NCBI GenBank assembly: GCA_964474885.1
Contig: CAYYWO010000001.1
Span: 82,619 to 146,618, forward strand
Direction of reading: 5' to 3'
Origin: Candidatus Hadarchaeota archaeon
GTDB lineage: Archaea; Hadarchaeota; Hadarchaeia; Hadarchaeales; JAWBSP01
DNA: 64,000 nucleotides
Made by a program: the position numbers and the translations under genes. A model generated the notes under the pieces. It made no database searches, was not told the origin of the DNA, and saw only the letters and a program-made list of their open reading frames with translations. Of the stretch, positions 1 through 64,000 are shown one piece after another (position 1 is the first letter of the stretch; each line of letters starts with the position of its first letter).

Positions 1-1438
1 GAAGGAGTTTCATGCTTTTCGCCCGATGAGTGCAGGCTTGCAAGTCTAATGTAGAAATTTTCTGGAATCTCCACCTTTATTCCTCTTCTCTTACAGATCT
101 CCTTAACGATTTCAGGAGGGATGCCATGTGAGTCGTACAGCAGAAATAGCTGATCTGAGATGTTCAAACCGTCCCTTATCATCCGCTCCACAAGTCTTTC
201 TCCCTTGGACAGGGTTTCCTGATATCTCTTGTGCTCTAGTTCAGATACCGTCAGTATGTAGCTTCTCCGCTCCCAAAGCTCTGGAAATTGGGATTTGAGA
301 AGTTCGAGTTCATACTCCATTAGCTCCAAAAAGTTGGCATCAATCCCGAGTTCTTTCAACAGTCGTATGGTTCTTCGCAAAACGAGCCTAGCCAAATAGC
401 CCTCGGCCATGTTGCTGGGTGTTATGCCATCTCCAAACATGAAGGCTAAGCAGCGCAAGTGATCTGCCACGGCGTAAACATTTTCTATGGGTCTGAGCAA
501 GTGATCTGTCTCCTCCGGTGTCAATCCAATCTCTCTTGCAACACGTTCACGAAGCCACTTCAATCCTCTACCTGATTCGACATCCATTGCCCCAGCTAGC
601 TTGGAGCTCGTCTGAAGCACGTGTTTCGCCGGTTTTTTAACCCCTGCCATCTTTTGGATTTTTTCAACCATGGGACCAAAAATGGCGTCGTACGATGTCG
701 GGTCCCCCCTGGACAACCAAGTCAGTCTCTCCATTCCATAGCCAGTATCGACTATCTGCAGGGGAAGGATCTGCCGGGATCCATTTTTTATCGCGTACCT
801 CATGAAAACAAGGGTGGCCACTTCCAAGCCTCTTACGTTAACCTCGAAATCCTCTCCCGCGTTTCCTCCTCCTTCCCAGAAGCCTTCCACGTAGGTTATT
901 TCTTCTGGGGCTATTCCGAGTTTTTCAGTTAAGAATTCATGACAGAATTCAACTGTCTCGTGGTTCCAGTAGACGGTTTCCTCCTCAGAGTTGAAGGCGT
1001 GATGCCCCCCCATGAAAAAAAGAGTGAAGTGCTTTCCGGAGCGTCCGACATTGTCAATGTCCTTCAGTCTTATGCTCGGCTGACTGATGACTAGGGGATT
1101 TGCAGGAGGTGGAACGGAGCCGCTGGTGACCCAGGGCTGAAAGTTTGCAATGGATGCTATAGTGAGGTAGATGTCATCTCTCCATCTGGCAACTACAGGA
1201 TACCTACGGAGAACTTTATGTCCTTTCTCTTCAAAGAATTTCAGGAACTCTGACTCCATCTGAGCTTGGGTGTACTTCCGACGAGTGGGAGGGTTGCCTA
1301 AAAAAGCGTATTCATCGCAGGGGCTGTCACCGCAGGTTGTTCGGTCAGGATCAAGAGTCCAGAAATACCTACCGCATTTCTTACATCTTTTTCTCTGAAA
1401 TCCCAGCTTCCTCCAGAGTCTGACTTCGTAGATGCCCA
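1..1438 (-). CDS. alaS: Alanyl-tRNA synthetase, N-terminal part (gene continues beyond window start)
   Basis: Minus-strand translation from the ATG at 1438 gives 'MGIYEVRLWRKLGFQRKRCKKCGRYFWTLDPDRTTCGDSPC...RYPVVARWRDDIYLTIASIANFQPWVTSG...GGHHAFN...DTGYGMERLTWL'. This is the archaeal class II AlaRS N-terminus including the zinc-ribbon. The frame stays open to position 1, so with no in-window stop it is missing from the ORF track. Confidence 0.85.
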
Positions 1439-1443
1439 TCTGA

Positions 1444-3843
1444 TTATAGTCCTCGTTCCCTAATTTCTAATGCGGTAACTGGTAGCACTGGCTCGACTTG
1501 GGTGGGCATGTCCTTTGCCTTGTCTCGGTAAAAGCGGTAGAGGCAAGCTTGAGCTGCAGATTCAAGCTCTTCTCTATGCGTTATGAGTATGACTTGCTTG
1601 ATTTGCTCCGGAAGTTTTTCCCTCAGGAGGGCACAAAATTCGGATATTATGCTCCTGTCTAGGTTATGGGTGGGCTCGTCGAGAATCATCCACCCTATTC
1701 GTGGTGCTAATGCAATAGAAATGGCCATCCTAATTATCAGGCAGGCGCTGGCTCTCTCAGCTCCGCTAGCGACCCCCTCGATGGGATGCCAGGTCCCGTT
1801 CCTGTCTCGGAGTTTGAACACGTAGTTCCCGTCCTCAACTCTCAAGGCAACCGTGGTAAAGTCACCATAAGGATATACTCCTGACCAGAAGGCATCCATG
1901 TACTCGTTGACTGCAGTAACGAAGTCTTCACGAAGAGCCGATTGTGTCTTGACAATGGCCGATTGAACTTTAGATAGGAATTCTTGAAGCTCCTGGCGAT
2001 GTGCTATTTCTCTTTCAAGCCTGTCAAGCTTGTTGACCTTTTGCTGGTATTCATCTGCCAGTTGCAGATCCTTGCTTAGCAACGCCTGCAGGGATCGTTG
2101 TTTGTCCTGTAATTCTCCCAATTTCCTGTTTAGCCGGATTTCCTCTTGACTAAGTAACTGTAGCCTGTTTTCGTCAAAGAACTTTTTCTTCTCAGCGAGT
2201 TCACGATTCACTCTAATGAGTTCAGCTTGTTTTGCTACGAGCAACAGCTTGATTTTTTCGAGTTCCATTCTGTCGTCAATCTTTCTTTTGAGCTCCTGAA
2301 GCTCTTGAAGTGACTTTTGTTCCTGATCCCTTAGTTTTTCGAGCTCCTGTTGCAATTCCTGAACTGCGTTTTTCAGCTCACCCTCTTCTGGCCCGATCTG
2401 TTTGAGTCTCTCTGATATAGCCTCGAAGTCTGCACGGCACTTCTCTAAACCCTCAGCCTGCATCCTGAGCTGTTCTATGTTCCGATAGGACTGTCTTAGA
2501 AGTTCAAGCTCTTTTTTCAAAAGATCAAGCTGAGCTCTGGTTTGTTCTTCCTCCTTTTCCAGTTCTGCTAACGTTTGTTTCTTTCGATCTACAAGAGAAG
2601 CTTTCTTCTTCTCGTCCAGTGGACTCTCGCAGACTGGGCACACAGCTTCTGCCCGACTGAGATCCTTCAAGCTCTTTGAGGTATCTGAGGCCAGGGTGCG
2701 AATCCTTGTAAGTTCTTGGGTCTTATCTTGAATATCCTTTTCCAGTCTGCTCAATCTTTCTTCCACACTGTCCACATTCATTCCTTCGAGGCGCTGGCTT
2801 GCCTCCATTTTTTCCTGAATCGATTGTTGAAGCAGGTTCAGCTTCGTTTCCAGTTGGGCCCGTTCTGTCTTGAGGTACTCTAACCTAGAGTTTTTCGTTT
2901 GGAACTCGCCTTGGACCATTTCTTTTTTAGCCTGAATAGCTCGGAGCGAGCTTTCTATAATGTCTTTTTGATTTTTCAAAACCTCCAGTGGTATGTTGGC
3001 CAAATTCCCAAGCCTCTTCTCCCACCCCTTCTGTTGCTCCATAAGGCCCCGTACCTCAGCTTGTAACTCGCCATGTTTTTGTTGCAGCTGATTGATTTCT
3101 TGCTGAATCGACCTAAGTTTCTCCAACTCATCCCGAATTGCGGAGAGTCTCTGATTGTATTCATTCAGCTCCCGGGTGGTGGAAGCAATCTGTCCTTGTA
3201 TTTTCTGAACTTCTTCATTAAGTTCCCGAAGCTTCTCTCTAGGTTTTTCGTTTTTTAGATTCTCGAGATCACGCTGTCTGCTGTCAATTACCCTCTTCAG
3301 ATAATTAACTAGGCGGACAGCATTTTTTCTAGCCTGCTCTAGCTGGTCTATACCGAGAATCTGATCTATCCTTCTTTTTCTATCCTTGTCCACAAGCAAG
3401 AGATCCAATTCATCTTGCTCGCTGTAGACAGCTCTAGAATAGAGTTCAAAGTCTATGTTGTCCAGTACCTTCTGGATTTCCTCTGTGACCTTCCTCGAGC
3501 CTTCTGGTACGACGAGCTTCCCTTCTTTCCGGAGCTCGGCTTTTGATCCTCCACCTCTTTCAATCTGTCTTGTGACGGTGTACTCACAACCGTCAGGTGC
3601 GATGAAAGATACCTCAACGGTCGCTCTTTCCGCTTTATCTGGCCTGTTTGTGATCAGATCCTCCAGCTTTATCTGTCGGCGTTGTACGGCGCTTACTGTT
3701 CCGAAAAGAGCAAAAGTTATTGCTTCAACTATTGAACTCTTGCCGCTTCCTGCATGACCCACGAGCACGTTGGTGCCTTTTCCAAATTCAATCTCAGTTT
3801 TACGATGGGACTTCCAGTTTTCTAGCTTAACTCTTGTGATCAT
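1444..3843 (-). CDS. rad50: DNA double-strand break repair ATPase Rad50
   Basis: 799 aa. Walker A 'GHAGSGKSS', long heptad coiled coil, zinc hook 'CPVC', ABC signature-like 'ASGAER', Walker B/D-loop 'MILDEPTHNLD'. Start overlaps mre11 stop (ATGA). Confidence 0.92.
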   Translation of the reverse strand: MITRVKLENWKSHRKTEIEFGKGTNVLVGHAGSGKSSIVEAITFALFGTVSAVQRRQIKLEDLITNRPDKAERATVEVSFIAPDGCEYTVTRQIERGGGSKAELRKEGKLVVPEGSRKVTEEIQKVLDNIDFELYSRAVYSEQDELDLLLVDKDRKRRIDQILGIDQLEQARKNAVRLVNYLKRVIDSRQRDLENLKNEKPREKLRELNEEVQKIQGQIASTTRELNEYNQRLSAIRDELEKLRSIQQEINQLQQKHGELQAEVRGLMEQQKGWEKRLGNLANIPLEVLKNQKDIIESSLRAIQAKKEMVQGEFQTKNSRLEYLKTERAQLETKLNLLQQSIQEKMEASQRLEGMNVDSVEERLSRLEKDIQDKTQELTRIRTLASDTSKSLKDLSRAEAVCPVCESPLDEKKKASLVDRKKQTLAELEKEEEQTRAQLDLLKKELELLRQSYRNIEQLRMQAEGLEKCRADFEAISERLKQIGPEEGELKNAVQELQQELEKLRDQEQKSLQELQELKRKIDDRMELEKIKLLLVAKQAELIRVNRELAEKKKFFDENRLQLLSQEEIRLNRKLGELQDKQRSLQALLSKDLQLADEYQQKVNKLDRLEREIAHRQELQEFLSKVQSAIVKTQSALREDFVTAVNEYMDAFWSGVYPYGDFTTVALRVEDGNYVFKLRDRNGTWHPIEGVASGAERASACLIIRMAISIALAPRIGWMILDEPTHNLDRSIISEFCALLREKLPEQIKQVILITHREELESAAQACLYRFYRDKAKDMPTQVEPVLPVTALEIRERGL

Positions 3844-5069
3844 GAGCCCAATCGTTCCTCTATTATCTTGTCGATCTTTACCTCGGGATCCTCCTCCTCG
3901 CTTAGCAGATGGTAGAGTTCGTTTAAAGACAGCGGCATGCTTGTTGTTAACTTCTGCAAGTAAGCCTCTAAGAGGCGCATTGTTTTTTCCCTCAGTGAGA
4001 GTCTACTGCTCTTTAGCTCCCTGATTACCTCAGCCTTTTCGCCGAGAGATCGGGGGACAAGAGAGCTTTTATCAATCTCTAAGAGCGCGCGGCCAGAGAA
4101 TTCGTCGATGATCGGTCTGAAGTCCAAGTCGCTCAGAGACAGACCGCGAGCAACAGTGCCCAGCAACTTGATCTTTATGAGGGGAGACTTGCGTGGGTTC
4201 TTTCTAGGTTTCGACAGGATATTTTCCACTACGTCTTTGATAGTTTTGTTTATCTCATCTCTCTGAGCTTCAGAAAAAGCGACTTTTTCGTAGTAGAAAT
4301 CTCTAACCGTCTCGAGTTCCACGAATTCGTACGAAATCTTTGAGGAGGAGATATCTATCAGATAGAACCCTTTTTCTTTTTCAGTCTCTAGCAACTGTGT
4401 TCTGACAGTTGATCCGGGAAAGAGGAGTGGCTTGCCCCTCACGCGAGTCTCGTTTCGCAAGTGAACATGACCGCAAACGTAAAGATCGAAACCGGGTGGT
4501 AAGTCGGAAAGCTGTATCCTAGCCTGCTCCCCCTTTTGGAAGACGAACGGTCCAATCGATTGGTGAAGAATCAAGATGTTTATGGCATTCTCGACGGGGC
4601 GTGGCTTCCAGTATTTAAGCACATCCAAAGCTCGGCTCTCGTTGACATAGCTCATTCCATGGATAGCGACTTTGCCATCAGGTCCCTCAAAAATAACCTT
4701 GCTACAATGGAGATAGACGAGGAAACCGGCTTCATGAAGGACGTGGAAAACGTTGGTGCTACCCCTAGACAAGAATTCATGGTTCCCGTGCACAGCGACG
4801 ACAGGTATACCGGCAAAGTTTTCTTTTGCTTCAGTGCAGGAAAGATTAGAGGATACCTCCTTTGGTATCCTCAAGATCCGGATGGCCTCTTTCCAGACCT
4901 CTAGCGGCGGTCTCTGAATGTTGAATAAGTCACCAGTCAGTAGGATGAGCTCAGCCCCTCTTTGGATGGCCTTTCTGAACGCCTCCTCCGCCTGTTCGAT
5001 TGTGTCCCTGTATCTGGGGCTACCATACTTAAAGCCCAAATGAGTATCGGATATCGCAGCAATTTTCAT
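3840..5069 (-). CDS. mre11: DNA repair nuclease Mre11 (calcineurin-like phosphoesterase)
   Basis: 409 aa. Phosphoesterase motifs 'ISDTHLG', 'GDLFN', 'GNHE', 'GHVH'. Translationally coupled to rad50. Confidence 0.9.
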   Translation of the reverse strand: MKIAAISDTHLGFKYGSPRYRDTIEQAEEAFRKAIQRGAELILLTGDLFNIQRPPLEVWKEAIRILRIPKEVSSNLSCTEAKENFAGIPVVAVHGNHEFLSRGSTNVFHVLHEAGFLVYLHCSKVIFEGPDGKVAIHGMSYVNESRALDVLKYWKPRPVENAINILILHQSIGPFVFQKGEQARIQLSDLPPGFDLYVCGHVHLRNETRVRGKPLLFPGSTVRTQLLETEKEKGFYLIDISSSKISYEFVELETVRDFYYEKVAFSEAQRDEINKTIKDVVENILSKPRKNPRKSPLIKIKLLGTVARGLSLSDLDFRPIIDEFSGRALLEIDKSSLVPRSLGEKAEVIRELKSSRLSLREKTMRLLEAYLQKLTTSMPLSLNELYHLLSEEEDPEVKIDKIIEERLGS

Positions 5070-5431
5070 GCCTGAAAACTAGTCTTCTCCTTATTAACTC
5101 TATCGTCGGGGCCTCCAAAAGGGAGGGGATGACGAGACACTTCCAGTCACCTCTCTCCCTGAATTTATGGCGAAATATCGTGATCGCTAGAGATGCCAAA
5201 AAGACCTGTGACTCGGCGGAGGCACACGTAACAAGCACAGTATTTCCAGTTCCCATGGGCTGATGTAGCTTGCAACCGTTCAAGAGCACCCAACAAGGCT
5301 CCTGAAGCACAACTAACATCTGTGGAGATGGAGCCTCCTCACTTCAGCCTTGCGCTGGACATGCCCCTTTGAAGCAGGAAGCCCCCGGAAGTGAGGTTCA
5401 CGTCAGATTTTTCCCCTGAAGGCATTCATTC

Positions 5432-6625
5432 ATGATGACTCTCGCATGGACAGAAAAGTACAGGCCGAAAACCCTACGGGAGATTGCTGGGCAACCAGCA
5501 GCAGTGGAGGCAATGACACGATGGGCAAAAGGATGGGAGCGTGGGAAACCAGATAAGCCAGCCCTCTTGTTGTACGGGCCCCCTGGTACCGGCAAAACTT
5601 CAGCTGCACTAGCACTGGCTAGAGACATGCACTGGGACTGTATTGAATTGAACGCGAGTGATGAGAGAACCTATCGGGCGATCAAAACGATTGCGGAACG
5701 GGCTAGGATGGGTTCCGTTCTGGGAGGTCGGAAGATGATACTCTTGGATGAAGCAGACAATGTCTATGGAGTTGAGCGGGGCGGCTACCGAGCTATTTTG
5801 GAACTGCTCCAGACGTTCTCCACACCTGTGGTTCTAACTGCAACCAATAACAGGGACATACCAGATTCTGTCAGAAGGATGTGCCGTGAGGTCTCCTTCA
5901 CAAAAGTGAGGGCCACAACTGTTCAGAAGGTCCTTTCCAAGATATGCGAAGCTGAGAAAATCCGTCTTCCGGCTGAAACCTTGAAACTGATAGCCGAACG
6001 TTGCAAAGGAGATTTGAGAGCCGCAATAAACGACTTACAGGCGACTTGTGCTTTGCCTGAGTCTAGGGCGCACGTATCGATGCGGGTCAGTGAGATAAAT
6101 ATTTTCCAAGTCCTAGGGGCACTGCTGAAAGCCAGATCCGCCTCGGAAGCGAGGTCTCTCTTATTTAACTTGGATATGCCTCCCGACGAGGCTTTAAGCT
6201 GGATATGCGAGAACATCCCTAGGATGTTGAGAGAAGTGGATGATCTTGCGAGAGTTTATGATCATTTGGCCCAGGCAGATCTTTATCGTGCGAGAATTCT
6301 CAGACGACAGGCCTATAGGCTCATGAAATATTTGGTCGACTTTATGACGGCAGGAGTTTCTTTGAGCAGAAGAGGGGACTTCTCATATGTAAAATTTCAG
6401 TTCCCCTCCATAGGAATTCTCATGAGTCGAACTAGAGAAGTTAGAAATCTCCGGGACAGTGTAGCTTTGAAAGTAGCTAAGTATTGTCATACTTCCAGCC
6501 GAATTGCTACGAAGCATTTTCTTCCATATCTTCGATACATCGTTCGCTCTTCTCCATCAGTAGTCGAAAAGTTGCAACTGACTCCTGACGAGCTGAGTTT
6601 TCTAGGGGTTAATGAGAATAGTTAA
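5432..6625 (+). CDS. rfcL: Replication factor C subunit, probably large subunit
   Basis: 397 aa. 'EKYRPKTLREIAGQ', Walker A 'LLLYGPPGTGKTS', 'ELNASDER' RFC box. No small-subunit 'SRC' motif. Confidence 0.75.
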   Translation: MMTLAWTEKYRPKTLREIAGQPAAVEAMTRWAKGWERGKPDKPALLLYGPPGTGKTSAALALARDMHWDCIELNASDERTYRAIKTIAERARMGSVLGGRKMILLDEADNVYGVERGGYRAILELLQTFSTPVVLTATNNRDIPDSVRRMCREVSFTKVRATTVQKVLSKICEAEKIRLPAETLKLIAERCKGDLRAAINDLQATCALPESRAHVSMRVSEINIFQVLGALLKARSASEARSLLFNLDMPPDEALSWICENIPRMLREVDDLARVYDHLAQADLYRARILRRQAYRLMKYLVDFMTAGVSLSRRGDFSYVKFQFPSIGILMSRTREVRNLRDSVALKVAKYCHTSSRIATKHFLPYLRYIVRSSPSVVEKLQLTPDELSFLGVNENS

Positions 6626-7715
6626 AAGGTTTCAGCTGGGCAGGCTTGTAACACCTGTCCTTAATCGCCGTCTACCGGTTCACAATTGGTATCTCATGAA
6701 AGAGAGCTTCTCGAGGGATCTTGTAGTTATGCTGGTGAATAGCTTTTGGTTATGTAAAGGCGATAAGGTTTTAGACCCTTTTGTTGGAGCAGGAACTACT
6801 TGCCTAACCTGCAAGGAACTTGGTATAGATAGTATCGGTCTTGATGTGCACCCACTCATGCTCTTCGTTTCTCGGACGAAGACGGCTGATTACTCGCTCC
6901 CAGACCTTCAAGAAAGAGCGAGGGAAATATTCTCGGAAAAACCTGGAGAAACCTCCTCTCCTCCCGATTTGCAGACCTATTTTCCTGCCCGGGTTCTCAA
7001 TGAGTTATGGTTTTACAGGGCTAGAATCCTTGAGCTGAAGAACCCGGAGCAGGGGTTCTTTCTCTTAGCTCTCCTCAGGGCCGCAATGGAGTGCTCTCTT
7101 ATCGAAAAGGACGGGGCGGTACTAAAAATCCTGCATGATAAGCCGGTTCCTAGGTTTCTAGATTCTTTTAGACGAATAGTTGGCTGGATGCTGGATGACC
7201 TGAAACGCTTTAAGAGCGGAGGGGGGCAAGTGGAAATAAAGGAAAGGGATGCAAGATTGGGTTTAGACGAAGAGGTAGATGCAGTAATAACTTCTCCACC
7301 TTATCTGAACAAAACTGAGTACATAACTGCTTACAAAATTGAGGAAAGAATATGTGCCCTGCCCTCGAGCAGGCCAGATGCCTTTATTGGCTCTAGGAAA
7401 CACAAACTCCCCAGCTTTCTGGAAGATGTTTGTCCCGATGAAGCCCCTGAGGTCATCGCCTACTTTTCAGATATTTGCGAAGTTCTTGAGAGACTTCATG
7501 ATGTTTGCAAGGAGGGGTCAAAAGTTGCAATGGTTGCATCGGATGGAGGTTTTAGTGACAGAGTAGTCCCAGTCTGCTTACCTCTCTGCCGTCTTGCTGA
7601 GAAGGTTGGTTTCAGAGCCAAGAAGATGCTGATAGTGAACGAAAGGTACTGCACCACACCTTCTAGAAGGAAGGTAGGTAAGATGCAAGAAGCGATTCTG
7701 ATTTTTGAAAAGTAG
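6612..7715 (+). CDS. Class I SAM-dependent methyltransferase with amino-methyltransferase-type motifs (possible orphan N4/N6 DNA MTase)
   Basis: 367 aa. Motif I 'VLDPFVGAGTT' near N-terminus. Motif IV 'ITSPPYLNK' about 170 aa downstream. Overlaps rfcL stop by 14 nt. Confidence 0.6.
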   Translation: MRIVKRFQLGRLVTPVLNRRLPVHNWYLMKESFSRDLVVMLVNSFWLCKGDKVLDPFVGAGTTCLTCKELGIDSIGLDVHPLMLFVSRTKTADYSLPDLQERAREIFSEKPGETSSPPDLQTYFPARVLNELWFYRARILELKNPEQGFFLLALLRAAMECSLIEKDGAVLKILHDKPVPRFLDSFRRIVGWMLDDLKRFKSGGGQVEIKERDARLGLDEEVDAVITSPPYLNKTEYITAYKIEERICALPSSRPDAFIGSRKHKLPSFLEDVCPDEAPEVIAYFSDICEVLERLHDVCKEGSKVAMVASDGGFSDRVVPVCLPLCRLAEKVGFRAKKMLIVNERYCTTPSRRKVGKMQEAILIFEK

Positions 7716-8604
7716 GTCTGAAGTAGGGTTCTCTGAGTTGCACTGCCTTTTTTAAGGCGGATGATATTTCCTTTCGATCTTGTTTTTTCAGCGCCTCTCT
7801 AGCATCCACGAGATTATTATTCCTCAGGAGGCAGGGCTTGAGGAAGCCGTCAGGTGTGACTCTAAGGCGGAAGCAATTCATACAAAACTGAGGATTGTGC
7901 ATGGGTTTGACAATTTCTACTACGCAGTTGTCTAGGTAATATTTCTTTCTGAAGTGCATTGGTCTTGTTTCAACCTTTCTAGCTAACTTGTGAATCTTGT
8001 TTTCAACCTCCTTCAGATCCACCCAAAAAGGTTGTAAACCCCTTTTTAGGGGTAAAAGCTCTATGAGTTGTAGAATAAGACCATATCGAGAGCAAAATTC
8101 GATGAAGTGCTCAATCTCTTGGTCATTCACCCCCCGTAGTAGTACCATGTTCACTTTTATTGGCCGTAGTCCAGCATCTTGAGCGCTTTTTATACCCTCA
8201 AGTACATCATCTATGCACCTCCTGCCGGTGATGAGTTTGTATTTATCTGCGGAAAGGGTGGGCAAGTCCACGTTCACCCTCTTGAGACCAGCATTAGCCA
8301 GCCTAGGGGCCAGAGGTGCAAGTAGTGTGCCATTAGTTGTCATGGAAACTTCTAAGTCGGACATGCCCTCGATGATCTCACAGATGTCCCTCCGCAGGAG
8401 GGGCTCACCTCCGGTGATCTTCACCTCTTTTATTCCTAGCTCCTCTTTAGCCACCGAAGTGAGTTCACGGATCTCATCGGGACCCAGTTCATCTTTTCTC
8501 CTGAGATATCCTTCTGAGTGGCAGAAAAAGCAATTCAGGTTACATCGGTTTGTAACAGAGATTCTGAGCCCCCTAACTGGACGGCCGAATCTATCCGTCA
8601 CCAA
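7663..8604 (-). CDS. moaA: GTP 3',8-cyclase MoaA (radical SAM, molybdenum cofactor biosynthesis)
   Basis: 313 aa. Radical-SAM cluster 'CNLNCFFC', 'ITGGEPLL', MoaA C-terminal domain. Confidence 0.88.
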   Translation of the reverse strand: MVTDRFGRPVRGLRISVTNRCNLNCFFCHSEGYLRRKDELGPDEIRELTSVAKEELGIKEVKITGGEPLLRRDICEIIEGMSDLEVSMTTNGTLLAPLAPRLANAGLKRVNVDLPTLSADKYKLITGRRCIDDVLEGIKSAQDAGLRPIKVNMVLLRGVNDQEIEHFIEFCSRYGLILQLIELLPLKRGLQPFWVDLKEVENKIHKLARKVETRPMHFRKKYYLDNCVVEIVKPMHNPQFCMNCFRLRVTPDGFLKPCLLRNNNLVDAREALKKQDRKEISSALKKAVQLREPYFRPTFQKSESLLASYLPSF

Positions 8605-9781
8605 GCAAGTTCACCTCTATTTTCTCTCCTGCTCTAAGGTATTCAACCTCTGCAGGTATTTTTACGTACCCATCGGCTTGGCTGAGCAAGTTTATTGAAT
8701 CAGATCCCTGCCGCATGGGGACGACCTTTCTTCCCTGAAACTTGACTAAAACGAACTCTTCTTTGCCCTTTTCAGACGGTAAGCTCAGGGCAAGTTCGGC
8801 TTTCTTTCTTTTCTCTTTCTCCTTTTTTCCGCAGAGTTCAAGGAGAAAAGGTCTGACAAGTTCCAGGAACATGAAGAAGGCCGAGAGAGGGTTTCCTGGT
8901 AGGGCAAAAACCGGTTTTTCACGAAAAAAGCCGAAAGCAGTAGGTTTCCCAGGTCTGACAGCTATGCCATGAAAAACAAGAGAAAGAATCCGAGGGACGA
9001 GATCGTCCTTGCCAGCGGAAGTCCCCCCCGTTAAGATTATTAGATCACATGAAGAAGCCTTCCGCAATTTGTCCCCGATTGCATCAGCTTGATCCGGTGC
9101 TATCCCACAGTAGGTGACTCCACAACCGATCTTCCTCAGTAGGGCAGAGAGCAAAGGTCCGTTAATATCAGTTATCTTTCCTGGGGCGAGCGGCTCATTC
9201 CAAGAGACAAGTTCGTTGCCCGTGGAAATCAAACCGACCCTCGGTGGTGAGTAAACATTCACATAGCGCACACCGCCAGCTGTCAGGAGGCCCAACTCCA
9301 GGATACCCAGAACCTGCCCTTCTTTGAGCAAGATGTCCCCCTGCCTTACCCTTGAACCTTTTTTTGAGACGTTTTCCCAGGGTGCAACGGGTCGGAAGAT
9401 ATAGATCTCCCCATCTTCTTGTACAAATTCGATCGGGACAACTGCATCGGCACCAGGTGGTAGGGGGGCGCCAGTTTCGATTTTTGCACACTGACCTCCT
9501 TGTAGGGAGATTTGGGGCCACTCTCCCGGCTTAATGCTACCAACATGTTCTAACTTGATGGGCTTTTCTTCATTGGCTCCTACAGTATCTTGCGATTGAA
9601 CGGCGTACCCGTCTGCACTGGCTCGGTGGAAAGGGGGATGGTCGATCTCTGCTTTCACCTCACCGGCGAGAACTTTTCCCACGGCCTCAGTCACGGGGAC
9701 ACATTCAATCCTTGGCTTTATCTTCCAGTGGGTTCTGATAAGTCTCTTCGCCTGTTCAAGGGAAACAACCCTAAACATCAA
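8591..9781 (-). CDS. moeA: Molybdopterin molybdenumtransferase MoeA
   Basis: 396 aa. MoeA N/linker domain 'ADGYAV' and MoCF-biosynthesis domain. 14-nt overlap with moaA. Confidence 0.82.
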   Translation of the reverse strand: MMFRVVSLEQAKRLIRTHWKIKPRIECVPVTEAVGKVLAGEVKAEIDHPPFHRASADGYAVQSQDTVGANEEKPIKLEHVGSIKPGEWPQISLQGGQCAKIETGAPLPPGADAVVPIEFVQEDGEIYIFRPVAPWENVSKKGSRVRQGDILLKEGQVLGILELGLLTAGGVRYVNVYSPPRVGLISTGNELVSWNEPLAPGKITDINGPLLSALLRKIGCGVTYCGIAPDQADAIGDKLRKASSCDLIILTGGTSAGKDDLVPRILSLVFHGIAVRPGKPTAFGFFREKPVFALPGNPLSAFFMFLELVRPFLLELCGKKEKEKRKKAELALSLPSEKGKEEFVLVKFQGRKVVPMRQGSDSINLLSQADGYVKIPAEVEYLRAGEKIEVNLLGDG

Positions 9782-9821
9782 ATATCCAGAAGTTCAATAT
9801 AGAGGCGATGATGATACTGGG

Positions 9822-10265
9822 CTACTGAGTAGATGAAGTAGTCCCAAGCTCCTGAGCCGGCTTTATAAGTTCCTCTACCGATACTCCGAGCTCCTTGGCT
9901 CTTTTGACCAGCTCGCTGAGCTGACTTTTTACCCGCTCCTTCTCGTCGGCCTGCAGAGTTTCTTTAGAGAAGGTGAGGTTAATCGTGTCCACGGGTCGGA
10001 GTTCGAAGAGCTCGGCTTTTACCGAAACGGGCACGAATTCGCCCCTCGGCCCCCTTTCGTAAACAAGGGTTATCCTAGCGGGCTTGTCGGCAGCCCCTCT
10101 TTTGTTCATCTCTTCAATCAACGTCGTTACCATTCTTGTCCAAGCACTTCGGCTCTCTTCTTTCACAGCGTCAGGTATGTTTTGATTTAGGAAGGCGTAG
10201 AACCATCTCTTCATCCTGAAAACAGCCCCTTTCCCTGTTGGGGAAATCCTAAATCTTTGTTCCAT
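9822..10265 (-). CDS. Hypothetical protein
   Basis: 147-aa ORF with no recognisable motif. Sits between moeA and gatC. Confidence 0.4.
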   Translation of the reverse strand: MEQRFRISPTGKGAVFRMKRWFYAFLNQNIPDAVKEESRSAWTRMVTTLIEEMNKRGAADKPARITLVYERGPRGEFVPVSVKAELFELRPVDTINLTFSKETLQADEKERVKSQLSELVKRAKELGVSVEELIKPAQELGTTSSTQ

Positions 10266-10315
10266 CTCCTAATATTTTATTGTCCTAAAAATTTTGCTCA
10301 TAAAATAATGTTGGT

Positions 10316-10570
10316 TTGATGGAAAGAAGAGAGGATATCCGTCGCTCGGCTGAGGAGATCCTGCAAGAATTTTTAAGAGTCACAAAAGACCTCCCCCAGC
10401 TGGAGGAGAGCTATTATATAACGGCCCCAAGGGGTTCCCGGTTGCGAGAAGATGCCGAACCCTCTCCAAAGAGCGAACTGGAGGATTTTCGCAAGAGATT
10501 TCTGAGTCTCGCTTCCTGTGACGAACTAGGGAACATCCGTGTTGAGGTGGCAAAGTGGAAGGAACTTTAG
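10316..10570 (+). CDS. gatC: Probable Asp/Glu-tRNA amidotransferase subunit C
   Basis: 84 aa, overlapping the gatA start. C-terminal 'PRGSRLREDAEPSP' resembles the GatC '...LREDxxxPS' tail. Confidence 0.5.
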   Translation: MMERREDIRRSAEEILQEFLRVTKDLPQLEESYYITAPRGSRLREDAEPSPKSELEDFRKRFLSLASCDELGNIRVEVAKWKEL

Positions 10571-11928
10571 AGAAGCTGAAAGCGATAAAACGGGGAGAAA
10601 TCCCGGTCGTCGAGCACGTTCAGCAGCAACTGGAAAGAGTAAAGAAAAGAGACAGATGGCTAAATGCTTTCATTCAGCTGAACCCGAGCGTGCTTCGAGA
10701 GGCTGAGGGGATTCAGAACAAACTCAAAAGAGGCGAGAAAGTAGGTCGCTTGTGCGGACTCACGGTTGGAATAAAATCCAACATAAATGTCAGAGGGCTC
10801 CGGGTTACCTGCGCGTCTAAGACCTTGGAGAATTATGTCTCACCCTTTGATGCCGAGGTGATCAAGCGTCTGAGAGCAGAGGATGCTATTATAATCGGGA
10901 TGCAGAACATGGACGAGTTTGCGTGCGGTTCCAGTGGTGAGACGAGCGCCTTCGGTCCCACCCAAAATCCAAAAGCACCTGGTAGGATCCCAGGGGGCTC
11001 GAGTTCGGGAGGGGCAGCCTCGGTGGCAGATGGTCTCTGTGATTTGAGTCTGGGAACAGATACCGGAGGTTCGATAAGGAATCCTTGTAGCCATTGTGGT
11101 GTAGTCGGTTTGAAGCCCACCTATGGTCTAGTACCGAGGCAGGGACTTATAGATTTGGGGATGAGCTTGGATCAGATAGGCCCAATAGCCCCGGATGTTG
11201 AGGGGGCCGCGCTGCTCATGGAGGTGATCGCGGGTCGTTCTCCAAATGAGTGCGTCATGTTGGGTGTCGAGAGACTCGAATTGCTGAAGCAATTGAATGA
11301 CGACGTCAAAGGAATGAGCATTGGAATAAGCCGGAAATTCGAGGAACTGACGCACCCCGAAATAATGCAAGTTATAGACAAAGGGATTGAAACCCTGCGC
11401 GATTTGGGATGCAAAATTGTAGAAGTCGAGCTTCCTAACTTGGAGAAGGCTCTTTCCGCTTACTACTTGATAGTCTCAGTTGAGTTCTTTTCCGCTACCC
11501 GCAAATTTGATGGCAGGAGATACGGTAAGCGAATTGAGGAGGTGTGCGGGGAGGAGGTGCTGAGGCGAATTCTCAGGGGGGCTTACATCAGCAAAAAAGA
11601 GTACAAGGGAAAGTACTACCAGCGCGCTCTCCAGGTTCGTACTCTGATAAGGAAAGAACTCATTGCAGCTCTCTCAAAAGTAGATGTTATAGTGGGACCT
11701 ACTGTACCGAAACTTCCTCACAATTTGGGAGAGAAACTGACGGTCAGTGAAATGTATTCCTACGACTATCTCACGGTGCCTGTCAACCTAGCAGGAATTT
11801 GTGCTGGTGTTGTACCAGCAGGTGAAACCCAAGGTATACCCGTTGGCCTGCAAGTAATAGGAAAACCCCTGAGTGAACAGCAAGTGTTGAAGATCATGAG
11901 AGCATTTGAAAGATGCAGATCAGGATAG
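10555..11928 (+). CDS. gatA: Glutamyl/aspartyl-tRNA amidotransferase subunit A
   Basis: 457 aa. Amidase signature 'GGSSSGGAASVA', 'GTDTGGSIR'. Confidence 0.92.
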   Translation: MEGTLEKLKAIKRGEIPVVEHVQQQLERVKKRDRWLNAFIQLNPSVLREAEGIQNKLKRGEKVGRLCGLTVGIKSNINVRGLRVTCASKTLENYVSPFDAEVIKRLRAEDAIIIGMQNMDEFACGSSGETSAFGPTQNPKAPGRIPGGSSSGGAASVADGLCDLSLGTDTGGSIRNPCSHCGVVGLKPTYGLVPRQGLIDLGMSLDQIGPIAPDVEGAALLMEVIAGRSPNECVMLGVERLELLKQLNDDVKGMSIGISRKFEELTHPEIMQVIDKGIETLRDLGCKIVEVELPNLEKALSAYYLIVSVEFFSATRKFDGRRYGKRIEEVCGEEVLRRILRGAYISKKEYKGKYYQRALQVRTLIRKELIAALSKVDVIVGPTVPKLPHNLGEKLTVSEMYSYDYLTVPVNLAGICAGVVPAGETQGIPVGLQVIGKPLSEQQVLKIMRAFERCRSG

Positions 11929-13289
11929 GTTTCGAGATCCACCAACAGTTGGCAACTAAAAGGAAGCTTTTCTGCAATTGTCCGACGGATTACCGGGATG
12001 CGCCTCCAAACTCAAATGTATGCCCGATCTGCACGGGCATGCCTGGTGCCAAACCTCTTCCTCCGAACAGAAAGGCAGTGGAGGCGGCAATAGAAATAGG
12101 GCTGATTCTGGGCTGTCAGGTGATAACCGATAAGGAAATCTACATCCTAAGGAAGCACTATGACTACCCCGATCTCCCCTCTGGTTATCAGAGGACAAGT
12201 CAGCCCATAGCCGTGAATGGCAGTCTGGAGGGTGTTAGAATAAGGGAAGTACACCTGGAAGAAGATCCAGGTCAGTACAATCCAGAGCGTGGTGTGGTTG
12301 ACTTCAACCGCTCAGGCATTCCGCTCGTTGAAATAGTGACGGAACCCGACATAACTTCCCCAGAACAGGCGAGGAACTTCTTGAAGGCCCTCTGCAGAAC
12401 TCTGGAGTACACGGGGAAAGTGAGGCCGGAAGCTGGAGGAGCTGTTAGGGCTGATGTCAACATCTCGTTGGAGGGCGGGGGGAGAGTGGAGATTAAAAAC
12501 ATAAACTCAATCCATGGAGCCTACCGCGCGCTGAAGTTTGAGATCATGAGGCAGAAAACCTTGCTGGAAAGGGGTGAACAAGTGAAAAGAGAGACGCGAG
12601 CGTATTTGGAGGGCCAGATGATAACAGTCCCCATGAGGAAAAAAGAGTGGGAGGAAGATTACAGGTACATACCGGATCCAGACCTTTATCCCCTGCTGAT
12701 CGATCAGCCGACAGTCGACCGGATAAAATCCAGCATGCCGGAGCCCCCACACCTCCGGTGTCAGCGCCTAGTCCGCGAATTTAACATTCCGCAGCATGTG
12801 GCTGAGGTTATCGTAAGCGAGAAAGCACTAGCGGACATGTACGAAGAAACGGCTAAGCAGGTGAACCCCCAGTTGGCGGCAAAATGGTTCAGGACAAAGC
12901 TCAAGAAAGTTTTAAACTACATGAGACTCTTGGCGGAGGAAGTCCCTTTCTCCACGCAACAGTTGATTCAATTGCTCAAAATGGTTGAGGGGGGAGAGGT
13001 AACTCCTGAGCAGGGGGAACTCATCCTGAGAAGGTTGGCTGAAAGCCCCAAAGATCCCCGTGAACTCGCTAAGGAAATGGGTTTCCAGCTCCTCGCTCCT
13101 TCCCAGCTGATTGAAATAGTTGACCAGGTGATAAATGAAAATCCAGCAGCCGTGAAGGACTACAAGAGTGGAAAGAAGGAAGCCCTACATTTCCTCGTGG
13201 GACAGATTATGAGGCGGGCGAGGATGAGGGCAGATCCTAGAGAGATCTCGAGATTACTTATAGAGAAGATAGCAACCTCTGAATTTTGA
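11913..13289 (+). CDS. gatB: Glutamyl/aspartyl-tRNA amidotransferase subunit B
   Basis: 458 aa. 'IGFEIHQQLATKRKLFCNCPT' GatB N-terminus, C-terminal GatB/YqeY domain. Confidence 0.92.
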   Translation: MQIRIGFEIHQQLATKRKLFCNCPTDYRDAPPNSNVCPICTGMPGAKPLPPNRKAVEAAIEIGLILGCQVITDKEIYILRKHYDYPDLPSGYQRTSQPIAVNGSLEGVRIREVHLEEDPGQYNPERGVVDFNRSGIPLVEIVTEPDITSPEQARNFLKALCRTLEYTGKVRPEAGGAVRADVNISLEGGGRVEIKNINSIHGAYRALKFEIMRQKTLLERGEQVKRETRAYLEGQMITVPMRKKEWEEDYRYIPDPDLYPLLIDQPTVDRIKSSMPEPPHLRCQRLVREFNIPQHVAEVIVSEKALADMYEETAKQVNPQLAAKWFRTKLKKVLNYMRLLAEEVPFSTQQLIQLLKMVEGGEVTPEQGELILRRLAESPKDPRELAKEMGFQLLAPSQLIEIVDQVINENPAAVKDYKSGKKEALHFLVGQIMRRARMRADPREISRLLIEKIATSEF

Positions 13290-13996
13290 CCGATCCCTCT
13301 CATCTGAAGCAGAAAATAAGAGAGGAAATTTGGGGGAGGTTGGAGAGAGAAGGTGTTGCGACTTTTCCTAAACCCGTTAGAGGTAAGATTCCCAACTTCA
13401 GGGGTAGCGAGGAAGCCGCCCGTATCCTCTGCAATCACCGTTTTTACAGGACTGCTGATGTCGTCTTCGTGAACCCAGACTCTCCCCAACTCGCCGTTAG
13501 GGAGGCAGTGTTGCGTGATGGAAAACAGCTCGTGATGGCCTCTCCCAGACTCAGGCGGGGCTTCTTGAGGGTACGCGCTCGGGGTGATATCCGTTTTGCG
13601 TCTACTATCCGTGGGGCGATGAGGATGGGGGAGAAGGTGGATCCGGCGGAAATCCGGGTCGACCTGATGGTAGAAGGTTCGGTTGCCGTTGATAGGCGAG
13701 GCGGAAGGATGGGAAAGGGCGGAGGTTTTGGTGATTTGGAGTATGCAATTCTGGCTCAAGTTAACGCGGTCTCAAATGAAACACCGATAGCTACCACAGT
13801 TCATGAGCTCCAGATAGTAGACAGGATACCGATGCTACCGCATGATGTTCCAGTGGATCTCATCGTAACCCCCAGAAATTTCCTCGAAACTCCCAAACTT
13901 TACGACAAACCACCAGGGATTTTTTGGGAAAGGGTCAGTGAGAAAATGCTTCAGGAAATCCCATTGCTCCGTGAGATGAGGAAAAAGAAAGAATAA
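13286..13996 (+). CDS. 5-formyltetrahydrofolate cyclo-ligase family protein (divergent paralogue)
   Basis: 236 aa. 'VDLMVEGSVAVDRRGGRMGKGGGFGDLEY' corresponds to the 5-FCL 'GxGYYDR' region. 4-nt overlap with gatB. Confidence 0.65.
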   Translation: MTDPSHLKQKIREEIWGRLEREGVATFPKPVRGKIPNFRGSEEAARILCNHRFYRTADVVFVNPDSPQLAVREAVLRDGKQLVMASPRLRRGFLRVRARGDIRFASTIRGAMRMGEKVDPAEIRVDLMVEGSVAVDRRGGRMGKGGGFGDLEYAILAQVNAVSNETPIATTVHELQIVDRIPMLPHDVPVDLIVTPRNFLETPKLYDKPPGIFWERVSEKMLQEIPLLREMRKKKE

Positions 13997-14012
13997 TGTA
14001 CTTCCCATTTGC

Positions 14013-15221
14013 TTGATGCTTGACGTAGACGAAGTCCGAAGAGACTTCCCGATCCTTAAATCTGGACTCGTTTATCTCGATAACGCCGCTAGCACCCTAA
14101 CACCAGAGCGGGTTCTGCAGAAAATGTTGGAGTACTACCGGTCTTATCGCGCAAATGTTTTCAGAGGGGTTCACAGCCTCTCGAGACGGGCAACAGAGGA
14201 ATATGAACAGACGAGAGAGGAGGTACGCAAATTCATCAATGCCCGACATGTGGAGGAAATAATTTTTGTGAAGAATACCACGGAGGGCATTAATTGTGTG
14301 GCTAGGGGCCTCTCGTGGGAAAGGGGGGATCGAATAGTTTCAACTATATTGGAACACCACTCAAACTTGGTTCCATGGCAAAGGGTTGTAAGGGATCATG
14401 GGGTCGAGTTAAAGCTCGTGAGGCCTGACCGGCAAGGATACTTCCAGATGGGGGACTTCGAAGAGGCGATAGACGAACGAACGAGATTGGTGGCGATCAG
14501 TCACGTGTCAAATGTTCTGGGTTGCCGCCTCCCAGTTGAGCAGGTGGCTAGGATAGCGAGGGAGAGGGGCGCCCTTTTGCTTGTAGACGGGGCACAATCG
14601 GTGCCGCACATGCCTGTAGATGTACAGGAACTAAAATGCGACTTCCTCGTTTTCTCGGGGCACAAAATGCTGGGCCCAACAGGGGTGGGAGTTCTATACG
14701 TCCGGAAGGAAGTGCAGGAAGGGCTCGAACCGCTCACAACGGGTGGCGGGATGGTCGAAGATGTGGGAGAAAATTGTTACAGTCCGCTACCAGGACCTCA
14801 TCGTTACGAAGCTGGAACGCCCCCCATAGCTGAGGTCATCGGGCTAGGCGAAGCTATTAGATATCTGCAGGAGATTGGACTCCAAAACGTGGCGGCACAC
14901 GAGAAGAAGCTCACACGGGAGATGTTGTCACTTCTACTCGAATTGGGTGTTGAGGTGTATGGACCGATGAAGCCGGAGGATAGGATAGGTTTGCTCTCTT
15001 TCAATTTGAAGGGCGTGGATCCACATCAGGTGGCTTTGGCTTTGGATCGAAGGAGCATCATTGTGAGATCTGGACACCACTGTGCAATACCTCTACACAC
15101 CCGTCTCCTCAAGGCTCCAAGAGGAAGTGTTCGAGCTTCGGTTTATCTTTACAACGGCCTCCAAGACGTTGAGAGTTTAATTGATGCCTTGGGGAAAGTA
15201 GGTGCTCCGGCCGGGATTTGA
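14013..15221 (+). CDS. sufS: Cysteine desulfurase (SufS/Csd, class V aminotransferase)
   Basis: 402 aa. 'LDNAASTLTPE', PLP-lysine region 'SGHKMLGPTGVGVLYV'. Confidence 0.88.
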   Translation: MMLDVDEVRRDFPILKSGLVYLDNAASTLTPERVLQKMLEYYRSYRANVFRGVHSLSRRATEEYEQTREEVRKFINARHVEEIIFVKNTTEGINCVARGLSWERGDRIVSTILEHHSNLVPWQRVVRDHGVELKLVRPDRQGYFQMGDFEEAIDERTRLVAISHVSNVLGCRLPVEQVARIARERGALLLVDGAQSVPHMPVDVQELKCDFLVFSGHKMLGPTGVGVLYVRKEVQEGLEPLTTGGGMVEDVGENCYSPLPGPHRYEAGTPPIAEVIGLGEAIRYLQEIGLQNVAAHEKKLTREMLSLLLELGVEVYGPMKPEDRIGLLSFNLKGVDPHQVALALDRRSIIVRSGHHCAIPLHTRLLKAPRGSVRASVYLYNGLQDVESLIDALGKVGAPAGI

Positions 15222-15277
15222 ACCCGGGGCGCGAGCTCGAGAGGCTCGCATGTTTGGCCGGGCTACACCACCGGAGC
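15203..15277 (-). tRNA. tRNA-Glu (anticodon CTC)
   Basis: Hand-folded cloverleaf: acceptor GCTCCGG/CCGGAGC, anticodon loop CTCTCGA, T-arm CCGGG-TTCAAAT-CCCGG, A73. 3' end overlaps the last 19 nt of sufS in antisense. Confidence 0.85.
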
Positions 15278-15309
15278 ATCTTTAATTTTGAATCTCTTAC
15301 TCATATCTA

Positions 15310-15384
15310 CGGGCCCGGAGGGATTCGAACCCTCGATCTGCGGCTTAGGACGCCGCCGCCCTGTCCTGGCTAGGCCACGGGCCC
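15310..15384 (-). tRNA. tRNA-Arg (anticodon CCT)
   Basis: Cloverleaf: acceptor GGGCCCG/CGGGCCC, anticodon stem GCGGC/GCCGC, loop GTCCTAA, T-arm GAGGG-TTCGAAT-CCCTC, G73. Position 32 = G is atypical. Confidence 0.75.
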
Positions 15385-15410
15385 CATCACAATCCTTTTA
15401 AGCACATAAA

Positions 15411-15761
15411 ATGAGATGCGTAAGCATGGGCATAGCAAGAGCATTGGGGGCAGCATTGTTCATTGTTTGCGCAGTGATAATAGTGTTGTACGCGATCTAT
15501 CTGACAACTTCTCTCTGGGACTTCATAGACGAGTACGTACCCAGCTGGTTACGGGGAGCTCGCAACTGGCCCCTGTGGATCGGTGTACCAGTGATAATAG
15601 GAGTTTGGGCGGTCTGCGGCATTGGCGCTTGGTTAGGATGGATAATGGCAACCACTAAAGAACCCGCACCGATTCCAGAAGTTACTGAGGAGAAGAAGGA
15701 GGAAGAAGAAAAGGTAGAAGTAAGAAAGGAGAAACCCGCTAGAGGAAGAAAGAGGAAGTAG
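15411..15761 (+). CDS. Small membrane protein with Lys/Glu-rich C-terminal tail
   Basis: 116 aa, two predicted TM segments, then 'TEEKKEEEEKVEVRKEKPARGRKRK'. Directly upstream of the STT3-like gene. Confidence 0.5.
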   Translation: MRCVSMGIARALGAALFIVCAVIIVLYAIYLTTSLWDFIDEYVPSWLRGARNWPLWIGVPVIIGVWAVCGIGAWLGWIMATTKEPAPIPEVTEEKKEEEEKVEVRKEKPARGRKRK

Positions 15762-15778
15762 TCCAGTCGCCCCCAATT

Positions 15779-18019
15779 TTGATGAAGGTAAACTACAGGC
15801 GCTGGGCTATTTTAACATACTTAGGTTTCCTTATTTTCTTCTCCTTTCACGTCCTCCTGATACCTGGCGAGAAGTACAAGGTCTTAACGACTTCTGACTC
15901 GGGCTTTTTTGCAGGCATAGCTGAGGAGATAGACTCAGCCAATCATCTGGTGGACAGGTATTGGAGGTCACATGCACCCACCGGCTGGCCCTTGAGAGTA
16001 CAGGATCAGGGTCAACCTCTTCTTACCGTGATGCTTTATAGAGGCCTCTCAGCAGTCTTTCCGGGAATAGAGCTTATGGATGTCATAAACTACTGGGCCC
16101 CCCTCATGTTCGCCGTCTTTTTAATTGGAGTCTTCTTAGCTGCAAGGGAGCTGGGGGGTGATGTAGCGGGATTGGCAGCTGTTTTCTTCGCGAGTGTAAT
16201 GATATCGAGTATCTATTGGTTCAAATTTTCGGCTTATGATAGAGAATGTCTGACCCAGGCATTGTCTGCTTGGATAATCTACCTCGCAATTCTAACCATT
16301 AAGCGATCCAGTGTCGGCATGGGGGTGCTAACAGGTTTGGTTCTCTCAATTCTTGCTCTCAGCTGGCCCGGGTGGCTCTACCTAACACCCATAATTCTGG
16401 GTGCTCTGCTGCTTCCTCTCTTGTACGACTTTTTTAAGGAGGTGGTGCTCACGAGGAGGTTTGTGAGTTCCTTGATCAGAGCATTCTTAAATAACTGGAG
16501 AGTGATCGTGTCAGTCATCGTCATATTTGGGGTGGTGACGGCGCTATGCACATCTTTGGGAGAGCCTCCGAACTGGATTGGTTTTGCTCAGGTATTAGCT
16601 TCCTATGTCGGGCTGAGTGGTGGCGGAGGCCCCGCACTTCGAGCGAGATATGCTTCCGAAATGGTAGCTCCCCATTCTTTTTCTGAGGTAATGTACTCCT
16701 TTTATCGTCCAGTATACAGGAACTCGACAGCCGTTACAATCCAGGAGGTTCTGACGAGGTTTCTTTACTTTTCGATCTTCTTGGGGGTATGCAGAGTCCT
16801 CTGGACTAGGAGGAGATGGGAGTGGATCATAATCCCCTGGCTGATAATCCTCATGGGCCTAGTTTGGCCCGGGAAAGGTCAGGCTAGATTCGAGCGCCAG
16901 TGGTGGCCTTTTGTTGCTGTAGTTATGGGCCTTGCCGTGAGTACACTTTGGTGGGGGGTGAAGAAGCTGAGCCAAGAGTGGGGCTTCTCGCCTCACTATT
17001 TCCGTCCCCTACCCGTTCTATTGCTTCTCCTGTTTGTTCCCTTAGGTCAGAATGCGATTGCTCAAGCAGAGCATACAGCTCCGCCAACTGAGTGGGCAGG
17101 CCCAGGCTTTGATCAAGCGTACATTGAAGCATGCGAATGGCTCGAGAACAACACACCTGTGGACTCTGTGGTGGCAGTCGAGTGGTCCTATGGGCATCTA
17201 TTCTCCGGGGCTTCGAAACGCAGAACCGTGTGCGATGGTGTAGAAGCACTGGGACGGGAGGGCGTGTGGGAGAACAAATCCGAGATAAAACCACCGGATT
17301 ACATTTACCGGGTAGAGGGAGACAGGGCGTATATTTATGGTGTTGACATAGGAGGCGCCCTCTGGACTCTAGCACCATATAAAGTATACGGCAGGAGGAC
17401 AGATGTCCTAAGAATCCGGTACATGGACAGCGATGAGTTGAGATGGTGGTTAGAAACTTATCGGGACAACTGGGGTGTAAAAATCGATTATATCGTTCTG
17501 GACATGTGGGACTGGTGGTTGGCTTCCCGGATTGAGCAGCACAGGGCCTATTACTTGACCGCTGGTTTCGGTTCGTCACCCCTAAGGATAATAAGCTCAG
17601 TTTCAATTGAGAACCAGGATAGTATCCTTCTCCTACATTTCGGCGAAAACAGGGAGAACATAGTGATAAATACGACCACCCACCAGGTTTACCTGGCTAG
17701 GCAAGGGGCACCAGATCTGTTAATGGATGGTTACATCGATGTAATAGCGGATTCAAGAGGGAACATCCTTTCCTCTCAATACCATAAGTCCCCTAGGTTA
17801 CCTGAGGTGCCGGAAACGGTGATCCTGCTTAGGGTGCAGGGGCAAGGCATAACATCTGCTGCCCTGTATCCGTCTAGGAGAGAGGAAATAGAGCACAGAG
17901 GACCCTGTGTAGGTACGTACATGTATGCCGAAAACCTACCTGATTATTTAGAGCGAGTTTTCCTGAGTTCGAACGGTCTAGTTGCCCTCTTCAAAGTAGA
18001 TTGGGCCAAGTTAACCTGA
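15779..18019 (+). CDS. Polytopic membrane protein, possible STT3/AglB-family oligosaccharyltransferase (divergent)
   Basis: 746 aa. About 13 TM helices in N-terminal 450 aa, then a soluble C-terminal domain. 'DSVVAVEWSYGHLFSG' aligns by eye with the AglB 'DxVxxSWWDYGY' region, but WWDYG is replaced by EWSYG. Confidence 0.4.
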   Translation: MMKVNYRRWAILTYLGFLIFFSFHVLLIPGEKYKVLTTSDSGFFAGIAEEIDSANHLVDRYWRSHAPTGWPLRVQDQGQPLLTVMLYRGLSAVFPGIELMDVINYWAPLMFAVFLIGVFLAARELGGDVAGLAAVFFASVMISSIYWFKFSAYDRECLTQALSAWIIYLAILTIKRSSVGMGVLTGLVLSILALSWPGWLYLTPIILGALLLPLLYDFFKEVVLTRRFVSSLIRAFLNNWRVIVSVIVIFGVVTALCTSLGEPPNWIGFAQVLASYVGLSGGGGPALRARYASEMVAPHSFSEVMYSFYRPVYRNSTAVTIQEVLTRFLYFSIFLGVCRVLWTRRRWEWIIIPWLIILMGLVWPGKGQARFERQWWPFVAVVMGLAVSTLWWGVKKLSQEWGFSPHYFRPLPVLLLLLFVPLGQNAIAQAEHTAPPTEWAGPGFDQAYIEACEWLENNTPVDSVVAVEWSYGHLFSGASKRRTVCDGVEALGREGVWENKSEIKPPDYIYRVEGDRAYIYGVDIGGALWTLAPYKVYGRRTDVLRIRYMDSDELRWWLETYRDNWGVKIDYIVLDMWDWWLASRIEQHRAYYLTAGFGSSPLRIISSVSIENQDSILLLHFGENRENIVINTTTHQVYLARQGAPDLLMDGYIDVIADSRGNILSSQYHKSPRLPEVPETVILLRVQGQGITSAALYPSRREEIEHRGPCVGTYMYAENLPDYLERVFLSSNGLVALFKVDWAKLT

Positions 18020-19245
18020 TGCAGAGGCCAAAAGGTACGCGGGATCTGTTTGGCCCCGAGCTCCTAGCTCGATATCGTGTTCTGGAGGTTTTGAGAGGTA
18101 CTTTCAGGAGATACTGTTTCAAGGAAGTTGAAACTCCAGTTTTTGAGTATCTGGAGCTTTTCACAGTAAAGAGTGGTCAGACGATCGTCAACCAGCTATA
18201 CAGCTTCAAGGACAAATCCGGTAGAGATTTGGCTTTGAGACCAGAGCTCACAGCACCGGTGATGAGACTGTATATTCAAAAGCTGAGATCCGAGCCCAAA
18301 CCCGTCAAGTTATGTTACACCGGAAACTGCTTCAGATATGAAGAGCCGCAAGCAGGCAGATGGAGGCAGTTCTTACAGGCAGGAGCAGAAATAATCGGAA
18401 GCTCTCTCCCTTCATCGGATGCAGAGATAATTAGTATGGCAGACCAAGTTTTTACTGAGCTCGGAATTCGTGCAGAACTTGTTGTGGGTCATCTCCTTCC
18501 CTTGAGGAGTTTCCTTTCATCACTGGGATTGGATGGCTCCCAACAGGATCGTTTGCTGAGGGCTATTGACTCTGGGGACGAGCAGAGGTTGCAGAAAGAG
18601 TTGGATTCTTTGCCGGCAGACGAGACGGACAGGAACAGGTTGAGGGAACTCATAGGACTCAGAGGAGGGAGACAGACGATAGGAAAAGCCAGAGAGCTCG
18701 TAAAACTCCCCCAGGCAACAAGAGGCTTGGATAATCTTGCGGAGGTACTAGATATAATCGAGGACCTTGGAATAAGGTACACAGTAAACTTGGGTCTGGC
18801 TAGGGGCTTGGACTACTATACCGGATGTGTCTTTGAGTTCTATGCGGGCGGATGGCAGGTAGCTGGGGGCGGTAGGTATGATAATCTAATCGAGCTACTG
18901 GGAGGAGAACCTACTCCTGCGGTCGGGATCGGTTTCGGGGTGGACAGGATGGCAAGATTCATCGAGCCCCCAGAAGAGGATGCGCCAGAGTTTATGATCT
19001 TGCCCGTTAGTCGGGAAGAGATGGGGCTTTGTATGAAGATAGCACGTGAGCTGCGTTTGAAGGGAAGGAGAGCGGAAGTGGAGTTGTTGGGAAGGAAACT
19101 TTCCAAAGGTTTGGAATTCGCTAATACTAGAGGGGTTAGAAAGGTGATAATCGTTGGAAAGAGAGATTTACAGCATGGTATGGTCACAGTAAGAGATATG
19201 CGATCTGGTGAGCAAAAAACCGTCCGCCTAGAGGAGCTTATTTAG
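18001..19245 (+). CDS. hisS: Histidyl-tRNA synthetase
   Basis: 414 aa. Class II motifs 'FRYEEPQAGRWRQF' and 'GGGRYDNL', C-terminal anticodon-binding domain. Confidence 0.9.
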   Translation: MGQVNLMQRPKGTRDLFGPELLARYRVLEVLRGTFRRYCFKEVETPVFEYLELFTVKSGQTIVNQLYSFKDKSGRDLALRPELTAPVMRLYIQKLRSEPKPVKLCYTGNCFRYEEPQAGRWRQFLQAGAEIIGSSLPSSDAEIISMADQVFTELGIRAELVVGHLLPLRSFLSSLGLDGSQQDRLLRAIDSGDEQRLQKELDSLPADETDRNRLRELIGLRGGRQTIGKARELVKLPQATRGLDNLAEVLDIIEDLGIRYTVNLGLARGLDYYTGCVFEFYAGGWQVAGGGRYDNLIELLGGEPTPAVGIGFGVDRMARFIEPPEEDAPEFMILPVSREEMGLCMKIARELRLKGRRAEVELLGRKLSKGLEFANTRGVRKVIIVGKRDLQHGMVTVRDMRSGEQKTVRLEELI

Positions 19246-20065
19246 AACTGGAAGCTCTTTCCTCGAAGAATTCTTTCATAAGCAGGGAGTCTTTCTCGAG
19301 CACAGGACTCTCGCTTATGATGGTTATACTTACCCTCCTCTTGAGAATCTCCTCTCCTAAGGGTTCAAACGGCGGCTTTTTCTCACTCATCTCCAGATGA
19401 CGTATTTCGTTGCCTTTCCCGGGTCCAACTCTCTTGAACTCGACGCATGTGAAATGGGTGTGTAGATGCCTGAACTTCTCAACTTTGTCGAAAACGTCAC
19501 CCCACCTCACTTCTCCACCGCTTCTAGCATAGAGATGGGCCCAGTCAATGACGGGAACGCATCCTTCAATTTCGCGACAGATTTGTAGTATTTCCTCCAA
19601 GGTACCGAAGGTGCTTTGTTTTCCCATGGTTTCGAGCCCCAGTTTTACATCCTCAAGCCCCATCCGGTTCATCCGGATCCTGAGATCCTCGCAAGCATCT
19701 TTCACACTTTGAACCGCCTGCTGAGGCGACATCTTCCCATAGTATCCAGGATGAAACACGACAATGTCGGCCCCCATTGCACCAGCACGGTCTGCGGATA
19801 ATAGTATACGCTTTTTTGAGGCCTCGAGCTTGGATTTCTCGGTGGAGCACAGGTTGATAAAGTACGGACAGTGAACTGACAGCCTGACACCAAGTCTCTT
19901 CGCTTCTTCTCCCACTCTCTTTGCCATTTCTTTGCTCATGGTAACCCCTCTGACGAACTCCACTTCCATTGCGTTCAAACCTAGCTCAGCCACCCTTCTT
20001 ATGCCCCCTATGGTGCTCTTGTCCTTGGCGGTTATTGGTATCCCCGCAGGGCCTAGGTAAATCAT
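19238..20065 (-). CDS. AP endonuclease family 2 / xylose-isomerase-like TIM-barrel protein (endonuclease IV-like)
   Basis: 275 aa. 'HCPYFINLCS', 'VVFHPGYY', 'LGLETMGKQSTFG', 'HLHTHFT' resemble endonuclease IV metal-binding motifs. Confidence 0.55.
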   Translation of the reverse strand: MIYLGPAGIPITAKDKSTIGGIRRVAELGLNAMEVEFVRGVTMSKEMAKRVGEEAKRLGVRLSVHCPYFINLCSTEKSKLEASKKRILLSADRAGAMGADIVVFHPGYYGKMSPQQAVQSVKDACEDLRIRMNRMGLEDVKLGLETMGKQSTFGTLEEILQICREIEGCVPVIDWAHLYARSGGEVRWGDVFDKVEKFRHLHTHFTCVEFKRVGPGKGNEIRHLEMSEKKPPFEPLGEEILKRRVSITIISESPVLEKDSLLMKEFFEERASSSK

Positions 20066-20392
20066 CTTTCTCTCCTAGGGAAAACCTTTATGATCTGGTT
20101 CGAAAAATTAGTCTACCCTTTTTAAGGGGGCCAAGTTACTTTATCGTTGTTCCGGGATCTCTGAGGGCTACTTCTAGGACGATGCAGTTAACAGATTCAT
20201 AACCAGATCTTTGAGTCTCGATTCAGCCAGCTGGAGAGAGAATTGAGGGCGGAGAATTGCCTCCCTCGATGAAAAATTGAGGCTTTGTTGGCTGGCTGGG
20301 AGTCATACTTAAAACTTGCTATCGCTGGAAATGTCCGATTGATAATCAAGGACAAATGTTATGTTCTTAGAGGTTCCTGAGTTTAATTTCCG

Positions 20393-20953
20393 ATGCTGAG
20401 CAGACTCAAGTCCAAGTTTGAGGTGCTAGTTAAGGGACCCGTTGCAGTTTTAGCCCGTTTGGGTTTCACACCCAATCACTTGACCCTCATTGGGCTGATA
20501 ATGTCTCTGTTGTGTTTCTATCTATTCTTCCAACGGCATGCAGTACTCGCAGGTTTCGTCCTTCTGGTATGTGGCCTTTTTGATGCAATGGATGGAGCCC
20601 TCGCTAGATACACAGGTTTGAGTACCACTTTTGGTGCTCTCTTTGATTCGGTATCGGATAGATACAGCGACTTTTTTGTCATAGCAGGTATGATCTTGGG
20701 CGGACTTGTGAACATGGGTTGGGGCCTACTGGCTATCCTTGGTTCCTTCATGGTCAGCTATGTTCGTGCGAGAGGAGAGGCTGCAGGGGCTGGTAAATTG
20801 GATATAGGGATAGCTGAAAGAGGCGAAAGAGTTTTAATCCTAGCCTTCTTCTCGATCCTTAACCTCCCTGAGCTGGGGGTGATCTTAGTGGCGATTTTAG
20901 CCAATTTGACCGCCATCCACAGATTCGTAGTGGCGGCGCTGAGACTCACCTAA
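20393..20953 (+). CDS. CDP-alcohol phosphatidyltransferase (candidate archaetidylinositol-phosphate synthase)
   Basis: 186 aa, multiple TM helices. Signature 'DAMDGALARYTGLSTTFGALFDSVSDRYSD' (D-G-x2-A-R...G-x3-D-x3-D). Next to inositol-1-phosphate synthase. Confidence 0.8.
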   Translation: MLSRLKSKFEVLVKGPVAVLARLGFTPNHLTLIGLIMSLLCFYLFFQRHAVLAGFVLLVCGLFDAMDGALARYTGLSTTFGALFDSVSDRYSDFFVIAGMILGGLVNMGWGLLAILGSFMVSYVRARGEAAGAGKLDIGIAERGERVLILAFFSILNLPELGVILVAILANLTAIHRFVVAALRLT

Positions 20954-21257
20954 ATTTTTCCTCTAGTGAGGATAGATAGATCTTGAACTGGTTTAACAGC
21001 TCCCTTCCTTTGGGTGTGATGTGATAATACTTCCTAGGTCGGCTCTCGTGCTTCCACTCGGCCACCACTAGCCCCTCCCTTTGGAGCTTACTTAGCACCT
21101 TATAGGCGGCAGACAGCTGGAAAGAAAAGCCGAATTTTTTGGCTATGGCTTTTCTCAGTTCGTAGACGTACATGGGTCTGTCGTTTAGCATCCTCAGTAC
21201 ATAAGGCCAAAGCATTTCTAGGGTGGTTTTCCTCTCGATTCGTTTCATCGGCTTCAT
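20946..21257 (-). CDS. PadR-family transcriptional regulator
   Basis: Winged-HTH 'YVYELRKAIAKKFGFSFQLSAAYKVLSKLQREGLVVAEWKHE...KYYHITPKGRELL'. The ORF track starts at 21368 and overlaps the IPS start. The internal Met at 21257 ('MKPMKRIE') is the more likely start. Confidence 0.75.
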   Translation of the reverse strand: MKPMKRIERKTTLEMLWPYVLRMLNDRPMYVYELRKAIAKKFGFSFQLSAAYKVLSKLQREGLVVAEWKHESRPRKYYHITPKGRELLNQFKIYLSSLEEKFR

Positions 21258-21330
21258 GACCAATAATAGTAGCTGAAAGTCGTTAAAAGCAGCGCTCCGA
21301 AGAATTTTATTTTTAAGCGATTTTAAAGAA

Positions 21331-22404
21331 ATGGGAAAGGTAAGGGTCGCTATTGCAGGCGTCGGCAATTGTGCGTCATCCCTTGTCCAGGGTGTGTTCT
21401 ATTATCAGAATGCCAAGGAAGAGGAACAGGTTCCTGGTCTTATGCATGTAAAATTTGGGGATTACCACATTCGGGATATAGAGTTTGTTGCAGCTTTTGA
21501 TGTAGATGCCAACAAGGTAGGAAAGGATTTAGCGGAAGCCATTTTCACACCTCCCAACTGTACCTTCAAGTTCTGTGATGTGCCCAAACTGGGGGTTGAG
21601 GTTCAAAGGGCACCCATTCTAGATGGACTGGGAAAATACCTAAAGGCGGTGATTCCAGTAGATTCCTCTCAGCGGGAGATAGATGTGGTTCAAGTGCTAA
21701 AAGAGAGTGGAGCTGATGTTCTCGTAAATTATGTTCCGGTAGGGAGTTTTAAAGCCGCCCGTTTTTACGCTAATGCCTGCCTAGAGGCAGGCGTAGGGTT
21801 CGTTAACTGCATGCCCGAGTTCATAGTTTCAGATCCAGCCTGGGGGGAAAAGTTTGAGGAAAGGGGCATACCCTGTGCTGGTGATGATATAAAATCGCAG
21901 GTTGGTGCTACAATCCTGCATCGCACTCTCGTCAAACTCCTCGTCGACAGAGGGGTCAAGGTCGAAGAAAGTTATCAACTGAACATCGGAGGGAATACAG
22001 ACTTTCTGAACATGCTCGAGGAAGAGAGACTCAGCTCTAAGAGGGTCAGCAAGACGGAAGCTGTGGCAAGTCAGGTTCCATACGAGGTACCTCTGAGGAT
22101 TGGTCCCAGTGATTATGTCCCCTTCTTGAAGGACAGGAAGATATGCTACATCTACATCAAGGGAAGAAAATTCGGGGACGTCCCCATATGGATCGATGCG
22201 AAGCTGAACGTGGAGGATTCACCAAACAGTGCGGGGGTTGTGATAGACGCTATTCGAGCGGTGAAAATCGCGAAGGACAGAGGGGTGGCTGGGCCGCTCT
22301 ATTCGGTGTCCGCGTATTTCTTCAAGCACCCACCGGTCCAGATGGATGATGCCAAGGCGAGAAGGGCGGTGGAGGAGTTTATTCAAGGGAAGAGGGAGAG
22401 ATGA
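21331..22404 (+). CDS. myo-Inositol-1-phosphate synthase
   Basis: 357 aa. '[21 protein letters not shown]', '[14 protein letters not shown]', '[11 protein letters not shown]', '[19 protein letters not shown]' match prokaryotic MIPS. Confidence 0.88.
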
Positions 22405-23285
22405 GAGAACTTGACTTCTTGGTAGTCGGGCACATAGCTATCGACGTTAACGTTTTTCCTTGGGGGGTCATCGAAAACGTCCTAGGCGGTGCGCCCACGT
22501 ATGGCGGCTTCCTCCTAGCTGGGCTAGGGGCCAAGGTGGGCATACTTTCGAAGGTGGGTTTTGACTTCTCTAGAATGTTCCCCCCTATCTTCAGCAAGTT
22601 CGGCTTGGATACCGAGGGACTAATTGTAACAGGTGAAAGGTCAACGACTTTCAGGAATGTTTACGATGAGCAGGGGAACAGAACACAGAGCTGTACTTAT
22701 CTTGCCCCCCAGCTGACACTCAGGGATATCCCAAGTTATTACACGAATATGCTCGGGGTGTACGTTTCCCCTTTAGGGAACGAGGTTTCGGTAGAGCTTT
22801 TGCAGGAACTCAGGCGCAGGACAAAATTTGTGATGATGGATCCGCAGGGACTTTTCAGAAAGATCCGGGAGGATGGGCGGATAGAACTCCGAGCTTTCCG
22901 AGATTTGTCGGAATATCTACAGTATCTGGACATAGTTAAGGTAGGCAGAGACGAGATAGTCGTTTTTGGTGAGAAGTCACCGAGTGAAATCGCCCAGAGT
23001 CTGAGGGAGATGGGCTGCTCAGTGGCAGTGGTAACACTAGGTGAAAAAGGTTGTGTGGTTGCCGAAGGAAGCGGCGTTGAAAGTTTTCCCGCCCTAAAGG
23101 TGGAGGCCAAGGATCTCACAGGGGCGGGGGATGTGTTCGGTGCCGCTTTCTTGTACAAGTATGCTGAAACTCAAGATGCTAAACTAGCCGCTAGATTTGC
23201 TAATGCAGCAGCTGGTTTAAAGATAAGGTATAGGGGTATTGTAGGCTTCCCTTCCCTTTCTGAGATAGAGGAGGTCCTAGAATAG
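22401..23285 (+). CDS. PfkB-family carbohydrate kinase
   Basis: 294 aa. Ribokinase-like fold with C-terminal '[14 protein letters not shown]' motif. 4-nt overlap with the IPS gene. Confidence 0.8.
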
Positions 23286-23302
23286 CCCTGAGGGAAAAAT
23301 TC

Positions 23303-24418
23303 ATGAAAAAGTCGTTAGCTCTTAAAACGATTCTCTTATTTGGTATTGTAAGCCTCCTAGGAGATGTTATTTACGAGGGTTGCAAGGGCGTGACAGGTCC
23401 ATTCTTGTCCCTTCTTGGCGCCTCCGCATTTATCATCGGTGCGGTTTCGGGTGCGGGGGAATTCCTTTCGTATGCTTTGCGTTTTCCCGCAGGAAGAATT
23501 GCAGACAAGAAAAGATGGTACTGGGAACAAACATTTCTAGGGTATTCTCTCATTCTGTGCATCCCTCTACTTGCACTAGTCTGGGATTGGAGAATCGCAG
23601 CTCTGCTACTCTTGCTTGAGAGAGTGGGAAAGGGTATCCGATCTCCGGCTAGGGACGCCATACTTTCCCACGTGGTCAAAACTGTGGGAGCCGGGAGAGG
23701 TTTTGCTGTTCACGAGATTCTTGATCAAATTGGGGCGATCTTGGGTCCGCTTATTTTTTCCCTAATTCTCTTCAAAGCGAACTACACGGTGGTTTTCAGC
23801 GTGATGTGGTTGCCATTCTTTCTCCTCTTGATTTCACTATCCCTTGCCAGGAAATTCTCCAGTCCCTTCCCTCGGGCGACACCCACCATTGCAAGGCACT
23901 ATCATATCAGGCCGCTGGTTTTCTTCACTTTCGTCGCAGGCCTTGGGTTGCTTCCTTTCCCTGTTCTGGCCTATCATTTTACTCGTGAAGGGATGGAAGC
24001 TTACTTTATCTCGATCCTTTACGCGCTCGTCATGGGTGCAGATGCTGGGTCAGCCTACTTAGGTGGGATTCTGTATGACAAGTCTGGGATCAAAAGTTTG
24101 ATGCTCCTTCCGCTTTTTTGCCTGTTTGCCCCGCTTGCCTTTATGAGTTCTACGATGTTTCTCGGGATTATCTCATTAGGCTTTGCAATCGGGATACAGG
24201 AGACTGTACTGAGGGCAGTAGTGGCAGATCTTGTACCAGCTGAGAAAAGAGGTTCAGCATATGGAGGAATTCAATCAGCTTTCGGCTTGGCTTTTCTCAT
24301 GGGCAACTCGATTTGCGGTCTTCTCTACGAACTCGGATTAACTTATTTGTTTCTATATGTGACTACATGCGAACTGCTGGCACTCGTCTTATTCATACAG
24401 TGGATATCTAGACAATAG
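23303..24418 (+). CDS. MFS-type transporter
   Basis: 371 aa, about 10 to 12 TM helices, MFS-like 'GRIADKKRW' loop. Confidence 0.65.
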   Translation: MKKSLALKTILLFGIVSLLGDVIYEGCKGVTGPFLSLLGASAFIIGAVSGAGEFLSYALRFPAGRIADKKRWYWEQTFLGYSLILCIPLLALVWDWRIAALLLLLERVGKGIRSPARDAILSHVVKTVGAGRGFAVHEILDQIGAILGPLIFSLILFKANYTVVFSVMWLPFFLLLISLSLARKFSSPFPRATPTIARHYHIRPLVFFTFVAGLGLLPFPVLAYHFTREGMEAYFISILYALVMGADAGSAYLGGILYDKSGIKSLMLLPLFCLFAPLAFMSSTMFLGIISLGFAIGIQETVLRAVVADLVPAEKRGSAYGGIQSAFGLAFLMGNSICGLLYELGLTYLFLYVTTCELLALVLFIQWISRQ

Positions 24419-26311
24419 GCTTCTTGCCTTTCTGACGTTTGGGAACTGTAGCGGCAGACCCTCGATTTGTCTAAGAACCTCAACAGCCTGCAACAACATC
24501 CGCTGCAGATCCCCAGGCTCCAGTCCTGACCAGTTGACAACATTTTTCCATTCCTCCCCTCTTGCCAAACATATCCCAACTGCGGCACGTCTCTCCGCTG
24601 GACTATACCTCCTGCGCTCCCGGACGAGTTCAGTTAAGAAGGGGGAGAACTGGACCCCCCATTTTCTTTCAAGCTTAGCTATCTTCTTTCCTATGGTCAG
24701 CAAATAATCAAGGTTGATCTTGGAAATGAGCCTAGAGGGAGCCTTTTCACCGCTCAGGGCAGTAGCCCAAGCACAGAGTTCGGCGACACCCATCTTTGCA
24801 ACCCACCCTCTCCTGATGCTCTCAGTTATGAATATCGAGTTAGCATGTCTGACCTCTTTGGCCCACTCACCTTCCTGCGTTAGCTTACAATCCCGATTGA
24901 GGTAACCCAATTCCATGAGGATTCTGCTCCTCCGGTCAAAGTCGTTCATAAGTCTCCTCTCTACTTTCTTTCCTTTCTTGTGTCCGTAACTAGATTGCTG
25001 ATAAACCAGCAGACTTTTGCTAAGAAGATCCAAGGCCCCCCAATAGCCGTACTTATCGAGTAGATTGAGAACTTGGTAGTACTGGACACGGAAGGCTGAT
25101 CTCAGATGCTGTGGTTTTGATGTAGCCAGTGCTCTCGCCATCCTTATCCCTCTGATGGATCTAGCTTGCATGAGAGCGAATCCTACTTTATCCTTCCCCC
25201 TCCTTCCCGCTCTACCGATCATCTGGTGGAAATCTAGGGGGGAAAGGGGTTCCAATACGCCCTTTAGGGTGAGTTCAGGTAACACAACCGTCCTAGCCGG
25301 CACATCCAAACCAGCTGCCAAGGTACTTGTGGAGAAGACGGCTCTGATTAACCCTGAGCTCAGCAGGCGCTCTACGAGGATTTTCCAAGAGGTAAGGTGT
25401 CCAGCATGGTGCGACGCTATCCCCGCTTGCACTAAAGCGTCCAACAGCGGGTGGGAGTAGAGCTCAGGGTATTCACATGCCAGCTGATCGACGATTCTCT
25501 CCCTTTCTGCTTCACCTTCCGCTTTGATTCTCCTGAAAGCTCTCGCTGCCCGGTCGCAGTCTCTCCTTCTAGGTAAAAAGATGATGGCGGGGAGCAGGCG
25601 CCTGTGATTTAGGGTATCCACAAGCTGGACTGGATCGAATTTTCCGACTATGAGATCCGGGGAAATCCCCCCATCTAGAGGTAGGACGTGGCCAGAGGGG
25701 GTGACAAAACCAAATCTGAGGGGTACAGGCCTCTCCTCACAGATCACGAGTTCTGGTGGCCGCTCTCTGATCTGGGCCATCCAGTCGCAGATGTCCTGAG
25801 GATTGGAAATGGTCGCCGAGAGGAGCAAGAACTGGATGCTTTTTGGGGCCAAGATAATCACTTCTTCCCATGTGACTCCCCTGTCCGGATCCGATATATA
25901 GTGGGCCTCATCGAGGACGACGAAAGCGGGGGCACTCTCTCCACTGTAAAGACTATTGCGAAGTACCTCAGTAGTGGCGACAATGAGGGGTGCACTCGGG
26001 TTTTCCTTTCTCTCACCCGTTAAAAGGCCCACCTTCTCTTCTCCAAACAGGTGCCTGAACTGATCGAATTTCTGGTTGGACAATGCTTTGAGGGGCGTGG
26101 TATACCAGCACCTCTTGCCATCTTCCAAATACTCTCGGATGACTTCTTGTGCTATCCAAGTCTTGCCACTGCCAGTAGGTGCCACCACGATTACATCCCT
26201 CCCCTTCCTCAGAGCTTCAATAGCCTGCAATTGAAAGGGGGAGGGCTTAAAGTAACCCTCAGCCTCGCCCAGTCCTTGTAGGAACTCTTTTGTTACTCTC
26301 TCCAGGTTCAT
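24389..26311 (-). CDS. Ski2-like superfamily-2 DEAH helicase
   Basis: 640 aa. Walker A 'APTGSGKTWIA', 'VLDEAHYISD', helicase C motifs 'HHAGHLTSWKILVE' and 'GLDVPARTV'. Confidence 0.8.
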   Translation of the reverse strand: MNLERVTKEFLQGLGEAEGYFKPSPFQLQAIEALRKGRDVIVVAPTGSGKTWIAQEVIREYLEDGKRCWYTTPLKALSNQKFDQFRHLFGEEKVGLLTGERKENPSAPLIVATTEVLRNSLYSGESAPAFVVLDEAHYISDPDRGVTWEEVIILAPKSIQFLLLSATISNPQDICDWMAQIRERPPELVICEERPVPLRFGFVTPSGHVLPLDGGISPDLIVGKFDPVQLVDTLNHRRLLPAIIFLPRRRDCDRAARAFRRIKAEGEAERERIVDQLACEYPELYSHPLLDALVQAGIASHHAGHLTSWKILVERLLSSGLIRAVFSTSTLAAGLDVPARTVVLPELTLKGVLEPLSPLDFHQMIGRAGRRGKDKVGFALMQARSIRGIRMARALATSKPQHLRSAFRVQYYQVLNLLDKYGYWGALDLLSKSLLVYQQSSYGHKKGKKVERRLMNDFDRRSRILMELGYLNRDCKLTQEGEWAKEVRHANSIFITESIRRGWVAKMGVAELCAWATALSGEKAPSRLISKINLDYLLTIGKKIAKLERKWGVQFSPFLTELVRERRRYSPAERRAAVGICLARGEEWKNVVNWSGLEPGDLQRMLLQAVEVLRQIEGLPLQFPNVRKARSLLSRYPLYE

Positions 26312-26356
26312 CTCTAACCACCGAAGCCTGAAAAATAATGAGTACGAATAATTTGA

Positions 26357-26431
26357 GGGCCCGTAGCTCAGCCAGGTTAGAGCGCTCGGCTGATAACCGG
26401 GAGGTCGAGGGTTCGAATCCCTCCGGGCCCA
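26357..26431 (+). tRNA. tRNA-Ile (anticodon GAT)
   Basis: GGGCCCGTAGCTCAGCCAGGTTAGAGCGCTCGGCTGATAACCGGGAGGTCGAGGGTTCGAATCCCTCCGGGCCCA. Canonical cloverleaf, anticodon loop CTGATAA. Confidence 0.9.
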
Positions 26432-26454
26432 TTAATCCGGGATCGGGAGTAGAG

Positions 26455-27246
26455 ATGATCATCATCTTGGGATCCAAGAAGGACGCCGCTGCACAAAACA
26501 TAATCTCGCATCTAAAGGAGTCCTTTGGGCTGGTGCCCGGAGAGCAGAACTTGCATAATTGCCCAGTGAAGCTGATGGAGGTTGAGAGTGATATAGAGCA
26601 GATCCAGCAGCTCCCACCTGCTGAGGAAGTCATAGTTTGCTCAAGGCATGAGAGTGCTTCCAAGATACCCTGCTTGACTGTTCATGTGCCCGGCAGACTG
26701 ACGGAGGGAAAACTCGCGGTAGCCTCCCCCCTTATGGTTCGGAGCCTTCTGGTTTCTTTGAAGGAACAGGCCGAGAAAGAGGGACTTGATTATAGAGTCT
26801 CCCTTGAAGCCACCCACCACGGTCCATGCCTGGATTTGCCGCTGACCTTCATAGAGATAGGCAGCTCTGAAAATCGGTGGAAGGATGATGCCGCGGGGTA
26901 TGTGGTGGCGGCGGCGGTTGTTGGGGCATTGCGAAGGATCAGGGAAGGTCTGAAGGCAGTGGGTGTGGGTGGCCCCCACTATGCTCCCCGGCACACGGAG
27001 GTCTGTCTCAAGACCAAAGTTGGTATAGGTCATATTCTACCTAGTTACATCGACTGGAGGGAGGAGACTCTCTTGGAGGCCATTGAAAAGACGAAAGATG
27101 GTGCAGACTTGATAGCAGCAGATTGGAAGGGCTTGAATGCAAGTCAAAGAGAAATAGTGAAAGAGGTCTCCGAGCGGACAGGGATTAGGCTGATAAGGGA
27201 AAAGTCTTTGCTCAGAGAGTTTTATAGCTGGGGGGAGAATCCGTGA
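26455..27246 (+). CDS. dtdA: D-aminoacyl-tRNA deacylase, archaeal type (DtdA)
   Basis: Starts 'MIIILGSKKDAAAQNI', with 'SRHESASKIPCLTVHVPG', 'EATHHGP', 'FIEIGSSE', 'GGPHYAPRHT', 'GHILPSY', 'DWKG'. The 26338 start in the ORF track is an artefactual extension across tRNA-Ile. Confidence 0.88.
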   Translation: MIIILGSKKDAAAQNIISHLKESFGLVPGEQNLHNCPVKLMEVESDIEQIQQLPPAEEVIVCSRHESASKIPCLTVHVPGRLTEGKLAVASPLMVRSLLVSLKEQAEKEGLDYRVSLEATHHGPCLDLPLTFIEIGSSENRWKDDAAGYVVAAAVVGALRRIREGLKAVGVGGPHYAPRHTEVCLKTKVGIGHILPSYIDWREETLLEAIEKTKDGADLIAADWKGLNASQREIVKEVSERTGIRLIREKSLLREFYSWGENP

Positions 27247-28325
27247 TGTTATCCGAGGGAAGGCAGGGAGTTTTACCGTTTACTCAGGGAACCGGCAGGC
27301 GCAGATTTACGGATGAGCAGCTTCGCTCGATTGTTGAGAAAACTCGGGCCAAAATCAAGATAATAGGAGTGGGGGGAGCAGGTTGTAACACGGTTACCCG
27401 CATGAGCGAAGTTGGAATTATAGGTGCACGGACCATTGCGGTCAACACCGATGCCCAGGATTTGGTATTCTCGGAAGCTGACGAGAAGCTTCTAATCGGT
27501 GAAAGGACAACAGGTGGTCTGGGAGCTGGAAACGATCCTGAGAAAGGGAAAAAGGCCGCCGAGGAAAGCAAGGAGGATTTGAAAGCATGTTTGGACGAAA
27601 CCGACATGGCGTTTATTACTTGTGGACTGGGAGGGGGCACAGGTACCGGCGCTTCCCCAGTTATTGCTGAGATATGCCGCAGGATGGGTATTCTCTCAGT
27701 AGCAGTTGTGACTCTTCCCTTCAGAGCCGAGGGTGTCAGGAGGAGGAAGAACGCTGAACTAGGTTTAGAGAATCTGAAGAAGGTGGCGGATGCTTTGGTG
27801 GTTATCCCGAACGACAAGCTGAGAATGAATCCCAGTGTATCCATAGCTGAAGCCTTCAAGCTCTGTGATAGTATCCTAGTCAAGGCTGTCAAGGGCATAG
27901 TCGAGCTGATAACATACGGTGGGGAGGTGAATGTAGACTTTGCTGATGTAAAGGCTGTACTCTCAAATGCGGGACTCTGCGCCCTTGCCGTGGCTGAATC
28001 GGACGCTGAGAATAGAGCCGAGGATGTGGTGAATCAAGTTCTCAACGATCCCTTACTGGACGTCGAGGTGAGCAACGCCAAAGGTGCGTTGTTGAACCTC
28101 ATAGCGTCAAACGTTGCGGTTGAAGAGTTGGACATGGTCCTTGGAAAGTTCCAAGACCTCCTCAGCCCAGATGCTAATTTGATCTGGGGTCTCCAGAGTA
28201 ATCCGAATATGAGAAACACCCTTAGATTGGTAACGTTGATAGCAGGCGTCTACTCACCCTGGGCGGTACCGGGGAAGAGGATCCCGCCGCCCAGTGAACT
28301 GGACTTTGGCATTAAGTCCCTCTGA
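27243..28325 (+). CDS. ftsZ: Cell division GTPase FtsZ
   Basis: 360 aa. 'GVGGAGCN', tubulin signature 'GLGGGTGTGASPVIAEI'. Confidence 0.95.
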   Translation: MMLSEGRQGVLPFTQGTGRRRFTDEQLRSIVEKTRAKIKIIGVGGAGCNTVTRMSEVGIIGARTIAVNTDAQDLVFSEADEKLLIGERTTGGLGAGNDPEKGKKAAEESKEDLKACLDETDMAFITCGLGGGTGTGASPVIAEICRRMGILSVAVVTLPFRAEGVRRRKNAELGLENLKKVADALVVIPNDKLRMNPSVSIAEAFKLCDSILVKAVKGIVELITYGGEVNVDFADVKAVLSNAGLCALAVAESDAENRAEDVVNQVLNDPLLDVEVSNAKGALLNLIASNVAVEELDMVLGKFQDLLSPDANLIWGLQSNPNMRNTLRLVTLIAGVYSPWAVPGKRIPPPSELDFGIKSL

Positions 28326-28489
28326 TGGGTAGGATAACTTCAAGCATAAAGAGGGTTTTACTAGTAGCGAGGAGACCTCGCTCAGACGAGTACAAGGAGG
28401 CGATCAAAGTAACGGGAGCCATCATCCTTTTCGTGGGGGTGATAGGATTCATTTATATGGCATTTGGTTACTTGATAACAGGTGGTTAA
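28325..28489 (+). CDS. secE: Preprotein translocase subunit SecE/Sec61gamma
   Basis: 54-aa ORF 'MGRITSSIKRVLLVARRPRSDEYKEAIKVTGAIILFVGVIGFIYMAFGYLITGG' with a single C-terminal TM. ATG overlaps the ftsZ stop (TGATG), and nusG starts 1 nt after its stop. Below the ORF-track size cut-off. Confidence 0.8.
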   Translation: MGRITSSIKRVLLVARRPRSDEYKEAIKVTGAIILFVGVIGFIYMAFGYLITGG

Positions 28490-28981
28490 ATGGGAGAAGA
28501 AAAAGAAATGCAACCTAAACCCATGCTCTTTGTGCTAGAGACTACCCTTGGTCAGGAGGTACCTACAGCTAGTATGGTAATGGTTCGCGCCAGGAAGCTG
28601 GGTCTTCCAGTATCCGCCGTCTTGGTTCCTCCCGGGCTTCGAGGATGTGTCTTCATCGAGGTCATTGCGGAGACAGAGGCTGAGGGAAGGACGGTGGCTG
28701 AGAAGGCTAGAGCGGGGATCAAGCATGCCAAGAAAATCTTGCGTACACCCCTGCCCTTTTCGGAGGTCGAGAACTTCCTTGTCCCACGCTCCCCAGTCGC
28801 GGACTTGGAAATAGGTGACATAGTGGATATAACCGCGGGGCCCTTCAAGGGCGAACAAGGGAGAATAGTAAGAATAGATGCTGAGAAGGAAGAGGTAACT
28901 GTAGAATTGTTGGAGGCCACGGTTCCAATTCCTCTGAGGCTATCGGCTTCTTGGGTTAAATTGTGTAGAAAAAGCGAGTAA
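28490..28981 (+). CDS. nusG: Transcription elongation factor Spt5/NusG
   Basis: 163 aa. NGN domain and KOW motif '[22 protein letters not shown]'. Confidence 0.88.
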
Positions 28982-29460
28982 TGGCTAAGCGGTCGATTAA
29001 GGTTCTGGTTGAGGGTGGAAAGGCTACACCTGCTCCCCCGCTAGGTCCAGCCTTGGGCATGCTCGGCTTGAATGTGGGACAAGTGGTCGGAGAGATAAAC
29101 AAGAAGACTAGTGAGTTCGAGGGTATGAAAGTCCCCGTTATAGTGACTGTGGATACAAAAACGAAGCAGTTCAAAATAGAAATAGGGCTACCCCCGGTTT
29201 CTGCCCTGATAAAAAGAGAGCTGGGGATCGAAAAAGGTGCCAAGACTGCAGGTCAAGAAACAGTGGGTGATTTGCCGTTTTCCAAGCTGATTGAGATAGC
29301 CAAGAAAAAGTGGGAGTCTCGAGCTACCTTGGCTAAGGATTTCCGAGGAGTGGTGAAGGAGGTCTTAGGTACATGCGTCAGTATGGGCGTCACGGTGGAG
29401 GGGAAAGACCCGAGAGAGGTGCAAAAGGAGATTGATGAAGGTAAATTACAGGTGGGCTGA
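28981..29460 (+). CDS. rpl11: 50S ribosomal protein L11
   Basis: 159 aa. '[25 protein letters not shown]', '[15 protein letters not shown]'. Confidence 0.93.
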
Positions 29461-30101
29461 TGAGGGAGAGATTGTTAGAGGCCATCAGGAAGGCAAAAGA
29501 AAACGGAGGAAAGAGGAGGTTCGAACAGACGGTTGAGCTACAGATATCTTTCCGTGGAATAAATCCTAGGAGGCCCCAAGAGAGGATCACGGGTGAGGTA
29601 GTTTTACCGCATGGATGCGGGAAGCACAGGAGGATCTGTGTATTCGCTGAAAGGGAAGTAGCCAAAAAGGCTAAGGAGGCTGGGGCAGACTTGGTTTTGG
29701 GTAGGGAAGAGATCCAGAAGATAGGCTCCAACAGGAAGGAAGGGAAAAAACTGGCGGAGATGTATGACTATTTCTTAGCAGAGCCGCAACTTATGGCGCA
29801 TGTCGGAAGGCTTTTAGGCAGATTTCTAGGACCCAGAGGGAAAGTTCCACGACCTATAACCTCACCGGATCTGCATGCACTTTTTGACAAGATCAGAAGG
29901 ACGGTTTATTTCCGGATGAAAGACCAGCCAATTCTGTCCATGAGGGTGGGATCGGAGAGCATGAGCGATGAGGAGTTGGCGGATAATATTGAGGCGGTGC
30001 TTCGATTCTTGGAAACGAAGTTGCCTCGGGGGCTCTCGCAAATCAAGTCGATGCATATCAAACTGACCATGGGGAAGCCCCAGGCGGTGAAGCTGAGATG
30101 A
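29460..30101 (+). CDS. rpl1: 50S ribosomal protein L1
   Basis: 213 aa. L1 fold 'RRFEQTVELQISFRGINPRRPQERITGEVVLPHG'. Confidence 0.92.
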   Translation: MRERLLEAIRKAKENGGKRRFEQTVELQISFRGINPRRPQERITGEVVLPHGCGKHRRICVFAEREVAKKAKEAGADLVLGREEIQKIGSNRKEGKKLAEMYDYFLAEPQLMAHVGRLLGRFLGPRGKVPRPITSPDLHALFDKIRRTVYFRMKDQPILSMRVGSESMSDEELADNIEAVLRFLETKLPRGLSQIKSMHIKLTMGKPQAVKLR

Positions 30102-30979
30102 AGAAGGCCGAGAAGGCGAAGGTGGTGCAGGAGCTGAGGCAGAAGATCCGTGAGTATCCCACCGTAGCCGTTGTAGATTTCACCGGCGTACCCGCGGATC
30201 TCATGCAAGAGCTGAGAGCAAAGCTTCGGGGAAGGGGGGAGATCAAGGTTTCTAAGAAAACCCTGATTCAACGGGCATTGAAAGAGGAGGATAAGCCCAA
30301 CATAGCCAAGCTGTTGGAATACCTGAAAGGCCAACCCGCGCTAGTCTTTTCGAAGGAGAATCCGTTCAAACTCTACCGTTTCTTCGATGAAAACAAGAGG
30401 AGGGCACCAGCCAAACCGGGGATGGTGAGTTCCTCAGATGTGGTTCTTCAGGCTGGAGAACTGGATCTCCCCCCAGGACCTGTCGTTTCTACCCTGCAGA
30501 AGCTGGGGGCCAAGGCGAGGGTGCAGGCAGGGAGGGTAACACTCTTGGAAGATTTCACACTTGTGAAGGCGGGTGAGGTGATAGATGGCGAGAAGGCCGA
30601 CCTGCTGGCCAAGCTGAACATCTTACCGATTGAGCAAATGCTCAAAGTACATGCGGCCTACGAGAAAGGAATCATTTTCACCCCTGAGGTGCTGGGGATC
30701 CGACCCGAGCAGGTCATGGAGGATATAAAACAGGCCCAGCAGGTTGCTCTCAACCTCTCGCTCAACTCCGGATACCCAACTTCGGAGACCCTCCCTGTGA
30801 TGCTCCAAGAAGCCAAGCTGAGGGGTCTACTTCTGGCTGTCAACATAGATTACCCGGCTAGGGAAGTGGTTGGGCAGATCCTAGCTAAGGGGTACGTGCA
30901 GATGTTGGCTCTTGCTAGAGTAGTCGGACAGAAGGACGCGAGCCTGCTGGATGAAAGAATAAAAGGTATCGTGAGTTAG
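30098..30979 (+). CDS. rpl10: 50S ribosomal protein L10 (acidic P0)
   Basis: 293 aa. P0 N-terminal domain '[26 protein letters not shown]', conserved position after L1. Confidence 0.9.
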
Positions 30980-30984
30980 ACCAG

Positions 30985-31299
30985 ATGGAGTACATATACG
31001 CTGCCCTGATGCTGCATACGTTGGGCAAGAAGATCGATGAGGGCGCAATATCAAACATATTGAAGGCGGCGGGAGCTCAGGTGGACGAGGCCAGGGTGAA
31101 AGCCCTCACTTCTGCTTTGGAAGGGATCAACATTGACGAGGCTATAAAGTCGGTTTCTCTGCCAACTATTGCCGCACCATCGCCCCAGCCCAGTCCAGCA
31201 CCGGCCCCCGCCGAGGAGAAGAAAGAGGAGAAGAAGCCCGAGGAAGAAGAGAAGAAAGAAGAAGAGGCTCTAGCCGGGTTGGGGGCCCTATTCGGGTAA
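30985..31299 (+). CDS. rpl12: 50S ribosomal protein L12 (acidic P1)
   Basis: 104 aa. '[19 protein letters not shown]', Ala/Pro/Glu-rich hinge, C-terminal '[13 protein letters not shown]'. Confidence 0.9.
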
Positions 31300-31588
31300 T
31301 CCTCTACACCATTATTCACTCGTTCGTGTGACTTGACACATTCTTGTTTAAATGGGAGAACTGAGCTTCCCCCGCCTTAATGAGGGTTTTTGTTGGTTAA
31401 GGAGAGTCAACCTCTCTCCTTCAAGAACTTCCTGGCGGTTCTGAATTGGGGAGGCAGATATGGTACCCTAGTCACGCATAGTGCACCACCGCGTTTGCGA
31501 GCCTGTCGCACTCCTCAGGCAGCCCATAAGCAATCCGGTTTCAGATCCTGCTATCCAAGCGTCACCCACTCCCGTCGTTCCTTGACTC

Positions 31589-31630
31589 GCATCCTAAACC
31601 CAGGATGCGTGCCTACTCAATTCTTTTTCC
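31589..31630 (+). terminator. Hairpin plus T-run, candidate transcript 3' end
   Basis: Perfect 7-bp stem GCATCCT/AGGATGC with 6-nt loop, then 'TTCTTTTT' within 13 nt. Lies in a 490-nt non-coding gap after rpl12. Confidence 0.3.
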
Positions 31631-31789
31631 AAAGTTAGAGCAGGAACTTGCCTCCAACGGTGTGCACCGCACCTCCTGACCCTAGCTCGCGGTCTATGGC
31701 CGTGTTGAAGGGCACCCTCTCAAAGCGCTTCCTAAAAACCTGTGTAATCGCCCCCGATCCGGTATCATATCGACGAGAATCTCCCCGCG

Positions 31790-32209
31790 ATGAGAACTGG
31801 TCTCATTTTAAATTCTGGACTCAACCCCATACTACCTGTGAGGGCGTTTTCGATAATTCTGCTCGCAGGCATGCTGTTGCTCGGTCTCTACCTGAGCAAC
31901 TTTGAGCGTGATAAACTTTTGAGCGCACGCGTTACTGATATAATTGACGGAGACACCATTCGAGTCATTATTCGAGGAGAGGAGAAGAGGGTCAGGCTGG
32001 CAGGCATAGATGCCCCAGAACTGGGGGAGGGTGGGGAGAAATCGAGGGATTTTTTGACAATAATATGCCCTCCGGGAACTCCTGTGGAGTTGGAGCTGCT
32101 GGGTCGGGACAGGTACGGCAGGCTCCTCGCTGTAGTGTACCTAAAAGGGATTAACTTGAACGAACTCCTCGTGAGAGAAAACTTGGCCGAGAGAATCTGT
32201 AGTTTTTAA
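31790..32209 (+). CDS. Thermonuclease (staphylococcal nuclease homologue), membrane-anchored or secreted
   Basis: 139 aa. N-terminal hydrophobic segment, then 'TDIIDGDTIRVIIRGEEKRVRLAGIDAPEL' and 'RDRYGRLLAVVYL' SNase motifs. Confidence 0.85.
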   Translation: MRTGLILNSGLNPILPVRAFSIILLAGMLLLGLYLSNFERDKLLSARVTDIIDGDTIRVIIRGEEKRVRLAGIDAPELGEGGEKSRDFLTIICPPGTPVELELLGRDRYGRLLAVVYLKGINLNELLVRENLAERICSF

Positions 32210-32412
32210 ACCCTTCTGCTCGCGAGTCTTATGTCTTCCTCCCTGATGGTTCTTCTCTTCGCGTGATCCGCCAGCCTCACAGCTTCTGACGCGATCCGAA
32301 GTGCTTCCTCTTCTAAGATTTCCACCAGGACTTTCGCAGCCTTGTCGCTTACTCTCTTGGCACCTGCCTTTCTGATGAGTCTTTCAGCCGTTCTTAGGGG
32401 AATAATTCCCAT
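32206..32412 (-). CDS. Archaeal histone (HMf-type histone fold)
   Basis: 68 aa. 'IPLRTAERLIRKAGAKRVSDKAAKVLVEILEEEALRIASEAVRLADHAKRRTIREEDIRLA' is a near-canonical archaeal histone-fold sequence. Confidence 0.88.
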   Translation of the reverse strand: MGIIPLRTAERLIRKAGAKRVSDKAAKVLVEILEEEALRIASEAVRLADHAKRRTIREEDIRLASRRV

Positions 32413-32472
32413 TTTTTCTTTTTTTCTTGTTTTCTGCTCTTAAATAGCCTTTTTTTAAAGAAAAGAGCAATC

Positions 32473-33297
32473 TCAGCGTATTTCAATATCTAATACCACA
32501 TGATAGCATCTGGGGGCATAGGATCTCAGCTTCCTGGCACCTAGCACCTTGATTTTCCTTGGGATCTTCTCCTTCAAAGTACGGAGAGCTTTGGAGTAAG
32601 GGTCGGGATCTTCACCAAAGTCATAGTAATGTATTATGCCTCCCTCCTCCTTGAGAGCGGAAACGGCGGTATCCAAGAAATCTTTGGCGTGCTCCGGCAA
32701 AGGCATAAGCACCCTGTCCGCTTTTTCTATCTCCTTGACCTTCTCTCTTGCATCCCCGAGCAGAGGGATCACTCGGTCCCCAACCCTGTTCAGCCGGATG
32801 TTTTCGCACATGTACTCGAAGGCAGCTGGGTTTATGTCTATAGAGTAGATTTTGGAGGCCCTCGAATGTCTGGCTATGATAATAGAATAACACCCGACTC
32901 CTGCGAACAGGTTTGTGACGATCTCATTCGGTTTTACTTGCTTCGCTATCCTTATCCTGTCATAGGAAAGCCTAGGGGAAAAATAAACCTTTGCAAGATC
33001 TACCTTGAAGAGACACCCAGATTCCTTGTGGACAGTCTGGGTTTTCGGCTCACCGGCCAGGAACTCCAGCTTTCTCAGTCTGAACTCCCCTGACACGGGG
33101 CTTGCCTGCATGAGCACTGTCTTTATATTTTTTTGCACCCGCATAACCCCTTCCGCTATGGTTTTCCTGTAGGGGAGGAGCTCGTCCGGGAGCCTGAGTA
33201 CCGCTATATCCCCGATGATGTCAAATGCCCTCACCTTCTTCAGGAGCTCGGCAGGCACCGATTCAGTCAAGGCTTCTCTCAGGTTTCTGGGCTTCAC
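32473..33297 (-). CDS. tRNA methyltransferase of the Trm5/Taw2 (Met-10+) family
   Basis: 274 aa. 'FDIIGDIAVL', 'VYFSPRLSYDR', 'FAGVGCYSI', 'DINP'. Short length favours Taw2-like. Confidence 0.8.
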   Translation of the reverse strand: MKPRNLREALTESVPAELLKKVRAFDIIGDIAVLRLPDELLPYRKTIAEGVMRVQKNIKTVLMQASPVSGEFRLRKLEFLAGEPKTQTVHKESGCLFKVDLAKVYFSPRLSYDRIRIAKQVKPNEIVTNLFAGVGCYSIIIARHSRASKIYSIDINPAAFEYMCENIRLNRVGDRVIPLLGDAREKVKEIEKADRVLMPLPEHAKDFLDTAVSALKEEGGIIHYYDFGEDPDPYSKALRTLKEKIPRKIKVLGARKLRSYAPRCYHVVLDIEIR

Positions 33298-34205
33298 CTC
33301 TTCCAGTAGGGAGATTTGAGATCCTCAAAGGCCGAAATGGCTGCGACCGCCCCCTGTGCACAGGCTACCACTATCTGCCTGATGAGGCCTGTCACATCCC
33401 CAGCAGCATAAACCCTTGGTAGGCTTGTTCTCTGATTTCCATCCACTTTTATCCATCCTTCCTTTGAAAGCTCCAGACCCAGCTGGCGTGCCAAATGATT
33501 GTTTGGCACTTCACCGATCGCGATGAAGACTCCATCGACCTCCAGAGTCTCCCTATTGCCGGTATCCGTCTCCACGAGTTCGAGGCCCCTCACTTTGCCA
33601 TCTCCCAGAATCCTCTCCACCTTCCGGTTCAGCTTCAACTCGATACCTGTCAGCTTATCTTGGAGGTACTTCTCTGCTCTGAGCTGATGCCTGCGGTGTA
33701 TCAGGCAAACCCTGCAACCCAAATTCTTTAAGTACAGGGCCTCGAGAGCCGCCGAGTTCCCTCCCCCCACCACAGCGACCCTCTTCCCCCGGAAGAGGAA
33801 GCCATCACAAGTGGCACAGTATGATACTCCTTTCCCTAAAAACTCTTTCTCGCCTTGAACTCCGAGCTTTCTTTTCTCGCAACCTGTCGCGAGCAAAACC
33901 GCTCTGGTCTCGTATTCGCCCTTCGTCGATTTAATCCTGAACCTTTCATTCTTCTGGATCTCCAAGACTTCTTCTCCTTCATGTATGGACACGTACTGGG
34001 AGGCGTGTTTTTTCATTCTCTCTGCCAACTCATTCCCGCTCAGTTCTCCAAACCCTGGGAAGTTTTCTATCCATGGGGCTTCTCTCAGCATGCCCCCAGC
34101 AGTACCCTTCTCCAAGACGATACAATCGAGCCCAAGTCTGGATGCATAAATACCAGCAGTCAACCCCGCAGGCCCTCCCCCGATAATTATAAGCTCGGAG
34201 CCCAT
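33294..34205 (-). CDS. trxB: Thioredoxin reductase
   Basis: 303 aa. FAD 'IIIGGGPAG', redox-active 'CATCDG', NAD(P) 'VAVVGGGNSA'. Confidence 0.9.
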   Translation of the reverse strand: MGSELIIIGGGPAGLTAGIYASRLGLDCIVLEKGTAGGMLREAPWIENFPGFGELSGNELAERMKKHASQYVSIHEGEEVLEIQKNERFRIKSTKGEYETRAVLLATGCEKRKLGVQGEKEFLGKGVSYCATCDGFLFRGKRVAVVGGGNSAALEALYLKNLGCRVCLIHRRHQLRAEKYLQDKLTGIELKLNRKVERILGDGKVRGLELVETDTGNRETLEVDGVFIAIGEVPNNHLARQLGLELSKEGWIKVDGNQRTSLPRVYAAGDVTGLIRQIVVACAQGAVAAISAFEDLKSPYWKR

Positions 34206-34233
34206 TTTAAAAATAGCTTGTGGATTTTGAACC

Positions 34234-35451
34234 CTACGCCAGGCGGGATAGAATGACCGGGAGCATAAGGCAGCCCATACAATGAACTCTTCGTACTCCG
34301 ACCTTGGGCGGGAGCATCCCGATCGCAGTAGCAGTAGAGAGTATCACCAATCCTACAGGGCCGCAACAGTAAAAGGACAGCCAAGTTACCCAAAGCGAAA
34401 CCGTAAGGACGAGGAACCGGTAAGGGAAACGCGGGATGAAGATGGAGGCGAATTTTCCGAGCCTCAGGACGATGAGCGTGGCAAGACCGCCGGCAAAGAT
34501 GCAGGCACTTATCAGAACTAGGAGGGTGCTGAGGTCGACTTGGAGGAGTTTTCCAACTCCTGCAGCGATCCCCGTCCTCGTGCGGTGGATAAGGTAAAGG
34601 AGTACGATCGAGTAAAAAACCTTGAGGAGGTTTACTTCCCCTAGGCAAAGCAGGAACTCCTCACTTGTCTCGGAGCGTGTGATAGCCTGGGCCAAAGTTG
34701 TTGTTTGGGCAGGCCCCACGGCTGGGAGCATGCCCATGAAAGATCCGACGATACCTGCCGCACCCATGGTTCTCTTGTTCAGCTGGATCGGTTCGTCAGC
34801 GGATGATTGGGGAGGGAGTTCGTTTGTGGACTGCAGGCTCAGGAGGAGTGTGCTGAGACCGAACAGTCCGGAGAAAAGAGGGACAAGCGACGCATCCGCT
34901 GGGCAAAGCCCCCCGCTGAGGCATATTCTTCCGAGCAGGCCGGCGAGCGTGAAGATGAGTAATCCCCACAGGACTTTCCTCAGGGACCTTTCTACGTACA
35001 ACATGAGACAGGCTATCCCGATCAGGATAAAGCCCACATAATCGCTGAGTAATCCGTAAATCTGAGGTGCTAAAAGGAAGAAGAGAGGGAAGAGGAGTAG
35101 GCCTACAAGCAGGCCGAAAAGACAGCCTGAAGCCGATAGGCGCAGGGCCTGATAGCCTTTTCCCTCTCTGACCAACCTGTGGGCTGGGAGCACAGAAAGG
35201 GCTGTCCCCTCCTCGGGCACGCCTAGGAAAGTTGATGGAATGTAAGCGACGAAAGTATTTGTGATACCAGCACAGACGAGAAAGACCGAGGCCCATAGGG
35301 GATCCAAGCCTAAGGAAAAAGCGAGGGTTAGGGTAATGGGAATCATGTTGTTCGGATGTACGCCGGGGATTAAACCGCAGAAAGTCCCACATCCTACCCC
35401 GAGTAGGGCGTAGAGGAGGGGCTCATACATAGAGGCGTAAGCCAGCCTCAC
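34234..35451 (-). CDS. TctA-family (DUF112) integral membrane transporter subunit
   Basis: 405 aa polytopic. DUF112-type 'GxxxGxxPGxxPxxxI' repeats ('GTFCGLIPGVHPNNMIPITL', 'GMLPAVGPAQ'). Confidence 0.65.
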   Translation of the reverse strand: MRLAYASMYEPLLYALLGVGCGTFCGLIPGVHPNNMIPITLTLAFSLGLDPLWASVFLVCAGITNTFVAYIPSTFLGVPEEGTALSVLPAHRLVREGKGYQALRLSASGCLFGLLVGLLLFPLFFLLAPQIYGLLSDYVGFILIGIACLMLYVERSLRKVLWGLLIFTLAGLLGRICLSGGLCPADASLVPLFSGLFGLSTLLLSLQSTNELPPQSSADEPIQLNKRTMGAAGIVGSFMGMLPAVGPAQTTTLAQAITRSETSEEFLLCLGEVNLLKVFYSIVLLYLIHRTRTGIAAGVGKLLQVDLSTLLVLISACIFAGGLATLIVLRLGKFASIFIPRFPYRFLVLTVSLWVTWLSFYCCGPVGLVILSTATAIGMLPPKVGVRRVHCMGCLMLPVILSRLA

Positions 35452-36052
35452 AGGTCAACTTCAACTCTGGTTCTCCCTTGTAGAGCTGGACGAGCCCGCA
35501 AGCCCTCACTACCTGCCCCCGCCTCGGAAGGCTTTCCAATTGGAAGGGGACAAAGACCCTCACCTGACCACGATTCTCAAGTGTAAGCATGGTGTACGTC
35601 CCGATTCTCTTAATCTCTTTTACTTTTCCCTGTACTTTCACCACCTGACCGATTTTTTTCCAGATCCAGCTGAAGGGAATGGGGTGAACATGATAGATCT
35701 TAACGTCGGCAGGCGAGCCTGGTACCACTTGGAGTTCATCCCTGTAGGTGCCGGCCTTTCCCCTGACTTTCATTTGATCCCCAACTTCGAATTCTTCTAT
35801 CCCCCGTAGGACGCTCTTGAAGAGAGGAATCTCTAGGAAGCTATCACCATCCGTCAGCTCGAGAAAGGCGTTTCCCTTGGCGAAGTGCATACTGTAGATA
35901 GTTCCGAACACCTCCACTCTCCTCCCCAGCTGGCTTTCTACTTCATCAAGTTGAACTTGTTGTGGCTTCGCCCCAGCCGAGGAGATATACAGGAAAAACA
36001 GTCCGGCTAGTGCAAGACCTAGGGAGATCCTGATCAAGTTCTTCTCCTGCAT
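35423..36052 (-). CDS. Secreted protein with two OB-fold-like repeats
   Basis: 209 aa. Signal/TM 'ISLGLALAGLFFLYISSAGA'. Two similar segments: 'VEVFGTIYSMHFAKGNAFLELTDG' and 'VKVQGKVKEIKRIGTYTMLTLENRG'. Overlaps the TctA start, so likely co-operonic. Confidence 0.5.
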   Translation of the reverse strand: MQEKNLIRISLGLALAGLFFLYISSAGAKPQQVQLDEVESQLGRRVEVFGTIYSMHFAKGNAFLELTDGDSFLEIPLFKSVLRGIEEFEVGDQMKVRGKAGTYRDELQVVPGSPADVKIYHVHPIPFSWIWKKIGQVVKVQGKVKEIKRIGTYTMLTLENRGQVRVFVPFQLESLPRRGQVVRACGLVQLYKGEPELKLTCEAGLRLYV

Positions 36053-36126
36053 CGCTGTTGATTGAGAGGAGCTCCTTTTTAAATCGAAAACAATTGTCTG
36101 TTACTATGGTAACAGACACTTTACGG

Positions 36127-36201
36127 TAGCGGGGGGAGGATTTGAACCTCCGACCTCCGGGTTATGAGCCCGGCGGGCACTCCAAGCTGCCCCACCCCGC
36201 T
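36127..36201 (-). tRNA. Initiator tRNA-Met (anticodon CAT)
   Basis: AGCGGGGTGGGGCAGCTTGGAGTGCCCGCCGGGCTCATAACCCGGAGGTCGGAGGTTCAAATCCTCCCCCCGCTA. Archaeal initiator hallmarks: A1:U72 pair and three G:C pairs at 29-31/39-41. Confidence 0.88.
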
Positions 36202-36250
36202 CTAAAAATTTTCAGCTCAAGTGTTAAATCCTTCCTGCGTCGCCCAATTG

Positions 36251-37240
36251 ATGCTTGTTCTGGTGAGACCAGGCGAGTACTTTTTAAAGAGCGAGAGAAC
36301 AAGGCGCTTTTTTGAGCAGATACTGATCAAAAACATAAAGAGGGCTCTGCCGGATTGCGAGGTCGAGCTGGAGAGGGGGAGGCTTTTCGTCAGAACGGGC
36401 TCTAGAAAGGCCCTCCGGTGCCTAGCAAAGCTCCCAGGCATAAGCTCTGTGAGTCCAGTGCTCGAGGCGAAGCCCGAGGTGGATGATATAGCTAGGAAAT
36501 CGATTCGAATGCTCAGGAGGAAACTGAAAGAAGGGATGTCCTTTGCTGTCAGGACGAGGGTGGTGGGCCAACATCCCTTTTCCTCAAGGTACATCAACGA
36601 AAGAGTTGGAGATGCCATCAAGCGGGCAAAAAATGTGACAGTAGATTTAGAATCCCCCGATTTGTTGCTGGAGATCGAGGTGAGGGGACAAAAGGCTTAT
36701 CTTTCCTGTCGCAGGTTGCAAGGTGTTGGTGGGCTTCCGGTTGGTGCGGAAGGGAGGGTGATTTCTCTCTGCAGGGGAAGGCCAGAGGACCTTCTTTCAA
36801 CTTGGTTCGCACTGAAACGCGGATGTGATACAGTCTTGTTAATCCTCCACGAGTGCCCGGATCGCTTTCTGAAGAGATTCAGGAGACTTGGAGTTCCCAT
36901 GAAGGCATATTTTGTGAGGACTCGCAAGTGCCCCCGATCCGTGGCTCTCCGTCTGGCAGGAGATTTGGGAAAAGCGGAGGGAGCATGTGCTGTGATACTC
37001 TCGGATCGCTTAGATCAGCTGGACGAGGATGTGATCTCCCTTGATGGGTTCTGTGGGCTACCAGTCCTCCGGCCGCTGGTGGGTTTTACGGAGGAGGACA
37101 TAAGGAAACTTCTACAAAGATTTGGTCTCAGGAGGGTCAGCTCTCGTCAGACCAAACCCAATCAGGTTCCCCGGGCGGAAGTCGAGGTTCTGGCTTCGAA
37201 GCTCCGTGCGGAACTCCAACAGACACTATTATACCCCTAG
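36251..37240 (+). CDS. ThiI-like THUMP-domain protein (tRNA sulfurtransferase family) with degenerate PP-loop
   Basis: N-terminal ferredoxin-like 'LVRPGEYFLKSERTRRFFEQILIKNI', THUMP region, C-terminal 'LRPLVGFTEEDIRKLLQRFGL'. The PP-loop position reads 'SLCRGRPED' instead of 'SGGxDS'. The ORF track starts at 36221. Confidence 0.6.
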   Translation: MLVLVRPGEYFLKSERTRRFFEQILIKNIKRALPDCEVELERGRLFVRTGSRKALRCLAKLPGISSVSPVLEAKPEVDDIARKSIRMLRRKLKEGMSFAVRTRVVGQHPFSSRYINERVGDAIKRAKNVTVDLESPDLLLEIEVRGQKAYLSCRRLQGVGGLPVGAEGRVISLCRGRPEDLLSTWFALKRGCDTVLLILHECPDRFLKRFRRLGVPMKAYFVRTRKCPRSVALRLAGDLGKAEGACAVILSDRLDQLDEDVISLDGFCGLPVLRPLVGFTEEDIRKLLQRFGLRRVSSRQTKPNQVPRAEVEVLASKLRAELQQTLLYP

Positions 37241-37798
37241 CTTACGCTCAAGCTCGGAAATGGGATCCTCGGAGTCATCCACTTGCACCTTCGTAAATCT
37301 CTCACCCGCGATCAGGATTGCGGCAGATCTCTCTCCTCTTCTGTCGCCGCCAGCCTCTGCCCCAGCCTTCAAAGCAGCTAGGAGTCTGTTGGGCAGACTA
37401 CCACCCCTTCTGAAGGCCTGTGCCATCCTCACTATGACTTGAGAACTCCGCAGGAGATTCCCACCACAGATGAAGTTCTCACCTATCACGTGCCCGCTTA
37501 CCGCCGAGCACCTCCTTCCAGAGTGTGCAGCACATCCCCCCATTCCTAGCACGAAAACCTGTCTCATCTCCCTCCCCGGATCGGCGGCCAGCAACTTGTT
37601 CAGACACTCCTCAGGCTTCAGCCCCTTGCGCAGTAGCTCGAGTCCTCTGATGCCGTACGAGATGTCCGTCAAACCCTGAGTTGCGATGGCCCCTACACCT
37701 CTCTCCGCCCAAGGAACACGGTCCCCCACCGCTACGGAGCCCGATGCCACCGCGACGGCAAAAGTCCTGTTTTCCCTCGCTACTATGGAGAAGGTCAT
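37229..37798 (-). CDS. DUF1028-family (Ntn-hydrolase-like) protein
   Basis: 189 aa. Starts 'MTFSIVARENRTFAVAVASGSVAVGDRVPWAERGVGAIATQG', the typical DUF1028 N-terminus. Confidence 0.7.
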   Translation of the reverse strand: MTFSIVARENRTFAVAVASGSVAVGDRVPWAERGVGAIATQGLTDISYGIRGLELLRKGLKPEECLNKLLAADPGREMRQVFVLGMGGCAAHSGRRCSAVSGHVIGENFICGGNLLRSSQVIVRMAQAFRRGGSLPNRLLAALKAGAEAGGDRRGERSAAILIAGERFTKVQVDDSEDPISELERKLGV

Positions 37799-38424
37799 AA
37801 CAGATTCAGCAACTCCCTCAGATCCCTTATCACGAAGGGCCCCTCTTTTTTCGACGCCCTGTCTATGAGGTAGGCATTGATCCCGATCGATCTTGGGATC
37901 TCCAAGTCGAACTTTGGATGATCCCCTACATGTAGCATTTCTTGGGGCAGGATGTTAAGCTCCTCTAAGATGAGCCTGTAGGTGCGATTCTTCTTGACCT
38001 CCCCGAAATCCGAGAGGGCCGAGTACACCCGTTCAAAGAAGTTTATAATCCCAAGGATCCTTAGTTGAAATTCGGCGAAGTCTTTTGGTGCATTTGTGCA
38101 GACGATCAGCCTGTAACCCGTCAGTTTTGATAGCACATCCCGCACTTCTGGGTAGAGCTTGGCGGCATGGGCACAGGCCTCAAAGATGCTCTCCCTCCTC
38201 ACTTCCAGCCCGAACTTCTTGACCCAGTACTCCAGATCATACCACTCAGGCCTTTCATCCCCAACCTTCTCATATTGCCTGCGGCAGTACTCTTTAGCCT
38301 CCTCCCTCGTCATGTCCAACTTTTCCATCACTAGGCTGGGGAGGTACTCATGCCAGACTTCGTTGGCGAAGGTAGACATGGTTAGAGTTCCGTCTAGATC
38401 AAAGGAGATGATCTTCACGCTCAT
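37795..38424 (-). CDS. HAD-superfamily hydrolase
   Basis: 209 aa. Motif I 'ISFDLDGTL', motif III/IV 'HVGDHPKFD'. 4-nt overlap with the DUF1028 gene. Confidence 0.85.
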   Translation of the reverse strand: MSVKIISFDLDGTLTMSTFANEVWHEYLPSLVMEKLDMTREEAKEYCRRQYEKVGDERPEWYDLEYWVKKFGLEVRRESIFEACAHAAKLYPEVRDVLSKLTGYRLIVCTNAPKDFAEFQLRILGIINFFERVYSALSDFGEVKKNRTYRLILEELNILPQEMLHVGDHPKFDLEIPRSIGINAYLIDRASKKEGPFVIRDLRELLNLL

Positions 38425-38449
38425 TTTTTAAAAAGACTTCGAGGAGTTA

Positions 38450-39571
38450 ATGAGGTTATCATATGTCATGATATCGCTTTTTCTGTTCCCGCTGGTTTTT
38501 GCTCAGACGGCGGAACCCCCGACTTGGGAAGTGGGTGACGAATGGGCTTGGGGTTCAACTTGGGACATTGATAATTTTCTCAGGAATTTGGCGAATCAAG
38601 TGCCCCAACTCGCCCTAACAGAGGCAAGCGGGGAGTTCAGTTGCTATAGTGTGCAACGTGTGGCTGCTCTGCGGGGTGGAGAGTACGTGACTTCGGTTAG
38701 GGTGGGCATGGAGCTGAGAGACTTCAAGGTAACGGGAAGTTACAAGTCGCCGGAACACGGTTTGGAGCCCCTTGCAAATGTCTCTCTCAGTGCTTCAGGA
38801 TGGCTCAAGGCAAATGGGGAGTTCACATACACCCAACAACTGGCTCTGCATACCCTGAGTCTCTCTGGGAATGGTGAGCTAGAGGCGGCACTTACTGCTC
38901 CAGGTTTTTCAAGTTCCTTTGAGTTCTGGAACTTCGATTTGGGCCTTTCGGCCACCTATGACCCGCCTGCGGACATCTTTAACTTCCCAATTCAAGTTGA
39001 GGAGGAATGGGAGTACTCTGGTGCCTACTCAGGCAGAGGAAGAGTTTCGTGCGAAGTGAAAATGAGGATTGAAATGGGCGACTACGAAAATACTTGGGAG
39101 AATTCATTTTCCTACGAGGACACCTTCTCAGAGGAACTGACGGTCAAATATCGTTGCAGGGGCATTACGCAGGTTCAGACTGGAGGGAAGGAGCTTCAGT
39201 GCTTCGAGATCGAGGTGACATCTGAGGGCCAGAAAGCTCCTATTTTCATCCTGCTGTACTCTCCCGAAAAGAAAAATTTCGTAGGACTGGAGGTAAACTG
39301 GCTAGGACTCTTCTTCCAGTTTGAACCCTTCTCGGAGCACGTGAAGGAAGCAGCTGAGCAAACACCCGTCGGTCCACTAGTCGAGGAGATGGACATGGAG
39401 GGGGTTCTGCGCTCGACAGAGGAGACGGTTCAATTTTATTCCGTCTCCCCCTCCGAGGCAGAAGAGCGGATTGAGGGGATGGGTGGGAGAGAAGGTCTGC
39501 CAATTGAACTAGAGATTATACCCCCTCTTGCAATAGCAATCGTAATAATTGCTACCAGGTTGCGCAAGTAA
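38450..39571 (+). CDS. Secreted/membrane-anchored hypothetical protein
   Basis: 373 aa. Signal peptide 'MISLFLFPLVFAQTAEP', C-terminal TM anchor 'IIPPLAIAIVIIATRLRK', acidic Trp/Glu-rich body. Confidence 0.5.
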   Translation: MRLSYVMISLFLFPLVFAQTAEPPTWEVGDEWAWGSTWDIDNFLRNLANQVPQLALTEASGEFSCYSVQRVAALRGGEYVTSVRVGMELRDFKVTGSYKSPEHGLEPLANVSLSASGWLKANGEFTYTQQLALHTLSLSGNGELEAALTAPGFSSSFEFWNFDLGLSATYDPPADIFNFPIQVEEEWEYSGAYSGRGRVSCEVKMRIEMGDYENTWENSFSYEDTFSEELTVKYRCRGITQVQTGGKELQCFEIEVTSEGQKAPIFILLYSPEKKNFVGLEVNWLGLFFQFEPFSEHVKEAAEQTPVGPLVEEMDMEGVLRSTEETVQFYSVSPSEAEERIEGMGGREGLPIELEIIPPLAIAIVIIATRLRK

Positions 39572-39572
39572 G

Positions 39573-40478
39573 ATGAAGGTGAAGGAAAAGATTTTGCAGC
39601 TCAAGAAGAAGAAGAAAGCAGTCATCCTCGCACACAATTACCAGAGGTCGGAGGTGCAGGAGCTGGCAGATTTCGTTGGAGATTCGTTGGAGCTGGCTAA
39701 GCAGGCCACTCAGGTGGATGCGGATTTGGTTGTTATGTGTGGCGTGGACTTCATGGCAGAGACTGTTTGCATCCTCAACCCAGACAAGAAGGTTCTGATC
39801 CCAGATGTCGGATCCATTTGCTCCATGGCTCAAATGCTCACCCCAGAGCAGCTGAGACGGGCCAAAGAGGAAAATCGGGGTGCGGAGGTGGTGCTTTACG
39901 TTAACACGACGGCAGATTGCAAGGCGCTAGCAGATTGTATCTGCACTTCCGCAAACGCCCCCCAGGTGGTGGGTGCCATGGAATCAGAAGTTGTCTTGTT
40001 CGGTCCCGATAGAAATCTAGCCGAGTACGTGAGGCGCAGGACAGAAAAGCGTGTGTTGTCTGTTCCGGAGTACGGCCTCTGTCCCGTGCACCATCAGCTC
40101 TCAGTCGAGGATGTGCGGAAAGCGAAGGCCAAGCACCCCCAGGCCGAACTCGTAGTGCATCCGGAGTGCATCCCAGAGGTTCAGGATCTTGCGGATCACA
40201 TAGCCTCGACGAGCGGCATGGTCAAGTACTGTTCGCAGTCTTCTAGAGGAGAGTTTTTGATAGGGACCGAGGAGGGCTTGCTGCACAGGCTCAGGAGGGA
40301 GTGTCCAGAGAAACGATTCCACCTCGTCTCACCTTACTTGGTATGCCCTCAGATGAAGATGCACACGCTGGGGAAGATCCAGCGTGCATTGGAGTTGGAG
40401 AAGCCCGAGGTGAAGATAGAGAAGGGAGTAGCCGAGGCAGCTAGGCGAGCGGTGGAGCGTATGCTTAGCCTCGTATGA
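39573..40478 (+). CDS. nadA: Quinolinate synthase NadA
   Basis: 'AVILAHNYQRSEVQELADFVGDSLELAKQA', 'DADLVVMCGVDFMAETVCILNPDKKVLIP', 'LYVNTTADCKALAD', 'HPECIPEV'. ORF track starts at 39549. The second Met 'MKVKEKIL' is the more likely start. Confidence 0.9.
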   Translation: MKVKEKILQLKKKKKAVILAHNYQRSEVQELADFVGDSLELAKQATQVDADLVVMCGVDFMAETVCILNPDKKVLIPDVGSICSMAQMLTPEQLRRAKEENRGAEVVLYVNTTADCKALADCICTSANAPQVVGAMESEVVLFGPDRNLAEYVRRRTEKRVLSVPEYGLCPVHHQLSVEDVRKAKAKHPQAELVVHPECIPEVQDLADHIASTSGMVKYCSQSSRGEFLIGTEEGLLHRLRRECPEKRFHLVSPYLVCPQMKMHTLGKIQRALELEKPEVKIEKGVAEAARRAVERMLSLV

Positions 40479-40909
40479 AGGGGAGGGTTGTAGCCGTATG
40501 TTTGAGCGAAAGAAAAGGAACCAGTAAGAGACCCGTCCCTGAGGGCCATCTCAAGGAAGATTACGGTCTGGTGGGGGATGCCCATGCCCGCCCCTCCTTC
40601 CCGAGACAAATCAGCCTTCTCTCGATCGAGAGCATCAGACGCATGAGGGAGCAGGGCTACCAGGTAGGACCTGGGGACTTCGCGGAAAATTTAACAGTCG
40701 AGGGCTTGGATTTGCAGGCGCTCAGACCCGGTTCTAGAATCCAGGTGGGGGAGGCCATCATCGAGGTTACGCAGAGGGGGAAGGAGTGCAGGGACGCATG
40801 CGAGATAGGCAGGCAGCTCGGGAAATGCATCATGCCGGTCGAAGGCTTGTTTGCCAGGGTACTGAAAGGAGGGAGAGTCAAGCCGGGTGACGAGATCAAA
40901 GTACTTTGA
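40475..40909 (+). CDS. MOSC-domain protein
   Basis: 144 aa. 'RVVAVCLSERKGTSKRPV...LVGDAHA...RQISLLSIESI' beta-barrel MOSC pattern. 4-nt overlap with nadA. Confidence 0.75.
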   Translation: MKGRVVAVCLSERKGTSKRPVPEGHLKEDYGLVGDAHARPSFPRQISLLSIESIRRMREQGYQVGPGDFAENLTVEGLDLQALRPGSRIQVGEAIIEVTQRGKECRDACEIGRQLGKCIMPVEGLFARVLKGGRVKPGDEIKVL

Positions 40910-40914
40910 TTTAA

Positions 40915-41538
40915 CTACTCTACTAGTAGGTAAAGTGCAGCCAGTAGCACCACAATAGGGACGGCTTTTTGGAGGGACGGAAGCAGCAACTGGAATTTCT
41001 GGATGAGGACTTGTCTGCCAAGCGAGACTGCGACAGTGAGTGGCACCACCGCCGAGCACATTCCCAAGGAGTAAGCTAGGAAAACTAAGAAGCCTGGCAG
41101 GAAGCCCCCGGAGGAGACAGCGGTTGAGAGGATCATGAGGAAAATGGGAAAAGCACAGGCAATGGACGTCAGACCGTACAGAACGCCAAAGATGAGGAGC
41201 GGGAGCTCTCGCTTTATTCTAAAAGGAAAGGAGAAGGAAAGTCTGAAACCAGCCAACCAGGAGAGGGCTAGGAGCACTAAGAAAAGGCCGGAGATCACTC
41301 TGAACAATTGCGCATAGGGGCCCAAGCTAGCCCCCAGCAATGAGACGGGTACTCCCAAGCCAAGGAAAAGGGTGATGAAGCCAGCTGAAAAGGAGATCCC
41401 GGCTTTGACCCCATCTAGGAGGCTCCCCTTTTGACCCAGCCAATAAGCTATGTACGCTGGAAGGAGCACGAAGGCACAGGGGTTGAAGAAACTCAGGATG
41501 CCGCTCATAAAGGCCAAGAAGAGAAGAGCCGCATCCAA
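40915..41538 (-). CDS. ccdA: Cytochrome c-type biogenesis / thiol-disulfide transporter CcdA (DsbD-family TM domain)
   Basis: 207 aa, 6 TM. 'FMSGILSFFNPCAFVLLPAYIAY' with the conserved Cys pair typical of CcdA. Confidence 0.82.
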   Translation of the reverse strand: MDAALLFLAFMSGILSFFNPCAFVLLPAYIAYWLGQKGSLLDGVKAGISFSAGFITLFLGLGVPVSLLGASLGPYAQLFRVISGLFLVLLALSWLAGFRLSFSFPFRIKRELPLLIFGVLYGLTSIACAFPIFLMILSTAVSSGGFLPGFLVFLAYSLGMCSAVVPLTVAVSLGRQVLIQKFQLLLPSLQKAVPIVVLLAALYLLVE

Positions 41539-41542
41539 GCTT

Positions 41543-42100
41543 TCAATCCTCCAAGAGGCCCTCTATTTTAGAGGAGAGCTCCGCGTATGAAGTTAGCCCT
41601 ACCTTTTTGTAAACTATCACACCATCTCCGCCGATCAAATACAGGGTTGGTATATACATCACCCCGTATTGTACGCCCACCGAGGGCCCGCTCGCAAAGA
41701 TCCACGTTGCCTCAACCTTCTTTTTGAAGTCCTCCAGCATATGGAGATCCTCGCTGGGATCCACGTCAATGGAGATTATTATGACCCCTTCTGCTGAATA
41801 ATCGGAGTACACTCTCTTCAGGTGATCCATTTCGGAGATGCATGGGCCGCACCAAGTGGCCATGAAGTCCAGCAATACAACTTTTCCCCTGAAGTCGCTC
41901 AGGCTGAACTCTTCTCCCTCGGTGCTGGTCAGAGTGAAGTCAGGGGCAAGCTGCCCGATTCCTGTTCCGGTGGAAGGCACGTTTTCGTTTTCCTTTCTGG
42001 GGAGGAGTTGCCAGCCAGCCACAAGCATGCAAGAAAGGAGTACGGCGGCCAGGAGGTAGCGGTTCATCACTACTTCCAGTTTCGATGGTGATATCGACAA
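41543..42100 (-). CDS. Secreted thioredoxin-fold thiol-disulfide oxidoreductase (TlpA/ResA-like)
   Basis: 185 aa. Signal/TM 'MNRYLLAAVLLSCMLVAGW' (alternative start at 42067), active site 'ATWCGPC'. Confidence 0.85.
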   Translation of the reverse strand: MSISPSKLEVVMNRYLLAAVLLSCMLVAGWQLLPRKENENVPSTGTGIGQLAPDFTLTSTEGEEFSLSDFRGKVVLLDFMATWCGPCISEMDHLKRVYSDYSAEGVIIISIDVDPSEDLHMLEDFKKKVEATWIFASGPSVGVQYGVMYIPTLYLIGGDGVIVYKKVGLTSYAELSSKIEGLLED

Positions 42101-42129
42101 CTCGTTAAAGCCGGGAGGGAAAATTACCG

Positions 42130-42861
42130 ATGCCTCTCGATAGGAAAGGGAAAGACTTGTTGAAGCAGGCGAAATATGACAAGATCAAGCGGGAGATCAT
42201 CAGGGCGATCGTGAAACGCATCCGGGATGAAGCAAACGTGGGGGAAGAGTTCCATTCGATAGTGGAGAAGGTTCTGAAGGAGGAACGCTTCCAGCAGTTC
42301 TTTGAGGAGCTCGTGAGACAGATCCAGAAGTCCACTAGACTTCCGGAGAAGGAATCAAAGGGGTGCGCTTCTTTACTGGTTAGTGAAGCGGCGGGAGAAG
42401 AGGTGTGTCGGGTGGTACCCAGCCTGATAGTGGAGTCCGAGCGAAAACCTAACCAGCGAAGGATGGAATACTTCGATAGACTTTCTAAGCAAGGCATGCT
42501 CCGCGGACAATGTACCTCTCAAGCCATTGTCTGCGGAAAGGGTGGATTCGGGAAGTCTGTTAGAGATGTATTCATGCACCATCCCATCGTGCTTTTAGTG
42601 GTTGGAGCCGGGGCGGCCTTCATCTTGATTGCATCCCTCCTGATTGGCTCCCCATACGAAACTTTGTTGGCAGCCCTAACCCTTCAACCATCCGATGCCT
42701 CCTCCGTTTCGCAACAGGTTGGTAATGTTCTGGCGGCTTTTGGAGGAGTTCTGCTTTTTTTCACCTCTGTCACATTGATAGTTTCCCACCTGCTGGAGCA
42801 GGATCGCAAGAGACGCACAGTTTACCGTCTAGCGGAGCAGTACTTGGAGAAGTCTAGATAA
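42130..42861 (+). CDS. Hypothetical membrane protein (cytoplasmic N-domain plus 2 TM)
   Basis: 243 aa. Charged N-terminal 130 aa, then two hydrophobic helices 'IVLLVVGAGAAFILIASLLIG' and 'VLAAFGGVLLFFTSVTLIV'. Confidence 0.4.
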   Translation: MPLDRKGKDLLKQAKYDKIKREIIRAIVKRIRDEANVGEEFHSIVEKVLKEERFQQFFEELVRQIQKSTRLPEKESKGCASLLVSEAAGEEVCRVVPSLIVESERKPNQRRMEYFDRLSKQGMLRGQCTSQAIVCGKGGFGKSVRDVFMHHPIVLLVVGAGAAFILIASLLIGSPYETLLAALTLQPSDASSVSQQVGNVLAAFGGVLLFFTSVTLIVSHLLEQDRKRRTVYRLAEQYLEKSR

Positions 42862-43003
42862 CTCCGCAATCCAGAGCTACCAGGATACGGGGGAGTTCAG
42901 TTTGTTTTATTTAGCCCCGATGTTCCCGGCTGTACTTAATCTTTCCTTACTCCTTCGGCAACTTGAACCCTTAAGTATAGGGGTGGCTCCAACCGATGTA
43001 AGG

Positions 43004-43078
<75 letters not shown>

Positions 43079-43153
43079 CTCCAAGAATTTTGCTCATATT
43101 TGGTTTATCTCTCTCGAAACATAGGCTTCGATTTAAACAACTAATCCTATGAG

Positions 43154-43239
43154 CGCCGGGGGTGGGATTTGAACCCACGAGGCCCAACGGGGCCACACGC
43201 TCTCAAGGCGTGCGCCTTACCTGGCTAGGCTACCCCGGC
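43154..43239 (-). tRNA. tRNA-Ser (anticodon TGA)
   Basis: 86 nt. Long variable arm GGCCC-CGTT-GGGCC, anticodon loop CTTGAGA, T-arm GTGGG-TTCAAAT-CCCAC, G73. Confidence 0.85.
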
Positions 43240-43251
43240 ATCAAAAATTGT

Positions 43252-43554
43252 TCACTCAAGTGTTAATTCGGGTCTGACGACGTCGGGTATGGGGAGGCGC
43301 GTTATTTTCCTGAGCACACGATCATCTGGGTGAATGTAAAAGAGCCTCTTGTGTATTCTCATCTCCCACTTATCCCAGGTGCTCGTCCCCCTCCCATCGG
43401 GCCCCTTCCTGACCGGAATTACGATCCGGCGTGTAGGGAGGGGGATGGGGCCTGAATACTCTACTCCCGCACTGTCCAGTATCCCCTTTATTTGTTTGCA
43501 GACTTCCTCCAGCTGCTTATAATCGGTACTCAGGAGTTTGAGCTTAGCCTTCAA
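43252..43554 (-). CDS. rps10: 30S ribosomal protein S10
   Basis: 100 aa. 'GPIPLPTRRIVIPVRKGPDGRGTSTWDKWEMRIHKRLFYI' S10 signature. Immediately downstream of tuf, a conserved archaeal pairing. Confidence 0.9.
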   Translation of the reverse strand: MKAKLKLLSTDYKQLEEVCKQIKGILDSAGVEYSGPIPLPTRRIVIPVRKGPDGRGTSTWDKWEMRIHKRLFYIHPDDRVLRKITRLPIPDVVRPELTLE

Positions 43555-43556
43555 AA

Positions 43557-44816
43557 TTATTTCGGAACTAAGTCTATGCAGACACCAGCAGCTATAGTCA
43601 TACCCATGTCCCTGATGGCGAATCTGGCAAGCTGCGGGATCTCTGACATCTTTTCAATCACGAGGGGCTTGGTGGGGACGACCCTGATCGTAGCGGCATC
43701 ACCTTTTTTTATGAACTGCGGGTTCTTCTCTACTTCCGCCCCAGTTTTGGGATCGATCTTGTTTATTATTTCCTCAATCCTGCAGGCACAGGTCGCCGTG
43801 TGCACGTGAAAGACAGGGGTATAGCCGGGGGCAATTGCAGTCGGGTGCTGGATGACAAAGATCTTAGCGGTGAATTCCGAAACAACAGTCGGGGGCTTGT
43901 CGGTGTGCCCTACCACATCCCCTCTCCTTATATCAGTCTTCGACAACCCTCTGACGTTGAAGCCAATGTTATCCCCAGGCTCCGCTTTGGGTATGCGCTC
44001 GTGGTGCATCTCGATGGATCTGACATCCGTGGTCTTTCCGGGCGGGTTGATGATGACAGTGTCGCCTTCCTTCAGCACGCCCGTCTCCACCCTCCCCACA
44101 GGGACCGTACCTACACCTGTGATGGAGAAGACATCTTGGATAGGTATGCGCAGGGGCTTGTCAATAGGCTTGGGAGGAACGGTGAAGGTATCCAAGGCTT
44201 CGTAAAAGGTTGGCCCACTATACCACGTCATCTTGGAGCTTGGTTTTGTGACATTTTCACCATAGAAAGCGGACGTGGGTATGTACAGGAACTTATCGGC
44301 ATTCCTGTAGCCAATAGATCTCAGCAGCTCAGTTACTTCATTTTTCAGCTTCTCGAAAACCTCTTTCTTGTAGTCAACTAGGTCCATTTTGTTTATCACA
44401 ACTATGAGCTGCCCGATGCCCATGGTGTAGGCGAGTGCCGCGTGCTCCCTGGTCTGGGGCATGATCCCGTCATCGGCTGCTACCACTAGGACTGCGGCAT
44501 CCGCTTGGCTCGCCCCCGTGATCATATTCTTGACAAAGTCCCGATGACCAGGAGCATCGATTAGGGTGAAATAGTACTTCTCGGTGTCAAACCTCCTGTG
44601 GGCAAGGTCGATGGTTAGGCCCCTCTCCCTCTCATCCCTTAGATCGTCAAAAACCCAAGCGAACTTGAAGGTCTTTCCTTTATCACCCATCGCCTCGAAC
44701 TTCTTAAGATCTTCCTCGGGGAAAAGACCTTTCTCGTATAGCATTCTACCCAGTAGGGTAGATTTGCCGTGGTCTACATGTCCGATGGTTATCAGGTTCA
44801 GGTGAGGTCTGGACAT
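43557..44816 (-). CDS. tuf: Translation elongation factor 1-alpha
   Basis: 419 aa. '[10 protein letters not shown]', 'DAPGHRDF', 'NKMD', domains II and III. Confidence 0.95.
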
Positions 44817-44834
44817 TTGACAATTAGAGCGGGT

Positions 44835-44844
44835 TATTTAAATA
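44835..44844. promoter_or_regulatory. Perfectly palindromic TATA box (TATTTAAATA) in the tuf / purN-like divergent region
   Basis: Its own reverse complement. Centre lies about 24 nt upstream of the tuf ATG (leaderless configuration) and about 75 to 110 nt upstream of the purN-like starts. Confidence 0.5.
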
Positions 44845-44950
44845 GGTTCTCGTTTTTGTATCCAAGTCAGGCATGGCGAAGCAGTTTATTTCCCCTCAGC
44901 ATTCTCTCATGTTTGATGCTCCAGCCGATTTATCAGAAGCTCTGGAGGCC

Positions 44951-45632
44951 CATGAAAGTGGCGGTGCTCTTTTCCGGCGGAGCTAGTGCGGTGCCCTTTA
45001 TGCTGAACTCGGAAAGATTCAGGGTGGTGGGAGGTGTGAGCTCCAACTCTCGGGCGAAGGGGATAGAGAGGCTGAGACAATTCGGGATCCCGGTGAAGGT
45101 CTTGGACATCCGGGAGTTTTACGGGAGCAGGCCGATAACGGACATGGCGATCAGGAGGGAGTACGATGCAAGACTAGTGGAACTTGTTTCAGAGTGGGAG
45201 CCAGATGTGGTTGCGTGCTCCGGTTATATGTACGTGCTCACTGAAGTTTTCCTGAGTGCTTTCCCGCTCCGTGTCCTGAACGTCCACCCGGCCGACTTGA
45301 GAATCATGGAGGGCGGGAGGAGGAAGTACGCGGGCTTGCACGCGGTCGAGAAGCAGATCCAATGCGGGGAGAGGGAGACCAGGTCGACGATCCATCTCAT
45401 GACGGAGGATGTTGATCATGGCCCCATCATCTGCATTTCCCCCCCGCTGCCCGTTGAGAACAGAACACCGGCTGAGCAGCAGGAGCTGATGAAGCAGCGG
45501 TGCGACGGTCCCGCATACAGGAAGGCACTGGAGCTCATCTCGGAGGGCAAGTTGGCTCTGGACGAACAGCAGAGAGTTTATCACCGAGAGAACGGGGAGT
45601 GGGTAGAGGGCCCGTACGTGATGGAGGGTTAA
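44951..45632 (+). CDS. purN: Formyltransferase-family protein, probable phosphoribosylglycinamide formyltransferase
   Basis: 'MKVAVLFSGGAS', 'LNVHPADL...GLHAVEKQI', 'TIHLMTEDVDHGPII' match the Formyl_trans_N/PurN pattern. Alternative in-frame start at 44916. ORF-track start at 44769 overlaps tuf. Confidence 0.65.
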
Positions 45633-45641
45633 ATCGGCTGG

Positions 45642-46097
45642 TTAGTTATCCCCACTCAAGTTGACGGCAGGATCTGAACGGGAACTAGGATTCATGAGCT
45701 TGCGCAGTTTTTCGTATACGAGTCTGTTGTCCGAACTCCTTATTCCTTTTCTGTGGTGAAAGCGGGCAAAGAGGTATATCTTTCTTCTCCTCCTTCCATT
45801 CCTGTAGGTGGTTCTCAGAGGCTTGTTCCAAGGCCAAGCTCTCTCCTCCCTTCCCTTGAAGACTTGGTCGAAGCCGTAATGAACATCTGCTATCTGTCTG
45901 AGGGAGATCTTGAGTTGGAAGTCAGAATCTCTTTTTACATCCCTTCCCTTGAAAGAGATCTCCTCCCTGTTCACTTTGAGTTCCCCCTCATATCGATGGA
46001 GGGGCTTGAAACCAGACGTGTGGGCCTTCAGCCAGTCCAGGAAGCTCCTGTTTTTGATGTCCTCTTCAAACGCGAGCAGGGAATTTTTATATTTCAT
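45642..46097 (-). CDS. Hypothetical basic protein
   Basis: 151-aa ORF convergent with the purN-like gene. No recognisable motif. Confidence 0.35.
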   Translation of the reverse strand: MKYKNSLLAFEEDIKNRSFLDWLKAHTSGFKPLHRYEGELKVNREEISFKGRDVKRDSDFQLKISLRQIADVHYGFDQVFKGREERAWPWNKPLRTTYRNGRRRRKIYLFARFHHRKGIRSSDNRLVYEKLRKLMNPSSRSDPAVNLSGDN

Positions 46098-46181
46098 TGT
46101 TTTCTTTTAACATCATCCATTTTTAAACCCAAGACGATCGACGACAGTAATAACAAAATCAAAGGGTCAAAATAGATTGAA

Positions 46182-47582
46182 ATGTCGGTTGGTGTCTTGG
46201 GGATAAGCTACGGTGGCAGGTTCGCGTGCATAGCCGATTGCTTGGTGAGGAGCGAGCAGCCCGTCAAGCTCTTTGTGGTAGACAAGCAGAAGAATCCCTT
46301 TAACCTGAAGCTGTGCGAGCAGACGGGTGGCGAGCACGTGGTAGTCCCCGACCTATCGGTGGAGCAGATCGTGAAGTTCGCCGAGAAGCACAAATCGGAG
46401 ATAGATTTCGGGTTGCTAGGCCCTGAGGGTCCTGGCATCCAAGGAGTCAGGGACGCGGTAGAGAGGATGGGCATACCCATGATATGTCCCGTCAGGCAAA
46501 AGTTCATAGAGGCCAGCAAGGTGCGGCAGCGTCTGCTCATGTCCCGTGCCATGCCCCGGGCGAATCCGCGCTTTAGAGTTTTCGACCCGGTCAAGCTGGG
46601 TTCGAAGGAAGAGGCCCGGAAAGAATTCTACGCCTGTTTGGAAGAGATGGGGGAGGAAGTAGCGATAAAGCCCGATGCGCCAGCCACGGGAAAGGGAGTT
46701 GGCGTTTGGGGGGACCACTTCACCTCAAAGGAGCAGGCTTTCGAGGAGTTCTTTTGGCCCAACCTGCAGAAGGGGAAAGTCTTGGTGGAGGAGAAAGTTG
46801 AGGGGGAGGAGTTCTCCCTGCAGTTCGTCACGGACGGGAGGCATCTGATCCCCACTCCAGCAGTCAGGGACTACAAGAGGGCATGGGACTGGGATCAGGG
46901 ACCGAACACAGGGGGGATGGGCTCTTACAAGTCGGAGGGGGACTTATTGCCCTTCATGGAACGCTCAGACTGGGAGGAAGCCCTAGAGGTCGGGGAAAAG
47001 GTCCATCAAGCCCTGAAGGAAGGGGAGCATGACCCGAGTCTGAGGGGAGTGCTGTATTTTGCCTTCGTGATCTCAGAGGGAGGGGTGAAGGTCTTCGAGA
47101 TAAACAGCAGGTGGGGGGATCCGGAGGTCATGAACATTCTCCCTCTCCTCAAGCAGGACTTCGTCGAGGTGTGTTACAAGTGGCTGGAGGGTACTTTGAC
47201 AAGACTAGAATTCGAGAACAGGTCGAGTGTTGTTGTCTATGCAACACCCCTTTCCTATGGGGGATACGCCACCTACACGGGCCCGGCTAAGGTCGATCTG
47301 AGTAGGGCGGAGAGCCTGAGGAAAGAGTTCGGGGACGACCTCAGGATATATCCAGCTTCGCTAGAGCTGAGAGAGGACGGGTGCTATGCCCTGCGCTCGC
47401 GGACGGTGGCCTGTGTGGGACTGGCTACAGACCTGCAAAAGGCAAGACGCATAGCTTATCAAGCCGTTAGACTCGTGGATGGTCCCCTAAGGCACAGGGA
47501 GGACATAGCTCACCCTGAGTACATTCGGCGGAGCATCGAGCATGTCAGGAGGCTGAGGGCTCAGGCCTCAAAAGTTTCGTAG
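46182..47582 (+). CDS. purD: Phosphoribosylamine-glycine ligase (GAR synthetase, ATP-grasp)
   Basis: 466 aa. 'LLGPEGPGIQGVRDAVERMGIPMICP', 'IKPDAPATGKGVGVW', 'VVEEKVEGEEFSLQFVTDG', PurD-specific 'RDYKRAWDWDQGPNTGGMGSY', 'VLYFAFVISEGGVKVFEINSRWGDPE'. Confidence 0.85.
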   Translation: MSVGVLGISYGGRFACIADCLVRSEQPVKLFVVDKQKNPFNLKLCEQTGGEHVVVPDLSVEQIVKFAEKHKSEIDFGLLGPEGPGIQGVRDAVERMGIPMICPVRQKFIEASKVRQRLLMSRAMPRANPRFRVFDPVKLGSKEEARKEFYACLEEMGEEVAIKPDAPATGKGVGVWGDHFTSKEQAFEEFFWPNLQKGKVLVEEKVEGEEFSLQFVTDGRHLIPTPAVRDYKRAWDWDQGPNTGGMGSYKSEGDLLPFMERSDWEEALEVGEKVHQALKEGEHDPSLRGVLYFAFVISEGGVKVFEINSRWGDPEVMNILPLLKQDFVEVCYKWLEGTLTRLEFENRSSVVVYATPLSYGGYATYTGPAKVDLSRAESLRKEFGDDLRIYPASLELREDGCYALRSRTVACVGLATDLQKARRIAYQAVRLVDGPLRHREDIAHPEYIRRSIEHVRRLRAQASKVS

Positions 47583-49009
47583 ATCCTCCCCATCTCCTTC
47601 TCCTTAGCGAGGACTTTCTGTTTCACTTTGTCGGCCATTTGCTGGGCGAGGGGAGTCGGATACTCGCATGTCAGGCAGCCTAAGCAGAGTTCGTTCTTTC
47701 GCAGACCTGTTGCTTTCACGAGTCCGTCTATGGTCTGATAGCACACGGCATCTGCACCAATCATTCTCGCGATCTCATCCTCGTCCCTGTTGAATCCTAT
47801 GAGCTCGCTGAAAGTAGCCATGTCTATACCGTAGAAGCAGGGTGCTACGATTTTTGGGAAGGTGATAAAGAGGTAAACTTCCTTGGCTCCAGCTTCCCTT
47901 ATCTGTTTCACGACCTTCCTCGAGGTATCTCCCCTAACTATGCTATCGTCTATGACGGCGACTCTCTTGCCCCTTATCTGAGAGGAAACGTTTACCTTCC
48001 TCGAGATGATGAGCTCCCTCTGCCTGACGCTGGATATGAATGCCCTGTCAATGATGAACCTATGCCTGCGCACCGCTCTCTCCCAGGGGATGCCAGTCTC
48101 CTCGTGAAAGCCGTAGGCGGCATCGTCCCCTGTCTCCGGGATGGAGATGACGACATCAACCTTTCTGGCGATCTCCGAGTACTCTTTGGCGAGGTTTCTT
48201 CCGAGTTCTTCCCTTACTTTGTAGACCGGCTTTCCCCCGTCGAGGACGGAGTCCGGCCTAGCGAAGTAGGCGAACTCAAACGAGCACAGGGCCCTCCTGC
48301 CACTCTTCTTTATCTTGATCCTGTTGAGTTTGCCGTCTTCCCACGTCACGAGTTCCCCAGGCTGTATCTCTCCCTTGACAGGTATCCTGTTTATGTCAAG
48401 CCCAACGGTCTCCGAAGAGATAGCGTGAAGCTCCCCATCCCTCTCTCCCCAGCACAGGGGACGTATGCCCAAGGGGTCCCTAAAGGCGAAGAGTTCTCCC
48501 TCGGCCGAGAGCCCGACCACAGAGTATGCCCCCTCAAAGTTCTCCATGATGTCCTCAACGGAACCTTGGAGATCCTTTCCCCTTCGGAGCCCGGCCAGCA
48601 ACAACTTCACATCGCTACCCTGCACCTTGAACTCCTCCGAAAGCGCTCTAGTGTTCACGAGGTTCCCGTTGAAGGCGAGCGCCAGCCTGTCTAAGACGAA
48701 AGGCTGGGCTTCGCTCATGAGGATTTCCGGGTCGCTCTTCCCAGAGGTGGCATATCTGACGTGCCCAATGCCCAGGTTTCCCTTGAGCTTATCCGGCAGA
48801 CCTTGGGATAGGAAGCGGGAGACGGGAGGCACCAGCCCCAAGTCGCAGTAACGGTGCATGGTGTTCTGGGAAAGGGTGAGGATCCCGTGGGAGTGGTGCC
48901 CCCTGTGATTCTGGGCGATCAGACCCCAGTAGATGAACATAGAAACATCTTTTCCCTCTGGACTTGCTGCGAGGAAGACCCCACACTTGTCCCTTGCCAC
49001 GCAAACCAT
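47561..49009 (-). CDS. purF: Amidophosphoribosyltransferase
   Basis: 482 aa. N-terminal Ntn 'CGVFL', PRTase motif 'VAVIDDSIVRGDTS'. Confidence 0.9.
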   Translation of the reverse strand: MVCVARDKCGVFLAASPEGKDVSMFIYWGLIAQNHRGHHSHGILTLSQNTMHRYCDLGLVPPVSRFLSQGLPDKLKGNLGIGHVRYATSGKSDPEILMSEAQPFVLDRLALAFNGNLVNTRALSEEFKVQGSDVKLLLAGLRRGKDLQGSVEDIMENFEGAYSVVGLSAEGELFAFRDPLGIRPLCWGERDGELHAISSETVGLDINRIPVKGEIQPGELVTWEDGKLNRIKIKKSGRRALCSFEFAYFARPDSVLDGGKPVYKVREELGRNLAKEYSEIARKVDVVISIPETGDDAAYGFHEETGIPWERAVRRHRFIIDRAFISSVRQRELIISRKVNVSSQIRGKRVAVIDDSIVRGDTSRKVVKQIREAGAKEVYLFITFPKIVAPCFYGIDMATFSELIGFNRDEDEIARMIGADAVCYQTIDGLVKATGLRKNELCLGCLTCEYPTPLAQQMADKVKQKVLAKEKEMGRIYETFEA

Positions 49010-49040
49010 CCACTACCGATTTCTTAAAATTACCTGAAGG

Positions 49041-50564
49041 TCAGTGCCTGAAGTGCCGGATGCCCGTGAACACCATGGAGAGTCCCAGCCTGTCGGCGGC
49101 GGCTATGATCTCAGAATCCCTGATGGATCCCCCTGGCTGTATCACGGAGGTGACCCCCGCCTCGGCGGCCTTCTCAATGGCATCGGGGAACGGGAAGAAT
49201 GCATCGGAAGCGAGAACCGAGCCTTTAGCCCGGTCCCCTGCCTTTCTTATGGCGATCTCCGTGGCGTCCACTCTGCTCATCTGCCCGGCTCCAATTCCGA
49301 CTGCCTGGGAGTTTTTGGCCAGCACGATGGCGTTGGACTTGACGTGCTTCACTACCTTCCATCCGAAGATGAGATCCCCCCACTCCTCAGGGGTCGGGGA
49401 GCGCCGGGTGACGACCTTGGTTTCCCCAAGTAATTTTCTGTCGCGCTCCTGCACCAACAGGCCACCCGAGATCTGCCTGATCTCCCAGCCAAGATCTTGG
49501 ACACCGGATACCTGGACCACCCTCATGTTCGGCTTTTTTGATAGAATCTGCAGGGCATCGGCCTCATAGTCTGGAGCGACGACGGCTTCGATGAAAGTGG
49601 AGGTGATCTCGGTGGCCGTCTCCGCATCGACGGGTCGGTTGAGACCAACGATCCCCCCATAAGCGGACATGGGATCGCACTCTCTAGCCAGCCTGTAGGC
49701 TTGTGAGATTTTGGGGGCACTTGCAACCCCGCAGGGGTTGGTGTGCTTGATCACAGCGGCGGTGGGCTCCTCGAACTCGCAAACCAGTGACCAAGCTGCA
49801 TCCAGGTCCACCAGATTGTTGAATGATAGTTCCTTTCCCTGGAGCTTCTTGGCCGTGGCTAGACCCTCCCCCCAGCGGTAAAGGGCAGCGGCTTGGTGCG
49901 GGTTTTCACCATACCTCAGAGTTTGCTGTCTTTCCGCGATGAGGTGGAGGTGCTCGGGGAAGTCTCCTTCACCCATCTCTCTTGAAAGGTATTGCTCAAT
50001 GGCTGCGTCGTAGCTGGAAGTGAGGGAAAAAACCTCCCTCGCGAGTCTCATTCTGGTTTCTTCGCTGAGTTCTCCCCTCTCCTTGAGTTCTTTCAGCACC
50101 ACCGGGTACTGTTCTGGCCTGCTCACCACCGCTACCCACTTGAAGTTTTTTGCCGCTGCACGGAGGAGGGTGGGCCCTCCGATGTCTATTTGCTCAATCG
50201 CTTCCTCCAGTCCAGCCCCGCTTTGAACGGTTTCAACGAAGGGGTAAAGATTCACCACGAGCAGATCAATGGGTTCAACTCCAAGTTTCTTTAGGGTCTC
50301 TAGGTGCGTGGGATCGTCCCTCCGTGCCAAGATCGCGGCGTGGATGAGGGGATGCAGCGTTTTTACCCTTCCCCCAAGGATTTCAGGGAAGCCCGTTATT
50401 TCGCTGATATCCTTGACTTGAACGCCCTTCTCCCTGAGGAATTTTGCGGTCCCCCCCGTCGAGATTATCTCGACTCCTAATGACGACAGCTTCTTGGCGA
50501 ACTCCTCCAAGCCGGATTTGTCCGATACGCTGATCAGGGCCCTCTTGATTGGCATCTCTTCCAT
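49041..50564 (-). CDS. purH: Bifunctional AICAR transformylase / IMP cyclohydrolase
   Basis: 507 aa. MGS-like N-terminus 'KRALISVSDKSGLEEFAKKLSSLGVEIISTGGTAKFL...RVKTLHPLIHAAILARR', AICARFT C-domain. Confidence 0.9.
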   Translation of the reverse strand: MEEMPIKRALISVSDKSGLEEFAKKLSSLGVEIISTGGTAKFLREKGVQVKDISEITGFPEILGGRVKTLHPLIHAAILARRDDPTHLETLKKLGVEPIDLLVVNLYPFVETVQSGAGLEEAIEQIDIGGPTLLRAAAKNFKWVAVVSRPEQYPVVLKELKERGELSEETRMRLAREVFSLTSSYDAAIEQYLSREMGEGDFPEHLHLIAERQQTLRYGENPHQAAALYRWGEGLATAKKLQGKELSFNNLVDLDAAWSLVCEFEEPTAAVIKHTNPCGVASAPKISQAYRLARECDPMSAYGGIVGLNRPVDAETATEITSTFIEAVVAPDYEADALQILSKKPNMRVVQVSGVQDLGWEIRQISGGLLVQERDRKLLGETKVVTRRSPTPEEWGDLIFGWKVVKHVKSNAIVLAKNSQAVGIGAGQMSRVDATEIAIRKAGDRAKGSVLASDAFFPFPDAIEKAAEAGVTSVIQPGGSIRDSEIIAAADRLGLSMVFTGIRHFRH

Positions 50565-50929
50565 ACTCAGCGGAATTTAACCCTACGACGAGGAAGGCAG
50601 ACGGAAAAATGTGGCGAAAGGGAAAATGACCTTGAACTCTTTTAGGATGGCTGAGCGGGCGTACGGACTGTTTAAGGCAAGGCGACCAGTTGGTGATGTG
50701 GACGAGATGCTCAAGATGGTAGGGCTGGAACTCTAGGTGTTTGACTTTTGCCTGCTTACGTGGATGTGAATGCCATTGTGTACTTGGCTGATTTCTGATT
50801 TGTTCATGGGAAAAGAGCGATGTGGGGCGTTATGGACCGGAAACGGCTCGGCGTCACGGGCACGGAGACCCTCTCGGCGAATAAGGACTTTTGACCGCGA
50901 GCCATTGTCAGGAGTTTTGAGGGCTTTTA

Positions 50930-51214
50930 ATGTCAGTCACCCACCTTCAGACCAGAAAACTTGGGTTCAAAATGAAAAGAGCTCTTTTTGAGTCTCACCG
51001 TTTAAAAATGATGGAAAGGACAATGAGGAAGGTTCCGTTTATTGACTGCATATTTCGACTCTATCAGGTGGATCCTCAAAAGCGATCTCTCGGACTGGCA
51101 TTCTGTCAGAAGGAACTCAGGAGGTTGGGCGAGGTTTATAGACACCAGCTATTCATTCGCCTAACAAGCCGGAGGCTCTCAAGCCCGCCATCAAGAAGAA
51201 ACGAGGTAATCTGA
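50930..51214 (+). CDS. Small basic hypothetical ORF in the purH/purB divergent region
   Basis: 94-aa Arg/Lys-rich ORF. Coding status uncertain. Confidence 0.2.
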   Translation: MSVTHLQTRKLGFKMKRALFESHRLKMMERTMRKVPFIDCIFRLYQVDPQKRSLGLAFCQKELRRLGEVYRHQLFIRLTSRRLSSPPSRRNEVI

Positions 51215-51384
51215 CCGCCGACGTGAGTGAGGGATCGCAGGTTGGCTTAGTTCAGTCTCTGGTAGCCGATGGGCTCAAGCAGAGGCGAAAACTCTGCTGA
51301 ACCAACGTTTGGTCGTGGAGGCAAGCCTCCGCTGAAAAACCTGGAAGCTTAGACAGTGATAATAAACCCGGCGGGAGGGTTTTT

Positions 51385-52779
51385 ATGGAGGTCGATGTTT
51401 TTGATCACGGGACCTTTCTTTCGCCCTTTACTTGGAGGTACGGAAGCCGCGAGATGCGGGAGATTTTCTCCGAGATCACCAAGCGCAGGCTCTGGAGGAA
51501 AGTTTGGTTGGCCCTTGCCGAGGCGCAGGCTGAATGCGGACTCGTAACGCAGGAGGAGCTTGAGGAGATCAGGTCAGCTGTCGAAAGGGTTGACCTGACG
51601 AGGTCCCATGAAATTGAGAGGGAAGTGGGACACGATTTGGTTGCCGAGCTGCGGGCCTTCGCTGAGCAGTGCCCCAAGGCAGGAGGAAAGTTGCATGTGG
51701 GAGCTACCTCGATGGACATAGAGGATAATGCGGATGTGCTCAGGTTCAGGCAGGCTCTGGGTCTAATTCTCAAGAGGTTGAAGGGGTGCCTACAGATTTT
51801 GGCCCGACTTGTGCAGGAACACAAGGGCCTCGTTTGTATGGCATATACGCACCTGCAGCCTGCGGAGCCCACCACACTTGGTTACCGGTTCGCTCTGTAT
51901 GCCCAAGACTTAATGCTCGATGCCCAGTTGCTTCTGTACATCCGAGATCACTACCTGAAGGGTAAGGGGATGAAGGGGGCGGTCGGTACTTCGGCCAGCT
52001 TCAAGTGGATTGCTGACCCCGAGAAGCTGGAGAAGGAGGTGATGCGGAAGTTGGGTATCCAGGCTTACCCGATAGCTTCTCAGACCTACCCGAGGAAACT
52101 CGACTACCTCCTGTTAGCCTCCCTCGCGAGCCTGGCGCAGAGCCTGTACAAGTTTGCCTGCGACCTCCGGCACCTCCAACAGCTGGGGGAGGTCTCGGAG
52201 CCCTTCGGGGGGAGACAGATAGGGTCCTCCGCCATGCCCTTCAAGCGGAACCCCGTGCTTTCCGAGCGCATGTGTTCCCTCTGCAGATACGTGTCCGTTC
52301 TCCCCCAGGTGGGCTGGGAGAATGCGGCCCAGAGCGTCTTAGAGCGAACTCTAGATGATTCCGCAAACAGGAGGGTGATCATTCCAGAGGCCTTTTTGGC
52401 GGTGGACGAGTGCCTCCTTCTCCTGCACAAAGTCCTCTCAGGCTTGGGGATCAACAGGCAGAAAATAGCCGAGAACCTGCAAAAGTTCGGCCCTTTTGCC
52501 TCACTTGAGCCCCTGCTCTTGGAGCTGGTGAAGCGTGGTTACAACAGGCAGGAGATGCACGACAAACTCAGGGACATCTCCATAAGGGCTTGGGAGAGGG
52601 TAGACAAGGGGGAGCCCAACCCCCTTTTTGGGATGTTGCGGGAAGATGAGGTGATCGGAAAGCTGGAAAATCTCGGAGAAATCGTGAAAATCGAGAACTA
52701 TGTCGGGGATGCCGAGAAGAGATGTGAGAAGTGGCTGGAGCAAGAGCTCGAGCCTTTCCTGAAGCAAATCGAGGACTAG
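51385..52779 (+). CDS. purB: Adenylosuccinate lyase
   Basis: 464 aa. Fumarate-lyase signature 'GSSAMPFKRNP', PurB N-terminus 'VFDHGTFLSPFTWRYGS'. Confidence 0.9.
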   Translation: MEVDVFDHGTFLSPFTWRYGSREMREIFSEITKRRLWRKVWLALAEAQAECGLVTQEELEEIRSAVERVDLTRSHEIEREVGHDLVAELRAFAEQCPKAGGKLHVGATSMDIEDNADVLRFRQALGLILKRLKGCLQILARLVQEHKGLVCMAYTHLQPAEPTTLGYRFALYAQDLMLDAQLLLYIRDHYLKGKGMKGAVGTSASFKWIADPEKLEKEVMRKLGIQAYPIASQTYPRKLDYLLLASLASLAQSLYKFACDLRHLQQLGEVSEPFGGRQIGSSAMPFKRNPVLSERMCSLCRYVSVLPQVGWENAAQSVLERTLDDSANRRVIIPEAFLAVDECLLLLHKVLSGLGINRQKIAENLQKFGPFASLEPLLLELVKRGYNRQEMHDKLRDISIRAWERVDKGEPNPLFGMLREDEVIGKLENLGEIVKIENYVGDAEKRCEKWLEQELEPFLKQIED

Positions 52780-52780
52780 C

Positions 52781-53368
52781 ATGCAAAATCAGAGAGAGCG
52801 GATCAGGGCGAGGTACAAGGAGCTCAGGGCGAGGCTGAGCCCCCAGGAGATCAGCTCGAGGAGCGAGAGGGTTAGGAGGAACCTACTGCACCTACCCGAG
52901 TTCGAGAGGGCAAACTGTATCGGGATCTACCTCCCAAAACCCGGTAGCGGGGAGGTGGATACCTTTCCGCTTCTCGAGCTCGCGGAGGAGAAGAAGATTC
53001 TGGTACCCTGGGTGGATCCGGTTAGGGACAGGATCTTTTTCTCCGAGGTCTCAGGCCCCTCCGACTTGGAGCCAGGATTCTTTGGGATTCCCGAACCCAA
53101 GCCCCAGCGGAGGAAACCCGTCAAAGCGGAGGAGATGGACGTGGTGCTCGTGCCAGGGATATGTTTTGATCTAGAAGGGAGGAGGCTGGGTTTTGGAAGA
53201 GGATACTACGACAGGTTCTTGGCTGAGTACTACCAGTGGCCGGGCTCACTTGCAATCGGGGTGGCATACGAGTTTCAGGTGCTGGAAAAGCTCCCGGAAG
53301 GATCCAGTGACCAGAGGGTTAGCATTTTGGTTACAGATGAGTGCATTAGGTATGTCGCAAATCGATAG
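52781..53368 (+). CDS. 5-formyltetrahydrofolate cyclo-ligase
   Basis: 195 aa. 'VDVVLVPGICFDLEGRRLGFGRGYYDRFL' canonical 5-FCL motif. Starts 2 nt after the purB stop. Confidence 0.85.
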   Translation: MQNQRERIRARYKELRARLSPQEISSRSERVRRNLLHLPEFERANCIGIYLPKPGSGEVDTFPLLELAEEKKILVPWVDPVRDRIFFSEVSGPSDLEPGFFGIPEPKPQRRKPVKAEEMDVVLVPGICFDLEGRRLGFGRGYYDRFLAEYYQWPGSLAIGVAYEFQVLEKLPEGSSDQRVSILVTDECIRYVANR

Positions 53369-54347
53369 GCATCAAATGAAAGAGAAGATCTTGGCGTTCC
53401 CAGACATGCTCGAGAAGGCATTGAAGGATCCCGCCCCCTCCTTACCGTCTGCATCCAGTGTTGTAGTGGCGGGTATGGGAGGATCAGCGATCGTGGGAGA
53501 TGTGCTCAGGGATTGGCTTGAGCCTCCCTTCAAGATGGAGGTCTGCAGGGGATATCACCTGCCTTCCTGGGTTTCTCCGAGTACCCTGGTTGTGCTGATC
53601 AGCTACTCTGGCATGACGGAGGAGACGCTGAGTTGCGCTCGAGAGGCACTCAGGCAGGGGGCAAAGATAGTAGGGATATCCTCTGGTGGGGAGCTGCCCA
53701 AGCTCTTGCTGGATCACCCCTGTCTGACAGTTCCATCGGGCTTTCCTCCTAGAGCCGCTTTCCCCTACCTCTTCGGCTCGGCCGTTAGGGTGCTTCAGGG
53801 TGCTGGACTCCTCCCAAAAGAGAAGATGACCGAGATACAGGAGGCTCTCACGGTGTTGCGCGGTTTGAGGCAGAGCTGGGATGAGATGGCAAACATTGCG
53901 GGGGGCATGCTGGATAAGATGGTCTTCATTTATGCACCTCCCGGTTTTGAGTCCGCAGCCCTGAGATGTAAGACCCAGCTCAACGAGAATAGCAAGGTGT
54001 CTGCTAAGGTCGAGAGTTTTCCCGAGCTTTGTCACAACGAGATAGTCGGGCTGAGGTCAGTCCCAAACAACGTCTGCTTTGTTTTTCTCCGAGACGGGCT
54101 GGAGGAGAAAAGGATCAAGGTGAGAATCGAATTCACAAAGAGGTTGGTGAGTGGCAGGAAGGTGATGGAACTCTGGTCCAAAGGGGAAGGAAAGCTGGCG
54201 AGGTTACTTTCTCTCATCTTTCAGGGGGACATGATTTCTTATCACTTGGCAATCCTGCGTGGTGTGGATCCGACGCCTGTGGATGAGATTACAGAGCTGA
54301 AACGCATCCTAGCCGAAACTCCTGATGGAGATCCAGCAGATAACTGA
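53337..54347 (+). CDS. SIS-domain bifunctional phosphoglucose/phosphomannose isomerase
   Basis: SIS motif 'VVVAGMGGSAIVGDVL', second SIS-like region 'VLISYSGMTEETL'. In-frame ATGs at 53337 and 53352. The ORF-track start at 53193 runs through the 5-FCL gene and is rejected. Confidence 0.7.
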   Translation: MSALGMSQIDRHQMKEKILAFPDMLEKALKDPAPSLPSASSVVVAGMGGSAIVGDVLRDWLEPPFKMEVCRGYHLPSWVSPSTLVVLISYSGMTEETLSCAREALRQGAKIVGISSGGELPKLLLDHPCLTVPSGFPPRAAFPYLFGSAVRVLQGAGLLPKEKMTEIQEALTVLRGLRQSWDEMANIAGGMLDKMVFIYAPPGFESAALRCKTQLNENSKVSAKVESFPELCHNEIVGLRSVPNNVCFVFLRDGLEEKRIKVRIEFTKRLVSGRKVMELWSKGEGKLARLLSLIFQGDMISYHLAILRGVDPTPVDEITELKRILAETPDGDPADN

Positions 54348-55476
54348 AGGAGAAGTAAAGCTGTATGTACCTTCCCTGACCTCCTATCAGACTCCAACCG
54401 GTGACTACGCACCCTCTCTGGCACCAGTTTTCTATAATCCTCACATGGAGCTCAGCAGAGATCTTTCGATCCTGGCCATTCAGGTTTACGCGGGGAAATA
54501 CCCCCAGCTGAAGATATGTGATCCGTTGGCGGGAGTCGGGGTTAGGGGGATCAGGTATGCTAAGGAGGTCAAAGGGGTCTCGCAGGTTGTGCTCAATGAC
54601 AGGTCTTCAATAGCTCTGGACTTCATAAAGAAAAATGTCGAGCTGAACGCCTTGACTAATGTGAGAGTAGAAAACCTAGATGCCAACGTTTTGCTTTCAG
54701 CCGAGCGCTTTGATGTCATAGATTTGGATCCATTCGGCTCCCCCGCACCCTTTATTGACTCCATTTGCAGGGGGTTGAGACCCAAAGGGCTTTTGCTCGT
54801 CACAGCGACGGACACCGCGCCCTTGGCTGGAAGGGGAGAGAGAGCCTGTTTCAGAAAATATGCAGCCAGGCCTCTCAGAACCGAATACAGCAAGGAAAAC
54901 GGCATAAGAATCCTGATAGGTTTCATCGTGAGGGAGGCCGCTAGATTCTCGCTGGCTCTTGAACCAGTGTTCGCGCACGCCACCCGCCACTATTTTAGAG
55001 TTTTTCTTTCCGGGATCCGCAGACGCGGGGAGACGGATAGAGTTTTGAGGGAGATAGGTTGGATATTGCACTGCTTCAGTTGCGGGAGAAGGAAAGTGCT
55101 CCGCGGCATTGTACCTGGGGCTGAGAGGTGTGAGTGCGGGGCCAAGCCTTCTCTGTCCGGCCCTCTTTGGGTGGGCCCCCTCTGGAAGAAGCAACTGGTG
55201 GATGAGATGATGCTGGAGCTGGGGAGAAAGAACTACAGACTCAAGACTGAGGAAATGAAACTGTTGAGGCTCATATCCTCCGAGTGTGAGGGTCCAGCGA
55301 CTTTTTATAGTTTGCATAAACTGTGCAGCCTTATCAGGGCTTCCCCACCCAGAATGGAGCGCATCCTGAAGGTGCTCAGATCTATGGGATTTTTTGCCTC
55401 CAAAACTCACTTTGCTCCCGATGGCATACGGACGGACGCACCAGTGGAAGAGATCTTAAAGATAATAAAAACTTAG
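54325..55476 (+). CDS. trm1: tRNA (guanine26-N2)-dimethyltransferase
   Basis: 383 aa. 'PVFYNPHMELSRDLSI', 'DPLAGVGVRGIRYA', 'DLDPFGSPAPFIDS', C-terminal zinc-binding Cys cluster 'CFSCGRRK...CECG'. Confidence 0.9.
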   Translation: MEIQQITEGEVKLYVPSLTSYQTPTGDYAPSLAPVFYNPHMELSRDLSILAIQVYAGKYPQLKICDPLAGVGVRGIRYAKEVKGVSQVVLNDRSSIALDFIKKNVELNALTNVRVENLDANVLLSAERFDVIDLDPFGSPAPFIDSICRGLRPKGLLLVTATDTAPLAGRGERACFRKYAARPLRTEYSKENGIRILIGFIVREAARFSLALEPVFAHATRHYFRVFLSGIRRRGETDRVLREIGWILHCFSCGRRKVLRGIVPGAERCECGAKPSLSGPLWVGPLWKKQLVDEMMLELGRKNYRLKTEEMKLLRLISSECEGPATFYSLHKLCSLIRASPPRMERILKVLRSMGFFASKTHFAPDGIRTDAPVEEILKIIKT

Positions 55477-56060
55477 GGCATAAACCCCCTCCCTATCAAG
55501 TATATCTCAGCGCTCCCCTTTCTCGACGCTTTTGGTTTGGTCGCTTTTGAAAATTCGAAATGCTGGTCAAATTCTCGCTTGAATTCTAGGAACTTCTCCC
55601 CCTGAAAGATCTTGAGAAGCGCGCATCCCCCTTCTCTCAACACGCGCTTACAGATCTTCAGGGCCGCTTGGCAGAGCTCGACTGATTTGAGGTGATCAAC
55701 ATCCCAGACCCCGGATATGCGGGGGGAGGCGTCAGATAACACAACGTCTGCTTTCCGTGGGAGGTGGGACAGGATGAGATCAGGAGTGTTCGGGTCAAGC
55801 AAATCCGCCTTAATCGAGAGCAGATTGTATTTGGGAAACCTCCTTATTGGCAACACATCCACACCCAGGACAAGTCCAGTCTCCCCGACTACTTGTCCCG
55901 CGACCTGCATCCATCCTCCGGGTGCTGCACCCAGGTCCACCACTACGTCTCCCTTCTTCATTAGCCGGTACCTCTTATTGATCTCCAAGAGCTTGAAGGC
56001 AGCCCTACTCCTGTAGCCCAGCTCTCTTGCCATACGTCTGAACCCATCAGCCTTCTGCAA
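55473..56060 (-). CDS. rlmE: 23S rRNA (uridine-2'-O)-methyltransferase RlmE/FtsJ
   Basis: 195 aa. 'YRSRAAFKLLEIN', 'VVDLGAAPGGWMQVA', 'VVLSDASP', K-D-K-E catalytic pattern. Confidence 0.9.
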   Translation of the reverse strand: MQKADGFRRMARELGYRSRAAFKLLEINKRYRLMKKGDVVVDLGAAPGGWMQVAGQVVGETGLVLGVDVLPIRRFPKYNLLSIKADLLDPNTPDLILSHLPRKADVVLSDASPRISGVWDVDHLKSVELCQAALKICKRVLREGGCALLKIFQGEKFLEFKREFDQHFEFSKATKPKASRKGSAEIYLIGRGFMP

Positions 56061-56475
56061 TTTTCCACTCCTTTCCCCTTAGCCCGATCGTTTTCATTCC
56101 CCGATGGACCTCCCGCATTAGGAGGCTGGGGTCGGATGAAAAGAATAGGTGACTTTTGCACTTACAGTCGCTGCAGCCAAAGCGCTCTATGTAGGGGAGC
56201 TTTTTGGAGAGTTCCTCCGCTAGCTGGCATTCTTTCCGTTCTTGAGTCTCAACAACTATGATGTCATACGGAACGGCACGTAGCAAAAGGTAGTCTATAT
56301 GCCAGTAGAGCTTCTTTTCCCTCTTCAGGTGCCTTCTTACCCTTTGCTCGATTCCCCCCATTGCGGATCCGACATAGGCATAGAATCCGCGCTTGAAGTG
56401 CACCTCCCCTAATCCACCTATAGGGATCGAGAGGTCGAAAGGTACCCTCAGGAATAGCACATAAATTCCCTTCAT
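56047..56475 (-). CDS. DUF123 / GIY-YIG-like domain protein
   Basis: 142 aa. 'KGIYVLFLRVP...GFYAYVGSAMGGIEQRVRRHL...LYWHIDYLL' typical of the archaeal DUF123 (GIY-YIG-related) family. Confidence 0.65.
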   Translation of the reverse strand: MKGIYVLFLRVPFDLSIPIGGLGEVHFKRGFYAYVGSAMGGIEQRVRRHLKREKKLYWHIDYLLLRAVPYDIIVVETQERKECQLAEELSKKLPYIERFGCSDCKCKSHLFFSSDPSLLMREVHRGMKTIGLRGKEWKIAEG

Positions 56476-56762
56476 GGGCTAAGCGAATCCCTGTACCTGC
56501 TCTCATCTCTCTCCACCCAGAACTCGTGTCCGGAATAAAGTATCTCCACCTCTAAGGTTGCCAGCTTCTCTAGGCTTTCGAAGAGCGCTTTATCACCACC
56601 TCCCGGGAGATCCGTCTTTCCAACACCGCCACAGAAAAGGTCTCTTGAGAAGAGCGTTTTAAGTTTGGACTCGTAGAGACAGAAGCTCCCCTTAGTATAG
56701 CCCGGCGTATGGACAACATGGGAAGTTAAATCTCCCATTTTTACCTCCTCGCCGTCCCTCAA
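56472..56762 (-). pseudogene. Remnant of a metallo-beta-lactamase-fold hydrolase (C-terminal about 90 aa only)
   Basis: 'HTPGYTKGSFCLY...LFCGGVGKTDLPGGGDKALFESLEKL...LYSGHE' is the C-terminal half of an MBL-fold protein. An in-frame TGA lies immediately upstream. Only 150 nt separate it from the tfb stop, so the HxHxDH half is absent. Begins with TTG. Confidence 0.55.
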
Positions 56763-56913
56763 CTCTCATTTCAACCCTGTCATCCTCTTTCGCCTGAACA
56801 TCTTCGCGCAGGAGATCCCATCATTACCCTTCTCCAGGACATCTCTTCCAGTTTGGAGAAGCCCTCTCAGCTATCTCTATACTTTTGGCATCTTCAATTT
56901 AACGGCTAAGAGA

Positions 56914-57834
56914 TTACTCCAGCTCTATGTCTAGGTTGAGTTTCTCCGCTATTTCCTTGTATCGATTTCTTACCGTGACCTCAGTAACCCTAGCCACGTT
57001 CGCGATCTCCCGCTGGGTGCGCTTTTCACCACATAACACACAGGCGATGTAGAGGGCAGCGGCAGCCACACCTGTGGGCCCCCTGCCTGAGGTCAATCCA
57101 AACGGAGCGCACTTTTTGAGGATTTCTTGTGCCTTGGCGACAACCTCTCCAGACAGACCTAACTCAGCTGCGAACCTAGGTACGTAGTCCGAAGGGGAGC
57201 TGGCGGGGGTCTTCATCAGCTGCCTGATGATGAACCTATAGCTCCTGCCTATCTCCTTTTTGCTCACGCTCGAGACCTCGGCAATCTCGTCCAGCGTCCT
57301 GGGTATCTTGCATTGTCTGCATGCCGCGTACAGTGCAGCAGCAGCGACCCCCTCGATGGATCTACCCCTGATCAACCTCTCTTCGACCGCCTTCCGGTAA
57401 ATGTAGGAGGCAACTTCTTTCACGTCCTTGTGGAGGTTCAGGAGGCCGCACATGCGCTCTATTTCTCCTAGGGCGAAGGTCAGGTTCCTGTCCACCGCAT
57501 CCCCTATGCGGATTCTCCTCTGCCATTTCCTCAGCCGGTATATCTGCGCCCTGCGTCCGGCGGTCAGCTCCTTCCCGTAACTGTCCTTGTCTCTCCAATC
57601 GATCATAGTTGATAGTCCCTTGTCGTGAATGCTTAGAGTCATAGGGGCACCAGTCCTCCCCTTAGTTTTATCCCTTCCCATCATCCTCCAGTCCGGACCG
57701 GCATCTAGAAGCCGGTCGGTGATAACGTATCCACAGTTTGCGCAGACTACTTCTGCGTGCTCATAATCCCGTATTAGTCGTTTTCCCCCGCAGCGAGGAC
57801 AAACACTCTCTTCAGCTTCTGGAGCTCCTCTCAT
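56914..57834 (-). CDS. tfb: Transcription initiation factor IIB (TFB)
   Basis: 306 aa. Zinc ribbon '[26 protein letters not shown]', two cyclin-fold repeats. TATA-like 'TTTTAAGGA' about 30 nt upstream. Confidence 0.95.
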
Positions 57835-57899
57835 TTGAATCCCCGACTAACAAAGTGACAGTAATCCTTAAAAGCTTTTCTGTTCGTCAATAGTTAAAC

Positions 57900-58121
57900 C
57901 TACCTAATGTATATAGTCTTGCCCACAAAATTCTTTAAATCTACTCCCTTGGCTCCCTTGATTCTCACATAGGGGTGTGAGACCGGGCCGAAGACGTCGA
58001 TGATGTTTCCTATCCTCTTCCCGTTCCGGTCAAAGATCGCTTGGCCCATTTTAGGTTCCACTTCAAACCTACCTACACCCCCGTTCGGTGTTATGTGTAG
58101 CAGTCTACCAGCTTTTTTCAT
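57900..58121 (-). CDS. gar1: H/ACA ribonucleoprotein complex subunit Gar1
   Basis: 73 aa. 'GRFEVEPKMGQAIFDRNGKRIGNIIDVFGPVSHPYVRIK' Gar1 beta-barrel. Conserved tfb-gar1 adjacency. Confidence 0.85.
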   Translation of the reverse strand: MKKAGRLLHITPNGGVGRFEVEPKMGQAIFDRNGKRIGNIIDVFGPVSHPYVRIKGAKGVDLKNFVGKTIYIR

Positions 58122-58495
58122 TCTATTAATACCGCGTTAACAACTGGCTCCTGCCCTGGTCTCCCTGTTACCCTGGCCTTGCCTATCTCAGTTTGAATTA
58201 TTGCTCCACGAGTAATAGTCTGGGTTCGTGTGAAGTCCCTACCCGCGGGGTTTTCAATCACCCGGAGGATCTTTGCTTTTCTTGTATTGCCTGAGGAATC
58301 AGAGACATTAGCATACTCAACCGAAAGAAGTCGCAACTTCATCCGGCCGCCCCTCACCCGCTTCTTCATCACCTTTTTGGGTCCAAGTCGCACAGGGACG
58401 AAATCCCCACCTATTTCTCTCTTTCTTTTCTTCCTCCACGGTCTGATGCGACCGCCACTGGGCTTCGTTAATGACCTCCCCTGCCAAGTTGCCAT
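58118..58495 (-). CDS. rps8e: 30S ribosomal protein S8e
   Basis: 125 aa. 'MATWQGRSLTKPSGGRIRPWRKKRKREIG' S8e N-terminus. 4-nt overlap with gar1. Confidence 0.85.
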   Translation of the reverse strand: MATWQGRSLTKPSGGRIRPWRKKRKREIGGDFVPVRLGPKKVMKKRVRGGRMKLRLLSVEYANVSDSSGNTRKAKILRVIENPAGRDFTRTQTITRGAIIQTEIGKARVTGRPGQEPVVNAVLIE

Positions 58496-58672
58496 TTTTG
58501 GATTGTTCCTTGGTCTAAATAATCAGATGCGGGTTTAGAGGCTAAACTGAAAGTAAATATGCCTAGGTGAAGCTGACTTGGGGTCCTTGGATAATCGATC
58601 GAATCTTTCGCGCCCGATTTGGGATCTTCGTTTGTGATGGCGGGTTAGTTTGAGAGCAAGAGCGAATGAGGA

Positions 58673-59380
58673 TTAAGCTAGCCCTATCGCTATCCAGTAA
58701 ACGCCCGTGTTCCAGACTGAGCCAGCCCCTCTTCCATCTTCCTGAACGTAAATACGGAAGGAGGTCGTAGTCACATCATACGCCTGGACCCAAATGTTCT
58801 CTGAGGTTTCGGCAGGATTTTCTAGCGTGAGCAGAACTGTTGGTTTTTGGGAGAAGGGCACCGGGAAGTTTATAGGAGCCGTGACCCCCTCGCCCGAGAG
58901 CCCAGTGGTGACACGTCCCCACTGAATCAACAGTGTACCGAACTTGGCATAATTTTCCTCGATTCCTGGCATCTCGAGTAGCTCGAGCGTCCCCTCTACT
59001 ATGAGGTCACCATTCACCCAGACTTTGTCCCACTGAAATCTAAACTTCTCGATTTGCCAGCTAACAGGTGGAGGTGTGTAAATATATCCACAAGGTGAGG
59101 TCATCCTCAGATTACCACTAATCTCAAGTTTCTCGGCTGGGTTTTGGACACCTATTCCCAGTTTTCCCTGGATGCCCAAGTTAGCCCCCACTTTGACCGT
59201 GTTTTCGATCAAGATTCTGCCTGAGCCTGATGAAAGTCTTAAGGTCAGATTCTTGCCGCAGTTCGGATTTGTTCCAACCGTAGTGTTTTCAAAGCAAATG
59301 TTCTCGTAGACAGTGCTGGGTCCCGAAAGTGAGACAGAAAGGATCAATAGCAGTCCAATCAGAAAAGCGGCACGCCTCAT
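58673..59380 (-). CDS. Secreted protein with C-terminal H-type-lectin-like domain (paralogue 3 of operon)
   Basis: Likely start 'MRRAAFLIGLLLILSVSLSG' (signal peptide). ORF track extends to 59422. Central 'LGIQGKLGIGVQNPAEKLEISGNLRM' tail-fibre-like motif. C-terminal 'LIQWGRVTTGLSGEGVTAPINFPVPFSQKPTVLLT...SFRIYVQ...VYWIAIG' matches the H_lectin pattern V.F...F...P.V...GF...W.A.G. Confidence 0.7.
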   Translation of the reverse strand: MRRAAFLIGLLLILSVSLSGPSTVYENICFENTTVGTNPNCGKNLTLRLSSGSGRILIENTVKVGANLGIQGKLGIGVQNPAEKLEISGNLRMTSPCGYIYTPPPVSWQIEKFRFQWDKVWVNGDLIVEGTLELLEMPGIEENYAKFGTLLIQWGRVTTGLSGEGVTAPINFPVPFSQKPTVLLTLENPAETSENIWVQAYDVTTTSFRIYVQEDGRGAGSVWNTGVYWIAIGLA

Positions 59381-60129
59381 GTTCCCTCCCCCACGGCTAT
59401 CCAGTTGATGAATACATCCCAAGAGTCGGATGGCGGGGAGATGTCACCGTCCCTTTGTTCCCACACTTTAAAGCCCCTTTTCGTAACAGAGGCAACCTGG
59501 ATCCAGTAATCAAAGGAGTTCGGGTCTAGGTAGTTCGTCACATCCGCCGTGACGGCCACGCTGGGAGTGCTCTTGAATTCCCGTGGGAAAGTTATGGAGT
59601 AGTAGCCTTCATCGCTCAATCCTGTTCTTTGTCTGCCCCACTGGAGGAGCAAGGGCCCTATTTTCACCCAGTAAGCCTCGCCGGAGGTGTTGACATTGTA
59701 CTTGCTCACCATGCCCTCCTCTTTGAAGCTAGTCATCAGGAGTCTCCCCAAAACGTTTAACCTGTGTATCTTCGTCCCTTCCCTCGAGACCGACAGCAGA
59801 ACCTCGTCCCAGTTACCGAGCATGGTGATCTCTCCGTAAATGAAAGAGTTTGGATTGGCAAATTTCACCTTCCCGCAAACTTCCAGCCCTTGAATGGTAC
59901 CCGTTGAGCCTATGCCCACCCTGCTCCCCGCGATTAGGTCGCCAGATATCGAGACAGAACTCTGTTCGATCTGCAGGACACCTGAGGGGGATGTCAGCCA
60001 GAGCCTAGGGGCTCGCAAGGTGGTGTTCTCGATGGAGATGTTCTCCCCGTCCACTTGGAACAGAGCATCTGAGAGCTTGACCATCAACAGCAGGCTGATT
60101 AAGCAGATGAGACAATATAACTTTCGCAT
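59377..60129 (-). CDS. Secreted protein with C-terminal H-type-lectin-like domain (paralogue 2 of operon)
   Basis: Likely start 'MRKLYCLICLISLLLMVKLSDA' at 60129, 2 nt after the stop of the giant gene. ORF track extends to 60171. 'VGIGSTGTIQGLEVCGKVKF' motif. C-terminal 'LLQWGRQRTGLSDEGYYSITFPREFKSTPSVAVT...GFKVWEQ...INWIAVG'. Stop overlaps the start of paralogue 3 (ATGA). Confidence 0.7.
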   Translation of the reverse strand: MRKLYCLICLISLLLMVKLSDALFQVDGENISIENTTLRAPRLWLTSPSGVLQIEQSSVSISGDLIAGSRVGIGSTGTIQGLEVCGKVKFANPNSFIYGEITMLGNWDEVLLSVSREGTKIHRLNVLGRLLMTSFKEEGMVSKYNVNTSGEAYWVKIGPLLLQWGRQRTGLSDEGYYSITFPREFKSTPSVAVTADVTNYLDPNSFDYWIQVASVTKRGFKVWEQRDGDISPPSDSWDVFINWIAVGEGT

Positions 60130-60131
60130 TT

Positions 60132-63100
60132 TCACCACCCTATTGCCATCCAGTGGATTGGAATGTCCCAATCCACCCCCGTGTTTACCTTATCCTGTTG
60201 CAACCATGCCTTGAAGCCCAGCGGGCTCACGTCATACACTTGGCAGACCCAGATGTTCTCTGCGGAGCTGGCAGTTTCTATCTCTGGCGTGACGATCACA
60301 ACGGGGAGGCAGTTGAAGGGTCTGGGGAAGCTGACTGAGAACCCACCCTCACTTGTTAGACCGCTTTTGATCTGCCCCCACTGAATGAGGAGACCTCCGA
60401 TCCGGATCCACCACCAGTTTTCATCCCCTCCGATATTCTCGGAATTCTCGAGAGATGCCTCTAGCCTCCTCACCTTGAGCGGGCCCAGCACAGGGTAAGA
60501 GGTATCGATGTATGGTATTCTGGCGAAAGTTTGTTCTTGTCCCACTTGGATCTCTTCAGGCTCCCATAAGGCAGGTTTCCTGCACCACAAATGCTGCTTG
60601 GGTATAGGGAAAGTAATACTCCCGCCTGGCTTGACCCATCCGAGCCCCAACCTCCATTCTCCCTCCCCTTGATTCCACTCGAGTCTCACTGGGACAGGGA
60701 CCGAGGCTACGAGGTCAACTTTACACTTGTGAAGTGTCGGGGGCTGGGGTCTCCATTGAGAAATGACCACCCTGTTGTTCTCATAAAGCTGACAGGCATC
60801 ATCGGTAGCTACGAGCAACTGGTAAGTACCGCTCTCTGGTGGGAGGAGCCAGCCCTCCCACCTCAGACTGAGATTTTGGGTGGCGTCCTCCCAAGAGTTT
60901 GTGCCCGGTTTTCTGGCCTCTATGATGACATCATCGACGGCGATCCAAGATTCCTCTGATCCACCGATCCCGGCTTGATCTTTCACATAAATGTACAGGC
61001 GTACGGCTGTCACGCTGGATCGGACGGTCATCTGCCCCTGCATCTGGTACCAGACTCCAGTAGAGACGGAGTGTGATCCAGACAAGTAACGTGAGCATAT
61101 GGTTTTCCACTCTGATCCCTCAAGCACCTCCAATCTGATTTCCTCTACATCTAGTTCTCCATCCCCTCCGTAGCAGTACCAAAGGGAACCCCTGACTTCG
61201 TATCCGGCTGGGATTTCAGTAGGCAGATCTTGGGACCAATAAGCGTATCCTATATACGTGGTGGTGCCATCCCATGGTCTGTCATATCCCCAAACTTTCA
61301 CGGAGCCGCTACCGTCACCTGTATGATCCTCGGTGGTCCAGCCTGGTTGCTTATCGGTTTCTCCCGGGTCTGAATGATCTCCCAGCACCCAATTATCTGG
61401 CTGTCCATCACCGTCCGTATCTGCCATTTTGCCATTTGTTGTTTTATTTTCCCAATCTCCAGCTTGATCAATTACCTCCAGACTCAAGTCGTCTACAAGT
61501 ATTGCGGAGACCTGACCATCACCATCATCCCTGACACCGATGTGGATCAAGAAGTTGTCTACTGTTCCGGTAGTAGTGTACTCCTTCTTGAAGAGATACC
61601 ACTTCTTGGTCGTTACAGAATGGCTTTCGTCGGTGCACCAACCCCAGCTCTCCCAGCTCCCGTCCTGTCTGATCTTGACTTGGACATTTTCGTAGTCTAG
61701 CTCCCCATCTCCTCGGTAACAGTACCAGAATTGTATCTTGATAGTCGTGTTCGGTGGAATTGGGCCGATGGACTGCCACCACTCCGCATCTTTTTGGGAA
61801 CCGTTTCCCGAGATGACACATAGACAAGCACTATTGTCAGCAGAGTGTTCCTGCCCGACCAAGGTAGCTAGACTGTCGTCTCCTGTTGTGTAGGTGACTT
61901 TCCAATCCCAGTCGGGGAGAACTGCGATGTCTTGAGCAAAGTTGCCGTTGACGATCCTTTCTTGTCCATCTGACAGCAGCGAAACACTGTCAATCCACAA
62001 CCAGTTATAGCGATCTCCCACTGAACCTCCATAGTCTTCCACATAGATGTATAATCGGACCCATTCTACCTCAGAGGAAGTAGTATAGCTACCTGTTGCG
62101 GATGTCCAGTCTGTCGCTCCACCGACCTCTCCACTGAATGAAGTCACGGTTGACCAGCTATCCCCATCCAGAACCTCCAACTTGATCGTGACTTGGTCGA
62201 ACTCCCCGTTCGTTGTCCAGTAGAATGAGCCGGACAGGGAGCTTCCTGCAGGGATGGGAGGAGAAATGAACTGTCTCAACTCCACTTCCTCATACTCTGT
62301 TTCAAGTGCTCCCGCCTGTACATCGATGGCAAAGGAGTGACTCCCATCACCATCGTGGTCCCGGTGATACTCAGTGTCGAAGTTCGATCCCTTGCTACAG
62401 CATACGCCAGGGGCCATCATGTCCTCAGGATCCACTCGGTACACGAACATGATCCAGTTGTTTGGGCGGATCTCTCCGTTTCTCAGGACTTCATGCGTCC
62501 CCTTGAAGGTGGCTGCAACTTTTTCGGTAGTCCCATAAGCGGGATTGTCTACTACGCCGCCGCATTTATTCGGGGCACCATAGACATCCGTTCCTCTGTA
62601 GGAGTCAAAGTTTGTTCCAGCGTAGTAAAAGTACCTCAGTCCTTCATCCATGGTCGCTTGGATGTTGTCCGATAATCGGGATTTCGTGGCCGAGGGATTG
62701 CCATAGTACATGTAGATTTTGGAGGGGGTTGAGGGAACGCGGATCCAGATCTTGGTAGAGGTCGTGTTTTTCCCAGATTCTACCCACCAGGGTATCTCGG
62801 TTCCGTCTCCTGTCACGAACCTGAGGTCGGAGAGATCTGGCTTCAGCTTTCCCTGGGAGATGAGGCTTTTTGTGTCGAGTGTGAGGAGCAGCTGAACATC
62901 GGGAGCGTTTCGCACTACGCTAGCTCCAGGCTCGGCGTATCTGACTTGGAGAACCGGGCGCTCACTTGTTGCCTCTCTAGAGTTGAACTCCGCCCAGACA
63001 CCATAGGCCCGCTCTGCCTCTATATCAGTCCGCATCATGAGGGATATCAGGTTGTCGGAGTCCAGCTCTCTCTGGACCAAGTCATAGGGGATGGCCCACT

Positions 63101-64000
63101 TTATCCATTCATCGACAGGGTTTTGTCCATCGTTCGGCCCATACCAGGTGACTGAACCTATAATGTTCTCTGAGGGATTGGGGTCTGTTCCATAGGGCTG
63201 ATTGTTCCAAGTTATCGTGGTCTCCTCCCAGCTGTCATCGCCACAGAAATGTAGAACGGCGGTGAATGAATCATCAGCCTTGTAGTCAGCCTCCGTGCAG
63301 TAGATCATGAACTTGGCTGAAAGGATGGTCGAGCCAGGAGGTATGGAGGATAGATCAAACCGGAGATATGAGCGGTGATCATTTCTCACGAAGAACCGAT
63401 AATATGATTCGACTCGGAGATCTGCGGTGGTTCCGTAATTTCCGTCCGGATCTCCCTCTCGGACCTTTGCATCGGCAACCGGTTCGAGTGTAACGGTTTT
63501 GCTGATACCACCACTCAGGAACATGAAGGTCTCGGGGATCTGGATGGCCCTCCTGAACGACCAGCCGTCCAAGTGCCATTCAGTGTTATCCATTTCTGCC
63601 CCTAGCCTCAAGTTTTCACCTATAATCCCCACATCTGGACCGCTGAGTTTCAGGTGTCCGTAAATCTCCAAGTTCTCTCTTATCGGAGTTCCCCAGTAGT
63701 AAGGTATGCCTATTCCAACCTTTCCTGAAACATATGAAACCTGTTCCGAACTGCCCAGCACATGAACGGAAGCCAGCAGATCCCTTAACTCGAAGTAGGT
63801 GACAACGAATCTGTTATAGTGGGTTGAGGAGGTTCTAGCCCCCACTCCAGCCAACTTTCCCAACTCCCGCGGGGCATCTGTAAAGGAAAGAATAAGATCT
63901 CCTTCGTAGTATACCTCAAACTCGCCCGAATAATATACCACCCTGAAGCTGTGCCACCCGTTGTTTATAGCGAGGTCGTTTTCTGCAAGGACATCGCCGT
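60132..64000 (-). CDS. Giant secreted multidomain lectin/adhesin-like protein (over 1290 aa; N-terminus outside window)
   Basis: Reading frame stays open past the ORF-track start, which is only a GTG at 63941, up to the window edge. Domain-like modules by eye: 'VGIGIPYYWGTPIRENLEIYGHLKL' tail-fibre-like motif; DNRLRE-like module 'YLRFDLSSIPPGSTILSAKFMIY...DSWEETTITWNNQP'; three about 150-aa repeats carrying 'GDGELDYENVQVKI' / 'GDGELDVEEIRLEV' / 'NGEFDQVTIKLEV'; PA14-like 'GTYQLLVATDDACQLYENNRVVISQW'; C-terminal H-type-lectin-like 'LLIQWGQIKSGLTSEGGFSVSFPRPFNCLPVVIVT...GFKAWLQ...IHWMAIGW'. Confidence 0.75.
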   Translation of the reverse strand, partial: GDVLAENDLAINNGWHSFRVVYYSGEFEVYYEGDLILSFTDAPRELGKLAGVGARTSSTHYNRFVVTYFELRDLLASVHVLGSSEQVSYVSGKVGIGIPYYWGTPIRENLEIYGHLKLSGPDVGIIGENLRLGAEMDNTEWHLDGWSFRRAIQIPETFMFLSGGISKTVTLEPVADAKVREGDPDGNYGTTADLRVESYYRFFVRNDHRSYLRFDLSSIPPGSTILSAKFMIYCTEADYKADDSFTAVLHFCGDDSWEETTITWNNQPYGTDPNPSENIIGSVTWYGPNDGQNPVDEWIKWAIPYDLVQRELDSDNLISLMMRTDIEAERAYGVWAEFNSREATSERPVLQVRYAEPGASVVRNAPDVQLLLTLDTKSLISQGKLKPDLSDLRFVTGDGTEIPWWVESGKNTTSTKIWIRVPSTPSKIYMYYGNPSATKSRLSDNIQATMDEGLRYFYYAGTNFDSYRGTDVYGAPNKCGGVVDNPAYGTTEKVAATFKGTHEVLRNGEIRPNNWIMFVYRVDPEDMMAPGVCCSKGSNFDTEYHRDHDGDGSHSFAIDVQAGALETEYEEVELRQFISPPIPAGSSLSGSFYWTTNGEFDQVTIKLEVLDGDSWSTVTSFSGEVGGATDWTSATGSYTTSSEVEWVRLYIYVEDYGGSVGDRYNWLWIDSVSLLSDGQERIVNGNFAQDIAVLPDWDWKVTYTTGDDSLATLVGQEHSADNSACLCVISGNGSQKDAEWWQSIGPIPPNTTIKIQFWYCYRGDGELDYENVQVKIRQDGSWESWGWCTDESHSVTTKKWYLFKKEYTTTGTVDNFLIHIGVRDDGDGQVSAILVDDLSLEVIDQAGDWENKTTNGKMADTDGDGQPDNWVLGDHSDPGETDKQPGWTTEDHTGDGSGSVKVWGYDRPWDGTTTYIGYAYWSQDLPTEIPAGYEVRGSLWYCYGGDGELDVEEIRLEVLEGSEWKTICSRYLSGSHSVSTGVWYQMQGQMTVRSSVTAVRLYIYVKDQAGIGGSEESWIAVDDVIIEARKPGTNSWEDATQNLSLRWEGWLLPPESGTYQLLVATDDACQLYENNRVVISQWRPQPPTLHKCKVDLVASVPVPVRLEWNQGEGEWRLGLGWVKPGGSITFPIPKQHLWCRKPALWEPEEIQVGQEQTFARIPYIDTSYPVLGPLKVRRLEASLENSENIGGDENWWWIRIGGLLIQWGQIKSGLTSEGGFSVSFPRPFNCLPVVIVTPEIETASSAENIWVCQVYDVSPLGFKAWLQQDKVNTGVDWDIPIHWMAIGW

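Follow-up and report, generated by a model that had tools for sequence, protein, structure and literature searches.

A giant modular protein with a predicted type IV pilin anchor and a fibre-type lectin head, encoded by an archaeon related to Hadarchaeota

A giant gene at the end of a 64,000-nt stretch of archaeal DNA, hereafter the window, encodes what is probably a modular type IV pilin-like adhesin, predicted to serve as a glycan-binding minor pilin or tip adhesin. The gene, designated C, is the third of a tight five-gene cluster, A-E, and its 1613-aa product (P0001) comprises, in order, a pilin module, stalk motifs, CBM96, DUF2341, three CBM_4_9-like repeats, PA14, a neck and a lectin/tail-fibre-like head. 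As a kind of adhesin C is fairly ordinary; its arrangement is unusual. The initial annotation had proposed a surface adhesin or glycan-binding fibre, which fits the class III signal and pilin module, the phage/pyocin-fibre-like stalk and head, and the lack of a catalytic domain, none being detected by profile searches in C or elsewhere in A-E.

The ORF of gene C was listed as 60132..63941 on the minus strand, and its reading frame remains open up to the window edge, indicating that the window cuts off the 5' part of the gene, whose start codon is found 973 nt past base 64000. The part in the window is 100% identical to P0001, and coordinates were converted as window position = 74974 - L001 position (Table 1). 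The giant protein recognized in the initial annotation is real, with the corrections that its gene is cut by the window and that its anchor is pilin-like. A string check of the gene C translation recovered all of the motifs quoted at that time (window-protein numbering): RSYLRFDLSSIP at 209, AKFMIY at 228 and WEETTITWNNQP at 257 in the DNRLRE module; GDGELD at 763 and 945, NGEFD at 597, VRLYIYV at 647 and 999, and LIHIGV at 817 in the repeats; the PA14-like string at 1057; DTDGDGQPDNW... at 860; and HWMAIGW at the C-terminus. All four modules that had been read by eye were backed by profile searches and PDB sequence matches, and the PA14 and lectin head modules also by a fold search at moderate confidence; DUF2341 had been missed.

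Table 1. Features of gene C and its downstream neighbours in window coordinates.
Feature	Position	Strand	Remarks
Gene E, 235 aa; Sec-type signal peptide, stalk motifs and Gp53-like_C/H_lectin head	58673..59380	(-)	
Gene D, 250 aa; Sec-type signal peptide, stalk motifs and Gp53-like_C/H_lectin head	59377..60129	(-)	
Giant gene C, 3' 80%	60132..64000	(-)	P0001 residues 326-1613 and stop
C-terminal Gp53-like_C/H-type-lectin-like head (P0001 1526-1613)	60135..60398	(-)	Pfam, profile-vs-PDB, Foldseek
Neck (P0001 1453-1525)	60399..60617	(-)	Homologous to D and E necks
PA14 core (P0001 1362-1452), invariant DD	60618..60890	(-)	Pfam, PDB 6qdi and 6qe7, Foldseek
CBM_4_9-like repeat R3 (P0001 ~1223-1354)	60912..61307	(-)	Conserved copy
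DTDGDGQPDNWV, loop resembling thrombospondin-type-3 repeat	61386..61421	(-)	Not conserved in orthologs
Variable region (P0001 ~798-1190): ~100 aa without assignment, R1 and R2	61404..62582	(-)	L002/L004 cassette counterpart
CBM_4_9-like repeat R2 (P0001 ~1041-1170)	61464..61853	(-)	Best Pfam CBM_4_9 stretch
CBM_4_9-like repeat R1 (P0001 ~891-1012)	61938..62303	(-)	Missing in orthologs
DUF2341 domain (Pfam core P0001 713-773)	62655..62900	(-)	Pfam
CBM96/DNRLRE domain (P0001 493-678)	62940..63497	(-)	Pfam, NCBIfam, PDB 7vbo and 8wab
Stalk motif 2, 'GKVGIGIPYYWGTPIRENLEIYGHLKLSGP' (P0001 415-446)	63636..63731	(-)	Common to D and E
C-terminal part of ~200-aa insert (P0001 216-414), between two stalk motifs	63732..64000	(-)	Weak BLASTP match

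The N-terminus of P0001, lying outside the window, consists of a class III signal peptide and an archaeal type IV pilin module. The protein starts with MKG/ISPVV... and carries the short charged leader, the Gly and the roughly 20 hydrophobic residues of a class III signal, and it matches Pilin_N (PF07790) with 32.1 bits (cut-off 25.2) over profile positions 1-76 of 78. The pilin motif MKG/ISPVVATVLLIAVVLAGAAIY is invariant among the orthologs. BLASTP linked the insert between the two stalk motifs weakly with protein A, in its lectin region (E=0.023), and searches against Pfam and PDB gave no match; a ConA-like identity was set aside on these results, and the insert is described here as possibly ConA/L-type-lectin-like. 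Stalk motif 2 of C is 41% identical to residues 70-96 of E and occurs in up to 37 copies in giant fibre proteins. It is tied indirectly to chain 8ol4 of the Bdellovibrio MAT fibre, from E to P0221 and from there to 8ol4, and the MAT chains were not retrieved by a direct profile search of the PDB.

The DNRLRE-type module scored above the curated cut-offs of both Pfam CBM96 (PF24517; E 3.9e-23, 81.8 bits vs 26, profile positions 2-163 of 164) and NCBIfam DNRLRE_dom (NF033679; E 2.2e-23, 83.1 bits vs 34). For the adjoining DUF2341 (PF10102; E 3.3e-13, 52.3 bits vs 23.4), a candidate first strand, WSFRRAIQIP, was located at 63534-63563, upstream of CBM96, suggesting that CBM96 may be nested inside DUF2341, a judgement made by eye from a comparison with P0269, whose DUF2341 is contiguous. 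The PA14-like segment exceeded the Pfam cut-off (PF07691; E 6.1e-12, 45.9 bits vs 24) over profile positions 40-139 of 147 only, and a model of the region (pLDDT ~62-68) gave the PA14 domains of RsgI, MpIBP, Epa and Flo as its best Foldseek matches (E 2e-5 to 2e-3). The first PA14 strands may lie ~570 aa upstream, making this a split domain: the alignment of a split-PA14 chimera reached profile position 4 with a weak gain of only 1.9 bits, and a shuffled control was not extended. The modules of P0001 are probably nested rather than arranged like beads on a string.

The three internal repeats noticed in the initial annotation are real and CBM_4_9-like jelly-rolls, aligning as units of ~125-135 aa and not of about 150 aa. 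CBM_4_9 (PF02018) was matched in two stretches (E 7.9e-7, 33.7 bits vs 25.9), and the repeats are similar to one another well beyond chance, with Smith-Waterman z-scores, computed against 200 shuffles, of 21 (R2-R3), 16 (R1-R3) and 4.3 (R1-R2). R3 and the ortholog repeat Rb are 58-60% identical. A low-confidence model weakly matched the tandem CBM22 structure 4xup (Foldseek). The window copy has three repeats and its relatives two. The extra one sits at the site where, between the loci L002 and L004, which share 92% DNA identity, a cassette of ~710 nt spanning one CBM-like repeat was replaced. This difference in repeat number and the replaced cassette support the domain shuffling that had been suspected. 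A mechanism based on a diversity-generating retroelement or silent cassettes was rejected, as no DNA direct repeats of at least 30 nt were detected within the cluster, the flanks contained no further copies of the cassette, and no reverse transcriptase was seen. The proposed Asp-rich calcium-binding linkers were not supported by conservation, the DTDGDGQPDN motif being missing in both orthologs.

The terminal lectin module exceeded the cut-off for Gp53-like_C (PF21882; E 4.9e-8, 34.3 bits vs 24.9), as did the heads of D (32.8) and E (37.9). For H-type lectin (PF09458; cut-off 24), E (34.5 bits) and D (25.9) passed, whereas C, at 14.8 bits, did not. A profile of the head family matched the H-type lectins SLL-2, HPA and discoidin in the PDB at E 0.004-0.2, as well as 4mtm and a pyocin fibre, and Foldseek returned 6cxb, 6ct8 and 2ccv for the head. 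AF2 modelling of P0001 414-1613 from shallow alignments gave an unusable model (mean pLDDT 38.7), whose Foldseek matches, reelin repeats and tandem CBM22, provide weak support; a second AF2 model was also poor (mean pLDDT 58.2).

In the cluster, A and B are pilin-like, A bearing LamG, DUF2341 and L-type lectin domains. Gene D begins 2 nt past the C stop, and D and E overlap by 4 nt. C aligns collinearly with both D and E across the stalk motifs, neck and lectin head, and therefore resembles an expanded paralog; the giant gene looks like an enlarged version of a D/E-type small lectin-fibre gene that still lies alongside it. The full A-E set was also found in one other lineage (L002), C occurs together with D/E-type genes in L004, L005, L013 and L014, and a third lineage likewise has C together with small paralogs; across the three lineages, the C-type and D-type clades were each recovered in >93% of bootstraps. 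No relatives were found in a scan of GTDB representative genomes, and five small upstream ORFs with N-terminal helices had no family match. N-glycosylation sequons amount to 5.6-14.4 per 1000 residues in the cluster proteins versus 1.6 in cytoplasmic proteins; the sequon count of C equals the expectation from composition and is thus uninformative for C.

If C is a pilin-anchored adhesin, a prepilin peptidase would process P0001, and the N-terminal helix would then either retain the protein in the membrane or build it into a type IV pilus as a minor or tip subunit. With its lectin and CBM modules, the protein could bind polysaccharide or cell-surface glycans and so let the cell attach to surfaces, to biofilm matrix or to partner cells, and swapping of the cassette with its CBM-like repeats would diversify specificity. 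Against this reading stand the poor AF2 models and the lack of pilus machinery: no pilus ATPase, platform protein, prepilin peptidase or recognised major pilin was found in ~81 kb (the window, L001 and L015). The latter observation would fit if C were a membrane-anchored surface lectin that never enters a filament, its class III signal being used only to export and anchor it, as is the case for the sugar-binding proteins of the Sulfolobus bindosome, and A to E formed a cell-surface complex for glycan capture or adhesion. Non-pilin proteins with class III signals have precedent (PMC3047682), and PilA was reported missing in one cultured Hadarchaeota group (PMC11297162). However, the Pilin_N match extends beyond the signal peptide, two more pilin-like proteins are encoded in the cluster, and archaeal pilin genes often lie apart from the machinery (PMC4858521); we consider a surface lectin of this kind possible, but rather unlikely.

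The cluster is flanked by housekeeping genes (TFB, Gar1, rpS8e, RFC and tRNA synthetases), and a GH38/GH57-like gene lies ~11 kb from it. The host was placed by its EF-1alpha, which is 80% identical to those of Hadarchaeales MAGs, and gene C is a chromosomal gene of an archaeon related to Hadarchaeota, not a gene in a virus. CBM96, CBM_4_9 and PA14 are mostly found in carbohydrate-active enzymes, and the nearby glycosidase-like gene would suit a non-catalytic scaffold whose CBM array feeds a glycosidase or lyase instead of mediating adhesion; this is quite improbable, as C and A-E lack catalytic domains, the cluster has no transporter or enzyme gene, and a fibre-type stalk with a lectin head is typical of adhesins. 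That C is a tail fibre for receptor binding, belonging to an archaeal virus or tailocin integrated in the chromosome, is hardly credible. C, D and E do match tail fibre/virion structural PHROGs and Pfam Gp53-like_C with their C-terminal domains, relatives with 29-45% identity occur on viral contigs, and the fold resembles R-type pyocin fibres, but a viral origin was rejected on genomic context, with housekeeping flanks, no capsid, tail, integrase or terminase gene, uniform GC content and flanking genes that vary between loci, and C has a pilin-type N-terminus and D and E have Sec signals.

For a pilin-anchored adhesin, a trimer-type stalk and head would be awkward on a single pilin chain unless partners were recruited. 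Stalk and head modules of this kind normally trimerise. Heads of the H-type-lectin/tail-fibre fold are trimeric in known structures, which fits a putative 1:1:1 heterotrimer of C, D and E, in which a pilin-anchored giant chain would be joined by two Sec-secreted small paralogs. With D and E added, the stalk, neck and H-type-lectin head would become a full trimer resembling a phage tail fibre, a 'tail fibre on a pilin', and the CBM cassette swap in the giant chain might retune the specificity of this structure. The collinearity of stalk, neck and head, the translational coupling of the genes and the separate C-type and D-type orthologous groups kept across three lineages all agree with this arrangement, which we put forward tentatively and regard as doubtful. 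If true, it would be a novel solution for attaching a trimeric fibre that binds receptors to an anchor made of one chain.

Next to nothing is known about the surface structures of Hadarchaeota and other uncultured archaea of the subsurface and of hot springs, and the cluster offers a concrete, testable attachment candidate. Here an archaeal pilin module is joined to modules usually met in bacterial carbohydrate-active enzymes, in adhesins of yeasts and bacteria, and in phage tail fibres, in a giant adhesin apparently grown from a small lectin-fibre gene, with a binding cassette exchanged between near-identical loci.

The predicted adhesin can be compared with several known systems. In Streptococcus sanguinis, lectin-bearing modular minor pilins form tip complexes, as PilC does with PilA and PilB (PMC9934059). 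C shares with PilC a class III signal, a pilin module and grafted carbohydrate-binding modules, and likewise lies beside other minor pilin-like genes and has a predicted adhesive role. Unlike PilC, it has an archaeal Pilin_N-type module and roughly ten modules versus one, ends in a trimer-type tail-fibre head, lacks pilus machinery nearby and is accompanied by two secreted non-pilin paralogs. Large proteins with DUF2341 from type IV pilus loci of archaea (arCOG03508 and relatives) are predicted tip adhesins (PMC4858521) and come two per locus, like A and C here; in the epd pilus locus of M. maripaludis, transposon insertions in the DUF2341 gene MMJJ_08210 came from a screen for transformation-defective mutants (PMC10133366). 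These are archaeal predicted pilus adhesins, as here, but our cluster stands alone among housekeeping genes, and any orthology would be putative. The CBM96, CBM_4_9 x3, PA14 and H-lectin modules added in C are undescribed there. Members of the MAT fibre superfamily have a conserved ~130-aa N-terminal domain, a long trimeric beta-helix and an optional S74 chaperone. The Bdellovibrio MAT fibres and the phage and R-pyocin tail fibres (PMC10769870; 8ol4, 6cxb, 6ct8, 4mtm) share with C a stalk motif of the 'G-I-G-x3-P-x3-L-x-V-x-G' type, exchangeable C-terminal binding tips and a head that resembles the feet of gp53-like and pyocin fibres; C differs in having two stalk motifs only (with an indirect stalk link), no long beta-helix, no S74 chaperone, a pilin anchor, large internal inserts and a trimer that is putative. 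The PA14 of P0001 shows an HMM match, a fold match at moderate confidence and a conserved DD pair in common with the PA14 adhesins and sensors (the MpIBP RTX adhesin, yeast Flo and Epa, Clostridium RsgI), but the match is partial, and Ca2+/sugar binding is putative here. Finally, the CBM96 of alginate lyase Dp0100 (PDB 7vbo; PMC9971899) is a DNRLRE domain to which P0001 shows a strong HMM match and a PDB sequence match, whereas the P0001 copy is not joined to an enzyme and is seemingly nested inside DUF2341.

The open reading frame of the giant protein encoded by gene C ran to the window edge with no in-frame stop, indicating that the gene is cut by the window. A database search retrieved the full product, P0001 (1,613 aa; 100% identity across the part encoded in the window), which is encoded on two contigs, one from NCBI (178,623 bp) and one from Logan (34.6 kb). 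Mapping of the database contig L001 onto the window placed the start codon of C 973 nt past base 64000. The initial annotation of this protein proved right for the most part, and every string that it had quoted from the translation was found, at one consistent position. The proposed DNRLRE-type module matched Pfam CBM96 (3.9e-23) and NCBIfam DNRLRE_dom (2.2e-23), the PA14-like segment matched Pfam PA14 (6.1e-12), and the terminal lectin module matched Pfam Gp53-like_C (4.9e-8); DUF2341 was also present (Pfam, 3.3e-13). The three internal repeats, R1 to R3, were recovered (z = 21, 16, and 4.3 vs. shuffled sequence), but with units of ~125-135 aa instead of the suggested ~150 aa. Their CBM-like nature was borne out by Pfam CBM_4_9 matches in two stretches (7.9e-7), and their alignment gave the consensus 'W(Y/F)x(Y)xGDGELD ... 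SHSV(T/S)T ... (V/I)RLY(I/V) ... (V/I)DD(V/L)'. The module and repeat pattern is no product of chance. The suggestion of Asp-rich calcium-binding linkers found no support in conservation: the DTDGDGQPDN loop is conserved in neither ortholog.

Features of gene cluster A-E and modules of P0001
Feature	Position	Strand	Size	Description
Giant-protein ORF (gene C)	window 60132..63941	-		ORF listing
Gene A			832 aa	'RG/VSVIIY...' N-terminus; Laminin_G_3, DUF2341, legume-lectin-like domain
Gene B	L001:9053-9979		308 aa	'SG/ISVVVG...' N-terminus
Gene D	window 59377-60129	-	250 aa	Sec-type signal peptide
Gene E			235 aa	Sec-type signal; 4-nt overlap with D
Archaeal type IV pilin module	P0001 1-~81			MKG/ISPVVATVLLIAVVLAGAAIY; Pilin_N 32.1 bits, cut-off 25.2
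Stalk motif	P0001 183-215			'ENLYLENTSITT..LTLKLTS'
Insert	P0001 216-414			faint ConA/L-type-lectin likeness; E=0.023 to protein A
Second stalk motif	P0001 415-446			'GKVGIG...LEIYGHLKLSGP'
CBM96	P0001 493-678
DUF2341	P0001 692/713-773
Stretch between DUF2341 and repeats	P0001 ~775-890
Repeats R1, R2, R3	P0001 ~891-1354
PA14	P0001 1362-1452
Neck	P0001 1453-1525
Gp53-like_C head	P0001 1526-1613

Sequence matches of P0001 in the PDB included the PA14 domains of clostridial RsgI sensors, an alginate-lyase CBM96, and a 'DNRLRE domain-containing protein'; the head-domain profile matched the H-type lectins SLL-2, HPA, HAA, and discoidin, as well as a 'putative tail fiber protein' (4mtm) and the R1 pyocin fibre. 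For residues 1354-1613, AF2 gave a model of moderate quality (mean pLDDT 58, head 66-88). Its Foldseek matches, namely the RsgI, MpIBP, Epa, and Flo PA14 domains, the R1/R2 pyocin fibre feet, HPA, and SLL-2, appear to agree with the sequence and profile matches for PA14 and the head. A model of 1,200 residues was too low in confidence for use (pLDDT 38.7). No catalytic domain was found across P0001.

By eye, two of the modules look nested rather than serial. Candidate DUF2341 strands, 'WSFRRAIQIP' (window 63534-63563, -) and 'DVQLLLTLDTKSLISQGKL' (62844-62900, -), lie on both sides of CBM96, and their equivalents are contiguous in the comparison protein P0269, suggesting that CBM96 is inserted within the DUF2341 domain. 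CBM96 and DUF2341 also occur together in several unrelated matches. Similarly, 'GLRYFYYAGTNFDSYRGTD' (P0001 778-796; window 62586-62642, -) resembles the first PA14 strands ~570 aa upstream of the PA14 core, so that a split PA14 may enclose the variable cassette and the CBM-like repeats. This is a weak lead: an HMM test of a PA14 chimera was weakly positive, with the alignment extended to profile position 4 at a gain of just 1.9 bits.

Five same-strand genes form a tightly packed cluster with the giant gene in third place. Within window 59377-60171 (-), the gene call deposited for D uses an internal ATG, giving 235 aa without a signal peptide. It is probably too short, because the ATG at 60129 yields a Sec-type signal and leaves a 2-nt gap after the C stop, an arrangement that matches the ortholog locus. 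D and E each carry both stalk motifs and a Gp53-like_C/H_lectin head. Protein B and its counterpart in the related locus L002 (L002:1529-2461) have in common 'Y(F/Y)ECPFDG..F.N...YE.HMA.VH.WPLD', a Cys/His patch that resembles a zinc finger and is odd for a predicted extracellular protein.

Three parts of E aligned collinearly with separate pieces of C: E 21-53 with C 183-215 (48% identity, E=4e-6), E 70-96 with C 415-446, and E 73-233 with C 1441-1612 (E=2e-20). On this evidence, the giant gene looks like a fibre gene of the D/E type to which a pilin module and two large inserts were added. The domain shuffling proposed in the initial annotation was supported by a difference in repeat number between orthologs and by replacement of a cassette between L002 and a further related locus, L004. 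The giants of these two loci (P0002 in L002) hold two CBM-like repeats, and the window protein has the third, R1, at the same place. L002 and L004 share 92% DNA identity over >14 kb, save for a ~710-nt hole inside the giant gene. Within this hole (residues ~803-1040), protein identity drops from ~95% to 24-60%, and synonymous differences are saturated (pS 0.83 vs. 0.21-0.26 in the flanks), a pattern of replacement of the segment by recombination and not of drift by point mutation. No silent cassette copies or template repeats were found nearby.

A search of 5.8 billion proteins retrieved a single full-length relative, P0002 (45% identity in local alignment, 54% in global); all other matches had CBM96 or DUF2341 alone in common. 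The L002 locus has the same gene set plus three extra genes, and its counterparts of A and B are in divergent orientation. At L002:10809-13221 and L004:6780-9189, the related clusters extend into genes for a protein with a transglutaminase core (275 aa), a secreted protein of 236 aa with weak likeness to DUF3108, and a further pilin-like protein (276 aa, weak DUF7289 match). The window is without these genes, and rpS8e directly follows gene E. At its end (17741-19335, -), L002 encodes another very large protein, of 1,803 aa, which matches Big_13 and Ig_Rha78A_N faintly. A metagenome scan found L004 and a further locus, L005, with 99.5% DNA identity to L004. A HMMER search with E (1.84 billion representatives) gave 1,390 matches, most of them very large proteins in which the stalk motif 'GxGIGxxxPxxxLEVxGN' is matched up to 37 times. 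Among the matches listed, only P0153 (the E counterpart of L002), P0155, P0159, and P0027 (D itself) cover most of the E length. A third lineage (sample ERZ3623435) contains two small relatives, one directly 3' of the PA14-lectin end of a C-like gene and the other immediately preceding the pilin-like start of such a gene. When neck and head regions were compared in an NJ tree, C-type and D-type sequences each grouped across three lineages (187/200 and 193/200 bootstraps, respectively); the tree did not resolve an E-type grouping with P0155.

The window is ordinary archaeal chromosome with even GC content and six tRNAs, carrying Rad50/Mre11, RFC, GatAB, an L11-L1-L10-L12 block, EF-1alpha-S10, purine genes, TFB, Gar1, and rpS8e. 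EF-1alpha shared 86-88% identity with metagenomic proteins and 80% with proteins that carry the names Hadesarchaea or Candidatus Hadarchaeales. Past the end of the window, ~7.5 kb upstream of gene A, locus L015 has a tight group of five small ORFs (3257-5421, +; 144, 119, 118, 141, and 209 aa), each of which starts with a hydrophobic helix (e.g., MEKIG/IEPLALKLLVG..., MEGG/IAEVITLSF...), and the first also has an Ig-like tail. None had a significant Pfam match; the group may represent a set of small proteins of pilin-like type. A gene for a GH38/GH57-like glycoside hydrolase (L015:1-1976, -; 848 aa, truncated at the end of the locus) adjoins HMG-CoA reductase, ~11 kb upstream of the cluster. 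Near the cluster, a 201-aa protein encoded between MetRS and RFC (L001:1851-2456, -) shows faint Ig-like matches, a C-terminal transmembrane helix, and a basic tail; its matches placed it in no family. A 746-aa multi-pass membrane protein (window 15779-18019, +) and a 373-aa secreted protein (38450-39571, +) had no Pfam match at E<=0.001.

In the best-supported reading, C is a 'modular pilin': a multivalent adhesin that is exposed at the surface, binds glycans, and has a type IV pilin module as its base, with A, B, and C forming a putative pilin-like trio. The data show the module content, the signal types, the operon structure, the conservation, the paralogy, and the cassette exchange; we infer that C undergoes prepilin processing, where it is located (filament or membrane), which ligands it binds, and its oligomeric state, if any. 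In known structures, such heads and stalks form trimers, yet a pilin consists of one chain. D and E provide precisely the stalk, neck, and head segments, use a secretion route other than that of C, are translationally coupled to C, and are kept as distinct types. A C:D:E heterotrimer would account for a trimer-type head and stalk on a single-chain pilin and for all four of these features, though we consider it rather unlikely. The main rival reading is a bindosome-like surface complex outside any filament (PMC3047682), which is favoured by the absence of a pilus ATPase, platform protein, or prepilin peptidase in the ~81 kb searched and by one Hadarchaeota group being reported without PilA (PMC11297162). 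Context and domain content make both a viral tail fibre and a CBM scaffold serving an enzyme unlikely.

The modular pilin adhesin has several known parallels. Archaeal type IV pilus loci encode large DUF2341 proteins, proposed as tip adhesins (Makarova et al., PMC4858521), and transposon insertions in a DUF2341 gene of the M. maripaludis epd pilus locus came from a screen for transformation-defective mutants (PMC10133366). At the S. sanguinis pilus tip, a modular minor pilin that bears a lectin occurs together with two further minor pilins (PMC9934059). The mosaic adhesive trimer (MAT) fibres of Bdellovibrio are adhesins with a trimeric beta-helical structure and are related to the tail fibres of phages (PMC10769870); the stalk motif was linked to them indirectly, from E through the intermediate P0221 to chain 8ol4 (E=0.0024), and a direct profile search did not retrieve the MAT fibre chains. 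C is rare in databases and has a neat evolutionary history, and it joins kinds already known, the modular pilin or DUF2341 adhesin and the mosaic lectin fibre, with no new principle.
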